Below are positions 1 to 64,000 of a DNA stretch of 64,000 nucleotides, piece by piece. The stretch covers positions 124,001 through 188,000 of the forward strand of contig CAJFCJ010000031.1 of the NCBI GenBank assembly GCA_904063045.1. Reading direction: 5' to 3'. The translations under genes were made by a program, and so were the position numbers. The DNA is from Dimorphilus gyrociliatus. Its lineage: Eukaryota; Animalia; Annelida. Position 1 is the stretch's first letter. Each line of letters starts with the position of its first letter. The notes under the pieces were generated by a model that worked only from the letters and a program-made list of their open reading frames with translations, ran no database searches and was not told where the DNA came from.

Positions 1-755
1 AGTAATGGTCTATATAGATATTCTAAATGCAAAACTTTGTTTTGTAATGCTGCAATTGATATGAGAATGTACGGTTTGCCTATTGTCGTTGATTTTCACG
101 AATAGTTCTTAAATTTTCTTTCCATCAAGATAAAGCATAATATACTTGTCTTTATAAGGCTGTATAGAAATATATTGCACAGTCTTTTTTTATACAATAT
201 ATTTGTTATATACGTAAGTAAGAGGATATTAATTGAAGAGTTTGACTATGAATAACCAATAAAATATATCAATTATAGAAAGAATTTTATCCTTCGTTGG
301 CTTGTTAATCTTTCTCTTTCTTTTTAATTTACATGGAACAGCGTGAATAAAGACCATAGAGTGAAGATAAGAGCATGCGGTGCGACTTTAATTAATCTAA
401 TAGACAGCAGTTGCAAAGAAGACTAAAGGAAGTTGGAAAATACTTTCTAAAATTAACCAAAGGTAGAATATAAATCGGTCATATAGGACTGTCAGCAGAT
501 CACCTTATCATAAAATTTCATACGATTTACCAAATAAATTAGACTGGAGAAAGGAGTTTTTCAACACTGAAATTAAAAATTTTACGCCCTTCGCCAGCCC
601 CTTTTAAAATAAATAACGAATATCTACAATGTCATTTCTTATAAGTTATCTTTGTCATATATCAAGTATATCTTATGAAAATACTTAGAGATAATATGAA
701 AACCAGCTGAAGAAATCTTTACTGTATATTTACTGTATATTTTCCAGTATATACA

Positions 756-758
<3 letters not shown>

Positions 759-791
<33 letters not shown>
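759..791. repeat. (TA)n microsatellite
   Basis: Direct reading; one of many TA runs (others near 6991, 20052, 23539, 24322). Confidence 0.95.
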
Positions 792-793
<2 letters not shown>

Positions 794-2544
794 CAGTAGA
801 TGACCAGTTTAAATCGTATTAGCATTATTTCTACTAATTAAATAGAATTAATTTTTTCGCATGGGTATGTATATTCATTTATTTAATTAGCTGCTAATAC
901 TATTTTCACATGCTTGGACAAAAATATAGAAAAGTAAAAAAACACTCTTTCACTCTCTCTCTCGTTCTTTCTCTCCTTTGAGAAATGTACAGTATATGTA
1001 CAGTATATTCCTTTGTTTCTATAAAATAAGTTGACAATAGAGGCATACAAATTTGAGGAGAAAAAGAGCATACAAAATCACTCGAACTGAAAAGAAGGGG
1101 AAAAGAGAAATAGGAGAAAGATATTTCTCTTAAAATAGACTTATAATTGTTGTACTAACAATATAATTTTACTGAAATACGTAATTTTTTTTTGTTTCTG
1201 TCAAAGGAAAAGCTATCATTTCGGTTTGTTGATGTTGAATTTGTGACAAGGAAAGCATTACGTTTTGATGTATAAATATAGAAAGTTCTAAATAAGGTAA
1301 CCGTATTTTCACTCTAACACTTCCCTCCCCTTCCCCTCCCTCCGCATGTATGTTAATATTTCATTTAAGTGAAAAGTTCTTGGAAACAAAAAAAGATTAA
1401 GGCGACAAAAAATTAAAAGTCTGCTAATAGACGACTTATAAAGCGTCTCATTAAAGGGGCATCTTGTGGAAGAATAATACAAGTATATGATGACTACAAG
1501 TTGAATAAGAAAATCGTTGTCGTTCCGGCTTATCCCCCTCCCTCTCCCTTAAATTATTTAAATAACTCTTGACCTAAAAAAAAGTCTATTGATAATAGAA
1601 TCTTTTTTATCAGGAAAAGAAGTAGGAGAGCGAGAAAGGCGGAGAGAAATAGGGAGAAACTTTCATAGAAGAGGAACAGAGAGGGAGATTTATCTAAAGC
1701 AAATATTTATATTTTTATTTAATAATAACAAAGAAAGAAATATTAACAAGAGAAGCCAGTTTCTTTTTCTACCTGCAGAAAAAAAAATCCAATCAATATC
1801 AAGTACCAAGCGTCTAAACGTTCCTACATAAAAGAGTAAGGGAAAGAATTTTGTAAAATATTTCTATTATTCATTTCTACGGAGTGAAGCGTCTTTTAAG
1901 AAAAAGGTTTATTGGTGATTGTTCAAGTATTTATTAAACAAATTTTATTTGTATACAAGTGTAAATCATATAAAAAGGTAATAAATTATATAGTAATAGA
2001 TGGGAAACAATGAAAATTCTTCTTCCCCTTTATTTTAGCGGAAATAATCAAATCTACAAATATGTTTATAAATGTATATACAGAATATAAATTTATATAT
2101 ATCATACAAAGCTGATAAACAACAATTCCTATTTGAACAAACGCAAAAGAGAAATATAAAGAATAAAGAAAAATGGCATTGAAAAAGAAAATAGAGAGGA
2201 ATAGGGCTATTTAAGTTGTATTTTTACAGTTTTACAGCATAGTAATTACCTATAGTGAGCAAGGAGGAAAAATAGCAGCGCACCTGTAGAGAAAAATAGA
2301 AATTATAAACAGTTAGAAAAGAGACCGTACAACGAGAGGTTTATCTTATCGACGTTGAAAGTTTGCAGGAGAGAGTTAGAAGAGTACGGTATTATTATTG
2401 TATATTTGTTTCTTATTAAACTGTCCTTATCTAATAATTTTAATTATTTACTTAAATGATGTATATTTTTTATTTTCCAGATATTCTTTTGCATCTCTTC
2501 AATATTCATTCTCCACCTAAATTTTTTTTAGTTATCCTCTCTTC

Positions 2545-2547
<3 letters not shown>

Positions 2548-2586
<39 letters not shown>
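2548..2586. repeat. (CT)n/(GA)n microsatellite upstream of the GPCR
   Basis: Direct reading; similar CT/GA runs near 22517, 23047, 26908 and 36797. Confidence 0.95.
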
Positions 2587-2589
<3 letters not shown>

Positions 2590-2771
2590 TCTATCTTTCA
2601 TTCTCATTCACCCATTCACCTTCTCCCATTCACTCATTAACTTACCCATCTATTCTCAGTGGTTCAGCATCATCTTCTCCATTCTTTCTTTCTCTTCTTT
2701 CTTTGTGTTAAAAGATTAAAGAAAAAAGGAAAAACACAACAGATAGATTAAACATTACAGAATAAAAAAAT

Positions 2772-4061
2772 ATGAATGCAACAACTACAATCTGGGAATT
2801 ATCAGTTCCATTTTGGGCAACGAGTATCAGCTTTATTTCAATAGAAATATTGCTTACAACGTTTACAAATATTCTACTCATGGTTACAATTTGCTATTCT
2901 CCGAATTTGAAGACGCCGGCGAATGCTTATCTGATAAATATTTGCGCAACAAATTTAACGTTAATGGGTAGTATGCTGTTATCACTGATTATGTTAATAA
3001 GGAGAGAAGTCTCAAACGAGTCAATCTTATCTAAAATTCAAATATTTCTACGTAATACTTGCTTCCTACAATATTGGGCCTTATTCGCAGCAATTGGATA
3101 TTACAGGAGCAAAACTTTGTACAAGCCTCTTGTTAATATCAGATCTAGGCGAAAAATCATCAAATTAACAACAGCCGGAAGTTGGTGTTTATCCATATTA
3201 ACAGGTTTAATAACAACGGCTATGTACTCGTCTACAAATAATTCTCTTTGCTGGAACGCCTTCAGGTCAAAAATATCATATACTAATACTTTTACGTTAG
3301 ATAATTTAGAGCCTTTGAATATAGTTGGTGTCTTCCTCTTCGCATCAGCATTCCTCTTTTGTCTTCTCATAATAGCAGCCTCCTACATTAAGATATTTAA
3401 TCCTTATTGCACTTCCCTAAAATCCGGTAGGAATAGAGTAGCTCCTTGGATAATCGACGATACGGAAGTTGTGAGAAAAGGAAAAAGATCTTATAGACCT
3501 TTTCCAACAACTGAAAATGATTCGACAATAGTGCATTATCAGAAAAAGAGTCATTCGGCATCAATAGATGAAGTTTTCGCGGCTTTGGAAAATCCAATAA
3601 GGGCTCAAATAAAGTTGGGTTATAATATTCATCAAAAGAATCTTCATAGAACAGTCAGTTCAAACAGTAATGGGTCGGAAATATCAAAATGTCCCGAGTT
3701 TAGTGATATTACGCCCGCGGCTCAATTTAGTAAGTTTAACTGGCTAAGGAATATTCACTCAACAACAAAGGCCAATCGTAAGGAGAAGTTAAGCCTATCA
3801 AGTGCTACAAAAAACAGCTTAATAATGGTGTTAACATTCATCATTTTGTCCTTTCCTTTACTTATTGTCTCTTTACCGGGCGTCTTCAAACAACGTGTAC
3901 AACTATCTACTTTTCATCACGTCATGCTCTCGTTTAATATCGTATTCTATTTCAACGCACCGGCCTATCCAATTTGGTATTTAATATTCAGTCGGCGTGT
4001 GAGGAATTGTTTGCAAAAATTGTATGATTCTTTATTGGCAAAGATGAACTTCAGACGTTAA
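2772..4061 (+). CDS. Single-exon orphan class A (rhodopsin-like) GPCR, 429 aa, with a long third intracellular loop
   Basis: Seven hydrophobic segments with class A spacing: TM1 TN(ILL), TM2 INICATNL, TM3 end AAIGYYRSKTLYKPL, TM4 W (GSWCLS), TM5 SYIKIF, TM6 FIILSFP, TM7 NAPAYPIWY plus helix 8 (SRRVR). N-terminal N-glycosylation sequon NAT. Confidence 0.85.
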   Translation: MNATTTIWELSVPFWATSISFISIEILLTTFTNILLMVTICYSPNLKTPANAYLINICATNLTLMGSMLLSLIMLIRREVSNESILSKIQIFLRNTCFLQYWALFAAIGYYRSKTLYKPLVNIRSRRKIIKLTTAGSWCLSILTGLITTAMYSSTNNSLCWNAFRSKISYTNTFTLDNLEPLNIVGVFLFASAFLFCLLIIAASYIKIFNPYCTSLKSGRNRVAPWIIDDTEVVRKGKRSYRPFPTTENDSTIVHYQKKSHSASIDEVFAALENPIRAQIKLGYNIHQKNLHRTVSSNSNGSEISKCPEFSDITPAAQFSKFNWLRNIHSTTKANRKEKLSLSSATKNSLIMVLTFIILSFPLLIVSLPGVFKQRVQLSTFHHVMLSFNIVFYFNAPAYPIWYLIFSRRVRNCLQKLYDSLLAKMNFRR

Positions 4062-4719
4062 TAAATAGACAGCGGAAATAGAAAACGAAAGGAGACGTGA
4101 ACTTGAAAATTCTCTCTTTATATTGACTTTTGTTCATGTGAAATTGTAAATAATAATAATATATTAATAATAGCTATAATAATAATAATAATCATAAAAC
4201 AAATAACACAGTAGATAAAGGAAAGCGAACGAAAACGTTGCTTTGTTTTTTTAAGACCGGTACGCCATCTGTCGGTTATTTATTTTGAGAGACTCTGCAC
4301 TCGTTTGGAACATTTTTTATGTTCTATTCGAAACGAGGCTGTTTTCATACGGGCACAAGAGGTAAACATTACGTGCAACTAGTTAATTGAACAATCTTAG
4401 TTCTTAGATGATTTCATATTAATTGAGTATATAGATAAAATCAGTTTATTTTCAAGTGAGTGGTAAAAAATTTTTCGTTATTTTTTTGCAAACAACTAGC
4501 AAAATCATCGTTATGTACACTATCATTCAATAACATTTTGCGTAGGTAGAAATCTTTGAAAATATGACTGGTCTGAAAAGGATTGATATTGATTTTTTAT
4601 AGACATTTATTTTTTATAAATATAAGATTATTAATAAAAAACTAACTACAAAATTGACCAAATTTGTAATATTGTTTATATTATCTTCGTTTCTTCTTTC
4701 GTAAATACTTTTACCATAA

Positions 4720-5869
<1,150 letters not shown>

Positions 5870-8274
5870 ATTTCTTAAATAAAGATATCACCTACAGAGC
5901 TGCTTGTTGTAAATTCAACATCGCTGTTGTATATGTGATGGAAATGGAATTTTAAAACATCATTTTACTACTCTTCAACACTGAATATTTAAAAGAATCA
6001 CAAAGAAAAATCTATCATTTGAAATAGTGCCCTCTCTTTGGGAATTTAATAGGGAACGTTTCTACTTTCTCCTCTCTCTCTCTCTCAGAATACTTACAAA
6101 TATTTGTATTTTTTTTTGAACGGATTAGGTTATTATGAAAAAAATTTTTCACTTTTGCTTTTAAAACGAAAAGTTTAAGAAAAAATAATACGAATTTTTA
6201 AACCAACTTTTCTATTAAAGATAAAAACTTGAAATTTTAAAAAAGCAATATTGAAAAATTCTCAATTTTAATTTTTGGTCATATTTTAATTAACTGCAAA
6301 ATTAATTTCTTCTCTACAAGAACCAAAAAGGTCTTTAATGTACGTTCATTCTTTTGCAATATGATATTATATATAAAATGTTATATTTTCTTATAATTAA
6401 ATGAATTCTCATTCTTCGCAGCTAATGCTTTTAAATTTGTTATTTTTTAAATGAAAGTGTTTAGTAACGGAAAATGTTATTATTATTCGCAAATATTGGT
6501 CAAAGAAACCAAGTTGGACAAGTTAATCGTATAGGAAAAAATCAACCAAACATTGTTCTCTATTTATGAAACAGGCGCCAGTTTCTTCATATCGTTTCCC
6601 CTCTTCTCTATAGGCAAATAAAGAGATGTAAACTTTGCAAAAGAAGGGATAATAATTCCATCGTTTCTACTTAAAAAAGAGGATTAAATACCTCATTTAC
6701 TACATTTGTACTTGTTGGCACGAACAAAAAAAAGTGGGTAATTAACAATTGTTACACAAACATCTACCTTCTAATGAAAGCAATATTTTTTGTTTGTCCC
6801 TTTTTTTTTTCAATTCATCAATGTAATTTTCAAATGACAAACTCGAGATAAAAGAAAGATATTTAATAATTTCTCCGCCCAATAAAATCATTAAAAGCAG
6901 GTTGTTGTTTGTTTTTTTTCTTTGACATATTACAACCAATTTATTCGATTCTCTTATAGTAAATAAAGATTAAAAGAAAGTGAAATATATCATATATATA
7001 TATATATATATGAAATCTATAAATAGACACTAGATAATCTATGTAGTAGAATATAAACAATATTTGGTCAAAGATTATTAAATTTACTAAAATATAAGTA
7101 GCTTAAAGATATATGTAAAAACTATGTCAAATTACAAATTACAACACCGATTCGTGTAATATGAAATCTACATAAAGTAGACGTGACTTTTAAAAATAAT
7201 GATAATTTATGACGTCAAAAGTAGGAGGGAGAATATATATTTTACGTTACACTTATTCTTCACATTACTATTCATTCAATTGACACAGAGAAATCTCTAC
7301 AGTTGTCATTATCATCTAAAAGTAGAACGATATTAACAGAGCGTCTCTCTCTTTTTTTTCTTTTCGTGCAAAGTTGAAATAGCAATAATCAACACAAAAG
7401 TAAATGTAAGATTTACAATATTTGTATGATAATATATCTTATATATAGATGTTTAAATTATCGTTGAGCTCTTTTTTAATAAAAGATATATTAAACATAT
7501 ATATTAAATATTAGAAATCTTAATGATGAATAAATTTAGAAGCTAGAACGCATAGGATAAAATAGTTAAGATAAAACGTTACTTAAAATAGTTTCACACA
7601 AAATTTATATATATGAAAGGAAACAATCGATTTTCTCCCGATTAGTCGTCTCCTTCGATTAGTGAATCGTATTACAAACATCGAAAGCTTTTTGATATAG
7701 ACACACAAATTCACAAGGGTTATAAATGTTACAAAGTTAATAATAATCGTCACAAGTACATTTAAATATATATATATATACAGTAAAAATATACTGTATA
7801 TAAAATCAAATAGGCTTTTGATAAACCTCGTAGACAAACAAAAATAGGTCAACTCCTCCTATAAAATCAATATATACAGTAAAAATATTTCAATCGGAAA
7901 ACTATGGCACAGCCAAATTGCTAAAATATATGTATATATAGAGAGAAAAGGGATGAAAAATGATAGAAAGAGAGAAAGAGGGGAAAGAGATGGATTAGTA
8001 AAATAATATCTATATAGGTTGAAAATAACAAAATGGCACGAGACTTTTTAAAAAATAATTCATCTTGAAAATTTAGTTAGTACTTTAAAAAGAAAAGAGA
8101 GGAATAGACAAGGGAATGATAGATAAGAGAAAAATAGAGGAAAACTCTTAAATTAGGTTAAATCTAGCAAAGAAATTAGAAGATCTAAGTTTTCCAATAT
8201 AAATACGTTTTACTGAATAATGACGAAGAGAAGTATTTTCTATTTTTATTATCTTCAAAGAGAGCATCATGAAG

Positions 8275-9871
8275 TTATTCGTCGTCGTTGCTGGAACTTG
8301 ACTTTTTCGAAGACAGTTCCGGACGTAAGTTTCCGCATTCCTTGCAAGCGCATGTTTGCCATTCATACTGATTACTCTGTTCTTGTCTATGGGATAAACA
8401 AACACAAGGTGAATGATTATGCTATTGTTGAAAATTGATTAAAGTGTCAAATACTCTCTACAAACCTGGGTGCTGGTCTCTTTCCTTGGGATATTGGGGC
8501 AGTTGCCAAAGGATTATAGCTGGTACTATACGATGATGGTGGAATAGCTTCAACTTTGTCTTCGAGATGAGACTGATCGCCCATAACATTCGAGTTTGCT
8601 CCCCTCTCTGGCAGATGTCTCAAAGATGACGGAATATCGTTCAAATGATTTACTATTGCGTTTGCAATAGGAGAAGGATTCGAAGAAGAGCAAGAATTCG
8701 AAGAGCAAGACGAAGTACTTTCCGATGGCGAAATCGGATGATTACTGGTAAATGACATCATATCTGGCAAAGGGGTTGCCATGTAATTAGAAACGGATTG
8801 ATGATTATTCGTTTGCGATAGATGCTGATTACACGTTAAACCCGTTGGGTTTGACATCATATGCATTCCCATATTTTGTGGGCTTGTTAACTCGGTCAAA
8901 ACGGGACTACTAATTCCCGGCATTGACGGGCTCTTTATACCCGCCGTCGATGGACTTTTCATCATAACGCTAGAAGGGCTCTTCTCTAACGGTACAGACG
9001 GACTATTTACGCCTGGTGTCGTCGGACTCTCGGCGTTGTGAATTGGCGAAGCAATATCGTCTGAATTTTTGTCTTTGGGCGACTTACTACTACCATTCTT
9101 ACAAACTTGATCGACTTTTTGTTGTCGTAGTAGCCATACTTGATTTGCCATAACCTTCCTTTGTTTCGTTACAAGGGCGCACTTTTCGCACGCGCAGTAC
9201 TTGTACTTGCAATAGTATTTATGGGATTTTACAGGAGCAACTTCGTCGTGAACCTTACAACGTTGACAAGTTGGGCGACGTCTCTTTCTGTTTGAACTGA
9301 ACGGCATGCAGTTTAGGTTTAGAATCTGAATTAAAAATATAATCACTTACTCAGGCTCTTGTTCAATTTCGATTGGTTCCAAATCCAAGGGTGGTATTTC
9401 CTGCGAAATATGGGCCTGTTGAAGCATCATTCCTTGCCCTCCGCCCATGGGATTGTGATGCTGATGTGACATTTGAGGCTGCATGGAAGGCGGCGGTTGC
9501 TGATGCATAGATTGATGATGGGGCTGCATTTGATGTTGCAGTTGGTGAGACGAATGGTGCGGCGGGGGTTGTTGTACCTGTTGTAGTGAATGTGGATGGT
9601 GATGGTGAGAATGATGGTGCGAATGATGCTGTTGATGATGTTGTTGATGATGAGCGTTAGGATGCATGTAAGGTTGGACTTGCAGGCGCCTATTTGCTTC
9701 AACAGCTTTTTGCTGTTTTAGAGCTGCTTGAGCTCCCCTTCTCTCCACAATCAACATACATTTAGGACAGGTACAATTTCGGAACCTGCAATGTTGCTTA
9801 TGACTCTTAAGAAGAGATACAACACCATGATTTCTACATCGAGAACATTTAGGCTTTTCTTTGTCATCCAT
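8275..9871 (-). CDS. Doublesex/mab-3-related (DMRT) transcription factor with two DM domains (predicted exons 9871-9351, 9296-8466, 8386-8275)
   Basis: DM1 [26 protein letters not shown] and DM2 [34 protein letters not shown]. The two track ORFs are in one frame separated by a single TAA inside a GA|GTAAGT donor. A 54-nt intron (9350-9297) joins them in frame. Confidence 0.88.
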
Positions 9872-12800
9872 TGTTTCAGTATTATCATCTAAAATACATG
9901 AAAATAATGATATGTTTATGCCAACAGTCTAGCTTTTGTCCAATCCCCTAGATATATAAGATTCCCTAATTAGAGCAGAAATACCCGGATTGAATAAATA
10001 ATAGCATAATGCTAATCAGGGCTTCTATTCTTTCTACACGAGACATGCCCATTTGCTCGCATTGATTAACCCAATATTATAATAGAGAAAAGGGCGTTTC
10101 TGTTGAGGGGTGGAGAGGAGGGGGGGGGGTGTTAGAAAGAGAGAGAGAGTATTGATTTGTTCGCCCTATTTTTTTTCATCAGTCTGATTCATTTGTATAG
10201 ATTCACAGTCGGATATCCGATTTTTTAATAATAACTCAAATTTTCTTCACCGTAAGATATTAAGAAAAGAGGATTTACTTTGTAATTTTTCCTTTTCCGA
10301 CTTATATAACTAACAAATGAAAAAGAAAAGGCAAGAAACGTTATAAAATACATGGCGTATATACAACTTATTGTTGATATTCAAATAACAGAAAACCTAC
10401 TAATCCCTAACACTTTGCAATAAAAAAAACAATCCAGAGCACAATATTCTAAATATAACTTTCTGATAGATAAATAAAAAATACTAAAATTCCTACCTGT
10501 TACTTATGAAATGCAGATTTAACAAAAATTGTATCTTACCATATGAGATAAACGAAGAGAGAGAGAGAGGAGAGAGAATTGTCTATATTTTCTTTCAACT
10601 AAGTAATGAGATTCCTTACTTATGAGAATATGAATTAATAATCTAAGTGTAAACAAAACTCCGTTTCACCGAATTCTAAAACGAATAGATATATAATAAA
10701 AAAGGGAGGGAACTAGCGAAAAAAAATGCGCGCGCACCTACCTTCCCATACTACCCTGCGCATACTGAACAATACAAAGAATACAAGCTATAAATTTTCT
10801 GTCAAAAATGTATCGATATATCTAATAAAACAACCTTATCTAGTTGAATATTTCAAATAAGAAAAAAGTGGGAATAGGTACATTCTATTAAATGATATAG
10901 AACGTTAAAATAAATACTCATTCTTACTCTTCGGCTATTGGTCTCTTTCTTTCTGGCTGTTTCGTTCGCTGTCCCTTTCCTGCTCCTTCTCGAACTTTGA
11001 TCGACTCAAAAAAAGGACTAGCTATTTTGAATATAACGCATGCGCGCGCAGAAAATACACCAAGAACGGGTAGGATAGCTCATAAATTTAAGTTTATGGC
11101 AGGCGGTACTGTGCAGGGCTCGCGTTGTACGCTCTATACAGACACAACATTGTAACACCATCGATCGTCGGTTCGCTTAGAAGAAAATAAAAACTAGAAC
11201 TCGGTATGAATAAAAAAGAGGTCACATTGCGGGAGAATATATACATCTCACTCGGAAAATACGTCGAATTCAAAGTGTTACATTGTTGCGCGACCATTTA
11301 GCATCAACTGTGTCGTTCAAGAGCGTCACTTTAACCAATGTCCTCTGATCAATTATATTTAAATGTTATCCCAACAGTCTGTCTAGTTGGTTAGTTAGTC
11401 TAAAAGCGCTTTAATTAAATCGTTTTCCTACATTGAAACTATTCAAGTCCATAAAAAAAAGATTCTTAATAAAAACTGTAACATAAATTTTTCATTTTCC
11501 AATAAAATTAATAACAATAAAAAAGAAACCTCGTAACAAAGCAAGAAAAACGATGTTTTTCCAGTATTTTACCTGAAATGTTTTGGAAAAGTGAACTGCC
11601 GTTCTTAGACTGACCCCCCTTCCTTTCCCTTGACTGATATACTCGCCAAAAAAAAACAAGGCCGCGCATTTTAAAAAGTTATATTTGAAAATTACATTGA
11701 TTCTATTAAACTAGACGATTTTCGTTCGGAACATTGTATTCCCTAAATTAGATATGATATATTATTTGAATATTTACTGCAATCCAACTAAATTTGAATA
11801 GATAAAATTAACATAGTATTGTAATAAACTTGGATTTTTTTCAAAAAAAAGGATACAATGAAAGAAAAAAGAATGTTTTTAAACGTGATTTTACATAGAT
11901 TTTTGCAATGATTTCATAGTTTTTCGTTGAAATAAATGTACAAAAAAAGTATGACTGCTATAATCTACCTCTTTTTCATTGACATATAAGTATATTTATC
12001 TATCTCTTTCTCTTCGCTCTCTCTCTCTCTCTCTCTTAAAAACATTTTTGATTCATAGCATAAAAACGAAGTGAACTTTTTCTTTAAAGAGAAATGTTTA
12101 TAAAAGTTTCAATTTTGTCTTTATTCACAATAACCTCTTGCTAAGTTTTAGAAATATTACTAACCTGTTTTATTCGCTGACGGCAGTTCAACAATTGCTG
12201 ATAGGCAACTGGCAGACACGTGATGCACACCCGCCATCTAACGCGTGGAAATAAAAAAAAGTAGCTCCGGCATCCTTTTCTCTAGCCTTTTTTCGAGCTT
12301 GGTAAAAATCATTACGCGAAACAACAGTCACTCAATGTCCATTCGTTCAGACTATAATAACCTTTTGGGCTCTTACCATTCTTCCTCCCTTTTTCCATTT
12401 CACCCTTATTTATAAGAATTCCCTCTTAAAATCTTGTCCTATTTAAAACTGGTAACTTTATTTTTTCCCTCTTTTTCCCTTCGTTAAGATCCCAATTACT
12501 ATATCTTTTAGTTTATTCAACATTTCGTAATCATCATTTATTGGTGATATGAGAAGATAGCAGGGAAGAAGTGATCGGGGAGAAAGTGGGAGAGAGAGAG
12601 AGAAAAGGGGTGGGATAAATGTTGGTAATTTATTAGTAGAATAAAACTATGACACTGTAATAAAATTCTTGAGAAGGTAATAGAAAAATAAAAGAGAGAA
12701 TTGGCAAGAAAGTGCCTTAGTTCGTTTAACAGCTTTTAAGTGTTAACCGACTAATGAGTTATATAATTGTTACGTATTCTGTCAGTATATCATTGTACAA

Positions 12801-15529
12801 ACTCTTTCTTAAGAGCTTTGACCATATCAAACTAAAATGAATTGTAACAGCGCAGATAGATAAATAGTTACGTTTTTCCTTTGCCCCCCTTTTCCTTTCC
12901 TTCCTTCCTTTTCTTTCTCTCTCTCACACACTCACATACATATAAATACACTGTGTCTACCCCCTTACCGATTCCTTTCTCTTTTTTTTTATCTCTCTCT
13001 CTCTCTCTCTCCTAAATATATATAGATGTAAAAAAAACAGCAGGAAAATTTTTATAAAAGGTAAAAAGTAACTTTTGATCGGTAGTTAATGCGGTTTTTT
13101 GAATTTCAAAAGGATAAAAAAAAGGGGTGAAGAGGGTAAAGGTAGTACAGAATTGTTCGGTTAAAGGTGTTTAACATATTTCTTATATTCATAAATTTGC
13201 ATAAATTAAAGAGGATTAGACTCTCTTAAAAATCTTTTTCCTTTGATTTCTTGTATTATTTAGAGATGAAAAGTCTATTAAACTCCTCGTTAAGTATACA
13301 TGTTGCGTCATACCTGTAAGAACGAACGTTTAACAATTGCAGTTAATGAAAGCAAATAGATCCTTTTTGACGCAAACATTGTACAGTAAAACGGCATTGG
13401 CCGACCTTCACCTTTACATTTTATTTCTACTGGAAGATGCTATTGAATTATGTACTGGTCAAAGGGGAACTTTATTTTGGTCAAATAATTTTAACATCTC
13501 GAAACAAACAAGATAGTGTTATCTATTAAATAAATAATACCGCACGACATATATCGTTACTACATGCGCAGGCGCATTCCATTTAATTGTATAGAGAATA
13601 TTCTTCCCCTTCCATACAATTTCCTATTGATCGTGAGCGAGTCCGTATAGAATTCGAGTTAACGTCGCTCTCGTCTATTTACGCTAAATTGTGATTCGCT
13701 GACGAATAGAAATACTTTCCAAGAGATTTAACCGCACAACATCGAACTATTTTCTTATATAATTGTATAGATTCGCCCTAGTTTTAAAACAATCGGTTAA
13801 GGGTTGTTCAATTAAGATTCGCTGATAACTAATTGCTATTAGTTAACATATCTTTAATATATTTATAGCAGATTAGATGAAAACAAATGACAAATCATAG
13901 AGAAAAAAGAGCTTCTGTTGAATATTGTTTTCACTAGAACTTCCAACAAGAATTTTAGCATATGGCCATTAAAATTCGAATATTTTTTCGATTTGTATCT
14001 ATCAATTAGATCATAATGCAAATGTTAAAGGAATATAAAGGTTAGTTTTTCTTTTAATTCCTGTTTATTCGATAAATATAAAACAGAAACGTTGACCTAC
14101 TTTAGCGCCGTTCTAAAAAACCAAAGGATATAAACAAAGGAAATTGTGAGATTTTCTTAAATAAATCCTTAGATAATTAATCAACAACTAGATAATAATA
14201 ACTTGATTAATTCTTTAATTATTATAACCCTATAACTTCCCTAATATTTCTGCTATTTTTGCATGGTAATTTGCATACAGAGGTAGATCTAGTTGTCGAA
14301 AAGGGAGGAAGGGAAGGGGAGAGCTAGGGTTGAGAGGTTGCAAAAAAAGAAAATGAAAAGAGATTAATTGTTAGAAAATAGTTCATTTACACAAAACTTA
14401 CAAAATTAATACAAGTACAGTTTGATTTATTACTAAAAATAATTAAGATTAAAATCATAAACATTTTCGTAGTTAATCCTATAAGAGTTTATTTTATCTT
14501 GGATAAGAGAAAAACGAAAATTGGTTAGAGTAACATATTGTATATTTAACGTTTTTATAGTTGGTAAATTTACAGCGAATCTGTTGGAATCTGCGTTATA
14601 TCTTTTTAATGGCTGTTTTCTTTTCTAAAGATAGTTTATGCATAATCAGGAGAGAGAGAGAGAAAAGAGCATTTTTATTTTCTATCTAACAACTGCTATA
14701 GAAGTATGATAATCAATTGTTTTTTAATGCTTCCAAATCTCTATTCAAGAGTCTTGACGAATAGGTAAATTAGCATAAGCAACGTTCGTTAAACGTATAA
14801 AACTCCTCAAAGAATCTTCTGTAGGATATATCTTGACCTACTTTCTATTTATACGAAATATTATCTATTTTATATAATATAAAATCTATACTACTTGTAT
14901 CTTCTCTTCAAAAAAGCTAAATCTTTTTAAAGAAATTCTATACCTATTTTACAAAATTGAGATTAATGACGTCGAATTTTTATTGTTCCCTATTAAAAAC
15001 CCGGCTCTGTTAATAGACAAGAAGCAAATCATATTTGCCATATAACATTGATGGCCTAACATAATTTCTATTATACATTGATAACGTATTCAAATGTAAT
15101 TATGTAAAAATTTGCATTTAGATTAACAAGGCGACACAACATAATTTAGTAATTTGTATTCATTTGATGGAAGGTTGAATAATTAAGGGGTCACTAATTT
15201 GAAGAGAACTTGTAGTGAAAGGATATGAGATAGTCGTTGTATAAATTTCTTTTTTGATTAAGCCATTTCGAATGTTATTCTTATCAATTATACACAGGGC
15301 AATAGTGTTGATATTTTGTTTAATGTTCTTGTCTAAATAGTTGGATCATTAAAAGAGTGACTGTATATGTAAGCTTCCGATTCTCTCTCTCTCTCTTCTT
15401 TGTCTCTATCTCATTAGTTGATATTCACTTTAAAATAATCCATAATTTATTTAAGTAACGCGGCGTTTGCGTTAGTTGCAATTAGAAATTGTATTTTCTA
15501 GCCAGACAACTCTACTTTTCCACAAATAT

Positions 15530-15544
15530 CCGACAGATGGCGCC
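15530..15544 (+). promoter_or_regulatory. CTCF-like site (best of several CCGACAGATGGCG-type copies)
   Basis: CCGACAGATGGCGCC resembles the CTCF core CCNNNAGRKGGCRC. Related copies at 4263(-), 5221(+), 16825(-) and 20951(+). Confidence 0.45.
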
Positions 15545-15701
15545 ACAACTACTTAAAGGCAGTTAAAAAAAGAAGTACTTTTTAAATTTTTATTTCTCTT
15601 CATTCAATAAGCTTTAAAGTATTATTTCGGAACAAACAAACAAACAAACAACAAAAACTAACAATATCTTTAAAATTAGAATTTGAAATGTTTGAAATAT
15701 T

Positions 15702-16484
15702 TCAAAAGACTGTTCTGTACTGTTGACTTTCTACTACCAAACCAGTTTGACCTTTACCATTTTTCCCACACCTCTTACTGCAGTTACCAGCAGCAACGTC
15801 CTTTATCTGTCTTTTTATTTTAACGTAAGTCTGTAAATTTCTCTGTCTTGCCGCCATCTGGTTCGGTTCTCGCCTTTTCCTTCGAACGGATCGAATGGCC
15901 GATGGTTCTCCAGCCCATTTTTTGGAACTTGCCGCACTACCGTTTAATAAAATTTTCCGACCTCGGTTTAAAGGGGGTAGAACAGGAAGCTTAGCAATCT
16001 CCTTTCTAGGTTCCTCGCGAATAGCCGTATTTTGGTAGTTGTCCTTTAAAAGAGGTTTAGTTAAAGGTATGATACTACTTTTTCTTCTTGGAAATCCTGT
16101 TAGAAAACCCCAAATAGCTTTTGGTTGGGAGGAATTTCTTCCAATACTGGGAGGTGAGTGCTCGATAGACGAGTGTTCCACATTTTCAACAACGGCTATT
16201 TGGGGGAAAAGGTGAATTTTACCGTATTCATTTTTTCTAATTGAAACTTGTTGTTGATCTTCAAGCTTTCTCTTTTTATTTTTTTCCTTATCCAGAATCT
16301 CTTTGCGTAATTTAAACGAAACTTGACGTTGTTCGTAAAGTTCGTTAAAACGTTCTCTATCCGATCTAACTTTCTCCATTGTCAAGTTTGTCAACTGTCT
16401 TTGCAACTTAACATCTTCAAGCATATTTCTATATTTAGCATTGATAAGTGACTTGAAATGCGTAGCCCAATTTAAATCGTCCAT
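15702..16484 (-). CDS. Hypothetical basic protein with N-terminal coiled coil, 260 aa
   Basis: 783-nt ATG-initiated ORF in AT-rich DNA, with heptad-rich N-terminus (LEDVKLQRQLTNLTMEKVRSDRERFNELYEQRQ). No family recognised with confidence. Confidence 0.55.
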   Translation of the reverse strand: MDDLNWATHFKSLINAKYRNMLEDVKLQRQLTNLTMEKVRSDRERFNELYEQRQVSFKLRKEILDKEKNKKRKLEDQQQVSIRKNEYGKIHLFPQIAVVENVEHSSIEHSPPSIGRNSSQPKAIWGFLTGFPRRKSSIIPLTKPLLKDNYQNTAIREEPRKEIAKLPVLPPLNRGRKILLNGSAASSKKWAGEPSAIRSVRRKRREPNQMAARQRNLQTYVKIKRQIKDVAAGNCSKRCGKNGKGQTGLVVESQQYRTVF

Positions 16485-16892
16485 TATACGAAAACAATTT
16501 ATCCAATAACTTATCGTTCTTAATCAGATACTGTCTTTTATCTTTTCAAGCGTTATATATTTCATATATTTGTACGGAATATCTTTACCCAATCTTCTTT
16601 CGAGTATAAAAAGGTGGATTAAAGTGACGAAAGTGTCAGATTATCCGTTAGCTAAAGCTTTCTTCTCAATGCGGCCTTTATAATATTGCACAAAGCTGAT
16701 TTATCGTCTTCTAATAGATCTTTCACTCGATCGTTAATCGTCTATTAGCATGAAAAGACGGTGAGAAGGAAAAAAATAAGAGTATCAGTTTAAATCTTTC
16801 GCGCTAGCGATAACTGGTGTTACCCGCCACCTGTCGAAAGGCAAAATAGTCGATGTCAGCTGCGGTGGCGAAATAAAAAAAAACATTTTTTT

Positions 16893-18167
16893 ATGGCAGA
16901 TCGGGCTGAAGCGTGTAATTTTCGCAGTCAATACTACAGCAAAGTTGATTTTAAGATAGTAGACCATAAAAAGACAGCCGAAAGATTATTTGCCGAAAGA
17001 ATCGTTGACATCCATAAACTGGAATGTTTATGCCTCCGACCCGTCACTTTAAATCATCAATATCGCTATTTGACATGGAGAGTTCTCTTAGGTAATGAAA
17101 TAGAATGAAATATATGATTGATATCTATAGATTTATGTGTTTATTTTAGGTTTACAATCGCCAGTCAGAGGGGAAACGACCGAAGAAGAATATCGAAAGA
17201 AAGAATTCGAAGATCTGTATAGAACATCACAAGAGCTTTTTAATACATCGAAAGCAGAAGATAATACTAAAAATTTATTATTATGCTATCGTTTGAAGTT
17301 TGGAACTATACCGTTCAGTTGGATAACAGATAAGAATGTTGACGAGAACCTTAGTTCCGAGGATGTTTCCTTATTAGCAATATTCTCTACAATGCTAGAA
17401 ATTAGCGAAAACCTATGTGATTCATTCTGGTTAGCTACTCGATTTTATCAATCTTCAAAGAAATTTAGAAATCAGTATGATCTTTTGGTAAATAATCTTC
17501 TTTTTTGTTGTTTATTCTATATATGTAAAAATAGAAAAAAGAACATTCTATTTTTGTTCTTTTCCCTCAAATAGATTGACAAGGTTAAAATCACTATGAG
17601 AAACGAAGACGATCAAGTCTACGAACATATTAATAGTGTAGATCTCATTGGTAATTTACCTATAAAGTTTTGGTTCTCTTCCTGTTTTGCTCAAATATTT
17701 CCCACCGCTAGTCTGGAACGAATATGGGATAAAATTATTGCTGGATCGTCAATGTTTATGGTTAATGTGACTGCTGCCTTAGTTCTCTCGTTTAGGCGGC
17801 CTCTTCTAGCCTTAAAAAGCGTCAACGATATGCTGCAGTGTTTTGAACAGGTACGTTTAGCATACGTGATCAACACGGCACGGTAAAGTGAACGGGACTA
17901 AATTCTTTATTCAATTAACAGCAACTAACCGAGAATCATGCAAATCTAGTCGTCAGCCATGCCTTAGATATGTGGAGAAAGAGTGGATTTCGTACAACTC
18001 CCATTTCAGGATCGGATTCGGTGAATCGAGTTTTATCTCAACCTGTTAGCCGCTCCATTCAAAATATCGGTAATCTAAGTTTATTTAGGAGTTTGCAAAA
18101 GCTTAACTCTTTTGTTAGAAACACATCTAAGGAAAAAGTTCGTAATTTTACTTCTCAGAGGAAATAA
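16893..18167 (+). CDS. TBC1D7: TBC1 domain family member 7 (TSC complex subunit); exons 16893-17091, 17150-17487, 17575-17850, 17922-18167
   Basis: N-terminal NFRSQYYSKVDF..DHKK, YRYLTWRVLLG, FWFSSCFAQIFP..SLERIWDKIIAGS and ANLVVSHALDMW all match recalled TBC1D7 motifs. Canonical splice sites. Confidence 0.9.
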
Positions 18168-20048
18168 GTGATGCGATTTCTCTTCTCCTTCTACTGTTTT
18201 ATTTATTTATATTTTGGGAAACTTTTTTCTTTCCTACCCTTCTCCTTCCTTCCTTTTCTTTTTTTTCTATTCCAACAAAATAGAGAGTTACGTGTATATC
18301 CTTTTTCTTTTGTGTTGTCGCCGAAGATCTGTTTTTTTTTTCTTTTTTTTCGCTAATTTACACAAAGAGTTTATATTTATTCTATTTTTTCCCCTTTTGT
18401 TTTTACTTATTTTTTAATTTCTTCTCTCAAAAGAAAAACAAAAAAGATTAGAGAAAAAATTTTCGTTTGCTCAAAGAATTTGTAATGTTTTTCTGCGTTT
18501 TTATAGAATGAGTTTACTTGGGTATGTTATAATACTGAAATTTGATATTAAATAATAAAGAAACTATTACAGAGAGTTTTAAAAAAAATATCTGATTTGT
18601 TATGTTTCGGTATTTTCTATTCATTTATTGTAAAAAGAGAAAACAAGAGAAAGAAAGAAAGAAAGAAAGAGAGAGATAGAATAGAAATGAAACAAAAGCG
18701 CTAGAGAGAAAACAACCAAGATAGGTATTTAAATATGTAATTTCATCCTATTATTATTTTTTTAAATTCTTTTATGAGATATTGTTTATAAGAGAAAAAC
18801 TTGAAGAAATTTTACACTTAAATGATAAGAAGGAATCTTTTCCGCATTTCTGATCAAATTCAACTATCAGCTTTAAATCATCAAGATTTTAAGGAATTTT
18901 TTCTTATCTTATCAAATTTTTGTTCACTTCTCATTCGAGGATTTTATATGTATTTCAACATTAAGTAAAGTAAACAAAAGTATCTTAGATAAACATAGGT
19001 TATTATTTTCTTTTAAAAGATACAATACGATTAGGTCTTTGTACGGGAATAATAAACTTTTGGATAGAAATTTTGTTATAATTACTCTTCGATCATGACA
19101 ATCTGGGGTGCATAAATTATCTTTAAATGAGTAGTAAATCAATTCATGTTAAACTATAAGAATTGATTATTGTTATTTATTGCTCAAAAAATTGTTTTAT
19201 TTGCTCTTAACCATTGTTATTTCAACGAATAACTTCCGCTTCGCTTCGCCCGTATAGTGGCTCCATCTTTATTTCCTTACCTTAAAATTCCCAGGACTCT
19301 CAAGTGATCTTACAATCTAATCACTCTTTTTCTTCGTAATCATCTCTAGATAAACCTGTTAAATAAGATATAAGCAACTATATGGAAAGCTACGTTCTCC
19401 ACCTTTCCACACATTTCCCCCTCTCTTCCTTCTAATTCTCTTTTACTTGTCAATCAAGCAACACGACCAGAGCAATTCTACTTTCAATCAAGATTGTGTT
19501 AAAAAAGTTCCGGAGTAATAGTTCTTGGCCTGATAAATGAAATAAAATTAAAACAAATGTACCCAGAATTCTATCCTTTCTCTCTCTTTTCTAGCATTAT
19601 CATTGCATTGTCTTTGGGATTGTTGGAATCTATTCATTTACGTAGGAGATAAATGATAAAAGTATTTAAGGATAGGAATTCTATAACATATTAAAGAAAT
19701 AAAACAGGTATAAGAAAGAGAGAAAGACACATAGATAGAAGGAATATGTGAATAAATGATAGAAAGAAAGTGTATAGGAATAATAATATAGAAAAAAAGA
19801 AAAAAAAAGTAGTTTAAATAAATAAGGTCTAATATGAGAGCAGAAAGAAAATTAAACAAAATAAAAACATTTAAAAACGACTAAAAATGGATTTATGTAA
19901 AGGGAATATTTGAAAATCAATTGTACATCATCTGGAACCGACATAAACACATTCCAGAAATAGTTTCTTATTCTATTTTAGATTCAACACACTACAACGT
20001 ATATATTTATATATATATAACAGTTGAATTTACTGTTCTCCCTATATA

Positions 20049-20087
<39 letters not shown>

Positions 20088-21401
20088 GGAGATCAAGCTA
20101 TATTTTTATATTCGTGTTAAAGTCATGAGGAAAGTAAAACTGATTTAAAAAAAAAAATAGACATAAGGAACGCTAAGTATAAACAAAGATAATACATCTG
20201 TACTGCAAATATATAGTCTTTACTATACGTTATATTGATATATATGTATAGTATATTTATAATGAATATTTGAAAATTGTATAGTCTTTATACTACATGC
20301 ACTACAAGATTGCATGAAAGAGTCAATTTTGTACCACTCTAATCTATATTGCACAGATAAAAGACAGAAAAACGTTTGTATATTTTTACATAAGGAGACA
20401 TATGTTTATATATATATACTGTATATATGTTGCACATAGTATCCATAGCAGATTATAGCTTACTACGTGAAAAGGAAAGAATATCTTTTAAAAGTTTAGT
20501 AAGATTAGATATCACGAATGATAAACACGATTCTGAAATAGGTTAAAAATAGCAGAGAATGGCTTTTCATGCAATACATCGTAATCAGAAAGTCTAGGAT
20601 ATTAATTAACTTTACCACCGTTTTTTTTCATTAGTATGGACAGCTTACCCTGAATTTACTTTAATTGTACAATGTTCTATATATACATACATAGTAGTAT
20701 TATATTCTATCTGTTTATACACATGTGCGTTTATGCCTACGTATACATTTACTAGTCGCTTTATAGAAAATTGAAAAATCGTAGAGTGTACATTCAAAAT
20801 ACTAATTTTCTTTTAAATGCTTACTTTGCATAATTTATAGTTAACAACATATTGAATTAAATACACCTACATCTTTCTAAAAAGAATTTTTGTCAGTGTT
20901 TTCAATAGACCCTATTTGAATAATTATTCACTAATATTGTAATTAATAACCCGACAGATGGCACACGTTATTCATTAATTGTTGATTTTGCATAATTTTA
21001 TTTATGAAAGAGCTTTTATCATTTTTCCATCTACTGGACCAGTATTTATTAATAGTACAATGTTATATATATATATATATATTGTATATTGTATACTATA
21101 AATGTACTATGTATATACTGTATAATAAGTCTAAAGGGTAAATTAGACACTCAGGTAGGAGTCAATTAACTGAATTAATGAAGTTAACTCGGTATTTTAT
21201 ATCTCTTTTCTGCGAAATTAACAGGAGAGTTCATTAACTTTTTTTAAAAGATACTGAAATTCGATTTTATATTTTAATCTTAGCATTAATTAAATGAAGT
21301 TATACATTACAAGGTTTATAAGAGAGGGAAGGCAGTTTCATCTTCTTAATTCACTTGTTAACTAGGTAATTTAAATATGTACATACATCTATATATATAT
21401 A

Positions 21402-21446
21402 TATACAGTATATATAAATTTATATATACTGTATACAGTATATATA
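21402..21446. repeat. Overlapping perfect palindromes built from TACAGTA units
   Basis: 21402-21435 is a perfect 34-bp palindrome. 21421-21446 is a second, overlapping 26-bp palindrome. Confidence 0.9.
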
Positions 21447-24400
21447 GTACCTTCACGCATGCATACAATTTTGCCCTATAAAATAATAGGATGCAGAATT
21501 AGAGGATAGAAATGAAGATAATGATTGTTATATTTAAACTTAGAGAATACAAGATATATAATAATAATCTTTGTATATTTCTCTATGTTTAAACATCTAG
21601 AATTTTATCAATAGAGAATAGGAAAAACTCCAAGAATAGAATCAATTTATGCATGAGGTATATATATATAAATTTCTATCACCTATTTTTGACATGGAGA
21701 GGAAACGGAAAGTTTCTTTTGTAAACAGTATATAATTTTATAAAAGATTAACGTTCAATTATACTTATATCTATACATCATAAATTCAGCGTATGTGTTA
21801 CAATTTTCAAAGAAACCTATATATTTCTATCATTCTTTATCCCCTCTTTCCCCTCTTACTTTCCCTTTCTCTTGTAATTCTTTCCTCTCTCTCTGTCTCT
21901 CGATTCTTTCTTTTCATCTTTTTGAAAAAAACCTTCATATTATATTATGTTTTCTATATTCTCTTGTTTTATCGAGCGGAAATCAGTTTTTTTTTTGGTG
22001 AATATGTTTATTAGCGAATTATGATAAATATATGCATTTTTTTTGTGTAGGCGGCATATGGAATCTTTTGAAGGTGTTTTTAAAGAAACTATTAAGTAAG
22101 ATGACTACCTTAAATATAATTATGAAATCTCTGTACAAGGTCAATTTTTTAACAATTGAACCTTTAGAAGAAATCTTCTATTCATAAGAAACCAGATGGC
22201 GATAGTTGGAAAGAAATATTGACATTTACTAATTTTAAATTGCTGTCGGCCCGAAAAATTCAGTGACCCGAACCAAATTTTTTACACATTATACAGTATC
22301 TATGTTTATTAACTTAAAATGATCAAGGGGAGTGTATCTCCTTGAAAAAAAATTGAAAGAATCTCTATCAAAGAGAATAATTTCGTTAAAAATATCTTTA
22401 TCTTCTGCGCATTAAAAATTGCTAGAATCAACAATATATTAAAATTTAATTTACAAATATACAAACAAACAGATAGACAAACAAATATGGAGTTTATGTT
22501 TTAAAGTGAGAAAGATAGAGAGAGAGAGAGAGAGAGAAGAAGAAGAAGAAAAAGAGCAAAGAGAAATTGGTATATATAAATATAGAGTCGCACAGTAAAA
22601 CACAGGACGACATAAGGATAAAATAAGTCTAAAAGAAGTATCCCATTGTCGCATAGAAAAAATAGGCTAACCTTTAAGAAGCAAGATTAACGAATATATA
22701 TTATCGTTTTTCTTTTTAATTTGGGTTAAGAGTAGCATCAGGGGAAGGGAAGAAATTAAGAATCGTTATTCTTAATTTTAGGTGAATAGTATAGTGCTTG
22801 TTTATGTTTGTTTTGTGAGTACTATATAAGTGCATATAAGAAAACAATATACACGATCATATATAAGAAAAAGTGTATATATGCATAACAAGTAACAATA
22901 TATCATGGTTGGATGGTTTAATATTTCATTTTTGTCAATCTAGGTTCATTGAACTGGTCAGAACTGATAGAGTAATCAACGAAATTAAGTTCTTTTAATG
23001 ATAGTCAATTTAAAAATTTATATATATATATTCTATCTATCTATCTATCTCTCTCTCTCTCTCTCTCTCTCTCACTCAGAATAACTCAAGATTGCACTTT
23101 TTTCAACTTTAACTTTACCACTTAATATCTTTAATAATTGATTTAACGTCATCTTAAAATGTTATAAAATTACACGTTCTGAATATATACAGTATATATA
23201 GTTTATTTAAAAAAAAAAGAAGCAGGAATATACTCTATAGTTTGTCGTCACAACACGAGTTTGTCTTTCTAAAAAGAAAAAAAAATGAGAAAAATAATAA
23301 TAGCCAAACAAACATATGCAAATCTTGATTATTAATTATTAGCAGTGTTAGTTAAAGTTTTCTCTTTTTAAGTTTTTTTCCTCTGTATTGGGAAGAGATA
23401 AAAAAATATAAGAGATGGAGAAAATTAAGCCTATAAGAGCAGGATGTAAATTGATACTGTGATGGAAAATTAACTAAAGAAAAATCTTCATTTATTTGTA
23501 TGTGTTGTATATTATATATATACTGTATACATACACACATATATATATATATATATATATATCTTTTTTTTTACTCAAATCTTCAAAAACAAGTATACAT
23601 AGGCTTAAAGAAACTTTGAAAATGATTTAATTAAATAAATTCAAGTACAATTCATGTTTATTATGACTAATCAGCAATCTTTTAACCTGACATGTGGTTT
23701 ATTTTAATACTAAGGAATATTTAGACTATTCTCTTTTATATCTTGTATGATTTTCCTCTAGTATAATAAGGCTATAATATGATTCTAAAAGGCATTGTGT
23801 GATATCAATATACCTAAGTAATACAAATGTTATCCATTGTTATTGATCGAATTTTTACCAGATGTTGAAACAAATGTCTATTTTATTGCGACATTTCACT
23901 GAATGAAAAGGATAAAATAGTCTTCCTCGATTATCGTAAAAGAATAGCCAATTTTCATTTTTCAAGTAAAATCCCTTATTAGAATTAAAGATTAAAAACT
24001 CTTTATCATTATCAACGCAGTTTGTGATTTTGACAAGTCTAAGGGACGTCGACGTCATTTGTTTTCCAAAATATTTTTTTTCCGCATATGTCTAAGACAT
24101 ATTGATGATATTTTGGAAAAGGAAACGAATGATAAAGATGATAAATAGGAGGGATGAGAGAAAGAGTGAAAGGGTTCTGGATAGCGGATAATAAAAGAAG
24201 AATATTACAGAATTTATTTTTATTAACAATTTTTAATTAGCTTAGATTAATTCAAAAGCAAATCGCGAACGAATTAAAGAGAGGACTGCTGCTGTTTTAC
24301 TAAGTAGAATTGCAGTTGACGTATATATATATATATATATATATACATATATACTGTATGACAGCACTATAGACTGACATTTAGTCAAATAAACATTCCA

Positions 24401-25248
24401 TATCTAATAGGATTAATTTTTTCATAAAAAATAAACATAAAAACCTTGTCAAATTAAAATAAAATTTTTTAATTCATTTTTGTTTTTATTAAAAAAATAA
24501 TAAAACAGAAATTTTTCTAACTTTTTTCTAATTAATTTCTATAATTTAGATTAAAAAGAATTAGAGATAAAGAAAAGCTTCTAAAATGATTAAATTTTTA
24601 ATGCAAATTTTATAGAATATATATATATATATACTGCATATTACAGTATATGAAAAAATCTATTGTATATATACTGTAATATTCATTGTATGAGACGTAT
24701 AATAAAGAAATATATAGAAAAAGTATAGAAAGATTAAAAATACTTGGAAATGAATTAAAAAGTGCATTATCTAAAAAATTATTATATTAATAAATAGATA
24801 AACTAAAAACTCGCATTATTTATAATTAATAACAAATTACGAATAAATTGCGGTATTAACGAATAATATAAATAGAATTGCGCCATAGTAAAAGGTTATA
24901 AAGACAATTGATTAAGTTTTAATTTATTATATACATCGCTTCATATATAAATATGCATTGTGTATATTTTACCTATAAATAGCATCCATGAACTATAGAA
25001 TATAAATATTGTATTATATATTAATGTATTATAGTAAAGCATATTCTAAAATATGAATTGTTTTCTATTTATAGATGGTTTTCATTTTTTTTTTAAATAA
25101 AATCATAAAAAAGATAAAGGAAATGACTAAATGGTTCGTTTAACGATCTGTGAAAAAATTGACCGTTAGTGACGGAAATGAGCAGAGGAAGAGAAATGAG
25201 CGCTAGAAAATATAAATTTTTTCATTTCTATCTCTCTATCTATTCATT

Positions 25249-25279
25249 CATCCATCCATCCATCCATCCATCCATCCAT
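25249..25279. repeat. (TCCA)n tetranucleotide microsatellite
   Basis: Direct reading: catccatccatccatccatccatccatccat. Confidence 0.9.
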
Positions 25280-26904
25280 TCCTCTCTCTCCCTTCCTCTC
25301 TTGCTATATCTGTTTTTGTGCTTGCTCACATACGCTCTCTCTCATCCAATTTTCCTTCTTTATTTTCCTTCAACAATCTATTTCCTTTTACTCATCCTTT
25401 TCCTTATTCAAAAAACCCTCTTCCTTTGTTTTTCTATTGCCAAATTGTTGAGTTCATTCCTAAATTTTCTTCACTTTTACCAACTTCCTATTACACCGCC
25501 CGCGCCCCCTCTCCCCATCCCTCGTCTCTCTCTCTCTCTCTCTCTTTCCTTTGGAGAACAATTGTCTTTATCTGACAGGAAAACACCAAAAATAAAACCA
25601 ATTCTCTGTCGTGTACTGTATTTTGAGTACGTACAGTTTTTTTTCTCCCGCAACATATCCTTTTGCTAGTTGTTTCTATTCTATGTCCACACAGTTCATT
25701 TTATATAGCTCTAAAAGATCTTATTGTTCCTCCGTATAATTACAGATATATAATATATTAATTAGACCATAAGAGACTAAAACCATACTTTTTAATAATA
25801 TATTTTTATCTTTTGAATTGTGTCGGCTAAAATTATTATGAATAAAAAAAAGCCTCTTTAAAAAAGGTATGATTAGACCTTGTTTGTCGATTAATATTGT
25901 TTGTCATTTTATTTTTAAAAAAAAAATATATATATTATTTTTCTAGTAAAACAATCACGATTATTTTAAAAAAGGTCTGTCAAAGCAAGAAAAGAGAGAG
26001 AGAGAGAGAGAGAAAAAAAATTAAAAATTACGTGTTGTTTGTCAATTTTGTATTGATAATTTTTTGATAGAATGGTAGCAAAATACAATATATATTGTAT
26101 ATAATTTAATAATTTCTCTTTAATATATACAGTATATTACTATGATTTATACGAAAATAGATTTATTAATATTTCAATATTCGTTTGGTTCAAAAAAAAA
26201 GGAAAATTCCTGTAAATATATACAGTATACGAGTTTTTAGTACACATTTTTTTTTCATTTTACAACACGTTTTCCTGAATTTATTTGTAATTGATGATAA
26301 AATAATAAATATGACCTAAATTCTTGAGTTCCTTCCTGATGCCCTTTTACTGAATGTTATTAAAAAATACCATATCTTTATAGTAATGAAAATACAATAT
26401 ATACTATACAGTATAAAGTATTAACTCAAAACAAAGCAATTACAATTATAAACATTCAATAGTAATTTAGTCCTATAAAAATAAATATTAATAACACTCT
26501 TTTTCAGCATATCAAACATGTTATCTTTAATCTAATCAGATGAAAAGTATAAATTTTTTACAAACTCTAAATTGAGTTACAAAATATAAGCTATTATGAT
26601 TTTCTTTATTAAGTGATACGAGAGAGGGAGAGAAAGAGTGAAAGAGAGAGAGAGAGAGAGAGAAATATGCTGAATAGTGTATATATATAAGTAGAAATAT
26701 TACACTGAAAATTGTATGCCTAGAATTAATTTATCATAAAAAGAGCCCTTATTTTTCTAAACAAACTCTATTAATGACAAACTACAATTTTGTAAATTGA
26801 GTAAGAAAATATATTACACACTTAAAGTTTGAATTTGTCAACTCTTCTTTCTCTTCTTAATGTTCTTTTAATATATACTTTAAAGCTTCTTTTACAAGGA
26901 CACA

Positions 26905-26944
<40 letters not shown>

Positions 26945-28465
26945 ATAGTTTTTTTTCTCATTCTCCTCTCTCACTCTTTCTATAATTTCTTTGTCTCCAT
27001 TTTTCCTTTACTATTTCTATTCATTTTTCTTGTCACGTTAACTTTTTTTCTTTCTCTTAAAAATACTAATATTCTATGACTTGTATAATATAGTATAGTA
27101 CAATATATGTATATATATAGATACTGTATATGTACTGTATATTTATATATAGTGTATGCTATATAACTTGGACATCTTTCACTCTACTTTCTTTCCTCAT
27201 CCTAAGAGAGACGTTTAAATTTGCTATTTTGCATATATAAACGGGTATTAAATTATTTTTTTCACTTATAAAATAAAAAGAAAACGAAATTACTTAAGGA
27301 AATTTCATACTCTAACCTCTCTCTGTCTCTCTCTGTCTGTCTCTGTCTCTTTTTACTTTTTCCCTATACGCTAGTGCAGATATACCAAGTATATACATCA
27401 TATATACTCTATCTAGTTCTATTTTTTGTCTCTCCCTCTCTCTCTCCATATATAGTATGCCTATACTTTGTATGTCGTCGAAACAATAGAGATTTATGCA
27501 ACGAAATAGCCTCTAGAAACGTAGATAGATGTGATATAAATCGTACATATGTTTTAAAGAATCTACTCACTAATATACTTTATAAATAAATGAATAAGAT
27601 GCTAAGAAAAAAAAAGAGAAAGAAAGTGTCTATTAGTATAAAAAAAAACTACGGGAAGTATATGTATAAATTATTGGTTTTATCATTGTAGATTATAGGC
27701 TCAAAAAAAGCTAATTGCCTCGTCAGTCGTTTAGTTGGGTTTTTTTTTCAATTCTCTCCTGGAAAGGAAGTAGAAAAATCACTAAATTTTTTCTTTATTT
27801 TTTAAAAATTTGATGGTGATGAAAAAGGAAGAAGAGAAGCAATAGGATACTTTCTCTTAAGTTGTGCCTCGCCCGATATAGGTTTATTAAAACACCAATG
27901 GACTTTGTAATAATTTAATCTGATTCACTTTCGTCTAAGATAATAGTAAATTGATTAAAATATGAGGATGAAGAAGGGAAGAATGAAGAAGCTTTTGATA
28001 CGGGGAATAAGTAGATTGAGATAAAAAAAGAATGACTAAAATATTTGCCCTACATGACTAGATGAGAAACGATGGAAAGTTTTGTCTGTTAGGAAAGGCC
28101 TATAATTCTTTACGAGAATTTTTTTATCACAATTGAAAATAAATACATTCGTTTATGGTGTCGAACAAAGTTTTCGATTTCGACTAAAGCCAATATACAA
28201 ATCAATCATGTGACAGTTGGATCCATTGTTTTGTTTCTTTCTGGCGAACCATAATTAGTTAGTGCATCTACATTCTATAATTGGCTTACGCTGTAGACAG
28301 GGAAGATTTATTTTGTCATACGGTTTGTCCCCTATCGAATAAGAAGGGTAAGACTAAAACACTTTCAATTTAAACCATATAGTCTCTTATTTGTTGCATT
28401 TTCATTTCTTTATACGTCTAGGTGTAAGCTCCCTCAAGGTTAAAAGAGACAAACTAGAGGACGAT

Positions 28466-29938
28466 ATGAGCCAGGAAGGTATATATTGGGAAAGCAATCT
28501 TGCAAAATTCCTTCTCCTATTCATCAATACCATTCTTGCAGTAGGAATACGACTCTAAATATCATTCGCTAATTTATTACTGTTTGTCAAATAAATCCTT
28601 TCCTTTTCAACTTTAAATAGATTATCGGCTTTGGTTTATCTATTATAGGCATTGTAGGCCTATGCAATAAAGACCTCCTTAAGTATCTACAAGTGGCAAC
28701 CGTAAATAATAACATCGATTTAATAAAAGCCTCATCTGGATTACTTATTGGTCTAGGATTTTTTGTTATCGTCATTGCCGCCTTTGGCTTATTCGGGGCA
28801 ATTAAGGGTAACATCGGATTACTAACAACCGTTCGAAAAGAATGTAGTTTTTTATCTTATTCCTCTAAATATACACATTCCCTTTTTCTTCTTTTATTCA
28901 TCTTTCCCTATTACTCTTCTCTCTCTCTCTCGCTTCCCTCCCTGTCTCCCTCCTAGTCTCCCTCCCTGCCTCCCTGCCTCCCATCTCTCTCTTTAGTCTT
29001 TATATATTGTTTAGTAAACAATTTTTTCTCTACATTGTCATCTTCTCTATTAACAGTATATCGGCATCCTACTCTTCATCCTACTCTTGCAAGTTATTGC
29101 CGCAATTTTAAGCTTTGTCTTCCAGGCTAAAGTATAAAAATAGTTCATATACTGTATATATTCTCATTTCTTCCTTATACAACAGATTCTAAATAGGGTA
29201 AATATAGCCATGACCGTATTTATCAAAGAATCATACGGTGAGAAGGGTAAAGAATCTTTAACGAAAATCTATGACGACCTACAAATTAACTTGAAGTGCT
29301 GTGGAGCTGGATTAGGAATGGAAGATTGGCGTAACAGTTCCTATGTAAAACATCACTATAATGATAGAGTACCAGAAAGTTGTTGTAAGCCGGATAAAGA
29401 TTGTATAAAAACCGCTGATGTTGATGAAATTTATACAACCGTAAGTAAATTCTCCCTACGTCTGTCAATCTGTCTGTCTTTTCCTTCTATATCTCTTGTT
29501 TCATACCTGCCTAACTAATGACCTAGATATCAGAATATCCCCTTTTACGATTTTCACACATAACCTTTAATGCATATATGTGTTTTATACTGTTTACAAC
29601 GTTTAATCAACAATATAAAGTATATAGAATAATTAAAAGGTATTTTTAATTTTCCTCCTCTAATCTGCCAATCTCTTATAATTTTAATTATTTTTAATTA
29701 ACCTATTTCACTTTGCTTAATAGTCTTGCGGGGAGGCTTTAAAGGAATTGCTGAAAAAGCACGCAGGAATACTTTCGGGTATAGTTTTTGGATTTATTGG
29801 ATTTCAAGTAAGAGGAATATATTCTCTCCTCTGGTTATTTATACTATTAATTATGTTATTGTTACTTAGGTAGCAATAGTATTCATCGCCATCTACCTAC
29901 GGTCAAATATAGGACAATTCACCTGTTCGAAGTATTAA
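28466..29938 (+). CDS. Tetraspanin (CD63-like, 6-Cys large loop), 6 coding exons
   Basis: Four TM segments. Large extracellular loop has CCG, PESCC and two further Cys (LKCCGAG...VPESCCKPDKDC...SCGEAL). Start MSQEGIYWESNLAKFLLLFINTIL, end RSNIGQFTCSKY*. Confidence 0.92.
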
Positions 29939-31678
29939 TCAACACCAAATTATAATAATATCTCCAATAGGATTAAGTACTGTAAATTGTACGTGGCGAG
30001 AGATGATTCCTTCCTATTGTTTAATATTCTTTTGTCTTTTATGTATTCGCAAAGAGTAAATAATTAATAAATATACGGTATTTAAATGAATACATGCTTA
30101 TTCTCTTCTTGTTACTTTTTGTAACTTTTAACAAACATAATTAAGCATTAATCCTCTTAAATACCATGAATATTAATAATAGGAATAAATAACAATGGGT
30201 GTAAATGTAAATAGGAAAAGTGTCGTTTTTTTGTATTTGCAGTACACTCGCTCAAATAGATTGCATAAAAGGTATAAATAATACGTAAAAGTTAACAATT
30301 ACTGTGTAAAGTATTTGTTTGTCAAAAAAAAACAAACAAACAAACAAACAGAAAAACAGTTAGAACAAAAAGGAAAAAATACAGATTTTCAAATATAAAT
30401 CATTTTTATCTTTTATATAAATTCTATTTATAAAATGTTTGTTTTCCTTTAAAATTCAATTTTTTCATATGCCTAATATTATATTCTCTCTCTCTCTCTC
30501 TTATTCTCTCTCGCTTTCAATCACTATTTTCCCTTCATTATACTCGTTTCTATCTCGTGTACATTTTACATCTTTTGAGCAAAGATTTTGCCATGAAAGC
30601 TAAAATAATTTTTTTAAAAAAAAAAAATATAAACAAAAGTAAAAGACAGAAAAAAATAATAATTTAATATAAAAGTTTTTTCTCCTTTTTTTATAAAAAA
30701 AAAGAATAAACAAAACAAGCAAATTGTTATAATATCAATGTTTTTTCTTTTACGTTGCAGGAATAGAGTACACATGATTAAGTGAACAAATATTTCTTTC
30801 GTCAATATCATCCCGCATAAAGAAATTAATAAGAGAAAGTAGAAGAAGGTGGAGAAGGAAAAAGAAACTGGGAGAGGGGGCGGGGGCGGGGAGCAATGAG
30901 AAAATGTCTTCTCTCCCCCCCCCCTCCCTCCTCTTCCCCGTTCTTCTATCTTTTTTATATACATAAATGTGATATAATAATTATTTGTTGCCATTCGCTT
31001 GAGATTCTATGAATAAATAAAATTTTTAAAAATATCTTCCTCTTCTCTTTCAAGTAAATACAATTTCTTTTTCAAACAGAAAAATAATTAAAGAGTTCAC
31101 AGATTCTTCTTAACCCTCTCTTATTTCTTTCTCTTCGTAATGTTTCCCCCCCTCTCCTTCTTCTTTTTCCCCCATCTATAAACTGTACCGTAAAGAGCAA
31201 TGATAGAGATTCTAAATATAGATAAGGAAAAAAAAAAGGAAAAAGAAACGCAAGAAAGAAGAAAAAACAAAGAAACATAAACAACATAATAAAGTTAGGA
31301 AAGTACAAATATTGATTTCTTTTTTTTTTTGGAAAAAAACTCTTCTTAAAGGATTAGGCGAAAATCTTCTTATCCATGTAGATAAATATATAAATTATGT
31401 ACAATTTTTTAAAATTTGTTTGTCTCGTTTGTCCTATACGTATTTTGTATGGAAACGTAACAAATTAATAGGATGGATGATTTAGATAATTTTTTTTTGT
31501 TTCTTTTTAAAAGTTTTTTGTTTTTTCTAAATGGAAATAGAAAGTTATAAGGAATTTTCAGACTAGAGCAATCAATTTTTCTATTATTGTTTCTGTTGCT
31601 GTTGTTGCAGGTCTTTTGCTGATATGAAAAAAGAACGAAATGAAAAACAAAAAAAAAGCTATAAAAACTTTTTCTCTG

Positions 31679-34600
31679 CTAAGAGGGAGGCAAAGGAAGC
31701 TGATTGTTATCCGGGCCAGCACCATTTATGACGGGAGATACATTATTTAACTTAGTTAAGCCAATTGAACTAGCTGAATCTTGAATCTGTTGTATATATT
31801 CCGCGCAGTTATCCTTCGATTGGTCAATTAAGTCGACCTGTCCTTGTAGTACTCGATTATTCCATACGATATTGTCGGCAGCCTTGACAGAATAAATAAA
31901 AACAGTTACAAACGAATAAGAACACATATAATAAATACTAAAAAAATAAAAAACACACTCACATAGACATACATACTTATATACAAACAAAAAACATATT
32001 TTAAGTAGATTAATTAATACCTTATTAAGCTTTTTTCCTTTAAGATTATGCTGTTCTAAAGTATTACGCAATTGTTCGTGACATTCCATATCTCGAAGTT
32101 TAACTTGAATAATTGAGTTTCGTATGCGTTCGCAATTGGCCATTAATTGTTTGCAATGATTAATGAGCTGTGTTTGTTAATTTTGTATAATTTTTTTTCT
32201 CTCTTTTTATATACAGTATAAAACTTAGAAAAAAAAGGGGGAATGCTTACATTTTCAAATGCAGATAGTCTTTTCTTCAATATATCGGGTAAATTACCCT
32301 GCGTTTCGAATCCAGGGAAATCATCTTTAATTACCAATGCTAATGAGACGGCTGAAGGTGACGGCGAGACAATCGTAGGTGTCGAATCTTCCGTCAAAGC
32401 TGGACTTGGAGGAGGTGTTGCATTACAGGATGTCATGGTCCGAGATAAAATTCGAACGCATTGTTTTATGCTAGCTGTTGGAGAGAGGCCGCATTGTTCT
32501 CGTAAAACGACTAGAGCAAATTGAACGTTGTCTCGAAGGTCAGTCGCCTCTTTCATTGGATTAACCGCTGCTTTAAATGCATCGTCAATCGTTTTTACAC
32601 CAATATGTTTAACAGTTGTATAGTCCTTCTTCTTTCTGGACCTTCTCTTAGAACAATATCGACTATGATTTGTTATGTGGACGTGTACAAATAATGTGGA
32701 ATTTGGCAGCTCCTCCCCAGCGTGAGACAATAACTTGATATGCCTATACCCGGTACGCATACATAAGAAAGGTATCGTATATTGACCTATAAATTCGTCG
32801 CCAATGCTTTCATCGTCTAAAACGGTAAATCTTACTAGAGCCATTTCCGGTAAATTAATTTGAAATTCGAATATTTCGTCGAAAACGGGATTATCCGTTT
32901 GGGGAACGGTCTTCGTATTTCTTTCAGCACAATCGGCCGGAATACCGAATACTTCAACTTGAACGTATGGATCAATTACATTTCCTTTAGCTAGCGTTTT
33001 ACTAGGTTTAGGCAAATATTGTCCACTGATTATGCGTAATCTTAAAATCTTTGGTGCAATACCAGCCGTAGCGTCCTTGGCATTTGCATTAAAATAGGCC
33101 AATTGCTCTCTCATTATGCCAGGCTTTAAAACGTAACCGCAACCTCCATTCTGCAAAAATTTTCCATCGTTTAAATCCATCATCGTGCCGGTGGTTTGGA
33201 AATTAAGCGCCACTAATTGACATCCGCTATTCCACATGTCCTGCGGGTTGTAATTGCTAGAATCAATTCGGCTACCGTTTGGAAACACTCTTGTCAAGAA
33301 TTTCTTGTTATGATTAACAAAATGGTCGGCAGAATGATTTGATAATTTCAAAGCTGAACTTTCGCTCATGGAACAAACTTCGTACCATTGTTCTACGAAC
33401 GATAGAAAATGTTATATTAGTATTATATATTATATGTTAATAGACAATCAATTAGCGATGCGATTAGGATAAATAAGAAATAACAATATATATATACATA
33501 TATATATATACAGAATATGTTTATATATACACATATATATATATAATAGACATGTACACACATATAAAAAGGGGGAGGAGAGAGATCACCACGCCCAAAC
33601 TGTACGTTCATTTTAATTATACTTACGTTTTGCATTAGAAGTTTCGAAGTCATAGAAACGTACAGTTCTACTGATGGAAACCAAATCTGATAATTCCTTA
33701 GCTAGTAAACGTTTTTTAGCGCTTTCTCTTTTCGAACGCTTAGAACGGTCGGAAGATGACTGATCGTGAAATTCTTCTTCATCAGTTACAAAATCGTTCT
33801 CTTCAGATCCATCGGGTAGCTTTTTAGTTTGTATTAATATCTTTCCGCGTAATTCCTCCGGAGAGGGCATCTTGGTTAAATTATCCGTCGAATTCGTGTA
33901 TAATTTTGACCCGAATACATCAGTTATGGTCGAAGCCATTAACTTTTGCTGCCCGATACTGCAATGATTTTCTATATGTAATATCAGAGGATATTCCGAC
34001 TTTTCGAACGCCAGTTCGTTGATTTTTTTTATGACTTCAGAAAAAGAGATTTTTGGAGTAAGTGTATGTCCATGAAAAATAATTGGTTCTCCTTCAACAC
34101 CATCCCAGCAATGCATTTCCAAGCAACGACAACCTTTCCTTAACGCTCTAGCGTAACCATCAACCGATGACGGACCACGTAATTGATCCTCTAATAGGTA
34201 GGTATTATGCGACGTCGATATAAAATAATGGCTCAATGGTTGTGTCATATCTTGGCACACTCGACGTTCCTCTTCTACTAATAAACTACAATCATTCGAT
34301 AGTAAATGCGCCGTAAAGCCATCAATTCCCAAACGGCCTAGTCGGCGTCCTTCCTTCGTTGGTTCATATTTATTGATGATCTCTAGGCATTGTTCCTTAG
34401 TCACGTGCGCTATACCTTGTTCCGCTTCCAAAAAAAGCATCAAGTCATCTACAGTCAGGCTATCTGCGTTGTTTGAGTATCTGTCAGATTTAAGTCAATA
34501 AATATAAAATCAGCATTAGTATAGAGAAATAGCCAGCTTTATATTTCTTTCTTATATAAAGCCTTAAAACTGTACCTGACTAAAAGAAAATATATTTCTG

Positions 34601-35734
34601 GCCTAGTTGAAATCTCTTTAAAGAGATTGACAAACTCCTTACTACTAATTCGTCCTCCGCTAGAACCATTCTTCTTATTCAAATATTCTTTCAATTTCAA
34701 CTTTACTTTACCGTCCGGCAGCGAAGAATTCAAGTCTTGAACTATTCTCATCACTACGTCAGCATCCAAATGGCCTTCCTCGGCATTTGTGTCGAAAACT
34801 TCCTGAAGCCACTCGTCACGCATTTGTTGCCTATCGTCGACAACCTCTTCCGGTTTGCCATTTATTAGACAAGTCAATCCAGTAACCCATATACAGGCTT
34901 CGTCCGGTGTTGACGCTGCTAGATCCATAGTTTCAAAATTCTCTCCGTATACAATTGTAAACGAACACGATTCCCCGTAGTTAGCCGTATTCTTACCGAC
35001 GCGTATCTCTTTGATGTCTTTCACTAGAATTTTCGCTTTACTTGGCTTCTTTGTCGAAGGTCTCCAGCAGATCTCCTGCATCTTTGAATCCAATTGAAAT
35101 ATACGATTATAATGTCTAGAATTTGCCCGCACTTTAATCAGATGAGTTCCCTCTTGCATCCTCTTTAAACAGTCGGGTGCTGGAGGGGGGGGAAGAAGTC
35201 ATGAAGACATGATTAAAAAAGGAAGAAAAGAAAAGCAATTAAATTCATCTTATTATCTAGAGCGGAAAGACAGGAGGAGGGGGGAAGGTGAGTAGAAAAA
35301 AAAATATATTAAACAATTTCTTATGATTCTCTCAGCATTTATTACTCTTTAACAATCAGCTGATGACCCTTTTTGCCACGCCTATTTTTAAATGAAATAA
35401 AAATCGAACGCGATTTTTGACTCGCAATAAAAACAACGATATCACTTATAGAAACAACGTGAAATTTCGAATATTTATTAATTTTTAACATACCATTCGT
35501 TACCGATCGCTCGTTTGGCATTGAACTAAATGAGACAGTCTTTTTCTTCATAGCTCTCTTATTCGGGTCTTTAATTAAACTACTTCGGCGGGTACGGCTA
35601 ATTGTTTGAGCAATATCACTACTATCCACATGCAAGTAGTTTCCATCGCTATTGCGATCTTTTGAATCTGAATTCGAGACGTCTTCGGTCGACGACGTCT
35701 TTCCCCTCGAAGCTGCGTCCGAGTCGTCGGCCAT
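31679..35734 (-). CDS. PLCL: Phospholipase C-like protein (PRIP/PLCL family): PH, EF, X, Y, C2 and PLCL C-terminal helical region
   Basis: PLCL-specific N-terminus RRSSLIKDP...KKKTVSFSSMP (PP1-binding RVxF), PH domain (KVRANSRHYNRIF), X box SHNTYLLEDQL, Y box RVFPNGSRIDSSNYNPQ, C2 domain, and PLCL-type tail KLNKAADNIVWNNRVLQGQ. Confidence 0.93.
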
Positions 35735-35965
35735 TTTCAAACTGCCGTGGAGACCGAACTACAGAACAGGTAACCCCACTATAAATATATATATTTTTTT
35801 TCTTTTTTTTTTCGCGGCAAAAATTCAAAGGAATAAAACACAAGTATTTTTTATTGTTAAACTTCTTTTGTAAAACTATATTTTGGTTTTATTTTGTTCT
35901 TTTTGTATGGAATCATTGGCACATAAATACAAAGTTTTTATTTATTTATTGATTACATTCACTGA

Positions 35966-38900
35966 TTATTCTGTTGTCGCTGTTGTACTTGTCTGACCAA
36001 CGTCCATGACGTGTGTCGATTTTCCTTCTTTCATCTTGTGTTGATGTTCAATTAGGGACACGCAAACGAAAACCCAATTATACAAATACTGAGCTGGTAT
36101 AGAGCCATTTTTTGCAACGGTTCCATGTGGAACGGCTGATAAGATAAAAGAGAGATAAATTTATTAATATAGGATATTTATAATATCTTACAATATAATA
36201 ACTAAATTATATTACCGTTTAAGTATCCGTAAATTAATTCAATAGGAATATCGTCAGACGGATCTTGAGTAGGATCGTAATGAAGAATTCTATTTCCCAA
36301 TTGTTGATTTAGATACTAAACAAGTTTGATGTTGAGAGAAGAGAATGAGCATATATTACAAATCGAGGCAGCGAGTGAGTGTCGGAGAGCAAGGAAGAAT
36401 GAGAGAGGCAGGCAATGCAACCAAATTGGTAAAAAAAAAAGAGAAATAGAATTAGTCTCGTTGTTAGTCAAACTCTCTCAAAATATATCATTTATATGCA
36501 CTATATAGTACAAATAAATGATTCAATACAATATAGACGTATAAGAAACAAATAATAAATAACAATAAGGATAATAAAGATGATAATGACAATAGTAATA
36601 ACAATTATGATGATAATGATGATGAGGCAGAAATCCATGTTTTTTTTTTCTTGGTCCGTTTTTATTTTTAAACATGCCGTGATAAGACGTGATTATTGTA
36701 TACATGCAACTCTTACCGTAATTAATCATCACGATCGAAATCGGTGTAAAAAAAAAAAAAAAAAAGAAAAAAAAACAAAATATAAAAGTTTTTTTTTCTC
36801 TCTCTCTCTCTCTCTCTCTCTTCTTTTTCTTTTCTTAAAAAAGATACTACTCCACCCTTAAAAGATCCCTTTTTTTATTGATTATAATACTATTTGTACA
36901 GCTAATTATTGTTAAAAGAGGCTTAGACTTTACTCTAACGTTTAAATATTTAAGATATAAATTTCTTTTGTTTCAAGTGTAAAATCTTTAGGAAATAAGA
37001 GAATATATATATTTAGTATACTATATATATAAAATTAACCTGTTTACAGCCATTCCAATTGTTAAATTGACTCTCAATTGCCGGTTGCGGATAGAAAACA
37101 GTTAATACTGCCTTTATAATTTGATGGATGATCTGACGGAATAAAGCGTTTCAATTACGAATTCTATTTACGAGATCAATCAATTCATTTGATAAAATAT
37201 ATAGAAAAAAAAAGAGAGAAACTTACTTCTGGAGGCTCTTTATAGCTTTTTAATTCAGCATAAGCTTGAGCGTCTAATTTAGCGACGTTTTCTTTCAGAT
37301 CAGCAAGCATTAACTTATCGAATAGTACTTCAACATCATTCACCTCGGAGGAACGTGATATTTCGTTATAGGCCATTTGCAACAACTTTAACATTTTCAT
37401 TACTTCCTTATTTTCGAGTTTTGGTAAAGCTTTTAGTTCTCCAATGACCATATCTAATAGAACAACCGTCATACCCTGTTCATCTCTTAGCGGAAAAGCT
37501 AAATGCCTTTCACCGTACGCGTCAGCGCTTACCGATTCCGAATTATCAACGCAGTTAAATAAATAATCCCGAAAGAGATTATCCTTCCTATGTAGCTTTG
37601 GTGGAGTAGATAGTAAATGAGCCGTTCCTTTATTATCAGTCACAATCATCTTCCTCAAAACGTATTCGTTAGTTTTCTGTTCCGGCTCTACCATATAAAC
37701 AGTTACGTCCTTTACGTGAGGGCATCTTCTTAATATCCAGCTTATAGCCGATTCGGATATCCTCAGCGTCTTCTCTCTTACGTCGACGTGATGATAAGAA
37801 ATACTAAACGATTTAGCAGCCCCTTGAAAGAATTGTATTTCGTGCGATATAAAAATAGCTCTAGAATGAGGATCGGACAATGTATCAATACCCAAAATGC
37901 CAAATACCCTTTTCTTATTGTCCTTTAAAGGAACAACTATAAAAGATCCTTCTCTCTCGTCTTCTGGCCTGTCATTATTCCAAAATTGTATATTGCCATG
38001 ATTGCTAACCTTTGGCACATGAATAGGTTTCCCACTTTCGACCGAGGCAAAACTAATGCCTTTCATGTCTGGATAAAGAACTTTGCCAAGTACGTAAGGA
38101 GCATCTTCCGAGGTGGCACTTACGTAACGCAATAAATGTGGTCCCCTAGAAGGTGCTATAATATTTCTCTCCAACATAGCTACATAGGCACTTATTAATT
38201 TTCCACCACCATGAGTTTCGGCGTCCTTGTACAAAGCTTGGAATAGAGTTTTATAAATTGGCTGCATACTCGCTCCTGACGTTTCGGCTGCAGTTACAAT
38301 TTGTTTTAACCATTTCTTCCTTGCTTCGCCTCTAACTCTTTCTGTATACGTTCTCTCAACGCTACTAATCAAGAATTCAACCAGTAGATCAAATGTATCT
38401 TCTCCAGACATGTAATGGACAACCCTATGTAACAAATCGCGAAATTCTCTCTTACTTAATCTTTGATCGTGCACCTTATTCTTAGTTTTTATTTCCTTCT
38501 TTGCCTTCTCTATTGCCTCTTCTTCCATACCATTTTTATATTTATTCATAATAGTACAAACTTCTTCCAAGTCAATAAAACCTGAAGCATCATTGTCCCA
38601 CATCTCAAATAGACTGTTCAGCATCAAACGTCGTTTAGCAGACAACGCTTCTCTTCTGGCTTTAACTAATCTTTGCATTCTTTCATCTTCAGTTTCGACG
38701 TAACCTTCTCTAACAAACCTAACCAAATTATTGAAAATAACCGACTCTGCCTCATCGCCTATAAAAGTCTCAGTTAGATGGACAAATTGGGAAACGTTTA
38801 ATTGATTCTCATCAAAAGCTGACGCCTGAGATTGACTTCTTGTACCTTGAGACGTTATCACTGGAGGATCGTTTAAAAATTAAAGAAATCGCACAATTGG

Positions 38901-41206
38901 TGATGAAAAGACTGTATACTAAAAATAGTACGTACAAGTTCTTTCCCGTACGAAAGTTGTTCCTTCAGCGAATGAAACTTTACTTTGTTGTGTCATGGGA
39001 GGTTTCATCATTTCTTTTTCCATCAGTGCTTTTATTTCTGCCTCTATTAAGGGGAGTATATATATAGAAACTCATCGTATCTTTTTATTTAACAGCGTCT
39101 CTTACAAACCTTCTATAGCATTTTGAGACAAGGGCCGCTCTTCCTCGTCTTCATTGCCCTCCTTTTCTTCTTTCTGAGAATCTTTCTTCTCTTCTTGGTC
39201 GACTTGCTCGCCTTCTTCATTTTTAATATCACTTTTTTCTTTTTCATCTTTTTCTTCTTTTTCCTCCTTTTCCTCTTTTTCGTTGACCTCCTCTTCAGCT
39301 TTCTTTGCTGATTCCTTTTCTAATTCCGCTGTTAATTCTATTGTCGGCTCTTTATTTTCTTTGTCAGGCTGTTTTGTCTCCTCCTCACCCTCTACATTTG
39401 GTTTAGCTTCTTCACTAACTATCTCTTCCTGCTCTTTATCTGCTTTCGTCTCTTCTTTATCATTTTCTTCAGTTTTGTCCTCTAATTTTTCAACTTGTTC
39501 TTCCCCTTCGATAGAAAGTTTTCCTTCGTCCGTTTTTTCGTCTAAATTAGGTGATGTTCTAGTCTCCTCGCCATCTTTTACCTCTGTTCCCAGCTCAGAA
39601 ACTCCACCCTATTTAAAAAACTCATTATATACTTCTAGGAAAAATTATCAATGCTATATTAATACAGTAGCATGTATGGTATCGAATTCCTCTTCATTAT
39701 CGCATTCGCTATCGGCAGCTACGGCTTCTTCAACTTCGACAACCGGCCCTAATAAAATATACATAGAATAAATATTGTTCCAAAAAAAAAATTCGTTTGA
39801 TCTTACATTTTCGCGGATTGCGAATGACGTTCTTTGTATTGCCCTTAGCTTTATCCCAGAACATTTCGAACAGATTTAATATTCTATGACGATCTATCAA
39901 TCCAATCTATCAGACACAAAGATTAAATAATAAAAATGTTACTTTTATACAATAAATTACTTACAAGAGTATGGTCACAAGAGAAAAATAGCTGAGTTAG
40001 CATGTCTCTTCTCCTCTCCTTGCGATTTTGAAGAGAATGAGCATTGGCACAATGCTTAAGATGAGTTAATAATTTCTCAAATTCCTCTGGATCCAACTCT
40101 TTGCTTAGGCTATCGACAAGCTAATTTTTTTTTAGAAAGGCGGAAAAATGAAAATAATAATCAGCGAAAAGGAAGAAAAGAAATATTTAATTTCCTAAGG
40201 GAATGCAGAATCAGAACTTACAGACACGAAATCTTCTTTTTCAAGGGTCTTTCCAGTATCATCTGTAGTTTGAAGACTTCTAATAAGAGCTTGGGCAATA
40301 GCCTTTACGTTTGAATTTTCATCGGCCACATGATCGGTAATTTCAGCAAAAGACCTCAAAGCGTTTTGAATCTAATTGAATTGAGAAAGATATATAAATT
40401 GACTATGTCATTTATATTAATGATGAACTTACGACAGACAATTGAAGCCTTCCCTCCGAGATTGAAGTCCAATCTTCGTATTGTACATTAAGGGAGCCCT
40501 GTCGACGCCTTGTCTCAGCAATTCGTTGCATTTCTTCTCTTTCTCTTAGCTCCCTTCTCTTCCTCGCCTCAGCTTTGACCTTTGCGAGCCTGTTTATCGG
40601 GTTAAAACTTAAGCTCTTTGTCTCCGTAATAACGTTTCTTATATGTTATATAATAAAAAATTATATTTTGATTTACCTATTTTCTTCCATATCGAAGAGT
40701 TGTTTCTTAAGATTTTCATTCACTTGACGTAATCCTCTGATATAAGGAGATGCTTCCGAAAAATTTGAATATCTTGGGTTATTCCTCATTAAATACTGAG
40801 CAATATAATTAATAGGATTAAATTCTCGTTCAGGAGGAGCATCTTCAATAGACAATCCTCTTCTCTCAACTTCCCGCAATAGCTTTTCAAGTCCCATAAT
40901 TAAAGTTGGCAAAATACGATCAACCAAATACGCTCTAGTTTCCGCTCCTGCCCTAGTTTCTCTTAACCAATCTCTAGCCAGAAGTTCCATTGGTATTTTT
41001 CTTGCCATCTGCATAGCTTCTTCACGTGTTTTTTCATTTTCAATCTTCTTCTCTGCCCGTTTAGTTAAAAGTTTTGACATTTGTATATCACCGTGAAGTT
41101 TAGACCATTTTGTCTTAATGCTGCGACTGACAGGACGAAGGTAATCAGGCATCTGAGTTAGATACTGATCCTGTACTGTGTCAATACTAGTTTCATCCAT
41201 TTTCAT
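35966..41206 (-). CDS. EFCAB5: EF-hand calcium-binding domain protein 5-like (EF hand, GAF-like region, acidic E/K-rich insert), multi-exon
   Basis: YLVDRILPTLIMGLEKLL..FNPINYIAQYLMRNNPRY N-terminal block, EF hand WDNDASGFIDLEE, GAF-like segment (VVPLKDNKKRVFGILGIDT), and terminal exon [20 protein letters not shown] ending at TAA 35966. Confidence 0.85.
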
Positions 41207-41288
41207 GGAGTTAAGGCCTTTAAAAGTAGAAAATGCTTTAAAGATTTTAGTGCCGCCCGAAACTAGCCGCCATTATTATTTACGTGTC

Positions 41289-41302
41289 GTTGCTACAGAT
41301 AC
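41289..41302. promoter_or_regulatory. Candidate RFX X-box in the EFCAB5/DNAAF3 bidirectional promoter
   Basis: GTTGCTACAGATAC (reverse complement GTATCT-GT-AGCAAC) fits the X-box pattern GTHNYY-NN-RRNAAC and lies between two divergent cilia-associated genes. Confidence 0.6.
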
Positions 41303-41477
41303 AAGCTGTGGTTCCCCAATTCACTGGATAATACCAATGACAAAATATCTCATGGACCAGGTAACCAACGTGTAGTTTCGGGCATTTTTTCGTCTGCTTA
41401 AGAGCATTTCAAAATACTTTTTCAATACAAAGAAAGACCGCTGATATATCGTTCAAAAGAAACTAAAAGATAGCAAA

Positions 41478-43908
41478 ATGCCACCGAAAAAGTTAAAATC
41501 ATATTGGGGAAAATCACCTGCCATTGATTTCCTGAGTAATTGTTATAATTTTAAAGATCTATCTACACTCCCGGCTATTTTTTTCTCAGGTTATCCTAGC
41601 AATATTCATACTGTTGATGACAAAAGGAGTATCCTGATGATTGGGGCTAATGATATAAGGCACATTTTAAAAACTGTATCTCAGAGGTTTAAATACGAAA
41701 ATTCTCCAAAGATAAATGTAATTAAAAGAGTTTTATTTTTTTTTTAAAAAAAAATAATTAAATGATTATTTTTCAGTTTTATGTCCTTGAGGAAGAGGCT
41801 AGTTTATACGCAAGATTTATTCTATTATTATGCATTGCTACGGAAAAAACTAAACGTTTTGGTCTTCAGCGTATGATATTTTCCATTTAAATTCAGAATT
41901 TTAATAGGCGATTAATTTTAAATTATCTTTACTTCTAATGAAAAGAAAAAGCCGAATTTCTATTGGAAATCTGGGGAAATAGCTTTATAAGGGTAGAAAC
42001 TCTAGAATATGTACAAAAGATGAGTCAATATATTAAAAAGTATTATATTTAAAAATAAACCTATTTAAAAGATTAATAAATTAAATCTGAATGTAATAAA
42101 AGGTTCGTTGGTGACGTCTCTGGTCTAAAATCATCTATTCCCTTTCTTGATAATTCTCAGCTAACAGTTAGTAATTGAATAAAATTTTTTTTCAAAAGAA
42201 AAATTGATATTTATCTTTCTCATTTCTATTTTAGATGAGAGAGAGAGATGAAATTTACGACGAATTTCATTCATGGTCAAAACCGGTAACTGGAAAGGAA
42301 TTTGATATAAGGAATTCTTGGTAACACCCATTTTATATTTCTATTTTTACATTTTAATACTCAACAAGTGATGCATTTCAGGGATGAAAGATTAAGATCT
42401 TTACTAGGTGTAAGATACGATTCAAAGACAGGAGTATTCGACTGGGATTATCAAATGAGACTAGCTCAAAGAGGAGTATGACTAAAATTTTGCAATATCC
42501 TTATTCATATTATCTTTTCTTTATAAAAAAAAATAAAAACAATAAACTAAGTATAAAGTCTCTAATATGTACGCTGGTTATAGAGAGCCTCCATTATCAC
42601 ATCCCACAAATACAATAGATGGAGATTGGACGGAATGGCTTATTCCTTGAGAAATGCCGATTACAACCAACCGAACGTGACTTTATGCACTAAAATCCCC
42701 TTTGAGGTGAACTAATTGCTGTTTTATCATCTTTTTTCCTGTAATTTAAATGTTTATTTGTAATTGAAGAAATTTTTTCCTCAGCGAAATAAGGTTTTCC
42801 AAGAGATGAAAGTCTATTTAGGCGACATTGTTCATTCTCCATTTGTATCCTTTGGAATGGAATGCGATGACAAAGAACTATACAAAACTGCAAACAACGT
42901 TCACATTAATGTAAAAATTTAAATATATTATATTTGTCACTCTTACCGTTTTTATACTATCATTCTTTTTGCACAATCATCTCGTCACACCATTTTCCTT
43001 TCTTTTTAATAACTTAATAATATTCTTTCCCTTTCAGAATGGGGAAGATATTGCAAAGTATAACGCCTTGAGTATGCTATATAGTATAGAACACGGTAAA
43101 GCTTTCGATAAGAGTATAACTGAGGAAGATAACACCAAAATAATGGAAGGTATGGACTTGTAAAAATATAAAAAAAAGAAAGAAATAAGCAAATATTCGT
43201 AAGATAAACAAGAAAGCTAGACTTTACTCAATATATTTAACAGTTATTGAAGAGGATGAGGAGGAGGCCAATGAACTTTTAGCGTCATCGCCTTGGGAGA
43301 TGCCTTTCGGTAAAAAAATTTTTTAACTAAACAATTAAGGCCTAAATGACGAATACTCTTTCTTAGAGCCGCTATCATTGGATGGAATAACCGTATCGTT
43401 CCTACCCTGTAAAGCCATTAAAGATTTACACAAGAAAAGGAAATACGAGCACTTTTTCGATGATGTGTTCGTCAATAAAGAGTAAGGGCAATACGATTAT
43501 AAAGCAGTATAAACACTAAATATATATATATTATCATTTTTGTTGTTATTTTTAAAACAAAAAAAATAGCTTTTTAAAGGATATCACCGAAGATTTTTGT
43601 AAAACATTAAAACCATCAGCAAACCTAACAGTTGATACGGCAAAATATGACGCATCGAAAACAAACGAGAACGTTAGTGAAATATACGACAAATTAATCG
43701 ACAATATTAAAATATTGAACTTTGAGGTATATATACATATATAAATTTATATATAGATAAATCTTAACAATTTCATAAGAAATATTTCTTATGAACAAGT
43801 ATGTACATCGTTTAAGCACATATACAATAATTTTCATTATTATCTATACAGGTGTCATTGAATGATAAGGATACTGATTTCATTCGAGCAGTTTTCAAAG
43901 ACAGATAA
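41478..43908 (+). CDS. DNAAF3: Dynein axonemal assembly factor 3 (PF22-like), many short exons
   Basis: Spliced motifs YWGKSPAIDF, ILMIGANDIRHILKT, FYVLE, EKAEFLLEIWGN, DERLRSLLGVRYD..VFDWDYQMRL, YNRWRLDGMAY..PNVTL and YLGDIVHSPFVSFGMEC match the DNAAF3 family. Confidence 0.87.
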
Positions 43909-44472
43909 CTTAGTTTTATACTTTTTACAGTGTTTTTTTTATCATTTTACTTGTAAGAATATAAACAAACAACAGTTTATATAGTAAAAGCATATATATA
44001 CTTTTACCTTTATCAATAAAATATATAAAGTTTTTTTTTATATACGTGTAGAAAAATAAACAAACAAACAACAATACAAAAACAAAAGTCTCACTCAACA
44101 ATAATCAAGAGACTTTTTTACAAGAACAAAAAAAATAAAATACAATAATATTTATAGGCACATGAGTGTATATCCACATAAAATGAGACGAATTATTATC
44201 ATATAGATTAAGAAAGACGAAAAAATATAACGGATGATTTTGAAAGCACCATCTTTTTCGGCAGTATAAAAACAGTAACAATCGTTCTATAATTAGAACA
44301 GTTTTTTTTCTTTTTTCGAACTGGATTAGAATAAAATTATAAAACCTTTGCTTTTTTTTTCTTTTTTATTAGTATTTTGTTCTTTTAGTCTATTTTACTT
44401 CTCAACTACTACCAATAATTTCTTTAGAGGAATGACGATTTTGTAAGCAGTTCATTTCTCTCTCTCTCTCTC

Positions 44473-47342
44473 TCACTGAAAATTCATCGTACGATATCTG
44501 GGCGTATTAAAGACTAGAGGGTAGGTTTGTAACGGACGAAAATTCATAGGTGGATTATTCGGAGCGTACATTGCGCCAAGGAAACTTTCCGCTTCCTCAT
44601 TGGGATAATACTCGAAAGGAAACATAGGCCCACAAACTTCTAAAGGATGGTGAAGAGCTTCTTCGTTAGGGATGTTTATAGGGTGTAACCTTTCTGGGCG
44701 ATCGATTAATGATTCAAATTTCGTATTTACATGGTCCTTTGAAAAACAAAAATTACAAATTTATTAAAATAGCTCTCTTTCTGCAAACAACATACCTTTG
44801 ATTTGGATATTGGATAGTCGCTTTCTATGAACATATTACTAATTCTCTGCAAAATGTCTTCTGGAGACTTATCCCTAGGACTGTTAACAATTTCGCGAAT
44901 TTTCTCTAATAATAACCCTGGTATTCTATCAGGAGCACCATTTCTTCCCTGGGGTGTGTTGTGCCATTTGATTGTTGGTGCGAAAACAGACGCATTAGGA
45001 TTCAATGTCACCTTTTTCTTCTCGTCAAATTCTCTCAAGTCGTCTTCTGTCATTCCGTTAGGTCTTAAATGATGATTTTTGTAATATTCTTTCATTGTAT
45101 CGGGTTTTATCCCATTAGGATCCTTATCATCAACATACTTTAAGTAATAGTGATAAGAGAAGGGATTTTTAATAGGTTCGACATTGCATAGTTCTGGAAA
45201 ATTTTGTAAAGGTAATTCCCAACGAGAATCGAAGCACATATTGAGTTGTACATCGGACCAAGCCAAATTCTTCATTCCATCTGGCAAATAATAAGGGTTC
45301 CGTAAGTCTCTGTCAGATTTCTCCCTTGTGACACTTAATTTTTCGGCAGTTGAAGAAGTAGTTGTAGACTTGTGATGTGAAATGTTTACTTCCGCTCTAA
45401 GCATCTAAAAAAAATAAAACATATAAATTATTAACATAATATATCGTTTAAAAGAGACAAAAATTTCTGTTTTTGTTTTGTTTACTTTATTCGTTTCCAG
45501 GAGAGAATCTTGTTTATTTAATTTCGTATTTAATGTTTTCTCATTTAATTGTTCTACAGGTTGACCTTTCTCCAATTTTTTACCAGTAAAATTCTTATCC
45601 ATCGGTCTTGAAGTATTGTACGACTTATTCGGCTTTCTCTTATTCTCATCGCTACGAATACCTACAACAACAGTAACTTTTTTCGTACTATTCTTTCGAG
45701 AGTGAACATCCTTTAAATTTGACGCTTGGGATTGATAGGATTGACTCTTTTCAAAATTTTTCGATGGTGACGAATTTCGATCGATTGGCTAAGAAAGACA
45801 GAAAAAAATTGTTTTTCATTATTTCATTTTAAATGTATATAGCGAGAGAGAGAAAGAGAGAGCGAAAGAGAGACAGACAGACAAACAGTCTAGGAGAATT
45901 GTACCTTGCTATCAGGATGAGCTGGTGGCAAAGGATTTTCGTGACGTTTCTCTCTTTTCTTTTTCGAAGAAAATTTTTGCCAATTTTCATCAAGAGAATT
46001 TTGACTTGGAGATCCTTTTGCGTCTCTTTGCTTAGCGGTATCAATTTCGGAATGAGTTATGGCTTTCAGGTTTTCATCATAAGAAGTCAATTTAGATTCT
46101 TCCTTTATTGTTGGACTTTGAACTTGGGAAAAATTGTTTACTTGACTATCTATCAATTCATTCGGAGCTTCAGCAGCTTTTTGATTAGTCGAATTAATTT
46201 GAATCGTTAATTCTTTAACTAATTTTTTGGATTCACCTTCAAGTTCGGGCGATTTTTCACTAGGAATGGAATGTGTTGGCAAAGGCCCAGTCTCACCTTC
46301 TATAATATAAAAAGTATAACATTACAATAATATTTACATGAATGGAACATTATCGAGTTTTATAACTTACTCTCCAAATTTTCAGATAACATCACTGTCG
46401 CCTTAGCTTGAACGTTAGGTGACGGATACTGCTCTTCTGAGCTATCGTCATGATATTTAACAGTAGAATCGTTGCTAACCTTGCGATTTCTCGATTTTTT
46501 CTTCTTTTTCTTTTTCTTAGTATCGTTTTGATCAGAACCTTCAACAAACTGAAGAACATTGTCAAGTGACCAATTATCTTTCTTTTCCTTAGCTTCAATT
46601 GAATTATTGTCAGTTTGATTCGAATCATATGATTTTTCTAATTGTGAAGGATGAGTTTTTTTTTCCTTTATTTGTTTGTTAACCTTAATCCGACTATTTT
46701 TATCCTTTCCTTTCAGAGTTCTCGTACCAAAAACTTCTTTCTTATTTGTTGGACTTTTTAAATCTTTTCCACTAGGTTGTGACATTTTTAACGACTTTCC
46801 CAGATTGAAACCTTTTGTAATAAGAATAATACAAATAAATATTTAAAGTAAGCTTTTGACTGTACAAAAAAATACAAACAGATATTTTGTGCAGGGTTTG
46901 TTGATGGACCATTCATAATGTTATATAAAGAATCATCAAGTTTTTTTCCATCTGGAGGATAATCAAATGGTGGACCCTTTTCAACTTCAATAGATTCATC
47001 ATAACATTTTTGTGCTTTGGGAGAGCATATTTTATATCTCTTTTGATCGTGGGGTAATATTCTATATACTTCGTCGTAAGCCTTATTATTTCTAGATGCT
47101 TTATCACTGTTATCTTGTGTACCGATCTTTATATTTGCGTAATTCTTAGGTATGGGATAATATGAGAAGGCTGCAGGGTTAACATACTCTTCATCGTAAA
47201 ATGTTGTTGGGGCCAAATGATTTTGTGAACTGTTGTTGTAATCTGTTTTTGAAGTTGGAAAATAGTCGTGCGCTCTGGTATTTTCAGAATATTCATCATC
47301 AGGATCAATGCACTCTCCTGTGGTATTACCTCCGTCTGTCAT
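44473..47342 (-). CDS. Hypothetical low-complexity multi-exon protein carrying a PAM2 motif and an SLDxxLxFxEG-polyK motif
   Basis: Consecutive minus-strand ORFs (47342-46860, ~46810-46370, ~46290-45850, ~45790-45480, ~45405-44790, ~44716-44473) are bounded by GT-AG sites. Contains TLNPNASVFAP and WSLDNVLQFVEGSDQNDTKKKKKKKK. Confidence 0.65.
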
Positions 47343-50300
47343 ATTCAGTATACTCTGTAGAAAGCACAAAAGATTAAAATTCATCATTTATGCAAAAAAA
47401 TATGGTATATAATCTTCAAAAGAACATTCGTTATGTTTGATATTTTAAACACAACGTTGTCGCCATAGAAGTTTTTGAGCGACAACACGTGCAAAATTGG
47501 CATTTACTCACATATAATCGACTTAACAGTAGTAACAAATCGAGCCGATAATGTTGTCTACATCAGTTATTTAAAAACGCGTCAATGATCACTAAAATAC
47601 AAAACTACATAATCTAAGAAAATAGGCAGAGGCAATAAACAGCTGAATAGTTCAGTAGAAATCGTCCATTTTGAACAGATAGTTTCGTACTTTTTAAAAA
47701 TTCTAGTATTTTGACGAATATGTAATAATAAAAGGTTTAAATTTTTAAAATTATTACTTGTTAAAAATTTTTAAAATGTAAACAAATTTCGAAATATGCG
47801 ATGTATTAAGTATACAATAACTTATCTAACCATGGAAACTGGTAAGGAGTGGGTATGAACTTTAAAACGTAAATAACATATAAATAAAATCAATCAATAG
47901 TTTTAACTTGGAAAGCCTAAGATCGATTAAAATTCGAGAGAGAAATATATGAAATATTATAAATTTTCTCCATTAATTAAATAAAGAGAAAATTTTCCGA
48001 GAATAAAAGCGTTTTAGAATACTTTTCTGTCTTCTTTTTTTCGCTACAGATTTATATATTAACAGGTAAAAAAAGAGATTAATGTCTATGTTAATCATAG
48101 TCCACTGGGGTGATTATTTTATAATGAAAGTTTGACGATATACGATAAATTTATGGTATCTCTAAACGAAGAAAGAGTATACCATATATATATTGTATTA
48201 TAAGCGAAGACTAACCGTCTATTCATTTTTTTATACCAAGGATTAATTTATCACTTTGATATCTATCAATTGAACTATCATTTGAATTGTTCAAATATTA
48301 ACAAAGGTTTACAGGGGGAAAACACAAAAATCCTTTTTAAAAAAACATCGACTTACTTAAGGTAGATTAAAGCTTATGGTATTTAAAATAGATCTATTCA
48401 ACGCCTCCCAGTAACAGTAATAAGGCTTTTCCCACTTTATATATGCCGTTTTAAATTCTTCCTTGATGTTATGTATTTTCTTAATGAAATATTAGTAATA
48501 AATACAAAGTATATTATTCTATATCTTTACCTTTATCAGTAGTCAAGTTCTTGTCTAATATTTGATATTCTTGGTCGTTTCTCGCTATTCCTTTTTACCT
48601 ATTATCCTCTTTTATCTTTTAACGTTTATATTGTAACTGCTGACTATTGCATTTTATTATCGCCTAGACGGCTTTCCACTCTGATTTCGCAGTGTTTTTC
48701 TCCCCTCTTTGTTCTCATAATCAGATATTGAGAAAATTTCTTTTTTGCCGATTGAAGCTTTTATATTTCTTTTTTTTTCGAATTATTTATTTTTTTTATA
48801 ATGTACTCCTAGTTTGCGTCTAGATACTCTCCTCCTCCCCTCTCCCTCCCCCTTATTATATTTCACCCTAAAAGAGGTTTTTTTTTACTCTATACAATAT
48901 CCTTTATAACGGTAAAATGTCTTGTGGGGAAAAAAAAGAAAAAAGAGACACTCTAGGTGTATTAGACAGTTCGAGCTATGTCTTTAGCTTCATTTTTTAA
49001 AACCGTTATTGGCGTTTATCTAGTACGTTTAACAAATTTTAATTGACTTACTGGCGTTTACTACTGGGTGATAGTGTATTATTGTTTTTATTCTATTCAT
49101 TTTGTGAAAGTAAGTGAGAGATTTTTTTCGTTAGTCTTTTCCTACCTGTCCTCTATCTTTATCACTTTTTAATAGATGAAACCTTCCTTTAAACATAAAA
49201 CCTTGAGACTGAACAATTTAAACTCTACTTTTTATCTTTCATTAAGAGTTCCAATACCTGAAGAGAACTTCCTTTCTAGTATAACTCGAGTTCACATTTC
49301 AAACTATCGATTAGCAAGTACGATCAAAGGAAGGGAAAAAGAAAGCCAGAGAGAAAGATGGGAAGATAGGTGGATCAGACAAGAAAAATAAAGGGTAAAT
49401 TATAGAAAGAATAGAAAACCTTTTCTCATATCTCTGACACAATTGAACCAACTCAGCACTTACTTACTCAAGTAGAGAGTGTTTCTCTCATAATCTCTCT
49501 CTTTTTAATCTATAACTTTCCAAAATCATTGAAATACCTTTGTTTTTTTTGCGTTTTTTTTTGTTTTCCTTTCAAATTGTACTATTTCTTTACTTCTTAT
49601 GTATTTTTTTTTCTTATACAGTATAAATAACGTATTGTGTATAGACAACTTCATACTGTATACACTATACATACAATTTTATTCAACTCCGGGTGTGTCA
49701 GGCTTTAGTACACACATACATAGATACATACATATACTGTATATATAAAAAAGAGGGACATCTTTTAAAGTCGATTTCACATACATTCAAAATAACATAA
49801 AAGTGAAATAGTAAATTTTTGCCAATTTCTAAAGAACTAATTGAAAATCAGAGTTATTGCCATCAAGCTTTAAAAAACTCTCTATATATAAAGAGGATAA
49901 TGCAATACATTTATAATAAAAAAAAAGTTATACTTATAATATATCAATAACTTTATCGTTTTTCTGTGCAAGATATTATAACAGTTTTTCTATTGATATA
50001 GTATCGTATATTTCCACTATATATGTACTGAAATATACAAACAGTATGCAAATAACGTAAATTCATCAATATATATATATATACGAAAATGTTACACATT
50101 AATTCAGTAAATAGAACTTGATTTGTTCTTTTCTCTTATTGATTGAAAAACTTATAAATAATAATATATACGTTCATATATTATAAATTCTAAAAGCCTA
50201 AGAATATCAGTTTCTATATAAATAGGAATATATTTTTATTATTAACTTATATCCTGGAGATAAAATATTTTTATTGGTTATGCTTTGTTAAGTTTCTTCC

Positions 50301-51421
50301 TCAATAAATTTTAACAAGTAAATTAACTGTCCACTACTCTAATTCAATTGTTAACACAGGTTAAGCATGACGTATTGTAAGTTTTCAATTGGATAAACTG
50401 AAATTGTATAAGAAATTAATCTTTATACGAATATATTTTTCAGGATTTATACATCTTTTTTACTGTTGTAACACGCGAAAAATTAGCTCTAATTCTAAGA
50501 ATATTTTCCCTTATTGCGCAAGATGAGAGTTGGATTCCACTACGCGCTGTTGTTAGGCAGACCCAAAACAATAATATCCGGTATTCAAGTTAAACATGGC
50601 GATTATCAGCTGCTCATCAGCTTTGTTTTCTTTACATCATTCCACTTAAAAATGAACCTGTTATATCTCCTGCATAGGTAGTCAGTATATTTCATCAAAC
50701 TGTGTCAAAAAGAGAACCGATTCCTTACAAATCATTCCAGAAGAAGCTTTTAAACACTACTTTTGTGTTTTGGGTTGAGCGCGCGTGAGTGAGTACATTT
50801 AACGTTTAAATAATTATCGTCGATCTCTGTCTGTCAGTCAGTTTCACTTTCGGCGTCAGAAGGTTAACGAGTTTTCTTATATAGTGAAACATTATTCAAA
50901 GGTATTTGGTACATTTCCCTTTTCTTTTCGAATTGATATCTCACAAGTGTGTTTACATTCCTTTACGTTTAACAAATAATTTTCTAGATAGTTTATATAT
51001 TTTATCTTTATTCTAAATTTATCGAAAATATATATGACACATTTTAAGGATGAAGATACTCACTGAAAAATGACTCTGAAATTTATTGTATTTACTGTTT
51101 CTATTAACGAATAGAAATAGTATGTATTAATAAAAATGAGGCATTTTTTTAAGTGTTAAAATTGCCTCTTTTTAAGAGATAAAAAAAAAATATCTACCTT
51201 TGACACGTGTTAACTGACTGTAGATTTTAAAGGTTAATAAAGCAACTTATAATGGAAAGTTTTTATTTAAACAAGGTGTTAATTGAAAAGATGGGTTTTT
51301 ATCATCCGTCCTCTATCTCTCTTTCTCTCTCTCTCTCTTTTTATGTACAAATATGTTATTATGTATAGATATATGGTTACAAAATAACTATATATTATTC
51401 CTTCTCCCTACAGAATGAAGA

Positions 51422-54400
51422 ATGTCTTTAGTGACCGTAACAAGGTCTCCAACGCCGAACAATGTACCCCAATCTCCGTTTACCTTTACAGTTAGTAGAT
51501 TTCTTTTCTTTCCTACTCAATTAATAATTCTAATACTTATTTCTTTTTGTAAATAGAGAACTGCTCACTTCTCTCTTGATGATACAAATAAACATTCCAT
51601 TAGGTAGGTTAAATAACTTTTTCAAGTATTGATAATAACCATACAGTATATATGTATAGTTTCTTAATAATCCTATACTTGGCTAGACGACCTTTATTTG
51701 ACACTAATCAAGTTGACTGATGGGTTTTTTATATATATATATATATATATTCATTAGTTTATAATTAAGGCTTTATTTACTAAACAAACTTTTATTATTA
51801 TTATTATTTTTAAATTTAAAATAACCTATTTAAAACGTTAAATTATTTTTATTTAAATAATTCATTGTAAAGTTATGTTTTGATTATTATTTGTTGTTTT
51901 TTTTTATTTTATTTTATTTCTTTAACTATTTTCCTTAAAGGAACTCATTGAAAAGCGATAAAGTAATTTTAAATCTACCGTAAGTTTTAGGTGTAGTGTT
52001 TGTTGATGTAAACGACACTATAAATAATTTATAAATATATTATGTAATCATAGTTTTTTTTTGTTTCTTTTGATAAAAAGAAACAAAAAAGATTATTTGA
52101 AAAAAAAATTTTGTAATTTTGTTTTTTTTTTTTAAAAAAAATAACAAAAATAAAAACAAATTTTATAATCTTATCGGAAATTTTTGTAACTTGTAAGTTT
52201 CTTGTTGTGGCATTAATCATAATTTGTTTATTTTATACGGAATGTATGTACTTTGTTTTTACATATTAAACATGTTTATTTTGATTCGTTTTCTTTCTCT
52301 CATTTAGCCACAATTATGTCGCTTTGAAGGGAGCAGCTCTTATATTACCTTTATCGGAATGCGTTCATCGTAGAATTGATAGCAGCGGTAATTGTTATTT
52401 TTTTTTTCTATATCATTAATAATGATTTATTCCTTTTTTTTTATTTTGTTTTATTTAGAGAGCATTATCCATCATCATTTGCAAATGATTTGCGATCTAC
52501 TATGCTTAGACCATTGTTTAAAAATTGCTGTTCATTTAGAAAGCGCAAATGATAATCATATAAGATATATGGCTCTTGTTTCTCCTGAAGGAGAAGTACA
52601 GTTTGGTCCAGCGGCTGTTATTCTTGGTATTGATATTATCCCGTTTAAGGATGGGAGAGAAACCTGTGCTACTATCGGCCTTATACTTCCTTTATTTTGT
52701 GATATGGATGTGAGACTTTGTGAGGATGGGTTTGTATTTATTTACAGTATATATATATATATATATATATATTTAGTATATCATTGAAATGTTATATTTT
52801 ATGTTTAATAGTTATTTCGTTGTGGCATCGAACAATGAGCAGAATTTTTTTAAGCCGGTATCTGTTCAAGTGCTTTGGTCAGCTCTACAGAGCCTCTACG
52901 TATGTCAGGAAATGGCGAATAATCCGAAACACCTAAATAAATTGAATAGGTCGACTCGTCGAAGTAACGATTGGACCGCCGATTATAAAGTAAATTCTGT
53001 ATACGCCAATATTTCTGAATGGAATAAGAGTTGTGAGGATATTGAAATTAAATTTACATCGCCAATATACGATCTCCATAAATCGCCAACGGAACTCGAG
53101 ATGCAGCGAAAGATTGAAGGGGCTCTTAGAGAAATTATGGCGATTGTCGATTTAGAAGAGGTTACAACCGTTATGATTCGTGAGAAATTAGAAAAGAAAT
53201 TATCAATGAATTTACATTCTAGAAAGTCTTGGATTGATGAAAAAATTTTAGTTGTTTTAGAGCAGTTTAACTCTCCATCAACTATCCGTGATTATTTACT
53301 ATTAGGTTCGGAAGGTAACGCTTCAGATCTTAAAGAGTTGAAAAGGCAAAATGTTACACATATCCTTAATATAACGCGGGAGGTGGACAATTTTTATCCA
53401 AACCGTGAATTTGTATATATGAATATTCGTGTCGACGACGACGAAAATGCTTGGCTGCTCAACGAGTGGGATTCCACCAATGCTTTTATAAGTCAGGCTA
53501 AGGAACTTAATTCTAAAGTATTGGTACATTGTAAAATGGGAGTTTCCAGATCTGCAGCGACAGTTATTGCTCATCTTATGAAGTGCGAAGGTATGCGCCT
53601 AGATCAAGCCTTGAAAGACGTTAAAACTCGTCGACCAGTTATTAGACCAAATAGAAATTTTATGCGACAATTGAGTGAGTACGAGAATATATTGGAAGCA
53701 AGTGGTCAAAGAAGACGATTTAAAGTCGAAACTACATTCCAACTCTCCCCAATAGCCAATCGTTGTACTTTTAGTGATTGTAATACCAGATCTACACCTG
53801 ATTTAAGTATAAAGTGCAATGATAAATGTCCAAGGAGAGGAAGTTGCACTCCTCCAACTACTCCAAATTCTAAAAGAAAAATTGTTACCGACTCCGTTTA
53901 TTTTCCATTGAATAATTCTGATCAAAGGGACAATTTTGTCCGTTATAATTCGCGTGATAGAAATACACAATCTGGCGTTCATAGATCTCAAAGTATGAGA
54001 GAGAGAGGTGCCTATAGTAAAGTTGAACTTGAACGTTGGAGTGGTCAAGAGTATGAGGATTACGAACACTTGACTCCAGGTGTTATACAACGTCGTCTCA
54101 GAGCTCTAACGGAACCCGAAAGAAGATCTATCGAATCAGACACTCCTCCTGATAACAATGTAGTACGTCAAGGTTTCGTTCAACAACAAGCGCAAACGAT
54201 CGAACGCAGTACTCCACCCGAAACGCCAAAGCCAGTAAGAGCATCGGAACACAGAAGAGAGCAGCAAGAGATCGAATCCGACGAAGAGCAAGATCAAGAC
54301 CAAAAACATACTACGAACGGTATGAGCCAGAAAAATAATGTTGTTCCTAATCACAACGACGGTGAATGGCGAAAGAAAGTAGGTCAGGATAGAAACAGAG

Positions 54401-54768
54401 TCGAGGTTCGAGTTCAGATCAACCCTCATACTTTTATAGAGGCTAAACCTGCGTCTGAAGCTCACTGTAAAGTTTACGTACGAGGTCAGGCTCAGTCTTT
54501 GAAACAAAATCGCAATAGGACCAGAGCTCAGGCACGAGAGAAAATTCGTAACAGAGGTCGACAACAGGCTTCAGACAATTATTCGTCAGCCGAATCCTCG
54601 ATAGAGGAGTATGCCGATGCCGGCCCAAAACGATTTAATAGCTATAAGGACTGCGAGGACGACTCTGATATGGATTATACAAGTCCATTCCAATGGATGA
54701 AAGCGGAACAATTGGCCAGAATGAGGCGTGCTATTGCCAAAAATACTAGGAAAAAGACGGAATCGTAA
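51422..54768 (+). CDS. SSH: Protein phosphatase Slingshot (SSH-N, DEK_C, dual-specificity phosphatase domain)
   Basis: Start MSLVTVTRSPTP, ALKGAALIL, HHHLQMICDLL..KIAVHLES, FKPVSVQVLWSALQ, DEK_C helix, and intact catalytic loop VHCKMGVSRSAATVIA. Confidence 0.93.
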
Positions 54769-55363
54769 ATCTGATTGAGAGAAAAACAATAATAATGATA
54801 ATGATGAAGACGACGAACGACGATAAAAAGAGATTTATTGAACGTTTTTTTTGTCTTTTTTTTATCGATTCGTATTCTCTGTGTTTGTTGAAAAGAAGAG
54901 GAAAAGACTAACTTTTTTCTACGTAAGCAGCTTAATCTATGTTTTAAAGAAAAGGAACATACATTACATTTTTGTTATAGGTATATTGCTGCTGTTTATT
55001 TAAGTTTACATGATTAACAATTAAAATTCATTTGAGAGAATAAAGCAAGCTGATAACTAACAAATCTTGTTTATAATCTATATTTTCCTTTTAAGTGGAA
55101 GTTGTTTATTTTCATACAAAAATGGTTTATTAGTAAAAGTTGTATAAGATAATATGGAAATAAATGAATATATGTAAATATATATTTGATTATATACTTT
55201 TCTTTTCTTTTTTTTGTGTGCATATGACAAAATATTGTAAAGTAAGCAGCAAAAATCCGCCATTCCCCGCCTTTCTCTCCCCCCTCCCCCCTTGTAGCTG
55301 GTTGAGTAACGTTTAAACGAAAGATTCGTAGTAGTATCTCACAGTTTTCTGTGATTGGTTGGA

Positions 55364-58300
55364 ATGGCGTCCTCTACGGATGGTAATAGTCAGTTTTCTC
55401 CTGACATGTCCGAATTATCTGAGGAAGAAAGGCTGAAAGTCTTAGATGTACTCAAACGAGCCCAAGTTTGTCTTAATTCTAAATCCTTTATCAGCTATTT
55501 GCGTAATTTAAACAAAATCATTCCAATTTTCAACCGAAACTTTAATTCCAACTCAACTTTTTTAGGTCTTTCTTCATCAGGAAGAAAAGCATTCACTAAG
55601 GTATTAAAACTAAATTTTTGTGACATATTTTCAATTTAAAATCAAATATATCGATATAGACAACCACTTCAAGGACAGTTGTCTAAATATACAAATATGA
55701 TGAAAGGTTGGCAATATCGATATTTCGTTTTGGAACCTACTCCTGGGCGTTTATCTTACTTCGAGGTATAGTTTAAGATAACTAACGAAACCATTTACTT
55801 AATTGCAATATTAATGTTAACATTTAGAAAGAAGAGCATAAAACTACTCAAAGACCACGCGGATCAATTAACTTAACAGTAATTTAAATAGAATTGCAAG
55901 AATTTATATGAGAACTAATTTCCTTTGTAAAATACATTTAGAACGCCGTTGTATATCCATCGGAGGAAGATTATCAAACTTTTCATGTGAATGCATCTAA
56001 TGGAGTATCGTTTCAACTGAAAGGTTGGCGATGATAGATTATTAATCACAGATCTCGAATATAAATATTCAATTTTTCAGCCATTGATACAAAAGAACGA
56101 CAATGCTGGATCGATAGACTTCGAGCTACTGTTGAATATCATAATGAGATCTATCGAAAGAATAACGTAAGTAATAAAAAGAAACATTTTTTATTTAATC
56201 TAGTAAAAAATAATTAAAAAAAAAAGCTAACCACCGAGAATGCATTGTGGAATGAAGCGGCAAAAGCCGAACAAAAGTCCAATTCTACGCCTTGTCTACT
56301 TAGTCTATCAGACGAAATAAAAAATTCCTCCGATTCCGAGTCGACAAACACGTTAACGAGGTGAGGGGAAAAAATTATATATATAAAGTATATATATATA
56401 GATATATTAATAGTAAGTTATATAAAGAAGAATAAAAGCACTCTTATGCATTTATATTGCATGGTATTTGTAAAAGATATTCCTAGCTTTCTTTCGTGTA
56501 TCTGTGTTTATTGATAATTTGTAATTTTAGACACAAAAACAAAACAAACAAAATTATTAATATATTGTATGAGAAAACGTTAAAATTTTCCATACTTTTT
56601 GTTTGTCAATAATTTTTTCTTTTATTTTGTTTTTTTTTTAGTTAAATGTTGTTCCGTTTTTTTTTTCAATCACTAAATAATTAAAGGAAAAAGACACTTC
56701 GAAGCGAAATCGAAACAGAAGATTCTGATACTATAGCAACACCCCCAGTGTAAGTTTATCACCTCGTATAATTTAGATTAATAGAATAATTGCTAAAACT
56801 TTAAATAGATTTACATATTCTTTTCTCTCCTTCTTCTTCTTCTTCTTCTTCTCCTTTCTCGTTAATTAATTTTTTGAATTTTTGTTTACTATTTCCAAAT
56901 TATTTCTATTATAGTTTTACCAATTAAAATTTGCATAAGCTTATTCATTTTTTTCTTTTGTTTTCTTTCAATATAGAGAACCGGCAAATATTAATGATTG
57001 TACGACTTCTATTTCAACTTTAAACATGGTGGAAAGTTTTAAATCGGCTAAGGATATGCTCAATAATGTTAATCTGTTGAATAAGGCCTTAATTAAGGCG
57101 ACTGACGTAAATAGAATTTATAATTTCTATTATTTTATCAATTTTTTTTTACGCTTTTACGTGTTTGTTGCAGTTTTCACCTTCAATCTATGGATTATCT
57201 ATGTTTGATAAGGTAATAATACTCAAATATATCTATTACTTATCTTTATTACTAATATTCACAATATCCTATTGTTGACTGCAGGATCTACTTAATTTGA
57301 AAGCTATAAGTTCAGCTAACGTTAAATGTTTAGAGGACTGTTTTATGTCCCTTGTTGATTATAAGGTATATATATTTATATATATACTAATATATTTACT
57401 TAAGCATAGTTTTCTTTGTTTTATGTTTTACTATATATAATACAGGATGAATTGCTAAGAAATGCGGGGCAGCCTTCAAGACAAACGAAATGGTACTATC
57501 CACTTAATTCCAATCAGGAGTAAGTTGAAAAGATAATAATAATAACAATAATAATAATTTTAAAAAATTAAAAATAGGGGAGATGATCAAAGTACAGATA
57601 GTTTACTATTAATGGAACCAGCCGATTTTCGTACGTTTCTCCCTCATCTCTCTCTCAACATATAAATATTTTATATCATCTAATATATTTTATATAGAGG
57701 AAATTGAAGACGATAGCGAAGAGGATGAGAATATTGAAAGGGGATCGGAGAGCTCTTGTCCCGTTCCTGTTGATATTCTATCTAAGCTAAAGCTTGGTGC
57801 AGATCTTACTAAAGTAACCCTACCAGCTTATATACTTGACAAAAAATCCCTTCTAGAGATGTTTGCCGATTGTAATTCTAATCCTCAACTGTTTTTAGGG
57901 TAATATTTTTACGTTATTGTAACATATACTAAGAAATATATATATAAATACATTATCTATTTTAACTAGACGTTTATTTATATAACCATAATTGTAATTT
58001 ATAGTATCGCTGATGAGAAAACAGCTAGAGATCGTATGGAAGCTGTAGTTAAATGGTATTTAACAACTTTCAAGGGTGCTATTAAAAATGGAAAAATAAA
58101 CAAACCTTATAATCCGATTATTGGTGAAAATTTTCATTGTCAATGGTCGGTTGACAATACAACTTTATCGTTTACCGCCGAACAAGTGTCTCATCACCCA
58201 CCAATTAGCGCCTTTTTTATGGAAAGTAAACAAAAGCGTATTTCGTTGAATTCATCTGTTTGGACAAAAATATCGTTTCACGGAATGAGTGTAGGAATAT

Positions 58301-59099
58301 CATTAGTTGGAAATAGTAAGATGATAATTCTTTTTATAAAATCTATATCTTAGATGGGAATACACAGAATTTTGCTTTTGTTTATTCTTTTACAGTTAAG
58401 ATAAGATTGGATGAATTTGATGAAGAATATTTGTTGACATATCCTAGCATTTATGTTAAATCGCTACTTACAAATCCACTGATTGAACTGGGTGACAAAG
58501 TATCAATTAAATGTCCTAAATCAGGATATAATGCGACACTGGAATTTTCCACTCGAAATCAGGCAGAGGAAAGAGTCCATTTTGTTAATGGAGAAATACG
58601 TGAGCCGGAAAATTCGAATGTTATTATGAAAATCAATGGAGAATGGAAAAATAGTATAAAATTTGTAAAATTAGACGGTGACAATAAAGAATATATATTG
58701 GATCTCAAAGAAATTTCCACCTTTAAAAAGCGTGTTCGACCAATAGAGAGCCAAAATGACAAAGAATCGAGAAAAGTGTGGAGAGATATCACTCAGAGTT
58801 TAAGAAAGAATGATTTTGTTCAGGCGAATAAGCTAAAGACAAAGGTTAGCTTAGAGAATAATTTAAACGATACCATCTTGTTCCATTTATAACTGAGATT
58901 GATATTTTTTTTTACTTATTTTAGTTGGAAAATTCACAGAGAGCCAAAGATACTTCAAAATCATTTACGCCTAAAGTGAGTTTTAATTCTCTCTCTCTCT
59001 CTCTGTCAGTTGATCAATTGTTAATCTCTTTTGTATTATTCTTTCTAACAGTACTTTCAACATATTAAGGAAAAAGAATGGTTTTTCAAAAATTCTTGA
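55364..59099 (+). CDS. Oxysterol-binding protein-related protein, ORP10/11-like (PH + ORD)
   Basis: PH domain [47 protein letters not shown] has [24 protein letters not shown] and the EQVSHHPP fingerprint. Last exon 59052-59099 [15 protein letters not shown]. No FFAT motif seen. Confidence 0.9.
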
Positions 59100-61359
59100 G
59101 ATGCTACAATATATTAATAAACACATATATACAGACAAACGCAATACAAACACACACATACACACATACTCACACATGCAAGCACTCTCCATATACACCA
59201 GAAGAAGATATTGAAATGCTATTTTCTGCTCAACTGAATTGATCTGCAGACATTCAAATGGTTATGTTCATCTTTTTTTTTTTAAATTGGAGGATTAATA
59301 GAACTTAGGATTATCAAGATAGTTTATACAATTTACTTATGTTTACGTGTTTAATATAATATAATATACAATATATTGACAAACTTTTTTTTATGCATTT
59401 GTTTACTTATAAAAAATTTTGTACGTTATCAAGTTCATAATAAAATAGGCCATATTAATATTATAATATCTATAATAAATACTAAATTTTTAAAGAGAAG
59501 AATGGTTTTATTGTGTTATCTAATATGAAACCTATTGGTATAGATGACGCGGATTTCCCTTTCTCTTTTTTGCTCTCTTGATACTATACACTATCTCTTT
59601 TCGTCTGGAGAATTGTCTTAATCTGTTTCTTATCAGTTAAGGATATTTAAACGCGATAATTTATTGATATATCTAACACTTTTTTATGACCAATCTACCC
59701 AACCAATTGGATTATTATTACATCTATAAAGAATATGCGTCATTCGTAGGTACAGCTTTTAAATTTTGAGCGCTGAAACATTATTATATTCGTAATATTT
59801 ATAAAAACAATAATAAATAAACATTTCCAATCTTTAGGATATTTTTCACGTGTATAGGTATAGAAATGTCAAAAATTTAACGATAGATTATCATTAGATA
59901 CGAAAATGCGCTTCGACACTTTTTATACAATAGCAGACAAGTTTTTTTCATAGATTCTGGAGTAGGTGTTGTTTTCGATTAAATATTCCAGGCATTAACT
60001 TACATTTCAAAATTATTCATCAATTGTCGGTAAGTTATATTTTTAATTTATAAAATGAAATGTTGATTAATTTCCACGAATGGATTAATTTTACATACGA
60101 TGCATAAGAAAATTTACCTATATTCTTCTACCTCTTAGTTAGGCTATATTTTGTTGTTGTTTTTTTCAATTTATTTCCTCAAATTACTTGAGAAATTTGC
60201 AGAATTTAACTAGTATAAAACTTAAAATACTAAAAAAACTACATTTTATTTATGATAACCAACAAGTGAATAATATTGGAGGTCTAATGAAGGTGTTTAC
60301 ATACCATAATTACATCAATGATCTAAAATATTATTAACAATCAGCATTCTTTCATCAAGTAGATTTACGGTTAGACCAATAATAAATTAACTACGAGCGA
60401 TTATAATCGTAGAATGATTGACAGTGATTATTTACCTTACAACTATGGCCGAGTATTCTTTGTTTTGAGTTGAAAATATCAAAGTCCTTATCGTATTACT
60501 GGATAAAGAATGGTGTTATTGTTACATTTTCCTTAATTTGATTCCATTACGTTCTAACATTTACATAACTTGAGCATAAAACGATAAAAATATATAAAAT
60601 GCAATTCACCTGATTAAACAATTATAGCAATTAAAAAAAAACGCAATATCCATAAAGGATTGTTGTATTTTTGTTAAAATTTCGTAACTTATTTAATTCA
60701 TAAATTCAATTTTTTCAGGTACTTTATTTATTTATGAGAGGGGAATAAAAATCAATAGGAATCTATGTTTTCGTGTAAAAATAGTTGTATGACGGTTTAT
60801 ATTTGAATATCATTGTGCAGCGAAAAAAAAAAATAATATAGATTAACACCTTATACTCTCCTCTTTCTCTCTTCTAATAATCAGACAACTCTCCGGTGCC
60901 TTTTTTAGAATTTATTTAACGAGCTTTTTAGATTGGAATCCTAAGGCGATTAGTCATAGGAAAGAACTTTCATCATTGTCCTTTTTAGTACCATATAGGG
61001 CTAAGTTGGTAATCGCTACCACTTCAGCTTAGAGCCTCTCTCCCCGTAAATGCAACAAATATATTGAACAATATAGTAAGAGTATATCCTTGAACTTATA
61101 AAATACTTCCTTTACGACAATTTCTGTTCATAATAAATAAATATATGTCTATATATAAATTGCATTTATTATATACTATATTATGTTATAAGAAATATAT
61201 TGATTTTCAGTTAAAAAGCAGCTACTAGCGAATCTATGAACATAGTGAAATCCGAAAATCGAATAAATCATGGGTAAATATAGAAAAAATAATAAATTAC
61301 GAATATATGCTCTCAGTTAATATTTCATATATTTATTTGTATTAATTCTTTCTTTCCAG

Positions 61360-64000
61360 ATGAAAAGAAAGGAAAGGTATGATAAATTTTTTTTTTCGAC
61401 TTTTCTCCGTTGCTCTCTCACTCTCTCTTTCTTTCTTTCTCTCTCTCTACTTATAATATACCAACTATAAATATTTTACTGTCGTTTTATTCATATATAT
61501 ATATACATATTAATATATAACAAAAACAAACAAACGAAATTATATCATAATATATTGAAGAAGAAATTATTACTAAATTTCTTTAGTTTTTGTTCCGTTC
61601 GGCATCCGGAAACGAAGATGCTATAAATGTCATTAGAAGTTCGAGTTGTAGCTTCAACACAATCAGCGATGAAGATAAGGTTCTTTAAATATAATTATAT
61701 TTCCTTTTCTACATAATTTCGAAATGAACACACTTATACTATATATACTTTATATATAGTATATAAAATGCTTTGCTTCATCCGTAAGGCTTTTGAGAAC
61801 TTGTTAATTTTTCGTTCGGCTAATTATTTATTCAATTTTGTTTTCATATTTTTCAATTAAATATGATTAATTTTCAATTTTATTGATATTTTTTTTATGG
61901 GGCTTGTTTTTTATATTTTTTTTTTAAAAAAAATCAATTTTTAATATTTTATAGGAAACTATTCGCCAATTAGAAGCGAGACATATTCCCAAGAGGAGTT
62001 CGGATGAAGAGGATGAAGAAAACGTCATTAAAAAACTTGCTAAGCAGGTAACCTTGAAACAGTGTAATGAAGTCTTTATTAACTGATTTTGTCTGATTAT
62101 GAGTGTTATCTTTTTTTCCTTCTTCTCCGTAATTGCTTTTTATCAAAATTGTCTTTGTTTACAATTTTGATATATTTTTAAATATTTAACAGAATATAGG
62201 TGATATTTCTCCTCCTGCTTTACCATCTCAACCTCCTCCGATACCGCCCTCATCTCCTCCACCATTGGACGATAATCGTCCACCTTCCCTGTCTAAGGGA
62301 TTTTCACCGATGAATATCCCATCTGTTGATGAGGAAGAGGAACCGTCACCATATCGTAGTGGACCACCACCATTGGCCGATGAAGAAGTATTCTCAGAGG
62401 AGGAGGAACACAAGTTTGAAATAAAAGAATATCAGAAAAGTGAACAGAAATTTATTCCGGAAGATGTTGAAACTATGTCAAGAGTTATACACGATTTAGA
62501 GGAAAAAGATGTTGAAAAAGAGGAAATAATTGATGCATCGACGGTTGCCACAATTGATGATTCTGAAACACCTTCCATACGCGTTCAAGGATTGTCAGAT
62601 AACCAGAATGCTCAAGATGACGACAGACAGCACGATTTTGATGATGAAGATATAGTGGAAGATAATGACAGTTCGGCAGTTAAAACCGATGATGACGAAA
62701 GTGACGCTAATGCAGAGGATAACAAGGTTTAACCCAATTATCCCTTGATTAAGCTTTATCCTGTTTTTTTTAGCTTGAATAATTAGATGACCTCGTTATA
62801 TTTTCTTTTTATAATTAGCATCTTTATACACCAATATTTTTTATTTATTCTCTCTTCTCTTTCTTCCTCATTAAAGTTAAGAGATACGGTTGTAAATGGT
62901 AAACAAGGAGACAAAGTTCATGAAAATGGGCTAAAACTAGAGAAAGAACAGGAAAGAAAACAAGAAATTAACGAAGATATAGAAAAAGAAGAACTAACAA
63001 AAGAAAGAGAAGATTGCAAACTAAACAAAGAAGAAGAGAGCGAACAATTAGCAATTGATGAAACACAACAAAACGAAATGTCCAATCTATTGGATAAACC
63101 GGATTGTAAAGGAGAAAATGTTGTTCCCATGGAAACCAGTTTAAGTGAAGATAAGTGTTCAGAGTTATCAAATGTAAGGAATTTGCAACGATCATATAAC
63201 AATCAATCGTTAATACCGAAATAAATTCTTTTCTCACTCACTTTTCTCTTTATCAGAGCGACGTCAGCCAAGAAAAGAATGATCACGAACTAACCAGTAG
63301 TCGTGATGATGATTCTCACAACGGTAGCCTTGAAACTTCGTCTTGCCTCAATTCTACTGTGGAGGTTTGTTATCCTTTCTTTATCTATCTATCTATCTAT
63401 ATATCTATCTATTTATATATAGTATATCTTTATTTCTGTCTTTTTTTAAAACTGCCAAAACTCTCTTTATCTTTATACAAATCGAAGCAGCAATGATGTT
63501 CCGGTAGGGCGGTGTGCCTTATCTTTTCTATAGAACTAGAATCATTACTAATAATACTAGGTGTGAATGATATAATGCAGTAAGAATTTCATTTATTCCT
63601 ACTAAAAATAAATTAAAAAAATACGCTTTTCCTTCCTTTTTTTGCTGTGAATTTGAAGTATCATTCTCCTCTTGTATAATAATTCTTTCCTTTTTCAGTC
63701 TTCCAAGCAAGGAGACTCTTCCATTGATGATATAAAAGTCAGTATTTTGTTTCTTCTCTTAGCAAGATATTAAAGCTTTTTTTTCTTTTGCTTAAGATTA
63801 CTTCCCCATTATTGAATTTAACGGCTGAAAAGGCCAGAGCTTCATTGAGGTTACCTGGAAGGAAAAAACCTACCCGTGCCTCTGTTGCAACGGGTACCGT
63901 TTTTAGCACTGTTGATATAAATTTAAATGATAAGCTTCCCAAAACCGAAAACGATATCAAAGCTAATGGCCATGATAGTGAACCCGTTAAGAAACAGAAG
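61360..64000 (+). CDS. Partial multi-exon acidic/proline-rich protein with a CPI-like motif; 5' end unresolved, runs off the window
   Basis: Phase-consistent exons 61360-61376, 61587-61679, 61955-62047 and 62193-62727, plus further exons to 64000. Contains PPALPSQPPPIPP, long D/E tracts and LLNLTAEKARASLRLPGRKKPTR. Confidence 0.6.

Follow-up and report, generated by a model that had tools for sequence, protein, structure and literature searches.

To our knowledge, DMRT proteins are the one class of regulators that serves sexual differentiation across animals. Two DM domains in one polypeptide have been described for the nematode MAB-3/DMD-3/MAB-23 group ("group 3", PMC13089330), in which the domains are adjacent, the recognition helix of the N-terminal domain is shortened and divergent, and that of the C-terminal domain is nearer to the canonical form. 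Two-DM genes have been reported from C. elegans, ants and a spider (Panara et al. 2019), and ten two-DM proteins were counted in Pfam 26 (Chong et al. 2013). In a review-style paper of 2026 on C. elegans, two adjacent DM domains were described as nematode-specific and absent from other invertebrates. Here, a DMRT gene with two DM domains was analysed in the annelid Dimorphilus gyrociliatus, within a stretch of 64,000 nucleotides of contig C31 (hereafter the window, to which positions refer unless a contig is named). The genome of this species is compact (73.8 Mb), with a median intron of 66 bp and with neither trans-splicing nor operons, and DMRT genes were not mentioned in the genome paper (PMC7854359).

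A HMMER search with the public protein of this gene, P0002, returned 2137 matches, two of them with E < 1e-30: the exon-2 product of a diverged relative and a spider protein with three DM domains. No close orthologue from outside these worms was present among the 2137 matches. At least two DM zinc motifs were detected in 28 of the 151 proteins fetched from this search when P0002 was counted, that is, in 27 of the 150 others, and these came from spiders, a tick, mites, a wasp, a psyllid, nematodes and parasitic flatworms. The background given in the first-pass annotation of this DNA, with tandem DM domains as a nematode feature, was therefore too narrow. Examples outside the nematodes were found in Parasteatoda (Dmrt_like2), Nephila (three DM domains), Stegodyphus, Araneus, Amblyomma, Tetranychus, Brevipalpus, Odynerus, Diaphorina, Cichlidogyrus and Mesocestoides. 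These arachnid, insect and flatworm proteins resemble the C31 gene in carrying multiple, widely spaced DM domains in one non-nematode protein. In most arachnid examples, however, both helices are canonical and the domains of the same protein lie close together in the tree, which suggests internal duplication, whereas the two domains of the C31 gene are unlike each other and fall in separate clades.

The nematode group differs from the C31 gene in other respects. The helix deletion is one residue there and three residues here; the nematode domains are adjacent, whereas 145 residues lie between the zinc modules of the C31 gene; and no phylogenetic link was apparent, the nematode domains forming clades of their own and the first domain of the C31 gene looking Dmrt93B/DMRT3-derived. 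Judged by sequence comparison, the two-DM design arose repeatedly, contrary to the nematode-only statement of 2026, and the C31 gene is an annelid addition to a known type of protein, with a distinctive helix in its first domain. A literature search that did not take in Ji et al. 2023 (Russ J Genet), a survey of polychaete dmrt genes which is said to cover D. gyrociliatus and may already describe the C31 gene, brought up no account of an annelid DMRT with two DM domains.

Gene model and its conservation in a diverged relative

Two open reading frames of the same frame were listed on the minus strand of 9871-8275, at 9871-9347 (174 aa) and 9346-8447 (299 aa), with a TAA at 9349-9347 as their sole separator. 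Each contained one Pfam DM domain well above the gathering cut-off of PF00751 (27 bits), with 64.8 bits and E = 6.5e-18 for the first (DM1) and 60 bits and E = 2.1e-16 for the second (DM2). When intron 1 was removed, from the GA/GTAAGT donor at 9350 to the TTCAG/ acceptor ending at 9297, an in-frame junction codon GAT was obtained. The following features were assigned:

9351-9871, minus strand: exon 1, with the start codon at 9871-9869, DM1 and the His/Gln/Pro-rich linker, ending with two bases of a phase-2 split codon
9722-9856, minus strand: DM1 domain, Pfam PF00751, from the six-frame scan of the whole genome (G000:C31:133722-133856), with eight of eight zinc ligands
9351-9685, minus strand: low-complexity His/Gln/Pro-rich linker of about 112-115 residues, from about residue 63 to 178
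9297-9350, minus strand: intron 1, 54 nt, GTAAGT...TTCAG, phase 2, with the in-frame TAA at 9349-9347 forming part of the donor
8466-9296, minus strand: exon 2, with a basic stretch, DM2 and a Ser/Pro-rich region with conserved patches
9140-9280, minus strand: DM2 domain, Pfam PF00751, from the six-frame scan (G000:C31:133140-133280), with eight of eight zinc ligands and a full-length helix
8387-8465, minus strand: intron 2, 79 nt, GT...AG, phase 2, with a junction that matches P0002
8275-8386, minus strand: exon 3, 112 nt, with 36 whole codons, the conserved Cys-rich motif YEWQTC.CKEC and the stop codon TAA at 8277-8275
8245-8250, minus strand: AATAAA hexamer, probably the polyadenylation signal, read from the sequence 25 nt past the stop codon

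When the second reading frame was used in a word search, it retrieved the public protein P0002, which is DgyrCDS14188 of Dimorphilus gyrociliatus (487 aa). It was identical to the spliced model with both junctions exact, the product of exon 1 corresponding to its residues 1-173, and two DM stretches were recognized in it by Pfam, while no DMA domain was detected at E values up to 0.1. The gene is thus already public in GenBank as an unnamed CDS, and the novelty lies in its interpretation and not in gene discovery. The public model behind P0002 may come partly from gene prediction, and no transcript-derived protein was returned by the word search with exon 1 or by the exact-protein look-up of P0002. 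A short Logan contig, L011, was rejected as RNA support, being genomic with both introns retained.

The model bears out the structure proposed in the first-pass annotation, whose coordinates were all correct, namely one DMRT gene of a ciliated invertebrate with two complete, widely spaced and divergent DM domains, a 54-nt GT-AG intron (9350-9297) that fuses the reading frames, a further intron (8465-8387, 79 nt) with a last exon at 8386-8275, and a His/Gln-rich linker of about 110 aa, which is Pro-rich as well. The best explanation of these data, and in our judgement a likely one, is that the minus strand of 9871-8275 holds a single gene of D. gyrociliatus with three exons, DgyrCDS14188, whose product is a transcription factor of the DMRT family in which both DM domains bind zinc; on sequence comparison, a single two-DM gene is well supported.

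The same layout was found in a diverged relative, represented by Logan contig L009 (run SRR23372229), whose codons were compared with those of D. gyrociliatus exon by exon. The DM1 reading frame of the relative is open to a GA/GTGAG donor with the position and phase of intron 1 in D. gyrociliatus, and intron 1 (69 nt, no ATG in any frame, three further in-frame stops) is followed by the exon with DM2, by intron 2 (81 nt) and by a matching small last exon. The first in-frame ATG after intron 1 falls within the DM2 recognition helix, so that DM2 could not be translated there as a separate protein. For DM1 the dN/dS ratio was 0.007 and for DM2 it was 0.006; dS exceeded 1.7 in both and was thus saturated. 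The DM1 helix is identical in the two species, the one differing residue of the domain lying beyond it. The linker, for which dN/dS was not computable, showed 56% amino-acid identity with conserved patches and was fully open to the donor, and the introns had 59-63% nucleotide identity, on par with the flanks. Short conserved motifs were present in the C-terminal half, including YEWQTC.CKEC of the last exon. The zinc module of each DM domain is intact, the codon comparison showed that purifying selection on both is very strong, and the residue composition showed a disordered-looking, His/Gln/Pro-rich linker that would tether the two.

Several minor features were noted around the coding region. 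The motif of exon 3 (window 8278-8385, minus strand; L009 6928-7026) extends to YEWQTC.CKEC.NLRP and bears a faint likeness, with different spacing, to the Cys-rich C-terminal tails of the Dmrt93B/DMRT3-type proteins P0022, P0019 and P0028. An out-of-frame ATG lies directly after an AG at 9888-9886 (minus strand), 17 nt upstream of the main start, and the relative likewise has an out-of-frame ATG directly after an AG, at about 5367 of L009, 31 nt upstream of its main start. If in a 5' UTR, this ATG would open a short upstream reading frame overlapping the start codon in both species. The preceding AG may mark the junction of an upstream 5' exon.

Zinc modules, helices and relatives of the two domains

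Both domains contain the CCHC and HCCC zinc sites, and their eight ligands aligned with C76, C79, H82, H91, C95, C100, C102 and C105 of human DMRT1. The helices were compared with human DMRT1 (PDB 4YJ0), whose numbering is consistent with these ligands and whose base contacts are Arg111, Val119 and Arg123 according to a preprint, which refers for them to Murphy et al. 2015. DM1 showed a gap of three residues just after the Arg111 position and Ala and Gln at the positions of Val119 and Arg123, and thus departs from the canonical helix; the Arg111 position and basic residues are retained. The altered DM1 helix of the first-pass annotation was accordingly confirmed as a three-residue deletion. 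DM2 aligned without gaps. Its helix, reported as conserved in the same annotation, is indeed of full length with Val119 and Arg123 kept, but it has Gln at the Arg111 position, with Arg in the next one.

Among 210 sampled DM domains (from proteins P0002-P0166 and the loci), the three-residue deletion was found only in the four dinophilid DM1-type domains, that is, in both species and at the paralogous locus described below. A one-residue deletion at the same point of the helix was present, in the same 210 domains, in the first domains of nematode MAB-3-type proteins and in the second domains of parasitic flatworm proteins. Among the multi-DM groups sampled, three (nematodes, flatworms and the annelid) therefore have a shortened helix in one DM domain of a pair. 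This looks like a recurrent feature and may bear more generally on the way in which a DNA site is shared between two DM helices.

A separate phylogeny of DM1 and DM2, called for in the first-pass annotation, was built from 73 DM domains over 56 columns, with an unresolved backbone. The three DM2-type domains formed a clade (support 100/99), DM1 of the C31 gene paired with DM1 of the relative (100/97), and the two DM1-type domains of contig C4 paired with each other (98/86). In the best tree all four DM1-type domains came together, in a group that was weakly supported (71/42). The two domains were thus recovered as distinct types, DM2 being a well-supported clade which, among the sampled domains, was found only in these worms. 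The first and second domains of nematode MAB-3-type proteins formed starred clades of their own in this tree, without annelid domains.

The best matches of DM1 were Dmrt93B/DMRT3 proteins, whose zinc modules were 65-72% identical to it (for example P0022, P0046 and P0118), and the nearest single row in the tree was the 93B-type gene of D. gyrociliatus itself on contig C6. By alignment and tree, DM1 is closest to the Dmrt93B/DMRT3 class and carries a lineage-specific deletion of three helix residues. The likeness to this class lies in the zinc module; the C31 gene differs from it in the absence of DMA, in the shortened DM1 helix and in the presence of a second DM domain. A plain Dmrt93B orthologue was considered and ruled out, as P0002 is without DMA and a canonical 93B-type gene with DMA is already present on C6.

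The six-frame scan of the entire 77.9-Mb genome gave only eight DM matches, two pairs of which lie less than 1 kb apart on the same strand, and for this reason the two-DM arrangement is not attributed to chance. Three matches belong to single-DM genes with canonical helices, which group with Dmrt99B/DMRTA2 (contig C9), DMRT2 (C5) and Dmrt93B/DMRT3 (C6). Of the remaining five, two are those of the 9871-8275 gene and three are on contig C4. DMA matches adjoined only the C6 and C5 genes in the whole genome, and the surroundings of the Dmrt99B-class gene on C9 gave none. The match on C5 (G000:C5:3900452-3900544, 40 bits) is about 1.3 kb from the DM domain of the DMRT2-class gene. In arthropod genes the DMA pattern is the opposite of this one, with DMA in the DMRT2-class gene on C5 and not in the Dmrt99B-class gene on C9.

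The paralogous locus on C4 was placed as follows:

G000:C4:929000-938000 (locus L012), minus strand: multi-DM locus with reading frames at 6299-6547, 3783-4028 and 3205-3639

Two of its reading frames are of DM1 type, each with the three-residue helix deletion, and one is of DM2 type, starting about 150 nt after the second DM1-type frame. A small exon at about 3731-3701 can join these last two in frame. The intron before DM2 is in phase 2, with a GA/GTAAGT donor nine residues ahead of the first Cys, as in the C31 gene. Both genes therefore share the position and phase of this intron as well as an arrangement in which a deletion-bearing DM1-type domain precedes one of DM2 type. The C4 paralogue differs from the C31 gene in its short linker, which probably includes the micro-exon, and in having no His/Gln tract and no YEWQTC motif. 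From the order of the domains and the intron before DM2, which are shared by the C31 gene, the C4 gene and the relative, the two-domain architecture is older than the duplication that separated C31 and C4. The extra DM1-type reading frame of C4, at 6299-6547, lies 2.3 kb upstream of the other two and could either contribute a third domain or serve as an alternative first exon.

Alternative readings and possible function

Two readings deny that DM1 and DM2 normally act in one protein. That two tandem single-DM genes were falsely fused by annotation could be argued from the DM domain in each reading frame and from an in-frame ATG (9307-9305) four codons ahead of the acceptor, which is present in D. 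gyrociliatus only. The gap between the frames, however, is just 54 nt, with no AATAAA hexamer within intron 1 and no room for a promoter, in a species without operons or trans-splicing (PMC7854359); the corresponding gap of the relative lacks an ATG, the first in-frame one lying within the DM2 helix; and both the relative and the C4 paralogue keep the position and phase of the donor. Moreover, in neither species is the low-complexity linker interrupted over its more than 100 codons, despite saturated dS; by a hand estimate, chance would leave about 110 codons of unconstrained AT-rich DNA open in about 1 of 10,000 cases. We consider a false fusion hardly credible, and one gene is preferred because exon-intron structure, domain order and intron position are shared by the relative and the C4 paralogue. 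It is also very unlikely, although somewhat less so, that the DM exons of a single locus are used mainly in separate isoforms, DM1 alone through intron retention and DM2 alone through skipping of exon 1 or an internal start, in a split that could be sex-specific. Such usage has a precedent in Parasteatoda Dsx2, whose two DM domains occur in different isoforms (Panara et al. 2019). In both species an AG right before the start region may point to a 5' exon that could in principle skip exon 1, and the length of intron 1 is divisible by three in each (54 and 69 nt), which would happen by chance in about 1 of 9 cases. Against this, the in-frame stop after DM1 is one that a phase-2 GTAAGT or GTGAGA donor makes automatically, and it recurs as TGA in the relative, with its GTGAGA donor; the C4 paralogue has such a stop as well. 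If retained, the intron would place a premature stop far from the last junction, the usual mark for mRNA decay; the relative has no start codon for a DM2-only protein; the phase match of exons 1 and 2 is kept in two paralogues and two species, as co-translation predicts; and short introns are spliced efficiently in D. gyrociliatus (PMC7854359). The sex-specific intron-retention switch put forward in the first-pass annotation is consequently unsupported, the stop being automatic and the intron of the relative containing three more stops and no ATG.

With both domains in one polypeptide, the protein is proposed to read a composite DNA site with two unlike heads on a flexible linker of about 115 residues, much as nematode MAB-3 does. 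Alternatively, DM1 could serve as an in-cis partner helix for DM2, of the kind that is otherwise gained by DMRT dimerisation, and an intramolecular dimer is plausible by analogy with MAB-3. The two helices appear to keep complementary DMRT1 contacts, DM1 the Arg111 position and DM2 the positions of Val119 and Arg123; such retention would fit a model with two heads or an in-cis partner, but is no proof of it. The same helix has another side: shortened and with Ala and Gln at the positions of Val119 and Arg123, DM1 may no longer read bases. The gene would then encode one two-DM protein in which DM1 has become an interaction or autoinhibitory module of a DMRT with a single DNA-binding head. We regard this as unlikely, since the entire DM1 helix is unchanged in the diverged relative, the Arg111 position and basic residues are kept, and the first DM domain of the nematode MAB-3 type also has a helix shortened by one residue. 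That nematode domain, shortened helix included, still contributes to DNA binding.

D. gyrociliatus is extremely dimorphic, with females of 1 mm and males of 50 micrometres. Beyond its three conserved single-DM genes, the genome contains only two lineage-specific multi-DM genes, on C31 and C4, which makes them obvious candidates for a role in sex differentiation; for the C31 gene, such a role in sexual differentiation is a guess based on what the family commonly does. A more elaborate proposal would take the C31 and C4 genes as a multi-DM family of the dinophilids' own, in which the register-shifted DM1 and the Arg111-less DM2 form an obligate intramolecular pair, each giving the contacts lost by the other, bind a composite non-standard site and drive the dimorphism of females and dwarf males. 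This proposal as a whole is speculative, and we think it distinctly improbable.

About 4 kb downstream of the Dmrt gene, on the plus strand of the window, an intronless reading frame of 429 codons for a rhodopsin-family receptor was observed at 2772-4061 (Pfam 7tm_1, 61 bits).

Follow-up and report, generated by a model that had tools for sequence, protein, structure and literature searches.

Background

In mammals, ORP10 (OSBPL10) and ORP11 (OSBPL11) are placed on membranes by a weakly PI4P-binding PH domain together with ORP9, and, to our knowledge, work on these two proteins has so far been carried out almost entirely in mammals. A Rab GTPase serves membrane targeting besides the PH domain in another ORP, ORP1L, where Rab7 is contacted through ankyrin repeats and an FFAT motif is present. 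Among Rab effectors, the Pfam family FYVE_2 (PF02318) comprises rabphilin-3A, Noc2, RIM, Slp1-5 and Slac2-a/b/c (melanophilin, MyRIP). Two zinc fingers with eight Cys lie between SHD1 and SHD2 in rabphilin, RIM, Noc2, Slp3-5 and Slac2 but are missing from Slp1/2, and the zinc fingers as well as the SHD2/WF motif contribute affinity and Rab27 specificity.

ORP11 has no FFAT motif, its PH domain alone reaches the Golgi only partly, and the region between PH domain and ORD of the human protein holds the coils that bind ORP9 (PMC11302984). With respect to SHD1, the helix was described as the main Rab8A-binding site of JFC1/Slp1 (PMC2018616), tethered Slp2-a residues 5-32 pack on Rab27A by themselves (PMC8864489), and a passage in PMC9120966, citing Fukuda 2002, reports that melanophilin SHD1 alone is enough for binding of Rab27A-GTP. 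Melanophilin R35 is essential, as R35W, R35F, and even R35K abolish Rab27A binding (PMC9120966), and the (S/G)GxWF motif fills the SF4 pocket of Rab27 or the CDR pocket of Rab3 (PMC8864489). An SHD1-type helix within a different protein architecture is found in the SPIRE actin nucleators, whose SPIRE-box binds Rab27/Rab8 (bioRxiv 10.1101/314153; PMC11231147); it is likened here to the helix described below by description only.

Structure of the ORP gene

The window, i.e., the stretch of 64,000 nucleotides of the Dimorphilus gyrociliatus genome that was analysed, holds at 55364-59099 (+ strand) a complete ORP10/11-type lipid-exchange gene with PH domain, central linker and ORD, and without FFAT motif. 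Its features are as follows:

55364..55465, + strand: exon 1, 34 codons; disordered start and first 22 residues of the SHD1-like segment
55566..55600, + strand: micro-exon, 35 nt; C-terminal part of the helix and short link toward the PH domain
55660..55765, + strand: first PH exon; weak Pfam PH_8/PH matches, tblastn 66% identity to Ptychodera ORP11-like
55828-55878, 55942-56023, 56081-56166, + strand: three further PH exons; limits set by eye, colinear with Pomacea and Ptychodera
57282..57368, + strand: linker exon (tblastn); conserved DLLxLKAxS...C(L/V)E(D/E)C segment
about 56230-57540, + strand: remaining linker exons; extent approximate
57698-57899, + strand: ORD exon; part of the lipid-binding domain
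58005-58315, + strand: ORD exon with the EQVSHHPP fingerprint
58396-58844, + strand: ORD exon; part of the lipid-binding domain
58925-58975, + strand: ORD exon; part of the lipid-binding domain
59052-59099, + strand: last ORD exon; stop codon TGA

The ORD was recognised by Pfam (Oxysterol_BP, 2e-24 and 1.2e-14) and by tblastn (1.7e-66). The splice model in D. gyrociliatus was derived from the coding reading and from orthologue comparison only. Scans and comparisons beyond the reading of the exons used 55200-57542 and 57580-59400. Introns between exon 1, micro-exon and PH exon are of the GT-AG type, 100 and 59 nt in length, and the frame is kept throughout. Exon 1 ends in phase 0 (donor GTTTGT), and the micro-exon (acceptor ttttag, donor GTATTA) encodes 11 residues plus the two bases AG of an Arg codon, the third base of which comes from the start of the PH exon at 55660. 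The joined frame is colinear with orthologues, e.g., that of Trichuris (...RADVFKKLEELDLMRQPLEGQL). In the annotated gene of Lamellibrachia satsuma, exon 1 ends in phase 0 after RAK, the micro-exon is also 35 nt long with equal phase and position (L001:5384-5418), and the PH exon begins with A followed by CAACCACTG; the exon structure thus matches that of the window gene. In Ptychodera and in Parasteatoda, the point at which paired isoforms diverge is exactly the micro-exon boundary. As helix, micro-exon-like part and PH start all lie within one exon in amphioxus, the micro-exon is not universal. Judged by GT-AG boundaries, exact coding reading and the same structure in Lamellibrachia, the in-frame junctions 55465-55566 and 55600-55660 proposed in the initial annotation hold, and exon 1, micro-exon and PH exon are confirmed at the sequence level as one coding unit in D. 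gyrociliatus.

Assignment to ORP10/11

The PH domain of the window protein is of the ORP9/10/11 type (...SEEDYQTF...KERQCW across the exons at 55660-56166). The region of helix and PH domain aligns with proteins named ORP11-like or ORP10, and, for the window gene, the named proteins of highest similarity are without exception annotated as "ORP11-like"; ORP9-like representatives begin directly with MEGPLSKWTN. An exhaustive protein search with one ORD exon returned nothing above 57% identity. Judged by alignment and names, the nearest kin are ORP10/11, and not ORP9 or other ORPs. The initial annotation had called the gene ORP10/11-like and stated that ORP10/11 have no FFAT motif of their own, in agreement with the absence of an FFAT-like core from any + frame of 55364-57542 and 57580-59110. 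The window protein thus shares with mammalian ORP10 and ORP11 the PH domain, a linker with a coil-region segment, the ORD with EQVSHHPP and the lack of FFAT. It differs from them, as do most invertebrate orthologues, in carrying an SHD1-like helix, whereas the retrieved vertebrate N-termini are different and helix-less.

The N-terminal helix and its similarity to SHD1

Exon 1 and the micro-exon encode an amphipathic helix, roughly 26 residues long, that is separated from the downstream PH domain by a few residues. In the AlphaFold2 model of the Pomacea orthologue, the helix spans residues 21-46 and strand 1 of the PH domain begins 3 residues further on, with a pLDDT of 72-79 for the helix compared to >93 for the PH domain. 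Conserved positions of the helix form a heptad stripe. As in FYVE_2 proteins, the amphipathic helix is capped by L-S/T-x-E-E, and its stripe has the SHD1 residues Glu, Ile/Leu/Val, Val, Arg, Ala (shared with rabphilin), Leu/Phe and Glu in common; the L-S/T-x-x-E element of this likeness is an N-capping box of the kind found in helices generally. Unlike FYVE_2 proteins, the ORP has helix 1 only, without zinc fingers, SHD2 helix and WF motif, and the helix is followed by a PH and a lipid-transfer domain instead of C2 domains or myosin-binding regions. The lack of a zinc finger and of the SGxWF half of the Rab-binding domain, also part of the initial annotation, was reproduced: neither CxxC pairs nor the (S/G)GxWF motif of SHD2 were found in any + frame of the window gene. 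The position of melanophilin R35 is occupied by His in the window micro-exon, by Lys, Tyr or other residues in most orthologues, and by Arg only in a sponge (Oscarella). That of melanophilin D25 is a nearly invariant Ala in the ORP helices, and rabphilin likewise has Ala.

As individual Rab effectors, rabphilin, Slp2-a and melanophilin entered the assessment of similarity to SHD1. FYVE_2 was the top Pfam family: 6 helices in a set of 14 orthologues and 13 in a set of 32 matched it, the 13 representing many phyla, and in every case the aligned part was profile positions 1-36 of 118. E-values were about 1e-4 at best, with 6.5e-5 for Oscarella and 0.009 for Lamellibrachia; the PF02318 gathering score of 27.2 bits was not reached, the best orthologue scoring 23.5 bits. 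A profile search of the PDB gave 18 matches among 177,635 sequences, including melanophilin (2ZET, 0.022-0.038), Slp2-a/Rab27A fusions (0.11-0.18) and rabphilin (1ZBD, 0.5-1.2), each aligned at helix 1, with E-values in a range shared with a few obvious chance matches. For the Oscarella helix alone, rabphilin was the top PDB match. The three SHD1 helices scored 17-21 bits against the ORP profile, a value reached by none of 3000 shuffles, and window exon 1 scored 12.0 bits against a profile of the three SHD1 sequences, with 0 of 5000 shuffles as high. In a scan of ORP proteins totalling 156,003 residues, the N-terminal helix was almost the only segment picked by the SHD1 mini-profile. Comparison of helix and SHD1 by hhalign yielded a probability of 95.9% (P 6.5e-9) and a score of 36.1, compared to a maximum of 13.5 in 200 column-shuffled controls. 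Window exon 1 alone matched 0 Pfam families and gave only one chance match in the PDB (E 1.1), the peptide being too short for single-sequence searches to be informative. A protein search with Pomacea residues 1-62 retrieved mollusc ORPs only and no Rab effectors; it is silent on kinship with the Rab-binding domain, because short matches are insignificant at that database size. Based on these profile comparisons, the similarity between the helix and SHD1, the first FYVE_2 helix of rabphilin, Slp and melanophilin, is significant and in register, which bears out the resemblance to helix 1 of the Rab-binding/Slp-homology domain noted in the initial annotation.

Distribution across animals

Helix, PH domain and ORD were found together in ORP11-like proteins of a sponge, a placozoan, cnidarians, molluscs, an annelid, a nemertean, a brachiopod, a flatworm, a nematode, chelicerates, echinoderms, hemichordates and amphioxus. 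Among the proteins retrieved, those of insects, crustaceans, myriapods, tunicates and vertebrates lacked the helix, and the retrieved ORP10-like proteins of fish and ORP11 of hagfish and lamprey have different, helix-less N-termini. Isoforms with an exchanged exon 1 exist in several species, and some of these isoforms are without the helix. A lineage-specific gain of exon 1 was rejected, as the helix occurs from sponge to amphioxus. On the proteins retrieved, the helix characterises the ORP10/11 family in animals other than vertebrates and is widespread, not special to the D. gyrociliatus genome; it is old and looks ancestral, with apparent losses in vertebrates, tunicates and insects. Vertebrates and insects, the lineages of characterised ORPs, are without the helix, which accounts for its having gone unseen in the ORPs studied so far. 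The helix was likewise undescribed in the literature searched (ORP with Slp-homology, Rab-binding domain or FYVE_2; invertebrate ORP9/10/11; CG1513 with Rab).

Taken as a whole, the initial reading, i.e., an ORP that acquired a docking helix, stands in part: the architecture (helix, PH domain and ORD, with no zinc finger, SGxWF or FFAT) and the likeness to SHD1 are retained, and the acquisition is replaced by a helix that is better described as ancestral and lost in vertebrates.

Candidate function and alternative explanations

As best explanation, we infer that the helix derives from SHD1 and serves as a minimal docking element for a GTP-bound Rab of the Rab3/8/27 group, to which we assign a probability of roughly 0.42 (about 0.4-0.45 for predicted Rab binding as such). 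The view that exon 1 lies outside the ORP transcript of D. gyrociliatus, as a chance ORF or part of another transcript, and that the protein starts at or after the micro-exon, could draw on the isoforms of other species lacking the exon-1 helix, but is highly improbable: exon 1 is 41-54% identical to orthologue N-termini (54% for the Pomacea helix) and shares the MA start, the phase and the RAQ/RAK end with Lamellibrachia, and the GT-AG introns of 100 and 59 nt leave no space for an alternative first exon between exon 1 and the PH exon. Rather unlikely, though to a lesser degree, is a coincidental likeness to SHD1, in which case the segment would be an amphipathic N-terminal helix of a generic acidic type with a capping box, kept in ORP10/11 for reasons that have nothing to do with Rab effectors. 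It would fit the single-sequence E-values, all marginal except that of Oscarella, the PDB chance matches of similar size (YVH1, dihydrodipicolinate synthase and a designed peptide), the match of a few members to ComX and other unrelated Pfam families, and the failure of window exon 1 alone in Pfam and PDB. Against it stand the FYVE_2 matches of the 13 members from many phyla with constant profile start, the recovery in register of three different Rab effectors, shuffle and column-shuffle controls far below the real scores, and the P-value of hhalign.

A helix that is related to SHD1 or convergent on it, yet no longer binds a Rab, is a serious competitor that we consider somewhat less probable than Rab docking. 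Its role could be regulation of the PH domain (autoinhibition, membrane sensing) or contact with another small GTPase or an ORP9-type partner, the conserved stripe being a generic helix-packing interface. The short distance of 3 residues to PH strand 1 in the Pomacea model, the low pLDDT of the helix relative to the PH domain, and a heptad stripe that suits any helix-helix or helix-domain contact agree with this, as do the variable R35 equivalent and the loss of SHD2 and zinc fingers. The last two points also count directly against Rab docking, together with the replaced D25 equivalent, the missing WF motif, a PF02318 match under the gathering score, the partly generic capping of L-S/T-x-x-E, the fruitless Pfam and PDB searches with window exon 1 alone, and PDB E-values that overlap with those of chance matches. 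On the other hand, no function other than binding of Rab3/8/27 is documented for SHD1-type helices, including the SPIRE-box; positions conserved in SHD1 correspond to the invariant Glu and to the Val, Arg and Ala of the ORP helix; and human ORP11 binds ORP9 via the coils between PH domain and ORD and not via its N-terminus.

Under the Rab-docking reading, the target of the helix would be a Rab in its GTP-bound state, either from the Rab3/8/27 group or closely related to it, on post-Golgi or secretory membranes that carry PI4P; there, helix and PH domain would act jointly as a coincidence detector. An ORP9-type partner would provide the ER anchor for PS/PI4P exchange, Rab dependence would be toggled on and off by alternative first exons such as those of other species, and the helix would have been lost in vertebrates, tunicates and mandibulate arthropods. 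Such a protein would resemble ORP1L in using a Rab GTPase besides its PH domain for membrane targeting, and would differ from it in the element used, the ankyrin repeats being an unrelated fold, and in the lack of an own FFAT motif.

Implications

A broader reading, tentative and less probable than Rab binding itself, is that the ancestral animal ORP10/11 may have been a Rab effector, in which an SHD1-only helix docked a PS/PI4P exchanger on vesicles of the Rab3/8/27 type, alternative first exons toggled docking, and the arrangement was later given up by vertebrates, tunicates and insects. It would include the equally doubtful proposal that the SHD1-only helix is the smallest known form of the Rab-binding domain of rabphilin and Slp. 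If true, an SHD1-type helix would for the first time be known to occur both apart from the remainder of the Rab-binding domain and in an architecture other than that of Rab effectors or SPIRE, SHD1 would be a free-standing, transferable module, and the finding would bear on how minimal Rab-binding elements can be. Non-vesicular lipid exchange would then be tied directly to the Rab machinery of regulated secretion. If most animal phyla carry a helix derived from the domain of Rab3/8/27 effectors, the ancestral targeting of these proteins may be coincidence detection of Rab and PI4P on secretory or post-Golgi carriers, a layer of regulation that would be invisible in the usual model animals.

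Gene structure and neighbouring sequence

The ORP10/11-type lipid-transfer gene was read directly at positions 55000-56400 with translation of pieces, and its downstream exons by eye and with tblastn. Search queries were single exons or orthologous proteins.

Features of the ORP gene and its neighbours
52789-54768, +: slingshot-type cofilin phosphatase, 659-codon open frame; domains PH_SSH1-like, DEK_C, DSPc (Pfam DSPc 3.2e-35)
55364-55465, +: exon 1, ATG at 55364, 34 codons, phase 0 end before GTTTGT
Between 55465 and 55566, +: intron 1, 100 nt
55566-55600, +: micro-exon, 35 nt, acceptor ttttag, donor GTATTA, 11 residues and two bases of an Arg codon
Between 55600 and 55660, +: intron 2, 59 nt
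From 55660, +: PH exon, completing the Arg codon, then start of an ORP-type PH domain
Up to 56166, +: remaining PH domain (by eye and tblastn with Pomacea and Ptychodera orthologues)
Between PH domain and ORD, +: linker with conserved DLLxLKAxS segment (by eye and tblastn with the same orthologues)
Stop at 59099, +: ORD with EQVSHHPP fingerprint (Pfam Oxysterol_BP 2e-24 and 1.2e-14)
62265-63224, +: pair of long open frames (155 and 145 codons), rich in Asp, Glu and Ser

Reading and translation bore out the coordinates of exon 1, micro-exon and PH exon proposed in the initial annotation. Neither an FFAT-like core nor a CxxC pair nor an SGxWF motif was present in any forward frame of the gene (scanned at 55364-57542 and 57580-59110), in agreement with the initial annotation, which recorded the zinc finger and SGxWF half of the Rab-binding domain as absent here and ORP10/11 as lacking their own FFAT motif. 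Together with the PH domain, linker and ORD, this marks the window gene, as read from its sequence, as a complete ORP10/11-type gene.

The slingshot-type frame stops some 600 nt before the ORP start codon; its actual start is probably in more distant upstream exons. An imperfect, CA-rich microsatellite (acacacacatacacacatactcaca...; 59100-59200) follows the ORP stop directly, in what is presumably the 3' UTR. The two frames further downstream resemble exons coding for a highly acidic protein.

Comparative support for splicing

The three exons are colinear with orthologues, e.g., Trichuris (...RADVFKKLEELDLMRQPLEGQL). In the annotated gene of Lamellibrachia satsuma, exon 1 ends in phase 0 after ...RAK, the micro-exon is exactly 35 nt long (L001:5384-5418, the Lamellibrachia locus), and the PH exon starts with A followed by CAACCACTG, so that the exon structure is identical, to the base, with that of the window. 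Isoform pairs of Ptychodera and of the spider Parasteatoda part exactly where exon 1 meets the micro-exon. In amphioxus the segments corresponding to exon 1, micro-exon and PH start all lie in one exon, and the introns are therefore not universal. The comparative evidence for the predicted splicing of exon 1 through the micro-exon to the PH exon is strong, and it is very improbable that exon 1 lies outside the ORP transcript.

Similarity of the N-terminal helix to SHD1

The segment was compared with SHD1, the first helix of the FYVE_2 (PF02318) Rab-binding domain of rabphilin, Slp and melanophilin. Window exon 1 alone had no match in Pfam or PDB searches because it is too short. Among orthologue helices, FYVE_2 was the most often matched Pfam family (6/14 and 13/32), always at profile positions 1-36 of 118, i.e., helix 1, with E-values such as 6.5e-5 (23.5 bits) for Oscarella and 0.009 for Lamellibrachia; no FYVE_2 match reached the Pfam gathering score, and the second family, ComX, was matched by 5 of 32. 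Helix profiles searched against 177,635 PDB sequences gave 18 matches only, which included melanophilin (2ZET, E 0.022-0.038), Slp2-a/Rab27A fusions (E 0.11-0.18) and rabphilin-3A (1ZBD, E 0.5-1.2), each aligned at its own N-terminal helix, beside a few plain chance matches of similar size. Rabphilin was the best PDB match of the Oscarella helix alone, and it shares the "RA" pair of the ORP helix.

As a control, the three SHD1 helices taken from these PDB matches scored 17-21 bits against the ORP helix profile (reached by 0/3000 shuffles of each), and window exon 1 scored 12.0 bits against a mini-profile of these helices (0/5000 shuffles). Scanned over 272 ORP proteins (156,003 residues), the mini-profile placed 42 of its 45 top matches on the N-terminal helix. 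When an alignment of 32 orthologue helices was compared with these three SHD1 helices by hhalign, the probability was 95.9% (P 6.5e-9, score 36.1, 33 columns), compared with a maximum score of 13.5 among 200 column-shuffled controls. The positions conserved in ORPs are those conserved in SHD1 (L, S/T, invariant Glu, Ile/Leu/Val, Val, Arg/Lys, Ala, Phe/Leu, Glu). At the family level, the resemblance of the predicted helix to the Rab-binding-domain helix is real.

Distribution across animals

With one ORD exon as query, an exhaustive HMMER search found no close relative (best matches 39-42% identical); many of the full-length ORP10/11-like representatives carried the segment directly before the PH domain. 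Proteins from name look-ups and a second search were then scored for its presence with a helix HMM.

Taxa in which the helix was present
Sponge: Oscarella
Placozoan: Trichoplax sp. H2
Cnidarians: Nematostella, Oculina, Dendronephthya, Hydractinia
Molluscs: many
Annelid: Lamellibrachia
Nemertean: Tubulanus
Brachiopod: Lingula
Flatworm: Macrostomum, with partial forms in schistosomes
Nematode: Trichuris
Chelicerates: Ixodes, Parasteatoda, Pycnogonum
Echinoderms: Anneissia, Amphiura
Hemichordates and amphioxus

It was not found in the retrieved insect, crustacean, myriapod, tunicate, lamprey, hagfish and fish proteins. A local novelty was thus rejected, as the helix is a family trait from sponge to amphioxus. 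The N-terminal survey likewise argues against a lineage-specific gain: of the initial annotation's ORP with an acquired Rab-effector helix, the resemblance stands, and "acquired" is better replaced by "ancestral, lost in well-studied lineages".

Isoforms with a different first exon and the micro-exon-like part kept occur in several species (Littorina, Octopus, Lineus, Owenia, Aplysia and others). Isoform pairs differing only in the first coding exon were seen in many species (orthologues P0002/P0176, P0022/P0173, P0093/P0167, P0196, P0203, P0205, P0220); the micro-exon-like EF-E--EE segment is common to both members, but one has the SHD1-like core and the other a short N-terminus unrelated to it. 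These pairs suggest conserved alternative-promoter control of the helix. For the retrieved annotated proteins, the simplest reading would be an ancestral metazoan feature, often controlled by alternative first exons and lost in Olfactores and Mandibulata.

In Branchiostoma floridae P0219 (784-residue isoform X1; L002:1001-1300, the amphioxus locus), the PH start is present in two consecutive copies, the second being QPYQGQLAKYTNLITGWQYRWF, which looks like either a gene model that includes both of two mutually exclusive exons or a genuine tandem duplication of the exon.

Putative Rab docking and alternatives

In Rab27, Rab3 and Rab8, the surface formed by switch and interswitch regions is where SHD1 packs. 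Melanophilin SHD1 alone is reported to be enough to bind Rab27A-GTP (PMC9120966, citing Fukuda 2002), JFC1/Slp1 binds Rab8A mainly through SHD1 (PMC2018616), Slp2-a residues 5-32 alone fill their own site when tethered to Rab27A (PMC8864489), and an SHD1-like helix, the SPIRE-box, is reused by SPIRE proteins for Rab27/Rab8 (bioRxiv 10.1101/314153; PMC11231147). Human ORP11 is without an FFAT motif and reaches the ER via ORP9, and its PH domain gives only partial Golgi targeting (PMC11302984). From this literature we infer, with a probability of about 0.4-0.45, that the helix serves ORPs as a minimal docking element of SHD1 type, which together with the PH domain would recognise Rab-GTP and PI4P on post-Golgi or secretory membranes.

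Compared with the full FYVE_2 domain, the window ORP has helix 1 only; the zinc fingers and the SHD2/WF element are absent. In an AlphaFold2 model of the Pomacea orthologue, the helix (residues 21-46, pLDDT 72-79) ends three residues ahead of PH strand 1. The equivalent of melanophilin R35, in the register of the PDB profile search and hhalign, is His in the window and Arg in the sponge only; R35W/F/K abolish Rab27A binding in melanophilin (PMC9120966). Some of the shared motif is no more than a generic capping box of helices (S/T-x-x-E following a hydrophobic residue). Somewhat less probable than Rab docking is that the helix, though related, has since come to make a different contact or to regulate the PH domain. 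That a generic amphipathic helix with a cap resembles SHD1 by chance is unlikely given the shuffled controls.

In the paper library searched for ORPs with a Slp-homology, Rab-binding or FYVE_2 domain, and for the fly orthologue with Rab, no account of the helix was found, and precomputed Pfam annotation of the orthologues lists PH and Oxysterol_BP only. The window copy by itself is an ordinary orthologue, and the novelty lies at family level, in the architecture of SHD1-like helix, PH domain and ORD and in its phylogenetic pattern.
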